Assembly: GCA_965242865.1 (NCBI GenBank)
Contig: CBDETK010000002.1
Span: 1-11,896, forward strand
Reading direction: 5' to 3'
Length of the DNA: 11,896 nucleotides
Origin: Candidatus Latescibacterota bacterium
GTDB taxonomy: Bacteria > Latescibacterota > UBA2968 > UBA8231
Position 1 is the stretch's first letter; the number at the start of each line of letters is the position of its first letter. The notes below the pieces were generated by a model that was given only the letters and a program-made list of their open reading frames with translations, made no database searches and was not told where the DNA came from. Shown here one piece after another: positions 1-11,896 of this stretch. The position numbers and the translations under genes are program-made.

Positions 1-1
1 G

Positions 2-199
2 GAGCAGCGCAACTTGGCGAATTGGTGCGAGAAGCAATGCGAGTCGGGTGCTCTGACGGTCGATGAGTTGGAGTTCGCGCAGGTGACAAACCTTATCGAC
101 GTGTCAAAGGCGGACCCGATCTTGCGGGGGAGCGCGGACCAGTTCGTCGCGGCCTTGAAGAAGGAGATCGACAAGAAAAAGGACGATCTGCCTTATTAG
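2..199 (+). CDS. 3' end of a phage protein truncated by the window edge; ends in DDLPY, like SSB/annealing-protein acidic tails
   Basis: Frame is open from position 2 to TAG at 197-199. The C-terminus KKKDDLPY resembles the DDIPF/DDLPF motif. Confidence 0.6.
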   Translation, partial: EQRNLANWCEKQCESGALTVDELEFAQVTNLIDVSKADPILRGSADQFVAALKKEIDKKKDDLPY

Positions 200-210
200 T
201 GTTGTACCCT

Positions 211-317
211 GCATCTCTCACGGGGTGAGTTGGGAGTGGATTGAAATACGGGGTGAGCTTGGGAGTGGATTCCCGTAGTATTTCTCAGCCAAGCGGCTGG
301 CCAGAGTGGATTGAAAC
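211..317 (+). CRISPR. CRISPR-like repeat locus 1 without regular spacers: repeat A (211-247), partial A copy (248-271), repeat B variant (278-317)
   Basis: GCATCTCTCACGGGGTGAGTTGGGAGTGGATTGAAAT, then ACGGGGTGAGCTTGGGAGTGGATT, then GTATTTCTCAGCCAAGCGGCTGGCCAGAGTGGATTGAAAC. The full units are hairpins followed by TGGATTGAAA(C/T). The RBS of the next gene follows directly. Confidence 0.75.
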
Positions 318-330
318 AAGGGAGGCTATC

Positions 331-1326
331 ATGGCCCGAAAGCAACGAAAGCAACATCGGTATGACATAGGCGCGGGGGGTGCGGCGGATGGGGCGACCT
401 TGCGTGCTCGTTGGAAGCTCGGCAGCATCACGGCGGCTATTCGTCAGGCGTTGGCGCGGTCGGTGGCGGACGACCCTCCGGTGGCGGATGTAGCGGCGCT
501 GGTGGCGGACGTAGAGTCGGCCAAAGAGGTTTTGTGGCGCGCGGTGCCCCCCGTGGGGCATGGGCGCGAGGCCCTCCTGCTGGCAGACCATTGTCGTATT
601 GCCGTCGCGGATCTGGTCGATTACAAACGTCGGCTCCAGGCTATTTCGAATTCGTATGCGAAGTTGGAGGCGGATCGCGACGGGTACAAGCGGTCGCTTG
701 CGGAGTGCGCTTCGGAGCGCGATGGGATGCAGGAGACCGTGCTCACCCTCCGGGCGGAGCGCGATGCGTTGCAGGAGGATGTGGCAACCCTTAGGGATCG
801 GATACGCGAGATGGAGGAGGTGCATCATAATACGGTGGAAGCGCAAACGGCGTTGCGGCGGGAGGCGCTGGCGACTCTCGTTGAGGCGGGGTTGTGCGAC
901 CGTGATACGATGCCGCTGCAGGCGGGTGTCAACCAAGCCAGAGACCGGTTCCACAGGGTGCGCGAGGATGTCAAAGCGCTGGAGGCCCATATAGACGCCT
1001 TGAAAGCGCGGGAGAAAGAGCGCAACGACCACTTCGAAAAGTCCCAGCGGGAGGCGGTGCAGGCTCTCGTAGAGGCGGGGTTGTGCGATGAGTGGAAGGC
1101 TGTCGATACGCTGAGCGCCAAAATAGCCCAAGCGGTGGAAAATTATCAGTGGTCTGTTACGAATTGGGGGCGTCTCCAGGACGACCGCGACCGTATCAAG
1201 CGACAGGCCGAACGGGACGTAGAAAGCGCCCGGGTGCGTTGGATGATGTGGACGTGTCTGTCCTTTGCGGCGGGCGCGTCGTTGGCGGTGCTGGCTCTGG
1301 TGGCGTTCGGGGGCTTTTGGCAGTAA
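331..1326 (+). CDS. Hypothetical coiled-coil protein with a C-terminal transmembrane anchor (331 aa)
   Basis: RBS AGGGAGG at 319-325 precedes ATG at 331; the track's TTG at 241 lies inside the repeats. Long E/R/A/L-rich heptad region, duplicated RE(A)xxxLVEAGLCD motif, hydrophobic tail WMMWTCLSFAAGASLAVLALVAFGGFW. Confidence 0.8.
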   Translation: MARKQRKQHRYDIGAGGAADGATLRARWKLGSITAAIRQALARSVADDPPVADVAALVADVESAKEVLWRAVPPVGHGREALLLADHCRIAVADLVDYKRRLQAISNSYAKLEADRDGYKRSLAECASERDGMQETVLTLRAERDALQEDVATLRDRIREMEEVHHNTVEAQTALRREALATLVEAGLCDRDTMPLQAGVNQARDRFHRVREDVKALEAHIDALKAREKERNDHFEKSQREAVQALVEAGLCDEWKAVDTLSAKIAQAVENYQWSVTNWGRLQDDRDRIKRQAERDVESARVRWMMWTCLSFAAGASLAVLALVAFGGFWQ

Positions 1327-1331
1327 AAACA

Positions 1332-1436
1332 GGGCGCGGCTTGGTGTGGGAACCGTTCCCAATCAGCGCGGCGTTTCGTCTCTCTAAAGGAGCCGGATTA
1401 TCCGCGTCGCGGTCTAAAGGTCACCGGGCCGCGCCC
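1332..1436 (+). other. Structured intergenic element (candidate cis-regulatory RNA or ncRNA)
   Basis: GGGCGCGGCTTGGTG (1332-1346) pairs with CACCGGGCCGCGCCC (1422-1436) over 15 bp with 2 G-U pairs. It encloses palindromes at 1347-1361, 1394-1404 and 1402-1412, and TCTAAAGG twice. Confidence 0.5.
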
Positions 1437-1457
1437 ACTAACCGAAGGAGAGGAATC

Positions 1458-1970
1458 ATGTTGTTGGATGAAAAGCAGTTGGAGGATTTGAAGCAGGAAC
1501 AAGCGGAGCACGAGGCGGAGCTGGCTCCGGTACGGGAACGGTTGCTCGAAGCCCGTGCGGAGTTGGCGGAGGCGTCGGAGGGGATCCGCACCCGTCGGGA
1601 CATGGAGCCGCGCCGTGCGGCGTTACCCTTTTTGTGTCGGCGCAACGAGTTGGAGTTGGAGTATGACCGCGTGAAAGCCCAGTTGGATCGGGTGGCCGTG
1701 AAGATCGATCTGGGCAGTAACCCGCATTTGTTCCCTCTCAGGCCGGACGAACCGGAACATTATATGCTCGTTTGGGAGACGACCCTCCACGAGCAGGTGT
1801 GGGTGCGGCGCGATGCGCCTATCGACGATCTGCCGCCCACGGTCCGCGAGAGTTTCCGAAATCGGCTATTAGATGAGGAGCAGAAACGCGAGGCGGCGGA
1901 GGGCCGCCCCACCTACCAGGCTACGAACTACTGGGCCGGCGAGGAGGAGGATGACGAAGATGAAGACTAA
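1458..1970 (+). CDS. Hypothetical acidic protein with N-terminal coiled coil (170 aa)
   Basis: RBS GAAGGAGAGG precedes ATG at 1458; the track's start at 1092 overlaps the upstream gene. Ends in the acidic tail EEEDDEDED. Confidence 0.8.
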   Translation: MLLDEKQLEDLKQEQAEHEAELAPVRERLLEARAELAEASEGIRTRRDMEPRRAALPFLCRRNELELEYDRVKAQLDRVAVKIDLGSNPHLFPLRPDEPEHYMLVWETTLHEQVWVRRDAPIDDLPPTVRESFRNRLLDEEQKREAAEGRPTYQATNYWAGEEEDDEDED

Positions 1971-2331
1971 GACCGAACAACCGTTCGCGCCTATGCGTAA
2001 GGGGCAGGTCATTGCGGTGGCTCGGGTCTGGTGGGACGAGGCGGAGGTGGTCTGGGGGTTTACGCTCGCCCGGGTGGTGCGTACCAATCGCGAGGGGTTT
2101 GTGACGCACTTCGTCTTGAGCACGCGGGACGGGTTCCCCGATGCAACGCCGCGCAAGGCGACCCAAGGCAACACGCTGGGCATTACCGCGTGTTATGATA
2201 TTGGGTGGGGCGCTCAGTCGGTGGGCGACCGCTTAGCGGGCGTCGTCTGGCCCAATCTCAAGGCGGCGCGGAAGGCGATCCGTGCGGCGTATGACGACCT
2301 GCCCCCACCGGAAAAAGGAGACCTAGCATGA
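1960..2331 (+). CDS. Hypothetical phage protein (~123 aa)
   Basis: GAGGAGGAGG at 1941-1950 precedes ATG at 1960 (alternative ATG at 1951). Overlaps the upstream stop, typical of translational coupling. Confidence 0.75.
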   Translation: MKTKTEQPFAPMRKGQVIAVARVWWDEAEVVWGFTLARVVRTNREGFVTHFVLSTRDGFPDATPRKATQGNTLGITACYDIGWGAQSVGDRLAGVVWPNLKAARKAIRAAYDDLPPPEKGDLA

Positions 2332-2402
2332 CCGAGCGCCGTAGCGTAGTAGCCTGTATCTCCCGCGGGCTGAGTCGGGAGTGGATTGAAACCGATGAGT
2401 AA
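2328..2402 (+). CDS. 24-aa micro-ORF (MTERRSVVACISRGLSREWIETDE) reading through repeat locus 2; leader peptide or gene remnant
   Basis: RBS AAAGGAG at 2314-2320, ATGA overlap with the upstream stop, and TAA at 2400-2402 just after the start of the HTH gene (ATGAGTAA). Confidence 0.4.
   Translation: MTERRSVVACISRGLSREWIETDE
2356..2392 (+). CRISPR. Solitary CRISPR-like repeat A (locus 2)
   Basis: GTATCTCCCGCGGGCTGAGTCGGGAGTGGATTGAAAC: 37 nt, perfect 6-bp stem CTCCCG/CGGGAG followed by TGGATTGAAAC. Confidence 0.8.
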
Positions 2403-2859
2403 GCCTACGCGCGGTCGGTCCCGCAGCCCCGTGTCCCGCGGCGAGCATGATGACCAGATACGGGCGTTGTATGAACGTGGCTACACCCACGCTGAGATCG
2501 CGGAGCGGGTTTGTTCAAACCGTACGACGGTCAGCTATCGGATCAAGGCGTTGGAGCTTACGCGGCCGGCGGGACCTCCCCGTCGGCCGCGCATCATCAC
2601 GAGGCGCGGGAAGTTGAAGTCTGGGGCCTACGACAAGGCCGCCTATGACCCACACAAACGCCTCGCGGCGGATATATTGGCTCCCTTGTGTGAGGTTGCG
2701 AAATACGAACCAGACAGCAACGAGGGACGTCTGGCGCGCACCCAACTGCGTTGGGCGATGGGTACTATCGAGTTGAACATCATTGGAGCGTGCATTACAA
2801 TACTGGATGTGGAGCGGCAAGTCGCTGAGTTACTAGACCCTGTATCTCCCGCGGGGTGA
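2395..2859 (+). CDS. Helix-turn-helix DNA-binding protein (154 aa)
   Basis: Motif DDQIRALYERGYTHAEIAERVCSNRTTVSYRIKAL. ATG lies 2 nt after repeat locus 2, and the last codons and stop lie inside repeat locus 3. Confidence 0.8.
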   Translation: MSKPTRGRSRSPVSRGEHDDQIRALYERGYTHAEIAERVCSNRTTVSYRIKALELTRPAGPPRRPRIITRRGKLKSGAYDKAAYDPHKRLAADILAPLCEVAKYEPDSNEGRLARTQLRWAMGTIELNIIGACITILDVERQVAELLDPVSPAG

Positions 2860-2952
2860 AATGGGAGTGGATTGAGTCGTATTTCTCTCTGATTTTTGGA
2901 GAGTGGATTGAAACTGTATAACGCTACTGGATGTGGAGCGGCAAGTCGCTGA
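2791..2952 (+). repeat. Direct repeat flanking repeat locus 3: identical 28-mer at 2801-2828 and 2925-2952 within ~38-45 nt of homology
   Basis: TACTGGATGTGGAGCGGCAAGTCGCTGA occurs twice, preceded by TGCATTACAA (2791-2800) and TGTATAACGC (2915-2924) respectively. Confidence 0.95.
2842..2914 (+). CRISPR. Spacer-less tandem CRISPR-like repeats A (2842-2878) + B (2879-2914), locus 3
   Basis: GTATCTCCCGCGGGGTGAAATGGGAGTGGATTGAGTC immediately followed by GTATTTCTCTCTGATTTTTGGAGAGTGGATTGAAAC. Confidence 0.8.
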
Positions 2953-2974
2953 AATTTTAACGAAGGAGGAGTAG

Positions 2975-3181
2975 ATGAACAAACCACTCAAACGAATGCT
3001 CGATCAGCACACCGCACGGGTTGGTGAGGCTATTCAGTCCCTCGAGGATAAGCTCGCCCAAGCCAAGGGGGCGGCCATGCGGTTAGAGCTCGAAAACGAA
3101 ACGCTACGCGAGAACAACAAACGGCTGACACAGCAACTTGAGGCGGCCCGACGCTACGGGCTAATGGCAGCCGATGAATAA
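2975..3181 (+). CDS. Small coiled-coil hypothetical protein (68 aa)
   Basis: Strong RBS GAAGGAGGAG; heptad pattern IQSLEDKLAQ...LELENETLRENNKRLTQQLE. Confidence 0.8.
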   Translation: MNKPLKRMLDQHTARVGEAIQSLEDKLAQAKGAAMRLELENETLRENNKRLTQQLEAARRYGLMAADE

Positions 3182-3509
3182 TCCGCACGTGTGGGTGCAA
3201 CATTACGACGGCATGGCCGGTCGTTTTTTCAAGCAATACGCCCACGGGCTATGCGCCCTGGTATCCCCGAAAGACCATGTTCACCGCGGGAAGAAAGGGC
3301 GGACGTGGTTTGCGCGTATCAGCCACGGGGCGGGGGGGGCGGTGCCCTATCGACGGGACCCCGATTCCAGTTGCGATGTCATATACCAATCGGGCTTTGA
3401 CACGCCGGAAGCGGCGATGTTGTGGGCGGATAATCAAGTAGCAGCGATCGACAACCTAATAACCAACCAACAACCCAACGGAGGAAGTGAAGATGAACGA
3501 GCAACATGA
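3174..3509 (+). CDS. Hypothetical phage protein (111 aa)
   Basis: 8-nt overlap (ATGAATAA) with the upstream gene. Contains a WFARI...GFDTPEAAMLWAD pattern of the kind seen in small phage accessory proteins. Confidence 0.75.
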   Translation: MNNPHVWVQHYDGMAGRFFKQYAHGLCALVSPKDHVHRGKKGRTWFARISHGAGGAVPYRRDPDSSCDVIYQSGFDTPEAAMLWADNQVAAIDNLITNQQPNGGSEDERAT

Positions 3510-3663
3510 AGCGATGCAGCAAGCGCAGGACGATGCCAAGATCGAGGCGACCCAAGAGGGCGTCCGCATGCAGAACGCGCACGGCGGCGAGCTGGTGATC
3601 AACGAAGGGCTGGTGATGTACCGAAAAGTGCTTTGGGCGTTGCCCGAGCGCAAGACGCCGTAG
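3493..3663 (+). CDS. Small hypothetical protein (56 aa, MNEQHEAMQQ...LPERKTP), not in the supplied ORF track
   Basis: GGAGG at 3480-3484, ATG at 3493, open frame to TAG at 3661-3663. Fills the gap before repeat locus 4. Confidence 0.7.
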   Translation: MNEQHEAMQQAQDDAKIEATQEGVRMQNAHGGELVINEGLVMYRKVLWALPERKTP

Positions 3664-3682
3664 CGTAGTAGCGTAGGACCCT

Positions 3683-3755
3683 GTATCTCCCGCGGGGTGA
3701 GTTGGGAGTGGATTGAGTAGTATTTCTCTCCAAATTTTGGAGAGTGGATTGAAAT
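3683..3755 (+). CRISPR. Spacer-less tandem CRISPR-like repeats A (3683-3719) + B (3720-3755), locus 4
   Basis: GTATCTCCCGCGGGGTGAGTTGGGAGTGGATTGAGTA immediately followed by GTATTTCTCTCCAAATTTTGGAGAGTGGATTGAAAT, whose stem CTCTCCAA/TTGGAGAG is a perfect 8 bp. Confidence 0.8.
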
Positions 3756-3812
3756 TGGAACAAGACGTGCTGGCGCGTGCCCTGCGGCGGCTATCGGATT
3801 GAACCCTCACCC

Positions 3813-3853
3813 CAACGCCCCTGTATCGCCTTCTGAGCGACGCAGGGGCGTTG
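3813..3853. terminator. Strong hairpin between convergent transcription units (possible terminator or RNA 3' stabiliser)
   Basis: CAACGCCCCTG (3813-3823) pairs with CAGGGGCGTTG (3843-3853), with an inner TCGC/GCGA stem. No U-tract on either strand. Confidence 0.45.
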
Positions 3854-3908
3854 CTATGCTATGACACCAGTGGGCGTCCCCCAGCGCGACACGGGGCATC
3901 CGGGGCGC

Positions 3909-6900
3909 TCAATCGACCACTTGGAACGTGATCGGCATATAGATTGTTTCTGTGCCGTCCGACGCAATCAGCACCGCCGGCCGTGGGTATAGGTCGGCGG
4001 TGCTTTGTGCGTTGGCCGACAACTGGAACACGTTGCGCGCTAATGTGCTGCTACGGGCTATTTGCACCGGGCAGCCCGTCGTGTACGCAAAGCGTAGCGT
4101 GTAGGTGATCGTACGCCCCGCCACCGTGCTGGCATACGAGAAGTCCGCATTGGCGGTCTGTCGTTGCGTCCCGCGCGTCCCCTCATTGAACACCACAAAG
4201 TTGCGCGTCCCTTTCTTGATGGGATAGAAGGTCTGCGCGGGGATGCCCGAGGCGTTCGGTAGCTCATACGCCCACGTCAGGTTATTGGCGGCGGCCGACG
4301 CGCCCCCCACAAACGTCTTGAGGGTGCTTAGCTTGACGAAGCGGTTGGGGTCGCCACTGGTGCTCTCATCGCTGACGACCATGCGGTCATCATCGTGCAG
4401 GGTCGTTAGCTCGGTGGTGACATCATCGTGTAGGTCGAACGCAAGCCGGCTTTTTATTTGGGCGAAGGTTACATAGCGGTTCGGGTCACCGGGTATAAGT
4501 TCTGCACTCACCACAAACCTATCATCATTTTGTGGTGAGTGCCCTATGGTAACGTCGTCATGCAGGTCAAACAGGGACCCTATCTGATACTTATACAGCC
4601 TAAGCGGCCTTGCGGTGACGTCGGTATGGCTGGCCGCAATGAACAGGTTGCGGCTGCTGTCGGTCGCCAGATAGACCACACGCTCCGCCGAGCCGCTCGA
4701 CGCGCCAATGGTCAAGCTAAGGCTTAGGTCGTCACTAACCAGACCATTATGTCTTCCATCGGTGGTCAAGTTGCCGCCGTAGAACCATTTGAGTTCGGCG
4801 CGCTCGCCGCCCAAGTCAATCGCAAAGATAGACGTAGCATAATCGGTGGGTAGGTTCATGTTGGCATCTACATACCGACGACGCCCCAACGTCGAGGAAA
4901 CGATTGAACTGCGGCTTGACACCAGCTTCAACCCGCCCGGCGCATCGGTCGAGAACGTGGGGGTGAGGAACGTTCTAAGTGTAGCCAAGGTGGCATAGCG
5001 GTTGGGGTCGCCACTGGCCGACTCGTCGCTCACCAACAGCCTATCGTCATCATGCAGCGCGGCGATAGCCGTTGTTACATCGTCATGCAGGTCAAACGAG
5101 CCGCCGCCACTGCTGCCTATGAACGTCTTGAGGGTTGCCAGCGTGACGTATCGGTTCGGATCGCCTGACACCGACTCATCGCTAACCAGCATCCGATCGC
5201 TCTCGTTCAGTGACGAGATAGCCGTTGTTACATCGTCATGCAGGTCAAACGAACCGCCGCCGCCCGTGCTTAGGCCCGCCGTAATGAAGGTCTTGAGGCT
5301 TGCCAGCGTGACGTAGCGGTTGGGATCGCCGCTGGCCGACTCGTCGCTAACCAACATCCTATCGTCGTTATGCAGGGACGGAATGACTGTGGTAACGTCA
5401 TCGTGCAGATCAAAATCGCCGCCGCCACTACTTAACCCAGCCGTGAAGAACGTCTTGAGGGTGCTGAGGGTGACGTAGCGGTTCGGATCGCCGCTGGCCG
5501 ACTCGTCGCTCACCACCATGCGGTCGTCGTTGTGCAAGGCGGTCAGTTGCGTCGTAACGTCCTCGTGCAGGTCAAAGGCGACGTAGTTTTTAAGGGTTGA
5601 AGCAGTAATGTACACATTGGTATGATCATGAATGTTGCCAAGAAGGAACCTGTCCGTGGCTATCACCGACGATTTGGCGTTTGTGACATCGGAAAACAAT
5701 ACAAAGCCCCCGCGATCAAGCCCCTCGGTGATAAAGGTCTTGAGGAGTCCCAAGGTAATGTATCGGTTGGGATCATTCGTCAATGATTCGTCGCTAACGA
5801 TCATCCGGTCGTTGTTGTGCAGGGATGCGATAGCCGTGGGGACATCCGTATGCACTCTGAAGTCATCGGTAACAGGCAGGTCTTGCCATGTACTGCCATC
5901 CCAATACTCAAGCCCCGAAGGACTGGCATTGTTATACCGTACTTCCCCTTGGCTGCCTATATCGGGTTCGCGGATGGTGACTCGAATGATCTGACTGATC
6001 GTCTCTGTTCCACTCTGAGCAACCCACGTGAACGAACTGATCGTCTCAAGCACCGGCAAGCGCCCTACCACCGCAACGGCCCGCACGGTGGTGTTGACCG
6101 AGAGATAGGACGGCACCCCTTCGGCGCGATAGGCCACGGCCGCCGCCTCGGTGGTCGTGGCCGCCGGCAGTATAGGGGCCGCCGGTTGGAGCACCGCCGT
6201 CCCCACATCGCCCGTAAGAGCGGTCACGCCGCTCTCATCCCATGTAAGCGTAGGCGGAGCCGCCCCCGCAGCAATGCCTTCCGGTATCTGAAAGAGCGAT
6301 ATGTCGTTGACATGATGCGTGAACGTGCTGCGGAACATAAGCGTATTACTCGAGGAACGAGCAATCACCTTCTCGTTGACCAATAAGGCTCCTACTGTCG
6401 TGTCCGCAGCGTATTCATAATCGGTGTTTGCTCTTTCAACCAGGCTGCGTAGCGTCTCTGCACGAACAAAGAAACTGCCGCTCGTCCTATATAGAAGCCG
6501 GTAGTAGAGCAAGCACAATCCACTGGCGGGCAGGGCAATGCCCGTGTCCATCCAACCGGCAGCGTTCGGATCGCCGCCCGAGAGACTACGGTTTCTAAAA
6601 GGCTGCCCTATGCGCGTGATGCTGTTGACATCATTCTGCTCAAGCGTAAGCGAATAAACACGCAACGTTCCCGTGTTAGAAGCCGTGAAACGATCTACGT
6701 CATTGACTATGCGGAACAACAACTGGTTCGACTCAGATCGTGTTAGTTCAATCCATGTGGTGGTACTATATGGGGCTGTGTAATAGAGGTATTGTGCCGC
6801 CGTCGGCCGGCCGCCTCTGCTGGGAGGGAACAGGCGCAATAACGAAGGAGAAAAGACTATGTATCGACCGCTCCAATCATCGACATGTAACAACAACCAC

Positions 6901-9869
6901 CCCGCGGTCGGTAGGGTTATGCCTGTGTTGTAATAATAGGCACTGCCTCGGGCGGCCAGCGTGTAATCGCTGCCCACTTTAGTTATGCCTGAGTCGCCTG
7001 TACCGGGAAACGCGAGACGATAGACGGTAAAGGTGCTATTGAATAAGCGACTAAAATCGGCATCATTAACGGCATCTATCAACAGTTCATGGGTTGCCGA
7101 TTTTGATAGTGTCACAAAAAAATCGCCGGCTGAGACTGCGGTTGTTCCGGTCGTCCCCATCTCGGAACGCATCTCAGCCGCATTAAACAGGTAGCTTGGC
7201 CCTTTTGCGAACTGAAAGAATAGCCAGCCCGTCTCGGGGATGGTAAAGCCGGTGGCCCATTGCGTGGAGCCTGAATAGGTGAACGAATACGTATCGCCTA
7301 TCTGCTCTATCGAATAGTCTGTTGGCAGCCGGTCAATGTTTAAGGTGATCACCTGCGAGATGACTTCGCTGCCGCTGGTCGCCTGCCATACAAAAGAGGC
7401 CGGCCCCATAGGGGCATTACCCGTAGCGGTAACAGCCCGTGTAGCGACGTTAATGCTAAGCCATGACGGGGCATCCACCGCCGCATACACAATAGCCTCC
7501 CCGTCGCCCTGCGTAGCCGACGGCAGCACCGGCGCGGTCGGGTCTAAGGTCTGTGTGCCCTGTGTAACCCGAATACTATAGGCGTCGTCGTTGTCCCATG
7601 TCAGCTTAGACGTAACAGCCGTAACATCCGCCGGCGTTGTAACCTCCACCGTGCTCGCCGGCACGGAGCCGGTCACGAGCGTCCCCGTGGGCAGCCACCA
7701 CGCGGCCCTGATGCGTATCTTCGTCTCGGCGGGTAGGGTGTCGAGAAGAATGTCGTCGCCCACGTCAACGCTCTCGCGCCGCCCTAAGCGCGTATAGGTC
7801 TCGACCGCGCCGGGCAACGGAGCGGTCGTAAGGCTACCCCACTCCAACGAGACCTGCGGAAAGACGGCGTTGGTTATGTTAACCGTCACGCGGTCGTGCA
7901 ACAGGTCCTTCGTGGTGATCGTGGGGGGGGCGGTCGCCTGCTCGGGCAACGGCGTCGTGTCGATCTCGCCTAACGCCGTCGAGGCACCAAACAACGTATC
8001 GGGATCCTCGCGCAGATAGGCTTGAAGCGTAAGCTCTTTCGTTACATTCGTCCTAACCACCCGGAACCGCTCGCCCGCGATCCCTTGCTGCGGATCCGTG
8101 AGGGTGACATAATCCCCGGGGCGCACCGTGAGAAGCGCCAGGTTATCGCGGGGGCGTAAGACGTACGTGCTGCCCCTAAAGAGGCGCAGGTGGCGTAGGG
8201 CCAGCGCGGTAAGGCGTTGCGCGGTGTGGGCATTAGAAACCAACGAGACATCGGGCAGCCGCTTTTTTAGGCGCACGTTGCCATCATCGGTCAGCGCATC
8301 GCTATTCGTCAGTTGGATGTCGTAGGGCTGATAGTTCGCTTGGGCGGCCTGCTCGACCTTACAGGCAACCACGTTGATACGCTCCTCCACCGGGGGGGCG
8401 ACATAAAACGGATTGCTCTGAACAATATCATCCGCGGTGAGCACTCGTGCGCCCGACGGGTAGGCGCGCCCCGGCTCGTAATACACCTTGTCGCCATGCT
8501 CGACGACCGCGCCCTGCCACGCAAAGTCTAACTCCTCCTCCACCGCCCGCGGGTCATCGCTATACTGCACCAGACCCGACACCGGGTATTGAATCGTGCG
8601 CGGCACCAACGCCACCGTGACCGTGCCACCAATCTGCTGAATAATCTTTTGGTGGTCCGCCGCCGAGATCGTCCACGAGGCATAGCCCGTGTGCCAGGTG
8701 GGGTCGGTCTGCCCCGACAGGTCCGCCCGCCGCAACGTACTCGTCGGACGGCCCTCGCCGTCTATGTCATCGGGATGCAGCCAGACCACACCCCCATTCG
8801 CCAGCGTGATTTTTACGGAAACGCTATGCGTCCGCAGCCAATTCCCGATAGGTTGGGTCAGCGTGACGGTATTCGCGGTCTGCGTGGCCGCCTCCACGTT
8901 GACCCGGGCGGTATGCACCGCCCCCGTAGCACTTATCTCTATGTTCGTCAGCAGATGGCCCGACGAAAATGTGCGTTGCGCGTCCGTGCCCGCGGGCGCA
9001 AAGGTGCGCGCAGGCCCCGCCCCCGTCACCGCGCAACTCACCGACAGCACGTCCGCAAACTCGACCGACCGCGCGCATTCGGCTACTGCCGACGTGAACG
9101 CGGTGCTATCCAACGACGCATCCTCATCGCCAAACACGCGCTTGCGGTAGTCGTAGCGGACCACTGCCGCATTTTCGGAAAACGTGGGCGTCGTTTGTCC
9201 CGGCCAAGTCGTTTTGAGACCGCGCACGAGAAAACGGATGTTCGGTACAGAATCCTCGTTCTGCCAATAGCGTATCGTGCGGAACGATTGACCTGCTAAA
9301 ATGCGCTCAGACCGGGCGCTGGTCAGTTTGACATGAACCCAGCTCCAATTTTCCATACGATGGCTGCGCGACCAACCGCCCTTAGCCCACAGGCTGGCAC
9401 CCTGATTGCCGTCCGCCGCGAAGTACTCGCGCAACTCAATCCCGCCATTGAAGTCCAGTATATCCGTTTCACAGGTCAGCCTATCGCCAGTCTCGCCCGT
9501 GGGCGGATCATGGCGGGTGAGCACCGCCGGGCGGTCGTTGATATAGAGACCCTCAATCGCCTCCATCGCGCCGCGACCCAACACATAAGCCAAATGCAAA
9601 TCCACCGGGTTCGCTGGGTCTTGCCAAGCAAAGACCAAGTGCCCCGGAACGTTTGCCCGACCATAGACCAAGCGCGGCGTCAATGGGCCGCTACTGGGTA
9701 CCTGTAATTCGCGCTGTATGCGCTCGTCGTGCGCGGGGTTGCGGTTCAGCAGATAGCCTACCGCACCCAAGCCCAGCGCCGCGGTGACGCCCCAGGGACC
9801 GGAAAGCTGCCACGCCGCCAGTTCACCGCCGACGCTCGTAGCCAGTTTTAAGAAATTTCTGTCGGCCAT
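3909..9869 (-). CDS. Phage tail tip / host-specificity (gpJ-like) protein fused to a repetitive tail fibre/adhesin (1986 aa)
   Basis: N-terminal motifs typical of tail tip proteins (PRLVYGRANVPG, GAMEAIEGLYIND, PNIRFLVRGLK, TFSENAA). Thr/Ser/Gly-rich beta composition, duplicated Ig-like segments, 8 fibre-type repeats, and position after the minor tail genes. Confidence 0.85.
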   Translation of the reverse strand: MADRNFLKLATSVGGELAAWQLSGPWGVTAALGLGAVGYLLNRNPAHDERIQRELQVPSSGPLTPRLVYGRANVPGHLVFAWQDPANPVDLHLAYVLGRGAMEAIEGLYINDRPAVLTRHDPPTGETGDRLTCETDILDFNGGIELREYFAADGNQGASLWAKGGWSRSHRMENWSWVHVKLTSARSERILAGQSFRTIRYWQNEDSVPNIRFLVRGLKTTWPGQTTPTFSENAAVVRYDYRKRVFGDEDASLDSTAFTSAVAECARSVEFADVLSVSCAVTGAGPARTFAPAGTDAQRTFSSGHLLTNIEISATGAVHTARVNVEAATQTANTVTLTQPIGNWLRTHSVSVKITLANGGVVWLHPDDIDGEGRPTSTLRRADLSGQTDPTWHTGYASWTISAADHQKIIQQIGGTVTVALVPRTIQYPVSGLVQYSDDPRAVEEELDFAWQGAVVEHGDKVYYEPGRAYPSGARVLTADDIVQSNPFYVAPPVEERINVVACKVEQAAQANYQPYDIQLTNSDALTDDGNVRLKKRLPDVSLVSNAHTAQRLTALALRHLRLFRGSTYVLRPRDNLALLTVRPGDYVTLTDPQQGIAGERFRVVRTNVTKELTLQAYLREDPDTLFGASTALGEIDTTPLPEQATAPPTITTKDLLHDRVTVNITNAVFPQVSLEWGSLTTAPLPGAVETYTRLGRRESVDVGDDILLDTLPAETKIRIRAAWWLPTGTLVTGSVPASTVEVTTPADVTAVTSKLTWDNDDAYSIRVTQGTQTLDPTAPVLPSATQGDGEAIVYAAVDAPSWLSINVATRAVTATGNAPMGPASFVWQATSGSEVISQVITLNIDRLPTDYSIEQIGDTYSFTYSGSTQWATGFTIPETGWLFFQFAKGPSYLFNAAEMRSEMGTTGTTAVSAGDFFVTLSKSATHELLIDAVNDADFSRLFNSTFTVYRLAFPGTGDSGITKVGSDYTLAARGSAYYYNTGITLPTAGWLLLHVDDWSGRYIVFSPSLLRLFPPSRGGRPTAAQYLYYTAPYSTTTWIELTRSESNQLLFRIVNDVDRFTASNTGTLRVYSLTLEQNDVNSITRIGQPFRNRSLSGGDPNAAGWMDTGIALPASGLCLLYYRLLYRTSGSFFVRAETLRSLVERANTDYEYAADTTVGALLVNEKVIARSSSNTLMFRSTFTHHVNDISLFQIPEGIAAGAAPPTLTWDESGVTALTGDVGTAVLQPAAPILPAATTTEAAAVAYRAEGVPSYLSVNTTVRAVAVVGRLPVLETISSFTWVAQSGTETISQIIRVTIREPDIGSQGEVRYNNASPSGLEYWDGSTWQDLPVTDDFRVHTDVPTAIASLHNNDRMIVSDESLTNDPNRYITLGLLKTFITEGLDRGGFVLFSDVTNAKSSVIATDRFLLGNIHDHTNVYITASTLKNYVAFDLHEDVTTQLTALHNDDRMVVSDESASGDPNRYVTLSTLKTFFTAGLSSGGGDFDLHDDVTTVIPSLHNDDRMLVSDESASGDPNRYVTLASLKTFITAGLSTGGGGSFDLHDDVTTAISSLNESDRMLVSDESVSGDPNRYVTLATLKTFIGSSGGGSFDLHDDVTTAIAALHDDDRLLVSDESASGDPNRYATLATLRTFLTPTFSTDAPGGLKLVSSRSSIVSSTLGRRRYVDANMNLPTDYATSIFAIDLGGERAELKWFYGGNLTTDGRHNGLVSDDLSLSLTIGASSGSAERVVYLATDSSRNLFIAASHTDVTARPLRLYKYQIGSLFDLHDDVTIGHSPQNDDRFVVSAELIPGDPNRYVTFAQIKSRLAFDLHDDVTTELTTLHDDDRMVVSDESTSGDPNRFVKLSTLKTFVGGASAAANNLTWAYELPNASGIPAQTFYPIKKGTRNFVVFNEGTRGTQRQTANADFSYASTVAGRTITYTLRFAYTTGCPVQIARSSTLARNVFQLSANAQSTADLYPRPAVLIASDGTETIYMPITFQVVD
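4311..5864 (-). repeat. Eight intragenic ~45-50 aa repeats FDLHDDVTTxxxxLHxDDRMxVSDESxSGDPNRYVTLxTLKTF (six, then an insert, then two)
   Basis: Directly visible in the translation and as recurring plus-strand DNA motifs such as tcgtgcaggtcaaa and cggttgggatcgcc. One copy is degenerate. Confidence 0.9.
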
Positions 9870-9874
9870 TGAAG

Positions 9875-10381
9875 TTATCCTGTGGCCCGCGCCAGCGGCC
9901 AGTCAAATTTCTTTTCGCTCACTTCATACATGAAGTCTAATCCAATATCGGGGTCGCCCACGCGCTCATTTTCGCGTTGTCGTTCGGGCGTCCAAACGGC
10001 GTCCGGTTTCAACAAGTTGAACTTGCGCTTGGAGACTTCCAACAACCATTCACCGGCCTTATCAACGGTGCTCTGTCCTGCCGTCCCCGTGAAGCGATAG
10101 CCCGTATCGGCCCATGCGCCGCCGTCCTCCCGCGAGAGAAGATAAACCGACACGGCCGCCGGCCCCAGGTCTTCCGGTAGGGTCTGCCGTTGGGCGTCCG
10201 AGAGGGCGATAGCCACCGCCAACGACGGCTCCGTCCCCGCCTCCAGCGTGTGCTGCGGGAAACGGACGTCGAGCAGCCGCCCCCCACCGCGATACACCTC
10301 GCTCTCAAACGTAATGTCGTCGGGGAACGTCGCCAAGCGCAACGTCGTTCCGATCTTCAAGAGAATAGCCGCGAACTGCAT
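9875..10381 (-). CDS. Minor tail protein (hub/DUF2163-like by position and motifs)
   Basis: GAGGAGG lies 7 nt before the ATG at 10381 (TGATG overlap). Motifs DITFESEVYRGGGRLL and WTPERQ...GDPDIGLDF; lies between the distal-tail-like gene and the tail tip gene. Confidence 0.7.
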   Translation of the reverse strand: MQFAAILLKIGTTLRLATFPDDITFESEVYRGGGRLLDVRFPQHTLEAGTEPSLAVAIALSDAQRQTLPEDLGPAAVSVYLLSREDGGAWADTGYRFTGTAGQSTVDKAGEWLLEVSKRKFNLLKPDAVWTPERQRENERVGDPDIGLDFMYEVSEKKFDWPLARATG

Positions 10382-10971
10382 CACACCGCCTCCTCAAAGG
10401 GGATGACCCACGGCCCCCACCGGGTCGCGGTGCGCGGTAGGTCTAACGCCCTCGTATCCAAGCGCACGTCCATGGTCGTCGCCGGGGTGATCCCATCGCC
10501 CACTGTTCCGACAAACACCGGCACCGGGTTCACTTGCGTCGCCGCGGGTTGCGCCCCGTAGGCTTGTAACAAGCGGTCGCCCGCCGAGAAGAACTGGCCG
10601 TCTGCCAACGCAACAGCACGGGAGAGGGTTAGACGCCCGCTCTGAGCATCTATCGCACTAATGGTGACAGACGGCACAGGGTTTTCAATCGTCCACAGAC
10701 CCGCCAACGGGAGCGCCACCGTCAGGTCACCGCCCCGCGTCTTACGCAGGAGCGCCGACAACTGACTGGCCAGCCGGTTCGCCTCGTCCTCCTGCTGATG
10801 GGCAAAGCTCATCCATGTCACCTCGCCCCGCCACGCCCCCGGCGCATAGTAGGCAAAAGACTGTTGACCCGTGTATTCAGAGCGATGCGATTGCAGCCCG
10901 GGTTCCCACGGCAACAACGACACCGCCGTGATGCGGTTCGCCAAATTTTCGGGGATTTGTATGTCGGCCAT
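10381..10971 (-). CDS. Distal tail protein-like minor tail protein (196 aa)
   Basis: Immediately downstream of the tape measure gene with TAATG overlap. SEYTGQQ...GAWRGEVTW motif and C-terminal IPFEEAV resemble such proteins. Confidence 0.7.
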   Translation of the reverse strand: MADIQIPENLANRITAVSLLPWEPGLQSHRSEYTGQQSFAYYAPGAWRGEVTWMSFAHQQEDEANRLASQLSALLRKTRGGDLTVALPLAGLWTIENPVPSVTISAIDAQSGRLTLSRAVALADGQFFSAGDRLLQAYGAQPAATQVNPVPVFVGTVGDGITPATTMDVRLDTRALDLPRTATRWGPWVIPFEEAV

Positions 10972-11896
10972 TATCGCCTCGTGTCGCGGGCTAACGAATC
11001 AGAAATATCGATCATGTTCGGCAATATCTTTTGGTTAAACTCACGGATCAACGCCTCCCCATCGCCAAACCCTTCAATATGAAACGTGGGCTGAAAATTT
11101 ATGGTCGGCTTACCCGCCGCTTCCCGTATAAGCTCTTCGGCCAAGCCCGGCTGCACCGACCCGATCCCCGTTGTGGGCGCACCTAATGCCGGCAGGCCGC
11201 GCAACTGATTAAGGAGATCGAGGGAACGATCCGCCGCCGACGTCTCAAAGAGGAACGGCGTCGTCCGCGGGTTGAAGATACGCGCCATCAGCGGCTCAAT
11301 AATCTTTAGGCGGATGACCAACAACGCCATCTGGCGAAGCATCTGGCGCATCGCCTCCACCACCGACCCCGGCCCTATGATAGCACTCGCAATGCCCTCA
11401 AACGCCCCCGTAAGGGTGCTACGCACCCGGGCACCCGCCTCGGTCATACGCGCTAACTGTTCATTCGTCGCTTGCAGCGGGCCAGTCAAAAGCCCTAAGC
11501 GCAAGAGCGGGGCTATGTCGGGTCCGGTGAACGCCTCCGCACTCACCCGCTGGCTCAAGCGCACCGCCCGCGCCATGAGGCGCGTACTCTTATCCACCTC
11601 CTCGCCCGTCTGACCAATCGTACCCGATAACAAGCCCCAGGCCCGACGCAGATCCTCCAGCGTCGCCTGCCACGTCAGACTCAACACATTATTGACGCGC
11701 TCGGACTCGGCTTCGGTCACCCCAAAATAGTCCAGCGTCAGGTCGCGGGTGCTTCGAAAAAATTGGGCGATCTGAGCCACATTCGCTTCCGCCTGTTTGC
11801 CAGTGGCCCGTAGCCCCGTTTCTAATTGCCCGGTAAACTCATCAATCACCGTGCTGAGACTCTCGCCGCGCAACCCCGCCGCAATCGCATCCACCA
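10971..11896 (-). CDS. C-terminal part of tail tape measure protein (start lies outside the window)
   Basis: Ala/Leu/Gly-rich amphipathic helical sequence open to the window edge. C-terminal PTINFQPTFHIEG motif and position upstream of the minor tail genes. Confidence 0.8.
   Translation of the reverse strand, partial: VDAIAAGLRGESLSTVIDEFTGQLETGLRATGKQAEANVAQIAQFFRSTRDLTLDYFGVTEAESERVNNVLSLTWQATLEDLRRAWGLLSGTIGQTGEEVDKSTRLMARAVRLSQRVSAEAFTGPDIAPLLRLGLLTGPLQATNEQLARMTEAGARVRSTLTGAFEGIASAIIGPGSVVEAMRQMLRQMALLVIRLKIIEPLMARIFNPRTTPFLFETSAADRSLDLLNQLRGLPALGAPTTGIGSVQPGLAEELIREAAGKPTINFQPTFHIEGFGDGEALIREFNQKILPNMIDISDSLARDTRR

What the first reader, a model, noticed from the sequence alone, without database searches (positions are those of the whole stretch)
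207..3755. Dispersed family of spacer-less CRISPR-like repeats in a phage accessory operon: candidate multi-copy RNA anti-CRISPR / CRISPR-hijacking system
Seen: four loci at gene boundaries hold seven full repeat-like units and one partial, all on the sense strand, with no cas genes or regular spacers. Established: type I-C repeats end in TGGATTGAAA(C/T), and Cas5d cuts at the stem base to leave that 11-nt 5' handle. Solitary repeats on mobile elements can act as RNA anti-CRISPRs (Racrs) by sequestering Cas proteins. Inference: this transcript carries many processing sites that could titrate host Cas5d/Cas6 and Cascade, or use the host nuclease to cut the polycistron into separate mRNAs. Several loci with two repeat types spread through one operon goes beyond the single solitary repeat layout I know. 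Caveat: these units are 36-40 nt, longer than typical 32-nt I-C repeats, so the subtype is not settled.
Basis: partly seen in the sequence, partly recalled or inferred. Interest (0 to 1): 0.92.

Follow-up and report, generated by a model that had tools for sequence, protein, structure and literature searches.

The report
Phage copies of host CRISPR repeats
A phage whose host has a type I-C CRISPR system carries many spacer-less look-alikes of CRISPR repeats inside its own messenger RNAs, most likely as decoys that soak up the host's CRISPR proteins.

Summary
The window holds seven full repeat-like units and one partial unit, all on the + strand, at four loci.

The window is a whole contig of a tailed phage. 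It was assembled together with a 5.6-Mb chromosome that carries a complete type I-C cas operon and a 41-repeat array.

The units keep what Cas5c is reported to read, the stem base and the tail. The upper stem and loop vary, with compensatory changes.

- One unit type resembles the host repeat.
- The other is 74-85% identical to true type I-C array repeats of Leptospiraceae MAGs.
- A sister contig of the same phage has a real two-spacer mini-array.
- That contig also has one unit in frame inside a head-tail adaptor gene.

Units are gained and lost between co-assembled phage variants.

Best reading: multi-copy RNA decoys of the Racr type (0.5). No expression or binding data exist. I class this as a new variant of a known kind.

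The parts
211..247 (+). Unit A1: a 37-nt repeat-like unit of the host-like type with a full 11-nt tail
   Evidence: model hit of 41.7 bits, E 6.1e-9. It begins 11 nt after the stop at 197-199.
248..274 (+). Partial A-type unit: loop, 3' stem half and a truncated tail, with no 5' stem half
   Evidence: Read directly. Not found by the model at E <= 1. Absent from sister contig C4.
275..317 (+). Unit B1: B-type 5' flank and tail around a different inner hairpin. It looks like a chimera of a B unit with the plain hairpin that C4 has at this place.
   Evidence: weakest model hit in the window (280-317, 33.9 bits). 3 of its 7 stem pairs are broken in alignment A1 (by reading).
2356..2392 (+). Unit A2: a solitary 37-nt unit between the ORF that ends at 2331 and the start at 2395
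   Evidence: Best model hit, 49.5 bits. Sub-threshold Rfam CRISPR-DR9 match of 28.8 bits against a gathering score of 45. 76% identical to the host repeat.
2328..2402 (+). 24-codon micro-ORF that reads through unit A2. Its start overlaps the stop of the upstream ORF and its stop overlaps the start of the next gene.
   Evidence: Whether it is translated is unknown.
2842..2878 (+). Unit A3, first of a spacer-less tandem pair. Its tail is cut short after 8 nt by the start of B2. The stop codon of the HTH-like ORF (2857-2859) lies in its loop.
   Evidence: (40.5 bits). The whole pair is absent from C4.
2876..2914 (+). Unit B2: a 39-nt B-type unit with a full tail
   Evidence: 2881-2914, 41.5 bits. 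85% identical to a Leptospiraceae type I-C array repeat.
2791..2828 (+). First copy of a 38-nt direct duplication that flanks the A3+B2 pair (the coding 3' end of the HTH-like ORF)
   Evidence: D12. C4 has a single copy and no units there.
2915..2952 (+). Second copy of the 38-nt duplication, directly after the tail of B2
   Evidence: 4 differences, at codon positions 3, 3, 3 and 1 of the frame that the first copy uses.
3683..3719 (+). Unit A4, first of the second spacer-less tandem pair
   Evidence: 41.1 bits. Conserved in C4.
3717..3755 (+). Unit B3: a 39-nt B-type unit. Its hairpin appears in both the minimum-energy and the centroid fold.
   Evidence: 3722-3755, 40.6 bits; z -2.6.
3756..3804 (+). 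40-nt stretch after B3, ending in a remnant of the tail motif (3796-3804), possibly a decayed spacer plus repeat stub. An inverted repeat read by eye follows at about 3822-3857, then the convergent gene end at 3909.
   Evidence: No other match of the 40 nt in the assembly. The layout parallels the end of the C4 mini-array. The spacer reading is inference.
206..210 (+). 5-nt upstream linker that can pair with the loop of unit A1. Equivalent linkers lie at 2351-2355, 2837-2841 and 3678-3682. Together with the repeat stem this could form a pseudoknot or a pair of alternative hairpins.
   Evidence: helix 1 is paired in 100% of cells, and one pair changes on both sides (GC 5, CG 3, UG 1). The structure was derived from these same sequences.
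331..3663 (+). The + strand operon that carries the units: ORFs 331-1326, 1458-1970, 1960-2331, 2395-2859 (weak HTH matches), 2975-3181, 3174-3509 and 3493-3663
   Evidence: No family above any curated cut-off, and no solved-structure relative for the 4 ORFs tried.

Best explanation
The units are phage-borne mimics of type I-C CRISPR repeats. They are transcribed as parts of ordinary phage mRNAs, because every unit outside the mini-array lies on the sense strand. Each offers the host Cas5c nuclease the features it reads: a hairpin whose base abuts the conserved 11-nt tail. The most likely function is an RNA anti-CRISPR of the Racr kind, present in many copies. Cas5c, and perhaps Cas7 and the rest of Cascade, bind or cut these sites and end up in dead-end particles. 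The tandem A+B pairs would release a roughly 36-nt 'crRNA' with a handle and a hairpin but no spacer. As a result fewer functional surveillance complexes carry real spacers. Shown here: the sequences, their similarity to real repeats, the host system, the strand bias, the covariation, and the gain and loss of units between phage variants. Inferred: transcription, recognition by Cas5c, and any effect on immunity.
For: (1) The host context fits. The same assembly holds a full type I-C operon and 41 identical 37-nt repeats ending in the same tail apart from its first base. There is a single Cas5d-family gene and it is chromosomal.
(2) The phage uses this system. Sister contig C4 carries a mini-array with a promoter-like box, two spacers of 35 and 34 nt, repeats 97% identical to the host repeat, and a terminator. 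Its first spacer matches a tail gene of the phage and its variants at 30-31 of 35 positions.
(3) The host has met such phages. The fifth spacer from the cas-proximal end of its array contains the reverse complement of the end of a B unit: 16 of 16 bases against 2900-2915.
(4) The conservation pattern equals the reported Cas5c determinants. The invariant columns are the stem base and the tail, while loop, upper stem and 5' flank vary. In the passages read of PMC8524198, recognition centres on the cut site and the bases just downstream, and the loop and 5' overhang are tolerant.
(5) The hairpin is kept by compensation. 87.8% of cells are paired against 75.3 +/- 2.8 in shuffles (0 of 500 reach it). 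18 cells change on both sides against 8.1 +/- 2.3. Slid controls give 46-65%.
(6) B units belong to a real type I-C repeat family. All 7 loci found are in Leptospiraceae MAG arrays, one on the same contig as a Cas8c gene (586 bits), with identity of 74-85%.
(7) All 7 independent non-array loci in C2, C4 and C11 are sense to their flanking genes.
(8) Their positions differ: a 5' UTR, intercistronic gaps, and one inside a coding frame. The only thing they share is being in mRNA, which fits a trans-acting RNA.
(9) There is precedent. RacrIC1 works from a bicistronic mRNA with AcrIC5 (PMC10651486, section 10).
Against: There are no expression, cleavage or binding data. A-type units are only 70-76% identical to the host repeat. 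Their repeat-type stem is not the predicted minimum-energy fold, and their folding energies are no better than shuffles (z -0.5 to +0.4; z -0.2 to -1.4 in context). All phage units have T at the first tail position where all 41 host repeats have C. The Rfam match is below threshold. No known anti-CRISPR protein relative was found beside the units. A unit inside an essential adaptor gene would cost the phage mRNA if it were cut efficiently. Units are present or absent between near-identical variants, which could also mean they are nearly neutral. No related phage was found, so conservation over evolutionary distance could not be tested.
Confidence: 0.5

Rival explanations
1. The phage co-opts host Cas5c as a processing enzyme in cis. 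Cuts at the units would separate cistrons, leave hairpin-capped 3' ends on upstream messages and 5'-hydroxyl ends on downstream ones, and so tune the stability or translation of phage mRNAs.
For: Most units sit exactly between a stop and the next start. One follows the major head protein gene. The start at 2395 lies 2 nt after a tail and has no ribosome-binding site of its own. Cas5c products carry 5'-OH and cyclic phosphate ends (PMC8524198 passages).
Against: One unit lies in frame inside the head-tail adaptor gene of C4 and C11, where a cut would destroy the message. The tandem A+B pairs are redundant for a single cut. Variant C4 lacks the locus-3 pair without any other change to the two flanking genes. 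A phage that depended on a host system which many strains lack would be fragile. There are no RNA data.
Confidence: 0.15
2. The units are guide-producing elements: decayed or minimal mini-arrays, or crRNA-like regulators of the Cracr or crlRNA type. A unit together with the ~35 nt after it would be loaded into host Cascade and direct it to related phages, or to host promoters with partial matches.
For: A true mini-array exists in C4, led by a variant unit. Single type I-C repeat units are reported to give 49-50-nt crRNA-like RNAs that repress promoters (10.1101/2024.12.27.630466 passages). Viral regulatory arrays, including type I-C ones, are reported (10.1101/2024.10.29.618823, section 7). 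Loci 3 and 4 end in 38-40-nt stretches after a full tail.
Against: Between A and B there is no spacer at all. The sequences after the units showed only seeds of 4 to 13 bases in the host cas locus; the one 13-base seed is a repeat-tail copy against the host's own degenerate repeat between cas4 and cas1, and none followed the PAM reported for type I-C. The 38-nt stretch after B2 differs from its own upstream copy at positions 3, 6, 9 and 10 and lacks that PAM. The 40 nt after B3 match nothing else in the assembly. Most units are followed directly by a ribosome-binding site and a gene. A whole-genome search for targets was not completed.
Confidence: 0.15
3. The units have little or no present CRISPR function. 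They would be relics of captured repeats that now persist as recombination-prone boundary sequences, moving gene cassettes between related phages, or as generic RNA hairpins.
For: Units mark differences between variants. The A3+B2 block with a 38-nt flanking duplication is absent from C4. The mini-array block of 262 nt is absent from C2. A unit plus gene end is tandemly duplicated in C4 but single in C11. Locus 1 differs in make-up. Identity between C2 and C4 drops from 98.5% to 96.3% across locus 3. Public-run contigs break at the units and continue into other contexts, with joints between units (248 to 3693; 3754 to 321).
Against: Relics would not keep the exact Cas5c determinants and a compensated stem across four diverged types, nor a strict sense orientation at 7 of 7 loci. 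An in-frame unit inside a conserved gene points to selection for the element. Short assembly contigs break at any repeat, so the joints are weak evidence. No promoter-like site lies in a unit, and terminator-like sites were at chance level (4 found, 3.1 expected), one of them spanning the partial-A/B1 junction at 260-275.
Confidence: 0.15

Closest known systems
RacrIC1 and other RNA anti-CRISPRs (solitary repeat units, SRUs) of phages: PMC10651486 (abstract, section 10, method passages read)
   Same: A repeat mimic of the host's CRISPR subtype carried on a phage, without cas genes or spacers. The type I-C example is co-transcribed with a protein gene. In that survey the host carried the matching subtype in 83% of cases.
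   Different: Here there are 7 units in one 3.6-kb operon and at least 10 model hits in the 28-kb sister contig. At least two repeat families are present. There are spacer-less tandem pairs, one unit inside a coding frame, and a possible extra helix with the upstream linker. That paper's SRUFinder pipeline was built to keep only solitary units, discarding candidates with partial matches within 100 bp, so layouts like this may have been filtered out. Function is untested here.
Viral mini-CRISPR arrays used in conflicts between viruses (review PMC11656645, passages read)
   Same: Sister contig C4 has exactly this: host-like repeats, two spacers, and a first spacer aimed at a gene of the phage's own kin.
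   Different: The window itself has no unit-spacer-unit arrangement. Its units are adjacent or solitary.
Viral crRNA-like regulators (Cracr arrays), preprint 10.1101/2024.10.29.618823 (abstract, sections 7-8 read), and host type I-C SRU-derived crlRNAs, preprint 10.1101/2024.12.27.630466 (passages read)
   Same: Degenerate type I-C repeat-like units outside arrays, cut by Cas5c to leave an 11-nt handle. Multiplexing in one transcript.
   Different: Those need a pseudo-spacer with a PAM-proximal match to a promoter. No such match to the host cas locus was found, and the tandem pairs have no pseudo-spacer.
Promoter-stem-loop cassettes (PeSL) at gene boundaries of T4-type phages (recalled, not looked up)
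   Same: Short repeated stem-loop elements at gene boundaries that coincide with modular differences between related phages.
   Different: No promoter-like site lies in the units. The units derive from CRISPR repeats and are tied to the host's type I-C system.

Membership tests
Type I-C CRISPR repeat family (sequence and structure) | A hairpin whose 3' base directly abuts a conserved 11-nt single-stranded tail | tested here: met
   tail and stem base invariant; 87.8% of cells paired, with 0 of 500 shuffles as high. For B, C, D and host-like units this is also the minimum-energy fold. For A units it is not.
Type I-C CRISPR repeat family (sequence and structure) | Similarity to repeats of arrays that sit beside type I-C cas genes | tested here: met
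   A, C and D units are 70-76% identical to the host repeat beside cas3-cas5c-cas8c-cas7-cas4-cas1-cas2. B units are 74-85% identical to Leptospiraceae array repeats, one array lying on the same contig as Cas8c.
Type I-C CRISPR repeat family (sequence and structure) | Match to a curated Rfam CRISPR-DR model above its gathering score | tested here: not met
   Only unit A2 and its C4 copy match CRISPR-DR9, at 28.8 bits against 45. The near-host repeats of the C4 mini-array were not matched either, so the library does not cover this repeat family well.
Racr / solitary repeat unit | A repeat mimic on a mobile element whose host has the same CRISPR subtype | tested here: met
Racr / solitary repeat unit | Solitary: no other full or partial repeat within about 100 bp (SRUFinder rule) | tested here: not met
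   Loci 1, 3 and 4 hold two or three units side by side. Only A2 is solitary.
Racr / solitary repeat unit | Expressed as RNA that binds Cas proteins and lowers interference | not testable with these tools
   No RNA holder was listed.
Viral mini-CRISPR array | At least two repeats separated by a spacer of normal length | tested here: not met
   Not met in the window. Met in sister contig C4 at 12364-12539.
Cracr / crRNA-like regulator | A pseudo-spacer with at least 9 PAM-proximal matches to a host cas or toxin promoter | tested here: inconclusive
   In the 11-kb host cas locus the best seeds were 4-13 bases; the one 13-base seed is a repeat-tail copy against the host's own degenerate repeat, and none had the reported PAM. 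The rest of the genome was not searched because that step was stopped.
Promoter-stem-loop or terminator cassette | A sigma-70-like promoter or a T-tract terminator within the unit | tested here: not met
   3 promoter-like sites (1.3 expected), none in a unit. 4 terminator-like sites (3.1 expected), one of which spans the partial-A/B1 junction at 260-275.

The most novel reading that the evidence does not exclude
This phage lineage has seeded its whole transcriptome with type I-C repeat mimics of several repeat families: early accessory operon, a moron 5' UTR, the message after the major head gene, and even the coding frame of a head-tail adaptor gene. Some may be locked into a pseudoknot with a phage-specific upstream linker. 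Nearly every phage mRNA would then be a sponge for, or a substrate of, host Cas5c and Cascade. The units also spread and are lost within the phage population like small mobile cassettes. This would be a distributed, evolvable RNA counter-defence that can cover hosts with different type I-C repeats, rather than a single small-RNA gene.
Probability: 0.25. Interest if true: 0.85.

Novelty: new variant of a known kind. Interest (0 to 1): 0.68.

Why it matters
RNA anti-CRISPRs have been described as single solitary repeats, and searches for them were built to keep only those. If this phage really uses many tandem and dispersed mimics, including one written into a protein-coding frame, three things follow:
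- Counts of RNA anti-CRISPRs are underestimates.
- Repeat mimicry can be multiplexed across repeat families.
- Coding sequence can be shaped by pressure to imitate a CRISPR repeat.

The system is also a clean test case. The host cas operon, its array, a host spacer that remembers such a unit, a phage mini-array, and natural variants with and without units all lie in one assembly.

Tried and rejected
Searches for relatives found nothing:
- Degenerate patterns for B and A units found 0 stretches in viral contigs.
- An A/B-junction pattern found 0 in metagenome contigs.
- An A/C/D pattern found 0 in genome contigs.
- The major head protein and the HTH-like protein gave no related viral locus.
- The head protein matched only G000 among 76 genomes of the order.
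- A B-type pattern matched only G000 among those 76 genomes.

The 13-base tail motif occurred once or twice in 13 other genomes of the order. That is near chance level, and 12 of the 14 sites have no hairpin. One is the terminal repeat of a host-type array. Four near-matches on the own chromosome have no hairpin.

Other tests with negative or empty results:
- Cracr test: no convincing PAM-flanked match of post-unit sequence to the host cas locus.
- Neither of the two host arrays has a spacer against C2, C4 or C11, apart from the 16-base unit end in one spacer.
- No family above a curated cut-off for the window ORFs, and no solved-structure relative at E <= 0.1 for the 4 ORFs tried.
- Promoter and terminator scan at chance level.
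- No RNA holder listed.
- The Logan contigs laid are short and break at repeats, so their joints are only hints.
- A word-based search for homologues of the adaptor protein found only itself. The full HMMER search then found 127 others, of which I aligned 19.
- The atlas gave no taxa for RpoB, so the host lineage is left unnamed.
- Supplements of the papers were closed. The SRU tables of PMC10651486 might list multi-unit phages.
- In its main text the terms 'more than one', 'copies', 'several SRU' and 'two SRUs' had no occurrence.
- Claims that something is not in print rest on searches only.

Full report
WHAT IS THERE

The 11-base core shared by the units occurs seven times in the window, always on the + strand. 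Shuffles expect 0.14, and 0 of 200 reached 7. Reading the sequence and the repeat finder (families D3, D7, D13) give two unit types.
- A-type units are 37 nt: 211-247, 2356-2392, 2842-2878 and 3683-3719.
- B-type units are 39-43 nt: 275-317, 2876-2914 and 3717-3755.
- A partial A unit lies at 248-274.

At loci 3 and 4 an A unit runs straight into a B unit with no spacer. The A tail is cut short after 8 bases by the start of B.

A covariance model made from 14 units and repeats finds these seven and nothing else in the window, with none on the - strand. The units sit after stop codons and before the next starts. At locus 3 the stop of the upstream ORF lies in the loop of A3.

WHERE THE WINDOW COMES FROM

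The window is the whole of contig C2 of a 13-contig assembly. Contigs C4 (28.4 kb) and C11 (23.4 kb) overlap it at 92-98% identity. They encode a tape measure protein, major head protein, head maturation protease, endolysin and DNA methyltransferase. The three contigs are therefore co-assembled variants of one tailed phage. In the window, the - strand half holds the end of the tape measure gene, two small tail genes and a 1986-codon ORF. The units lie in the convergent + strand operon of seven small ORFs without family assignment.

THE HOST SYSTEM

The 5.6-Mb contig C13 carries 41 identical 37-nt repeats with 40 spacers of 34-37 nt. Directly upstream lie cas3, cas5c, cas8c, cas7, cas4, cas1 and cas2; Cas5c, Cas8c, Cas7 and Cas1c score above the curated type I-C cut-offs.

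The host repeat has the same plan as the units: a stem, a loop, and a tail that equals the unit tail except for its first base (C in all 41 host repeats, T in all phage units). A second array on C13 belongs to a type III-D-like locus. Its repeat is 49-67% identical to the units.

THE PHAGE AND THE HOST SYSTEM ARE LINKED

- C4 has, at 12364-12539, a promoter-like box, a variant unit, a 35-nt spacer, a repeat that differs from the host repeat at one base, a 34-nt spacer, a truncated repeat and a terminator. This 262-nt block is missing from the window between 9870 and 9885.
- Its first spacer matches the neighbouring small tail gene in C2, C11 and C4 at 30, 31 and 30 of 35 positions. The mismatches fall at the PAM-proximal end and the flank is not the reported PAM. 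This is what is expected of a mini-array aimed at relatives but not at self.
- The fifth host spacer from the cas side contains the reverse complement of a B-unit end followed by unknown sequence. The host lineage has therefore sampled a phage of this kind.
- No other host spacer matches the three contigs.

ARE THE UNITS CRISPR REPEATS BY DESCENT?

A units are 70-76% identical to the host repeat. The C and D units of C4 and C11 are 86-92% identical to A2.

A scan of 185,579 species genomes with a B-type pattern found 7 loci. All are regular arrays of about 72-nt period in Leptospiraceae MAGs. One of them is on the same contig as a Cas8c gene of 586 bits. B2 and B4 are 85% and 83% identical to those repeats.

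Rfam gives only a sub-threshold match of A2 to CRISPR-DR9. It also misses the near-host repeats of the mini-array, so this says little.

STRUCTURE

Across 14 sequences the invariant columns are the two outer stem pairs and the tail. The seven stem pairs are formed in 87.8% of cells, against 75.3 +/- 2.8 in shuffles (0 of 500 as high) and 46-65% when slid. Changes on both sides occur in 18 cells, against 8.1 +/- 2.3.

This is the pattern reported for Cas5c. [quoted passage not shown] The loop and 5' overhang tolerate change (PMC8524198, passages).

Against this, the A-type stem is not the minimum-energy fold, and A units fold no better than shuffles.

A, C and D units have a further 5-pair helix between an upstream linker and the loop. 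It is paired in 100% of cells, and one pair changes on both sides. With the repeat stem it would form a pseudoknot or an alternative hairpin. The sequences are few and related, and the structure was read from them, so this is a lead only.

UNITS COME AND GO

C4 lacks the A3+B2 pair. In the window the pair is flanked by a 38-nt direct duplication of the end of the upstream gene. The second copy differs at four positions, three of them third codon positions and one a conservative first position. It therefore looks like the end of a diverged homologue rather than a fresh duplication. Identity to C4 falls from 98.5% to 96.3% across this point.

At locus 1, C4 has the A unit followed by a plain hairpin. 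The window has a partial A and a chimeric B around the same hairpin core.

After the major head gene, C4 has the D unit duplicated in tandem together with 24 nt of gene end, while C11 has it once.

Contigs of public runs break at the units and run on into other contexts. Short contigs break at any repeat, so this is weak evidence.

A UNIT INSIDE A GENE

In C4 and C11 the B4 unit (L014 7295-7331, - strand) lies in frame in a 188-codon ORF. The ORF matches the head-tail adaptor family phrog_442 in one stretch, weakly (E 3.3e-4). It has 127 full-length relatives of about 180-200 residues.

In an alignment with 19 of them, the unit encodes residues 83-96, a variable stretch between two nearly invariant positions. 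The protein is slightly shorter there than its relatives, not longer. The mimic has been written into coding sequence.

This argues against the units being cistron separators or intergenic regulatory cassettes. It argues for selection on the element in mRNA.

READING

All seven independent loci outside the mini-array are sense to their genes. They occupy a 5' UTR, intercistronic gaps and a coding frame. The common factor is presence in phage mRNA.

Together with the kept Cas5c determinants, the matching host system and the published RacrIC1 precedent (PMC10651486, section 10), the best explanation is a multi-copy RNA anti-CRISPR (0.5).

Rivals:
- Cis processing by Cas5c (0.15).
- Guide or regulator production (0.15). 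No target was found in the cas locus, and the whole-genome search was not done.
- Recombination-prone relics (0.15).

None is excluded. Nothing here shows transcription, cleavage or binding.

NOVELTY

Solitary repeat units, mini-arrays and viral crRNA-like arrays are all in print.

What I did not find in the texts read or in searches:
- A phage with many dispersed and tandem spacer-less units.
- Units of two repeat families in one phage.
- A unit in a coding frame.
- A conserved upstream helix.

Supplements were closed and could hold such cases.

Noticed in passing
G000:C13:4796507-4800849 and flanks (L011): A second host array (37-nt repeat, 56 spacers) lies next to a type III-D-like locus (Cas10, Csx10, Csx7, Cas1). 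12 of its 56 spacers match the host's own chromosome perfectly over their full length, and 5 more nearly so. One matches a multi-copy element.
   Followed up: partly
L010 1588-1624 (- strand), between cas4 and cas1 of the host type I-C operon: A degenerate repeat (26.2 bits with the unit model) lies here, preceded by a copy of the array's leader end. It is followed at once by an 18-nt partial repeat with no spacer. It resembles the crRNA-like elements reported inside cas operons, and also the A-plus-partial-A layout of window locus 1.
   Followed up: partly
L014 7295-7331 (C4) and L015 15467-15503 (C11), - strand: Unit B4 has a 9-pair stem with a four-base loop. It is in frame inside the head-tail adaptor gene and encodes residues 83-96.
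   Followed up: yes
window 2791-2828 and 2915-2952: A 38-nt duplication, close to the 37-nt repeat length of the host system, flanks the inserted A3+B2 pair. Its four differences are at codon positions 3, 3, 3 and 1. The mechanism of insertion is unexplained.
   Followed up: partly
window 3909-9869 (- strand): A 1986-codon ORF next to the tail genes holds five or six tandem copies of a 153-165-nt unit at 60-77% identity. The C4 version has 2192 codons. It is probably a tail fibre or host-recognition protein. No Pfam family was found.
   Followed up: no
L028 about 1500-1545 (- strand), G031, same genus: Between a small Pup-like gene and a proteasome beta-like gene (both named by eye) there is a short hairpin followed by the full type I-C-type tail. 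It is the only one of the 14 stray motif sites, apart from an array's terminal repeat, that has a hairpin. It may be chance.
   Followed up: partly
G000 contigs C9, C12, C6: Host type I-C spacers 36-38 match these small contigs at 26-31 bases, and twice each in C9 and C12 about 10.5 kb apart. These contigs look like other mobile elements assembled as concatemers.
   Followed up: no
L015 4846-5376 (C11, - strand): The promoter-like box and variant unit that lead the C4 mini-array here lead a 68-codon ORF and a 78-codon ORF that looks membrane-spanning by eye. One module is used for two different cargoes.
   Followed up: partly
window 2328-2402: A 24-codon micro-ORF with a ribosome-binding site of its own reads through unit A2. 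It overlaps the stop and the start of its neighbours, so ribosomes may unfold this unit.
   Followed up: no

Follow-up and report, generated by a model that had tools for sequence, protein, structure and literature searches.

Spacer-less pairs of unlike type I-C repeat mimics on a tailed phage of a Latescibacterota bacterium: possible RNA decoys

A tailed phage found with a Candidatus Latescibacterota bacterium carries pairs of two unlike CRISPR-repeat mimics, A and B, that are joined head to tail without a spacer. The window, meaning the whole stretch of 11,896 nucleotides analysed here, is an entire contig of this phage (C2). At loci 3 and 4 of the window, a 37-nt A unit directly abuts a 36-nt B unit with 0 bases between them, as read from the sequence. 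The pairs combine repeat mimicry, a pattern of conservation, a matching host system and a phage context. We tentatively interpret them as RNA decoys of the Racr type whose tandem would release a 36-nt guide-less crRNA, a reading to which we give somewhat less than an even chance. The units and associated features of the window are as follows.

211 to 247, + strand: A1, a solitary A-type mimic of the I-C repeat ending in GAAAT, downstream of a promoter-like TTATTAGTGTTGTACCC motif (45.1 bits, model R1).
248 to 277, + strand: A', a partial copy of A that covers its 3' two-thirds (the loop, the 3' strand of the stem and the altered handle GGATTCCCGTA) and lacks the 5' stem strand (23-24 nt matches to A units).
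278 to 317, + strand: B1, B-type flanks (GTATTTCTC ... GAGTGGATTGAAAC) enclosing a different hairpin (38.1 bits).
2356 to 2392, + strand: A2, a solitary A-type unit with the canonical handle (54 bits).
2791 to 2828, + strand: copy 1 of a 38-nt direct repeat (D12) at the 3' end of ORF 2395-2859, flanking the locus-3 insertion and holding a promoter-like -10 TACAAT.
2842 to 2878, + strand: A3 of the locus-3 tandem, ending in GGATTGAGTC, with the handle UGGAUUGAGUC (46.1 bits); predicted Cas5c cut at 2867/2868, placed according to the available text of PMC8524198.
2879 to 2914, + strand: B3 of the locus-3 tandem, 36 nt (42.2 bits); predicted cut at 2903/2904.
2915 to 2952, + strand: copy 2 of the 38-nt direct repeat (D12, 89% identical), beginning exactly where the B3 handle ends.
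3683 to 3719, + strand: A4 of the locus-4 tandem, 37 nt, ending in GGATTGAGTA, with the handle UGGAUUGAGUA (46.7 bits); present in sister contig C4 at 5512-5548 with two changes.
3720 to 3755, + strand: B4 of the locus-4 tandem, 36 nt, with a perfect hairpin of 8-9 bp (40.3 bits); identical in C4 at 5549-5584.
3816 to 3850, + strand: an inverted repeat rich in G+C (CGCCCCTG ... CAGGGGCG), in the gap that separates the end of the + strand operon from a convergent tail-fibre gene, a possible terminator judging from its sequence.
10207 to 10241, - strand: a site matching spacer 1 of the C4 mini-array at 30 of 35 positions, with mismatches in the first 7 positions and the flank GGA (sequence match).

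An earlier note had described a zero-spacer A-B tandem with an altered A end, and the tandem was indeed present at 2842-2914 and 3683-3755. The A end reads GTC or GTA in the tandems, as opposed to AAC in the solitary A2 (2356-2392), and A1 (211-247) ends in AAT. The GTA-GTATTTCTC junction, also claimed in that note, recurs at 275-286 in locus 1, where the 5'-truncated A copy (248-277) ends in ...GGATTCCCGTA and is followed directly by the GTATTTCTC of B1 (278-317). The 30 nt between A1 and B1 are this partial copy of A, and locus 1 contains three units within 107 nt. Together with short flanks, the two tandems form an 81-nt direct repeat (family D7) of 91% identity. With at most 1 mismatch, GAGTGGATTGA occurred 7 times in the window, always on the + strand, against a mean expectation of 0.14, and a count of 7 was not reached in any of 200 shuffles. 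The sequence was confirmed by contigs of four DNA runs, which contained A-type units in other contexts as well. A look for RNA runs containing positions 150-3900 listed none. Locus 3 was spanned by contigs from two public DNA runs with 0 or 1 difference, which we do not count as independent support because these runs may be the source data.

The A and B units belong to a wider set. The phage carries five unit types, A, B and three further ones, at about 7 units per 12 kb, and all five types retain a stem base of C-G/U-A/C-G and the handle UGGAUUGA, while loops and 5' tails are variable. Alignment of 13 distinct units gave a tail of 2-6 nt, a stem, a variable loop and the handle UGGAUUGA, with the first stem pairs being C-G in 12/13, U-A in 13/13 and C-G in 12/13 units. 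In all 13, the stem ended in ...AG directly before [U/C]GGAUUGA. [quoted passage not shown] Judged by sequence, 13/13 units would qualify as Cas5c substrates, having a hairpin followed by an 11-nt 3' part that starts with U-G-G. The three altered handle bases of A are those farthest from the cut site.

In the A, C and D units (n = 9), stem cells were paired at 92.1%, compared with 43-62% when the stem was slid, and 3 of the 7 stem pairs changed on both sides, that is, by compensatory changes. In these units a second helix, formed by the 5' flank with the loop, was paired in 92.6% of cells versus 20-52% when slid; one of its pairs reads GC in five units, CG in three and UG in one. This second helix would give an alternative fold or a pseudoknot. 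The covariation in both helices comes from few independent lineages. The stem-loops of B3 and B4 differ by three changes, and B3 still forms 8 base pairs, two of them G-U. The CRISPR-like hairpin of the A units (-4.6 to -8.2 kcal/mol) is weaker than an alternative hairpin formed with the 5' flank (-8.3 to -10.4 kcal/mol), and the folding energies of the loci, with z scores ranging from -1.24 to 0.05, were unremarkable. Every unit is in the sense orientation relative to the genes around it.

The co-binned chromosome contains a 41-copy array with one 37-nt repeat, adjoining cas3, cas5c, cas8c, cas7, cas4 and cas1c, indicating a type I-C system; the host also has one type III repeat. One alternative offered earlier was that A imitates one array or CRISPR system of the host and B another. 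Both, however, aligned better to the I-C repeat (scores of 9-14) than to the type III repeat (2-9), so this proposal is unsupported. As in the Racr class, the units resemble the repeat of the host subtype in sequence and structure. When the 6.0-Mb assembly was searched with a model built from the units, 63 matches were obtained: 41 were the host array repeats, 20 lay on three phage contigs and 2 elsewhere, and one unit on C4 was identical to the host repeat at 36/37 positions. In addition, host I-C spacer 5 contains, on the other strand, the 3' end of a B-type unit plus its flank. Neither the I-C nor the type III spacers of the host had a match of at least 24 nt to C2, C4 or C11, and the flanks of imperfect protospacers on other small contigs gave inconsistent indications of the host PAM. 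The link between phage and host rests on co-binning together with the repeat evidence. A word shared by A' and the host, TGGATTCCCG, was dropped as part of an abundant host hairpin repeat.

Genes for the tape measure, major head, portal, large terminase and protease were found on contigs 92-98% identical to the window, and the units lie on a virus outside CRISPR-cas loci, another property of Racr elements. No Cas family was hit among the 24 phage ORFs tested, nor among the ORFs of the window; beside the units we identified no known anti-CRISPR protein and no firm Aca-type regulator, with only sub-threshold HTH hits for ORF 2395-2859. The relatives found were only contigs of the same assembly, 92-98% identical. 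The conservation of the junction, likewise asserted earlier, is borne out by locus 4, whose tandem is kept in C4, the sole sister contig having that locus. Locus 3 is an insertion in C2 that is missing from C4. Further rearrangements involve a 76-nt duplication (gene end plus unit) that C4 has and C11 lacks, a 9-nt handle duplication after D2, and the B1 site, at which the hairpin occurs in C4 but the B flanks do not. A common TATTAG..GTTG..CCC motif precedes A1 and the C-type units. The promoter and terminator scan gave 3 promoter-like sites against 1.4 expected, a weak excess, and it missed the inverted repeat at 3816-3850 because the loop is too long. A2 sits within a 24-codon ORF (2328-2402) that overlaps the gene on either side. 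On C4/C11, one B unit is likewise inside an ORF; cutting at these units would sever the mRNA. In a search of Rfam, A2 reached 28.8 bits against CRISPR-DR9, under the gathering score of 45, and no other unit matched.

Matches outside the assembly were sparse. B-type units were found in 0 of 167 other genomes of the phylum, and among 31 congener genomes the 15 matches outside the source assembly included two resembling lone repeats and none of type A or B. ORF 2395-2832 had no relatives in IMG/VR; for ORF 10381-10971, IMG/VR gave one weak match (39% identity over 56 residues), and the only match among 76 host-family genomes was the source assembly itself. The genome collection yielded at least 115 loci. 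Among the matches listed, B-like arrays came from a Leptospiraceae MAG and A/D-like ones from Thiothrix MAGs, while Marinacidobacterales MAGs had host-like arrays whose handle has a U. A second host suggested by these arrays was rejected, as the organisms are too distant to support it.

Considering that RacrIC1, a mimic of the type I-C repeat, inhibited interference when tested, as the available text of PMC10651486 reports, the pairs may act as follows. The A-B pairs, as two structurally different I-C repeat mimics, would be transcribed within the phage + strand operon of small genes. The host Cas5c endoribonuclease would recognise each unit through the stem base and the UGG... handle and would cut at the 3' base of both stems. 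The predicted cuts at 2867/2868 and 2903/2904 delimit 2868-2903 as the locus-3 RNA, and the corresponding product of locus 4 would be 3709-3744; each would be a 36-nt RNA with a 5' handle, a 3' hairpin and no guide. The length proposed in the earlier note holds as arithmetic (11 nt of handle and, as far as the stem base, 25 nt of B), while the release of such an RNA depends on the assumed cuts at the 3' stem bases. These RNAs and the remaining mimics, of which each phage genome has five to ten, may occupy Cas5c and other Cascade subunits and hold them in guide-less or aberrant complexes, lowering interference by analogy with Racr RNAs. Identical repeats lying side by side are open to loss through slippage or recombination, which two diverged units, rather than one unit used twice, would avoid. 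In this scheme it is transcription, cutting, binding and inhibition that we infer. Against the decoy reading stand the weaker CRISPR-like hairpin of A and the unremarkable folding energies, the ORF-internal units, the accidental zero-spacer pairs in ordinary arrays, the failure to find a known anti-CRISPR protein or a firm Aca-type regulator beside the units, and a phage-host link that depends on co-binning plus the repeat evidence. The mini-array at C4 12365-12543 (variant repeat, 35-nt spacer, host-like repeat, 34-nt spacer, truncated repeat), whose spacer 1 matches a gene of the same phage family at 30-31/35, also counts against decoys, since it suggests that these phages use the host I-C system instead of disabling it.

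The most probable alternative is that A-B is a collapsed or rearranged mini-array. A and B would once have been its two repeats, and slippage or recombination would have removed the spacer together with the final bases of the handle; the junction would then be functionless, though single units might still act as mimics. The same phage family does have a true mini-array, the one in C4, and the repeat loci are rearrangement hot spots (locus 3, the B1 flanks and the 76-nt and 9-nt duplications) among contigs otherwise 92-98% identical. Moreover, a metagenome search for short or zero spacing returned at least 117 loci, and all 18 examined belonged to regular arrays, either within them or at their ends; two, L161 and L163, had truly zero spacers, and in L163 the handle end was also altered. 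Nevertheless, we consider a collapse unlikely. The junction occurs at three places in the window and always as GT[A/C]-GTATTTCTC, and the full tandems differ at 7/81 positions yet both retain zero spacing and pairing in both stems. Nor was an A-spacer-B relative found in IMG/VR: the 54 loci with the junction pattern comprised a conserved coding gene and scattered matches, with none relevant, and of 19 loci with two close handles none had zero spacing, five being I-C-like unit pairs with spacers of ~11-20 nt. These IMG/VR searches gave no zero-spacer pairs on other viral contigs. Guide delivery against sibling phages, by hijack or homing, appears rather improbable. Here the B handle would turn the following phage sequence into a crRNA-like guide, siblings without the insertion could be cut, the phage's own copy would be protected because a repeat handle sits at the PAM position, and A would be an upstream processing site or insulator. 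Copy 2 of the 38-nt repeat begins at the end of the B3 handle and matches C4 4728-4765 with 25 identical bases, the differences falling among the first 10; of the 35 nt that follow B1, 32 agree with C4, where the B flanks are missing and the flank of the site reads CTC; and the C4 mini-array spacer matches the same phage family. However, none of the 4 sibling sites examined had a TTC flank (GCG, CTC, GTC and GGA), and three of the four were mismatched within the first 10 positions. TTC is the usual PAM in other I-C systems, and that of this host may differ. The guide would also have an undefined 3' end for want of a downstream repeat, and the A unit and the zero spacing would be left without a role. 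A bolder form of this idea takes the A-B cassette and the following gene-end copy as a protein-free selfish element that borrows the host I-C machinery. Its guide would be made from whatever follows the B handle, the handle in place of the PAM would shield its own copy, and siblings without the cassette would be cut and would gain it by recombinational repair. The A-B RNA would be a by-product or insulator, and A would be a pseudoknotted mimic of a kind that only a solitary repeat with fixed flanks can evolve. We regard this as very unlikely.

The units might instead be cis-acting RNA punctuation, marking points of processing, stability or translation control in a polycistronic phage mRNA, whether Cas5c takes part or not; immunity would be affected only secondarily, if at all. 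They lie in short gaps right before ribosome-binding sites or start codons, including the D and C units on C4/C11; B1 is 13 nt before ATG 331 and A2 is 2 nt before ATG 2395. The 3' stem strand (GGGAG, GGAGAG) is Shine-Dalgarno-like, the UUG of the handle is in frame with ORF 2395, the second helix of the A/C/D units is kept, and the start of host cas1 lies within a repeat-like element. On the other hand, a generic hairpin would not need the exact I-C handle, which is kept in 20 units, the four loci in a 3.7-kb operon leave some gene boundaries unmarked, and the supporting covariation stems from a small number of independent lineages; punctuation is therefore, to us, distinctly doubtful. A viral crlRNA of the Cracr type, in which degenerate repeats flank a short pseudo-spacer that steers Cascade to repress host cas genes or a guard toxin, is disfavoured and seems highly improbable. 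Heterotypic degenerate repeats are typical of that class, for which the available text of 10.1101/2024.10.29.618823 reports nine I-C two-spacer arrays; the five I-C-like pairs in IMG/VR have short spacers, and locus 1 has 30 nt between A1 and B1. But the A-B pair has no spacer, and the locus-1 interval is A-derived. A search with TTC plus the first 9 nt of 19 pseudo-spacers returned 3 distinct chromosomal sites, none in cas loci and at chance level, and the words shared with the I-C and type III loci were 9-12 nt, also at chance level. A Cracr identity was rejected, as no host cas or toxin promoter had at least 9 PAM-proximal matches, a threshold taken from the available text of that report.

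Among known systems, the closest are the Racr RNA anti-CRISPRs, especially RacrIC1 (Camara-Wilpert et al. 2023, PMC10651486), which, in the text available, are likewise virus-encoded mimics of the repeat in sequence and hairpin, match the host subtype, occupy intergenic or operon positions and have no cas genes nearby. As far as that text goes, the present case differs in the fusion of two unlike units with zero spacer, in the changed last three bases of the upstream handle and in its density and variety (five sequence types, about 7 units per 12 kb), and it is known here from sequence alone. The same text states that SRUFinder discards repeats with another full or partial repeat within 100 bp, so that A-B-like tandems were excluded by design from that survey; of the loci considered here, only A2 is solitary by this rule, and the tandems and locus 1 are not. 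Viral solitary repeat units are lone and often lie just downstream of a predicted promoter (Faure et al. 2019, cited in the available part of PMC10651486). A1 and the C-type units, which follow a shared motif, resemble them, whereas most units here are not strictly solitary and several lie between or inside genes. Cracr arrays (Liu et al., 10.1101/2024.10.29.618823), on the available text, also consist of stacked, degenerate, non-identical phage repeats, I-C examples included, but they have short pseudo-spacers pairing with host cas or toxin promoters; A-B has none and no such match was found here. The ordinary I-C arrays with L161 and L163 show the same zero-spacing join of handle and repeat, in L163 with an altered upstream handle end, but there the join sits on cellular contigs, in long and regular arrays built from a single repeat type, whereas A-B is an isolated heterotypic phage pair. 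Virus-borne mini-CRISPR arrays reportedly serve inter-virus conflicts, as Medvedeva and colleagues are said to have described in 2019. The repeat-spacer-repeat-spacer-repeat of C4, with a spacer matching related phages, resembles these, and is the only phage locus here in which repeats enclose a spacer of host-like length; the A-B pair differs in being spacer-less. Within the window, no repeat-spacer-repeat with host-like spacer length occurs, and the zero spacing of loci 3 and 4 departs from a type I-C array with its spacers of ~33-37 nt and adjoining cas genes.

Two different look-alikes of the host repeat, placed head to tail without a guide, would be a variation on a known phage trick, and they are most likely RNA decoys. 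Fused spacer-less pairs fall into a blind spot of RNA anti-CRISPR surveys, because neighbours within 100 bp are dropped, at least as the available text describes the rule. If cut as predicted, A-B would give a crRNA as small as it can be, consisting of handle and hairpin with the guide absent, and would offer a clean tool to ask which Cascade subunits load without a spacer. If it is merely a collapsed array, A-B would be an ordinary by-product of repeat instability. This phage family brings together, in a small system, units that look like decoys, a genuine mini-array and a host spacer directed at a mimic, which makes it a good place to study how phages both exploit and blunt type I-C immunity.

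Direct reading of the sequence at loci 3 and 4 bore out the A-B tandems with zero spacer described in the earlier note. The units of the window were located as follows.

211-247, + strand: A1, at locus 1; 3' end GGATTGAAAT
248-277, + strand: partial A copy after A1, 30 nt, the 3' two-thirds of A; ends GGATTCCCGTA
278-317, + strand: B1, directly after the 30-nt partial A copy
2356-2392, + strand: A2, solitary; 3' end GGATTGAAAC
2842-2878, + strand: A3, 37 nt; abuts B3 with no gap
2879-2914, + strand: B3, 36 nt; directly 3' of A3
3683-3719, + strand: A4; abuts B4 with no gap
3720-3755, + strand: B4; directly 3' of A4

The A end was altered in the tandems as had been claimed, the tandem A units ending in GGATTGAGTC and GGATTGAGTA, versus GGATTGAAAC in A2 and GGATTGAAAT in A1. 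Because B1 directly follows the partial A copy ending in GGATTCCCGTA, the junction GTA-GTATTTCTC recurs in locus 1, again as described. The tandems of loci 3 and 4 form an 81-nt repeat with 91% identity. The core GAGTGGATTGA occurred in seven copies in the window, all on the + strand, against a mean of 0.14 expected from shuffles, and seven copies were reached in none of 200 shuffles. The A-B tandem is real and far above chance.

The window comprises all of contig C2, one of 13 in the 6.0-Mb assembly. Two sister contigs, C4 (28.4 kb) and C11 (23.4 kb), were 92-98% identical to C2 across the shared parts, and none of the three had a match on the 5.6-Mb chromosome (C13). C4 and C11 carry genes for a tape measure protein, major head protein, portal, large terminase, head protease, tail completion protein and endolysin; these phage structural genes, together with the near-identity to C2, indicate that C2, C4 and C11 are variants of a single tailed-phage genome. 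Tail genes occupy the - strand of the window, and eight small ORFs, none with a firm family, occupy the + strand from 1 to 3663; the helix-turn-helix matches of ORF 2395-2859 were all below threshold. A tail-fibre-like ORF of 1986 codons (3909-9869, - strand) contains five to six internal repeats of ~150-165 nt with 60-77% identity, and is the most diverged stretch between C2 and C4.

The chromosome carries a type I-C array in which the 37-nt repeat GTCTCCCCTTGCTTTGGTGAGGGGAGCGGATTGAAAC occurs 41 times without variation, separated by spacers of 34-37 nt; the array is adjoined by cas3, cas5c, cas8c, cas7/csd2, cas4 and cas1c, which were assigned by NCBIfam I-C models scoring above the cut-offs or close to them. 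A second CRISPR locus carries genes for proteins of types III-A and III-D, and its 37-nt repeat has only the last eight bases in common with the I-C repeat. The earlier suggestion that A and B mimic two different host arrays did not hold for this host, as both scored higher in alignment with the I-C repeat (9-14) than with its type III counterpart (2-9). Besides co-binning, two findings tie the phage to the host. The first is a C4 unit that matches the host I-C repeat at 36 of 37 positions. The second is spacer 5 from the leader of the I-C array (C13 near 3525492-3525526), whose other strand reads AGAGTGGATTGAAAC and then a T-rich flank; with its U handle and AGAG stem end, this is a B-type unit's 3' end, as opposed to the repeat of the host. 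The host seems to have acquired it from a repeat-mimic locus on an element absent from the assembly. Comparison of the host spacers with C2, C4 and C11 gave no match of 24 nt or longer.

Other repeat-like sequences were observed on the chromosome. Between cas4 and cas1 of the I-C operon (C13:3527387-3527423, - strand), a degenerate repeat lies behind a leader-like stretch resembling the last ~30 nt of the I-C array leader, and directly after it come AGGGAGA and another handle, CGGATTGAAAC, which contains the likely UUG start of cas1; the host may use this stretch as a crRNA-like regulatory element or as a processing site. Spacer 4 of the type III array (C13:4796777) had at least 17 chromosomal matches at 33-39 of 40 positions, each followed by TAGGGC; it is a self-matching spacer, directed at a repeat dispersed in the host genome. 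A hairpin repeat, TGGATTCCCGC...GCGGGAATGAC, is dispersed over the chromosome in copies numbering well above 100, whose left flank of ~40 nt is often conserved; it looks like a REP- or MITE-like element.

The unit architecture was derived by anchoring each unit on its handle, the 11-nt 3' part after the stem, and pairing inward, for 13 distinct units: the host repeat, the host-like C4 unit, five A, the C and D types of C4/C11, and four B. The 5' part is a tail of 2-6 nt starting with G[U/C], and the stem base pairs C-G (12 of 13 units), U-A (13 of 13) and C-G (12 of 13), with the distal stem and loop varying. The handle is UGGAUUGAAA[C/U], except in the host repeat (first base C) and the two tandem A types. 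In the gap-free alignment of the nine A/C/D units, 92.1% of cells were paired in the stem versus 43-62% when slid, and both sides had changed in three of seven pairs. Cas5c enzymes are reported to recognize the cut site, stem base and downstream U-G-G and to tolerate changes in the loop and 5' overhang (PMC8524198), which fits the shared architecture. Searched with a covariance model of these 13 units, the whole assembly gave 63 matches: 41 host array repeats, 20 on the phage contigs (C2, 7; C4, 10; C11, 3), a degenerate repeat within the host cas operon and a weak match elsewhere. In Rfam, A2 alone matched (CRISPR-DR9, 28.8 bits, below the gathering score of 45). The units, carried by a phage, mimic the type I-C repeat, and the host of this phage has a type I-C system.

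The A, C and D units can form a second helix, in which the 5' flank A[C/G]CC[C/U]G is complementary to the loop GGG[G/C]U (window 206-239, 2351-2384, 2837-2870 and 3678-3711, and C/D units on C4/C11). Pairing was found in 92.6% of cells versus 20-52% when slid, and at one pair the units divide into GC (five), CG (three) and UG (one); as there are few independent lineages, this covariation is a lead and not a result. For the A units this helix was predicted at -8.3 to -10.4 kcal/mol versus -4.6 to -8.2 for the CRISPR-like hairpin; in the C, D, B and host-like units the hairpin was the stronger. The two structures could alternate, or could coexist as an H-type pseudoknot, for which we infer loops of 3, 0 and 4 nt. 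Such pairing can evolve solely in a repeat with a fixed flank. Whole-locus folding energies were ordinary (z -1.24 to 0.05).

Locus 2 is identical in C4, and locus 4 is present there with the GTA junction retained, two differences in A4 and an identical B4. Locus 3 is absent, C2 2829-2924 having no counterpart; on either side of the insertion, the last part of ORF 2395-2859 is present as a 38-nt direct repeat, and the second copy begins exactly where the B3 handle ends. Locus 1 in C4 includes A1 and the central hairpin of B1 but lacks B flanks. A mini-array unique to C4 (12340-12570, L093) lies between two tail genes, at a site occupied by a small gene in C11. It has a promoter-like TATATT and three repeats of two types with two spacers, in the order C-type repeat, 35-nt spacer, host-like repeat, 34-nt spacer, truncated repeat and terminator-like hairpin. 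Spacer 1 matches a gene common to C2, C4 and C11 at 30-31 of 35 positions (window 10207-10241, 30/35), with mismatches within the first seven positions and a GGA flank. At C4:27026-27143 (- strand), ~40 nt of the preceding gene's 3' end and a D unit form a 76-nt tandem duplication, followed by an extra 9-nt GATTGAAAC; C11:16189-16230 has a single copy. These locus-by-locus differences mark the repeat loci as the chief sites of structural change between otherwise near-identical genomes.

The best-supported reading is that the units are Racr-type mimics (viral RNA anti-CRISPRs) acting on the host I-C machinery, although we infer every step past mimicry; RacrIC1, a type I-C mimic reported to inhibit interference (PMC10651486), is the precedent. 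Cas5c would cut at the stem base of both A and B, and each cut tandem would yield a 36-nt RNA of the 11-nt handle plus 25 nt of B to the stem base (predicted products 2868-2903 and 3709-3744). This guide-free RNA could load Cas5c, perhaps also Cas8c and a Cas7. The sequence divergence of A and B would guard the pair from deletion by recombination between adjacent repeats, a relevant point given the frequent rearrangement of repeat loci in this phage family. The altered A-handle bases, three in number, are those most distant from the predicted cut site; they give short complementarity to the B handle, to which we attach little weight since the registers differ between the two loci.

Several observations count against a decoy. 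The C4 mini-array argues that this phage family uses the host system, and the A hairpin is weak. No anti-CRISPR protein was recognized near the units, which also counts against it, as does the placement of A2 within a 24-codon ORF (2328-2402) overlapping or coupled to both neighbouring genes and of one B-type unit within a 188-codon ORF on C4/C11 (C4:26295-26333, - strand; L094:12296-12334). Counted from the handle, these two units share a reading frame, and both encode ...EWIET D... in it. A role of the units in RNA punctuation or translational control is improbable in our estimate. Guide delivery against sibling phages, to which the gene-end copy exactly behind the B3 handle and the 32/35 match to C4 of the sequence behind B1 would point, is a doubtful alternative, as the four sibling sites examined show non-TTC flanks and, at three of them, seed mismatches. 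It is unlikely that the tandems are a collapsed mini-array whose A-B junction has no function of its own. In metagenome contigs, a search for close handles gave at least 117 loci, and the 18 examined all belonged to long regular arrays, either within them or at one end; two (L161 and L163) had true zero spacing, L163 also with an altered handle end, indicating that spacers are lost by accident in arrays. In IMG/VR, two I-C-type handles 22-42 nt apart were found at 19 loci, none with zero spacing, and five of these had unlike hairpin-handle units ~11-20 nt apart, the format of crRNA-like regulatory RNAs. That the tandems are such a Cracr-type regulator is highly improbable, as searching the cas loci of the host for seed matches gave nothing above chance level.

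B-type units were found in this assembly only among 168 genomes of the phylum. A loose handle pattern gave 15 matches in 30 other species of the genus, including two lone repeat-like units and no A unit, B unit or tandem. In two congeners (G007:C2:4552983, L089; G028:C54:87168, L088), an I-C-like repeat with a U handle stands alone; one of these repeats is followed by 1 nt and an ATG opening an ORF. B-like array repeats occur in a Leptospiraceae MAG, A/D-like ones in Thiothrix MAGs and host-like ones with a U handle in Marinacidobacterales MAGs; rather than as alternative hosts for A and B, we read these as one broad 37-nt I-C repeat class. The junction pattern gave 54 loci in IMG/VR, none relevant, and neither the IMG/VR scan nor the metagenome loci examined contained another isolated heterotypic zero-spacer phage pair. 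The Racr survey dropped repeats that had another repeat, whether full or partial, less than about 100 bp away (filter of within 100 bp; PMC10651486), so zero-spacer pairs would go unreported under that filter. The fused heterotypic pair, whose function is putative, is a new form of viral repeat mimic, a class already known.

Follow-up and report, generated by a model that had tools for sequence, protein, structure and literature searches.

Gene layout and repeats around a duplicated gene end

The stretch of DNA analysed here (the window, 11,896 nt) is the whole contig C2 of a tailed-phage variant that was assembled together with a 5.6-Mb host, and phage hallmark genes (portal, Clp protease and tape measure) lie on contigs C11 and C4. 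All three phage contigs carry dispersed type I-C-like CRISPR repeats, each composed of a hairpin and the 11-nt handle TGGATTGAAAC, and C2 holds seven full units and one partial unit on 11.9 kb. Folding and alignment with the host repeat delimited repeat A (2356–2392, + strand, 37 nt; hairpin CTCCCG/CGGGAG plus TGGATTGAAAC), which matched the Rfam family CRISPR-DR9 at 28.8 bits (E 0.0043), under the gathering score of 45, and which ends 2 nt before the ATG of an HTH-like gene. The folds of all repeats were judged from single sequences rather than by a column-wise covariation count, because a MAFFT alignment of 12 repeats placed the host 5' stem arm two columns off.

The HTH-like gene (2395–2859, + strand, 154 aa; taken from the ORF list, its end translated again) is named after sub-threshold Pfam hits of residues 23–57 to HTH_38, HTH_7, HTH_24 and Terminase_5. 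Its product had a single weak match in PHROGs, to an HNH family (E 4.3e-4), gave E values of 0.042 and 0.31 against PDB sequences and found no match in NCBIfam; the other nine proteins of the window had no match in PHROGs. The last 9 codons and the TGA of the gene (LLDPVSPAG-stop) come from the linker and first repeat of an 86-nt cassette, which consists of a 13-nt linker (GTTACTAGACCCT) and two abutting type I-C-like repeats, both on the + strand and both delimited by fold and alignment: repeat A' (2842–2878, 37 nt, also found by repeat search), with an altered 3' end (TGGATTGAGTC), and repeat B (2879–2914, 36 nt; hairpin CTCTC/GAGAG plus TGGATTGAAAC), whose hairpin ends immediately before TGGATTGAAAC in the single-sequence fold. 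A' and B directly adjoin without a spacer, so the cassette does not have the layout of a mini-array, that is, at least two repeats split by one or two spacers together with a leader. The next repeat-like unit after repeat B starts at 3683 and belongs to the double repeat A''+B'' (3683–3755, + strand), which closes a + strand operon, is paralogous to the cassette and is its closest relative: positions 2836–2916 of the window are 88.9% identical over 81 nt to C4 5506–5586, a site that corresponds to the A''+B'' module. Between them begins the next gene (2975–3181, + strand), which encodes a coiled-coil-like protein of 68 aa without family assignment.

A repeat search of the window returned a two-copy direct repeat of 38 nt, 2791–2828 (copy 1) and 2915–2952 (copy 2), with 34 of 38 positions identical (89%) and an exact core of 28 nt (2801–2828 and 2925–2952). 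When the window was shuffled 50 times with dinucleotides preserved, no exact direct repeat exceeded 18 nt (the longest per shuffle averaged 13.5 nt), so the 28-nt core is not a product of chance. Copy 1 is coding sequence from the 3' part of the HTH-like gene (CITILDVERQVAE, + strand) and is preceded by GCG (2788–2790); 2791–2859 translates as CITILDVERQVAELLDPVSPAG followed by a stop. Copy 2 heads an untranslated stretch on the + strand, 2915–2974 (60 nt), that would encode the remainder of a gene end (CITLLDVERQVAEILTKEE and a stop): 2906–2977 reads D, stop, NCITLLDVERQVAEILTKEE, stop, M, its frame being closed upstream by the TGA inside ATTGAAAC and a start of its own being absent. This stretch carries AAGGAGG (2963–2969), the ribosome-binding site (RBS) of the next gene, and its TAG (2972–2974) abuts the ATG at 2975. 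Three statements of an initial annotation of the locus, made from sequence alone, were reproduced by repeat search and re-translation, namely a 34/38 match with all differences in the first 10 nt, a copy 2 reading frame without its own start, and a TAG–ATG junction with an RBS within the copy region.

Copy 2 begins at the first base after the full repeat B, exactly where a spacer would; a random recombination joint need not fall there, which counts against a recombinational origin. A sigma-70-like site, TTGAAC-17-TACAAT (2773–2801, + strand), has its −10 element in the head of copy 1 and is a consensus match only (9/12 positions); the three such sites found compare with 1.2 ± 1.2 in shuffles, which is not significant. 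Ribosome hopping over the 124 nt between the two 28-mers was considered and set aside: known cases span far shorter gaps, and the take-off region is not followed by a stop.

The four mismatches of copy 2 lie at copy positions 3, 6, 9 and 10, all within the first 10 of 38 nt, an arrangement that an even spread would give in 210 of 73815 cases (about 0.003, by our own arithmetic). Third-codon positions account for three of them; the remaining one turns ATA into CTA, a conservative replacement of I by L. The differences look like allelic differences of a coding sequence, mostly synonymous, and their clustering at the copy head fits a putative crossover boundary beside the cassette.

A cassette-free allele on a sister contig

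Contig C4 of the same assembly carries an uninterrupted allele of the HTH-like gene that ends CITILDVERQVAEILTKEE and a stop, without the cassette. This allele reads TGCATTACAA, the 28-mer and AATTTTAACGAAGGAGGAGTAGATG; it encodes a 151-aa protein, and its stop abuts the ATG of the next gene. Over C2 382–3074 the two contigs differ by two substitutions and one 124-nt indel, and the 124 nt missing from C4 amount to one 38-mer equivalent plus 86 nt. The aligner puts this identical indel at 2801–2924; the block absent from C4 (2829–2924, + strand) contains the linker, A', B and the first 10 nt of copy 2, which form its diverged head, and is inherited as one unit. Copy 1 and the C4 allele are identical over the 38 nt, and 2925–3074 (150 nt) is identical to, and colinear with, the native C4 gene end and next gene. 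Past 3075 the divergence between C2 and C4 rises to about 3.7% (39 mismatches and 12 gap openings in 1533 aligned columns, C2 2925–4441); set against this, the near-identity over 382–3074 places the indel inside a recently shared tract. A recombination scar implies a sister that lacks one repeat copy and the insert between near-identical flanks, and C4 is such a sister.

Repeats and co-assembled variants (C2, C4 and C11) favour misjoins, and we therefore weighed a chimeric join of two repeat-containing regions as the source of the C2 form. An independent assembler recovered the same joints in three runs, X1, X2 and X3, which all stem from a single study and may have supplied the assembly itself: a 2247-nt contig of X3 covers 2200–3021 gap-free, and 156-nt contigs of X1 and X2 span 2799–2954 with 0 differences. 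Since independent contigs bridge the joints in all three runs, the C2 form is not an assembly artefact, an explanation to which we give next to no probability. The contigs of X1 and X2 do break at 2828 and 2925, as a misjoin might; however, these breaks fall exactly where the C2 and C4 forms part, like a graph bubble. It is these two breaks that suggest that both forms may co-occur in X1 and X2, for which no contig with the 124-nt skip was listed.

Relatives beyond C4 were scarce. Pattern searches for the HTH-like gene gave 34 matches in viral_contigs and 588 in genome_contigs, none of which was confirmed, and a search of 5.8 billion proteins yielded one hit among 111 candidates, the C4 allele, the only relative found. 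Among 41 genomes of relatives, two matched the gene, one being the own genome and the other a weak match of 35% identity (E 4e-5). The first 4000 nt of the window, compared with 31 genomes of the genus, matched the own genome and, in two others, only an unrelated 80-nt stretch (75% identity at 1272–1351), while the 28-mer with at most three mismatches occurred only in the own genome among 132 genomes of the class. There were no matches to the 23-mer of the shared core in viral_contigs, metagenome_contigs or genome_contigs, to two repeat-family patterns in viral_contigs or to the A'/B junction pattern in metagenome_contigs, nor any blastn match of 1873–3800 in a phage collection; these collections may leave out records of this genome or of very near ones.

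Within the phage contigs, sequence from just upstream recurs after other repeats. Of 14 repeat sites in C2, C4 and C11, among them several orthologous pairs, three have in the 45 nt after the repeat a significant copy of sequence from within 220 nt upstream (a score that 0 of 300 shuffles reached). These sites, each with a gene-end copy, are C2 2915, C4 27102 and C11 5326. At C4 27102, 20 nt of the upstream gene end recur exactly, TAG included, inside an 85-nt indel relative to C11; at C11 5326 the copies are identical at 15 of 17 positions (AACGAGTTGCTTTGATT and AACGAGATGCTTTAATT) and end in TGA and TAA, respectively. The copy starts at the exact repeat boundary with certainty at C11 5326, and the start is ambiguous by 4 to 10 nt elsewhere.

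Such duplications, about 17, 24 and 38 nt long at the three cassette sites, would also arise if the cassette had entered a C4-like gene end in place and duplicated some 38 nt of its target, either by template switching at the repeat hairpins while the DNA replicates or through off-target integration by the host Cas1-Cas2 integrase with the 37-nt repeat as its ruler, the head of one copy being changed by later exchange or mutation. The length of the duplication (38 nt) is indeed close to that of the repeat (37 nt), the right joint lies at the exact repeat boundary, and the end of the 38-mer (GAGCGGCAAGTCGCTGAG) is homeologous to GAGCGCAAGACGCCGTAG (3645–3663), upstream of the paralogous module. 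We nevertheless consider such an insertion unlikely. The 86-nt insert far exceeds the host spacers of 34–37 nt, the duplicated length varies among the sites, and the unit at C4 27102 includes about 10 nt before the canonical repeat start, unlike a repeat duplication made by the integrase. In addition, four mismatches (three of them wobble) within 10 nt beside 28 identical positions are not expected from drift of a recent copy.

The host type I-C system and a possible guide function

The host has a complete type I-C cas operon adjoining an array of 41 repeats. Its 37-nt repeat ends CGGATTGAAAC, the handle being near-identical to that of the phage repeats, and the spacers of the array are 34–37 nt long. 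The cassette thus resembles a solitary repeat unit or Racr, in that a mobile element carries a mimic of the repeats of its host's CRISPR subtype. Host spacers 26, 36, 37 and 38 partially match contigs C6, C9 and C12, and the mixed 5' flanks of these matches (TTT, ACT, GAT, GCC, GCA, ATC and ATT) do not allow a host PAM to be derived; the PAM of 5'-TTC used here is the type I-C PAM given in papers (bioRxiv 10.1101/2024.12.27.630466; PMC8406640) and not a measurement in this host.

These features raise the possibility that copy 2 is a working guide, in which case host Cas5c would cut repeat B, the RNA of TGGATTGAAAC and 2915 to ~2950 would be loaded into I-C Cascade and would interfere with a sister phage whose HTH-gene end matches perfectly, and the carrier would escape owing to its GCG flank and the mismatches at the head. 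Copy 2 does follow the hairpin and 11-nt 5' handle of repeat B, as a spacer would, and its mismatches lie at the PAM-proximal end. The lack of a following repeat at spacer distance (34–37 nt in the host) speaks against a spacer, but the missing downstream repeat would not bar loading, because one I-C repeat is enough for a crRNA-like RNA: the crRNA-like RNAs described from single-repeat type I-C units bind Cascade, begin with an 11-nt 5' handle and vary at their 3' end (bioRxiv 10.1101/2024.12.27.630466). According to PMC6858448, the spacers of virus-borne mini-arrays target sites near the arrays, at which the carrier has point mutations. A genuine mini-array with a spacer matching relatives is present on C4 (12364–12543), where three repeats enclose spacers of 35 and 34 nt, with TATATT upstream and the last repeat truncated before a terminator hairpin. 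Its spacer 1 partially matches nearby phage genes at C2 10207–10241 (5 mismatches), C11 846–880 (4) and C4 12901–12935 (5), with the mismatches clustered at the 5' end and a non-PAM flank, GGA. This mismatch pattern is like that of copy 2 and is what would be expected of an immune allele facing a real phage-borne spacer, an observation that does not favour a scar.

The target side, however, argues against a working guide. The only partial targets found are C2 2791 and C4 4728, both flanked by GCG instead of TTC and mismatched at positions 3, 6, 9 and 10; an Ala codon precedes the target in both alleles, whereas a TTC flank would need Phe. No perfect target was present in any collection searched, and to a guide, copy 1 of the carrier and the C4 allele would look alike. 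For the same reason we set aside a homing-like drive that would cut cassette-free alleles. Furthermore, copy 2 is colinear with the native downstream sequence and hence was not acquired as a spacer. It does not show the PAM-proximal partial pairing to a promoter beside TTC or TTA that marks crRNA-like regulatory RNAs; it would pair at PAM-distal positions 11–38, beside GCG, with a coding 3' end. Taken together, a functioning guide at 2915 appears very unlikely.

A related idea treats the gene-end copy as a locally made nascent spacer. On this view, repeats of this phage group would gain adjacent gene ends through duplication or recombination instead of Cas1-Cas2 adaptation, and host Cas5c and Cascade would turn repeat plus gene end into guides against sister phages with the matching allele, the carrier being protected by mismatches in the head and by a flank that is not a PAM. 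We regard this idea as improbable. If true, it would make the copies at C2 2915, C4 27101 and C11 5325 stages of one process and would explain why viral spacers target sites beside their own mini-arrays, which is described as unexplained in PMC6858448.

A probable remnant gene end and its relation to known systems

In our view the 38-mer is probably a recombination scar linked to a repeat cassette that is gained and lost, and not a captured spacer. It would be the head of a 60-nt remnant (2915–2974) of the 3' end that the HTH-like gene originally had, the 86-nt cassette having been placed between two gene-end copies. The upstream copy would retain most of the protein C-terminus, now reading into the cassette (LLDPVSPAG-stop), and the downstream copy, no longer translated, would still provide the RBS and the TAG–ATG junction for the next gene. 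In the last 10 nt of block 2829–2924, a gene-end allele of older or foreign origin would survive, whereas homologous recombination with sister phages circulating alongside would have made the sequence outside the block uniform, leaving a presence/absence polymorphism of the cassette. Loss could proceed by recombination between the 28-nt direct repeats, which would give exactly the C4 allele, and gain by ordinary homologous exchange with a cassette-bearing genome. We can only infer the order of these events, because there is no outgroup and none of the sequences showed an intact gene that has the TGTATAACGC head. The repeats themselves may act on the host I-C system, either by serving as Racr-type RNA decoys or by giving Cas5c places at which to process the operon transcript.

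The initial annotation had weighed two hypotheses for the copy, and they fared differently. The one it favoured, an original gene end into which a cassette arrived by recombination between related phages, gains support from the C4 allele, the colinear downstream sequence, the allelic type of the mismatches and the two further sites with gene-end copies; the other, a crRNA-like guide, found none, given the missing perfect target, the GCG flank and the PAM-proximal mismatches. Of the checks and refuting observations it named, the search for a cassette-free HTH allele ending EILTKEE led to C4 and that for sequence spanning the joints to bridging contigs in three runs, while perfect targets of the 2915 region were absent from the viral, metagenome, genome and phage collections and from the genomes of the class.

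The setting is less ordinary than the scar, in that the operons of a tailed phage contain mimics of the host's type I-C repeat at many points, and co-occurring sister genomes differ in the presence of repeat cassettes and of a true mini-array. The picture that emerges is one of solitary repeat units gained and lost in packed phage operons in ways that spare the coding ends and RBSs of their neighbours, and it offers a testable link to the unexplained closeness of viral mini-array spacers and their targets. Where modules join in mosaic phage genomes, such as those of lambdoid phages or of T4-like phages with stem-loop-mediated cassette shuffling, there are remnants of genes and short repeats at the boundaries. 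The locus shares with such joints a cassette flanked by the leftover of a resident gene, presence or absence between sisters and preserved expression signals for the next gene, but what marks the boundary here is a CRISPR repeat of the subtype that the host itself carries, with the joint exactly at its last base.

Racr units, including the type I-C RacrIC1, are described as intergenic CRISPR-repeat mimics of phages whose hosts have the matching subtype, co-transcribed with neighbouring genes, RacrIC1 lying 11 nt downstream of a gene on the same transcript (PMC10651486). Here, by contrast, there are many units per genome, some in abutting pairs without a spacer and one pair inside a gene end; the finding concerns the flank of a repeat unit and not the unit, and the anti-CRISPR role of the units is putative. 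With the virus-borne mini-arrays described in PMC6858448 the locus shares a repeat followed by a match to a nearby gene of co-occurring relatives, with point differences in the carrier, whereas no repeat follows 2915, the sequence there runs colinear with the native gene end and next gene, and the cassette is missing altogether from the sister allele. The type I-C crRNA-like regulatory RNAs described in bioRxiv 10.1101/2024.12.27.630466 likewise combine a single I-C repeat with a partly matching pseudo-spacer in an RNA with an 11-nt 5' handle; they pair PAM-proximally (16 bp) beside TTC or TTA at a promoter, whereas the match here is PAM-distal, beside GCG and at a gene end.

Duplicated gene end and its cassette-free allele

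A repeat search of the window returned a 38-nt direct repeat, 2791–2828 and 2915–2952, with 34 of 38 positions identical and a spacing of 124 nt, bearing out the duplication claimed in the initial annotation; in 50 dinucleotide-preserving shuffles of the window, the longest exact direct repeat was at most 18 nt. Copy 1 closes a gene that sub-threshold profile matches tentatively label HTH-like, and translates as CITILDVERQVAELLDPVSPAG and a stop. Copy 2, directly after repeat B, translates as CITLLDVERQVAEILTKEE and a stop, with an in-frame TGA inside ATTGAAAC before it and the ATG of 2975 immediately after; AAGGAGG lies at 2963–2969. The copies differ at positions 3, 6, 9 and 10, the other 28 nt being identical. 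Three of the four mismatches fall at third-codon positions, the remaining one changing ATA to CTA, and by our own arithmetic an even spread of mismatches over the 38 nt would place all four within the first 10 with a probability of about 0.003.

The cassette-free allele that the initial annotation had proposed to seek in related phages is present in the sister phage contig C4, which reads TGCATTACAA, the shared 28-mer and AATTTTAACGAAGGAGGAGTAGATG. The C4 protein has 151 aa and ends in CITILDVERQVAEILTKEE and a stop, with the next gene directly after. From 382 to 3074, the window contig (C2) and C4 are distinguished by two positions (1560 and 2614) and a single 124-nt indel, and the indel therefore lies within a tract very recently common to both genomes. 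Divergence starts at 3075, and the alignment of 2925–4441, 1533 columns long, contains 39 mismatches and 12 gap openings. Past its head, starting at 2925, copy 2 is nothing other than the native end of the gene continuing into the native next gene, and the block inherited with the cassette is 2829–2924, comprising the linker, repeats A' and B, and the 10-nt diverged head. Outside the assembly, searches of viral and genome contigs, relatives' genomes and proteins found no relatives of the HTH-like gene, and an intact gene carrying the TGTATAACGC head was not encountered.

Beyond this tract, indels of 1–4 nt relative to C4 (at 3075, 3094, 3111, 3173, 3242, 3401, 3425 and 3471) hit the two small genes after the remnant and shift their frames locally; Logan contigs match the C2 form over 2925–3320. 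The minus strand at 3909–9869 holds a 1986-aa ORF with internal repeats at about 4960–5580 and no Pfam or PHROG match as scanned. Its C4 counterpart is longer (2192 aa) and partly just 70–83% identical, and the ORF probably encodes a variable protein of the tail or of host recognition.

We also checked Logan contigs from three runs (X1–X3) of one study, possibly the source of the assembly. A 2247-nt contig of X3 spans 2200–3021 without gaps, and 156-nt contigs of X1 and X2 cover 2799–2954 with zero differences. Since the C2 form was reproduced in three runs, we rejected an assembly artefact. Neighbouring Logan contigs stop at 2828 and restart at 2925, the two positions at which the C2 form parts from that of C4. 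Both forms are in the assembly; no contig across the C4 joint was among those listed for the three runs, and we therefore infer the co-occurrence of both forms there.

Host-like repeats on the phage contigs

The window is C2 in its entirety (11,896 nt). It belongs to an assembly of 13 contigs whose 5.6-Mb chromosome, C13, carries an array of 41 repeats (37 nt, ending GAGCGGATTGAAAC) with spacers of 34–37 nt. Seven of the ten ORFs scanned beside it, on its higher-coordinate flank, match Cas2, Cas1c, Cas4, Cas7/Csd2, Cas8c/Csd1, Cas5c and Cas3, a set that amounts to a type I-C system; the remaining three are not cas genes. C4 is colinear with C2 in alignment and C11, another sister contig, aligns with it in part. 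Both encode portal, Clp-type prohead protease and tape-measure proteins (Pfam matches for 6 of 10 proteins scanned), and C2, C4 and C11 are therefore variants of a tailed phage. Host spacers 26, 36, 37 and 38 match the small contigs C9, C12 and C6 with 2–8 mismatches, mostly near the 5' end; matches of spacers 36, 37 and 38 on C9 and C12 mostly recur at intervals of about 10.4–10.5 kb, a spacing that would suit a small circular element whose assembly went round twice.

Units ending GAGTGGATTGAAAC/T are dispersed on C2, C4 and C11, with only one doubtful site (on C8) elsewhere in the assembly. All 17 units folded have a hairpin ending directly before the 11-nt TGGATTGAAAC, while the stem arms vary: CTCCCC/GGGGAG in the host repeat, and CTTCCG/CGGAAG, CTCCCG/CGGGAG, CTCTC/GAGAG or CTCTCCTTC/GAGGGAGAG among other units. 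In type I-C systems, Cas5c processing is described as leaving an 11-nt 5' handle (bioRxiv 10.1101/2024.12.27.630466). Repeat B is a full 36-nt repeat (2879–2914) directly adjoining the 37-nt repeat A' (2842–2878), whose 3' end is changed to GAGTC. Over 81 nt, window 2836–2916 shares 88.9% identity with C4's version of the pair at 3683–3755, of which A' and B are a paralogue.

Further units were seen in varied settings. Repeat A (2356–2392) is covered by a 24-codon ORF, MTERRSVVACISRGLSREWIETDE and a stop (2328–2402); its ATG overlaps the upstream gene's TGA (ATGA), an AAGGAG motif precedes it and its 3' end runs over the start codon of the HTH-like gene, so repeat A may be translated through as a coupling ORF. 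A cluster at 211–317, just before an RBS and the ATG at 331, consists of a full repeat (211–247), a partial copy of its 3' half (248–271) and a third, long-looped repeat (278–317); C4 has several indels there relative to C2, and its third unit has no handle. The stretch behind the double repeat of 3683–3755 (3756–3853) begins with some 40 nt. These lead to CGGATTGAAC, which could be what is left of a terminal repeat, and next comes a GC-rich hairpin (GCCCCTG...CAGGGGC) lying where the operons converge; possibly the operon ends here in a degenerate mini-array with a single spacer. In G042, a genome of the host's genus (L026, near position 1500, minus strand), a solitary hairpin, CCTCCCC-AA-GGGGAG with TGGATTGAAAC behind it, stands directly after a stop codon and before a start, and is a repeat mimic in another genome of that genus.

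The closest known things to these repeats are phage solitary repeat units, described as RNA anti-CRISPRs, a type I-C example of which is co-transcribed 11 nt behind a gene (PMC10651486). By analogy, the phage repeats may act as RNA anti-CRISPRs; on a par with this, they may be Cas5c cleavage sites that split the operon transcript into separate mRNAs. In reverse complement, host spacer 5 (C13, ~3525470–3525510) reads AGAGTGGATTGAAAC and then a T-rich stretch. This corresponds to a phage B-type repeat end in its T variant, not the host's C variant, plus its flank, suggesting that the host adaptation machinery sampled a related phage across such a repeat.

Gene-end copies at other repeats

We compared the 45 nt after each repeat with the 220 nt before it at 14 sites in C2, C4 and C11, several of which are orthologous pairs, and three sites outscored all 300 shuffles. 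The C2 site after repeat B gave the 28-nt exact match. At C4 27102, the repeat is followed by 20 nt that exactly reproduce the closing codons and TAG of the upstream gene; the head of this copy has AAG TTG in place of AAA CTG, and the copy lies inside an 85-nt indel relative to C11. At C11 5326, AACGAGATGCTTTAATT follows the repeat and the upstream gene ends AACGAGTTGCTTTGATT (TAA versus TGA stops). At all three sites the downstream copy leads on to the next gene's RBS and start, and the upstream copies have the flanks GCG, GTC and GCC, none of them TTC. The unit duplicated at C4 27102 extends some 10 nt beyond the canonical start of the repeat on the upstream side; this speaks for a longer unit having been duplicated or recombined, and against integrase-made repeat duplication. 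That such gene-end copies in general are nascent, locally made spacers is improbable.

Aligned with C11 16130–16290, C4 26984–27173 (minus strand) has an 85-nt insertion containing a second repeat unit, before which the final 24 nt of the upstream gene recur in diverged form and after which comes a 9-nt duplication, GATTGAAAC. C11 5201–5560 has promoter-like sequence and then a solitary repeat in a gene's 5' UTR; C4 17981–18420 shares the promoter, but its insert is another one, which forms a CTCTC/GAGAG hairpin and lacks the handle. Both carry a diverged upstream-gene-end copy before the RBS.

Guide or recombination scar

The initial annotation had offered the 38-mer as a crRNA-like guide or, alternatively, as the original gene end left by a cassette that arrived by recombination. 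Since single-repeat I-C units are described as yielding Cascade-bound RNAs with an 11-nt handle and variable 3' end (bioRxiv 10.1101/2024.12.27.630466), the missing downstream repeat alone does not dismiss a guide, and the same phage group has a true mini-array. However, the 38-mer is colinear with its native context and hence was not acquired; the sole partial targets are flanked by GCG and mismatched at the PAM-proximal end; such a guide could not distinguish copy 1 of the carrier itself from the C4 allele; and no perfect target was found in viral, metagenome and genome contigs, a phage collection or genomes of the class. A working type I-C guide is thus highly improbable.

The mini-array (C4 12364–12543, corresponding to window 9870–9885, where C2 has none) comprises three repeats and two spacers (35 and 34 nt) behind a TATATT promoter-like leader; two repeats are nearly identical to the host repeat, and the last is truncated and leads into a terminator hairpin and a run of T. 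A nearby gene is matched by spacer 1 at window 10207–10241 (reverse strand, 5 mismatches), at C11 846–880 (4) and in C4 itself at 12901–12935 (5); the mismatches form a cluster at the 5' end, and the flank is GGA. Spacer 2 has no match in the assembly.

Recombination, supported by the cassette-free C4 allele and the colinearity of copy 2 with the native next gene, is the simplest account of the duplication. The repeat cassette would have landed inside the 3' end of the HTH-like gene, leaving a gene end on either side: the upstream copy would keep the protein, now ending in the cassette-encoded LLDPVSPAG and a stop, and the downstream copy the RBS of the next gene. Insertion without such duplication in a tightly packed operon would wreck one or other neighbour, which may be why gene-end duplication recurs. 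Exchange with cassette-free sister genomes would homogenise the sequence up to the nearest possible crossover, so that an older or foreign allele would survive only in the 10 nt adjoining the cassette; this would explain both the clustering and the mostly synonymous nature of the mismatches. The last event could have run in either direction, as gain from a cassette-bearing genome or as loss between the 28-nt repeats, which would give exactly the C4 sequence. We conclude that the 38-mer is most likely a recombination scar, tied to a cassette of type I-C repeats that mimic the host's and is subject to gain and loss.

Medvedeva et al. (PMC6858448) describe carriers of viral mini-arrays with point mutations in the targets, and a closeness of targets to the mini-arrays that they leave unexplained; the pattern of spacer 1 in C4 is that of just such carriers. 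The known kinds nearest to the cassette are solitary repeat units and viral mini-arrays, of which it is a variant.
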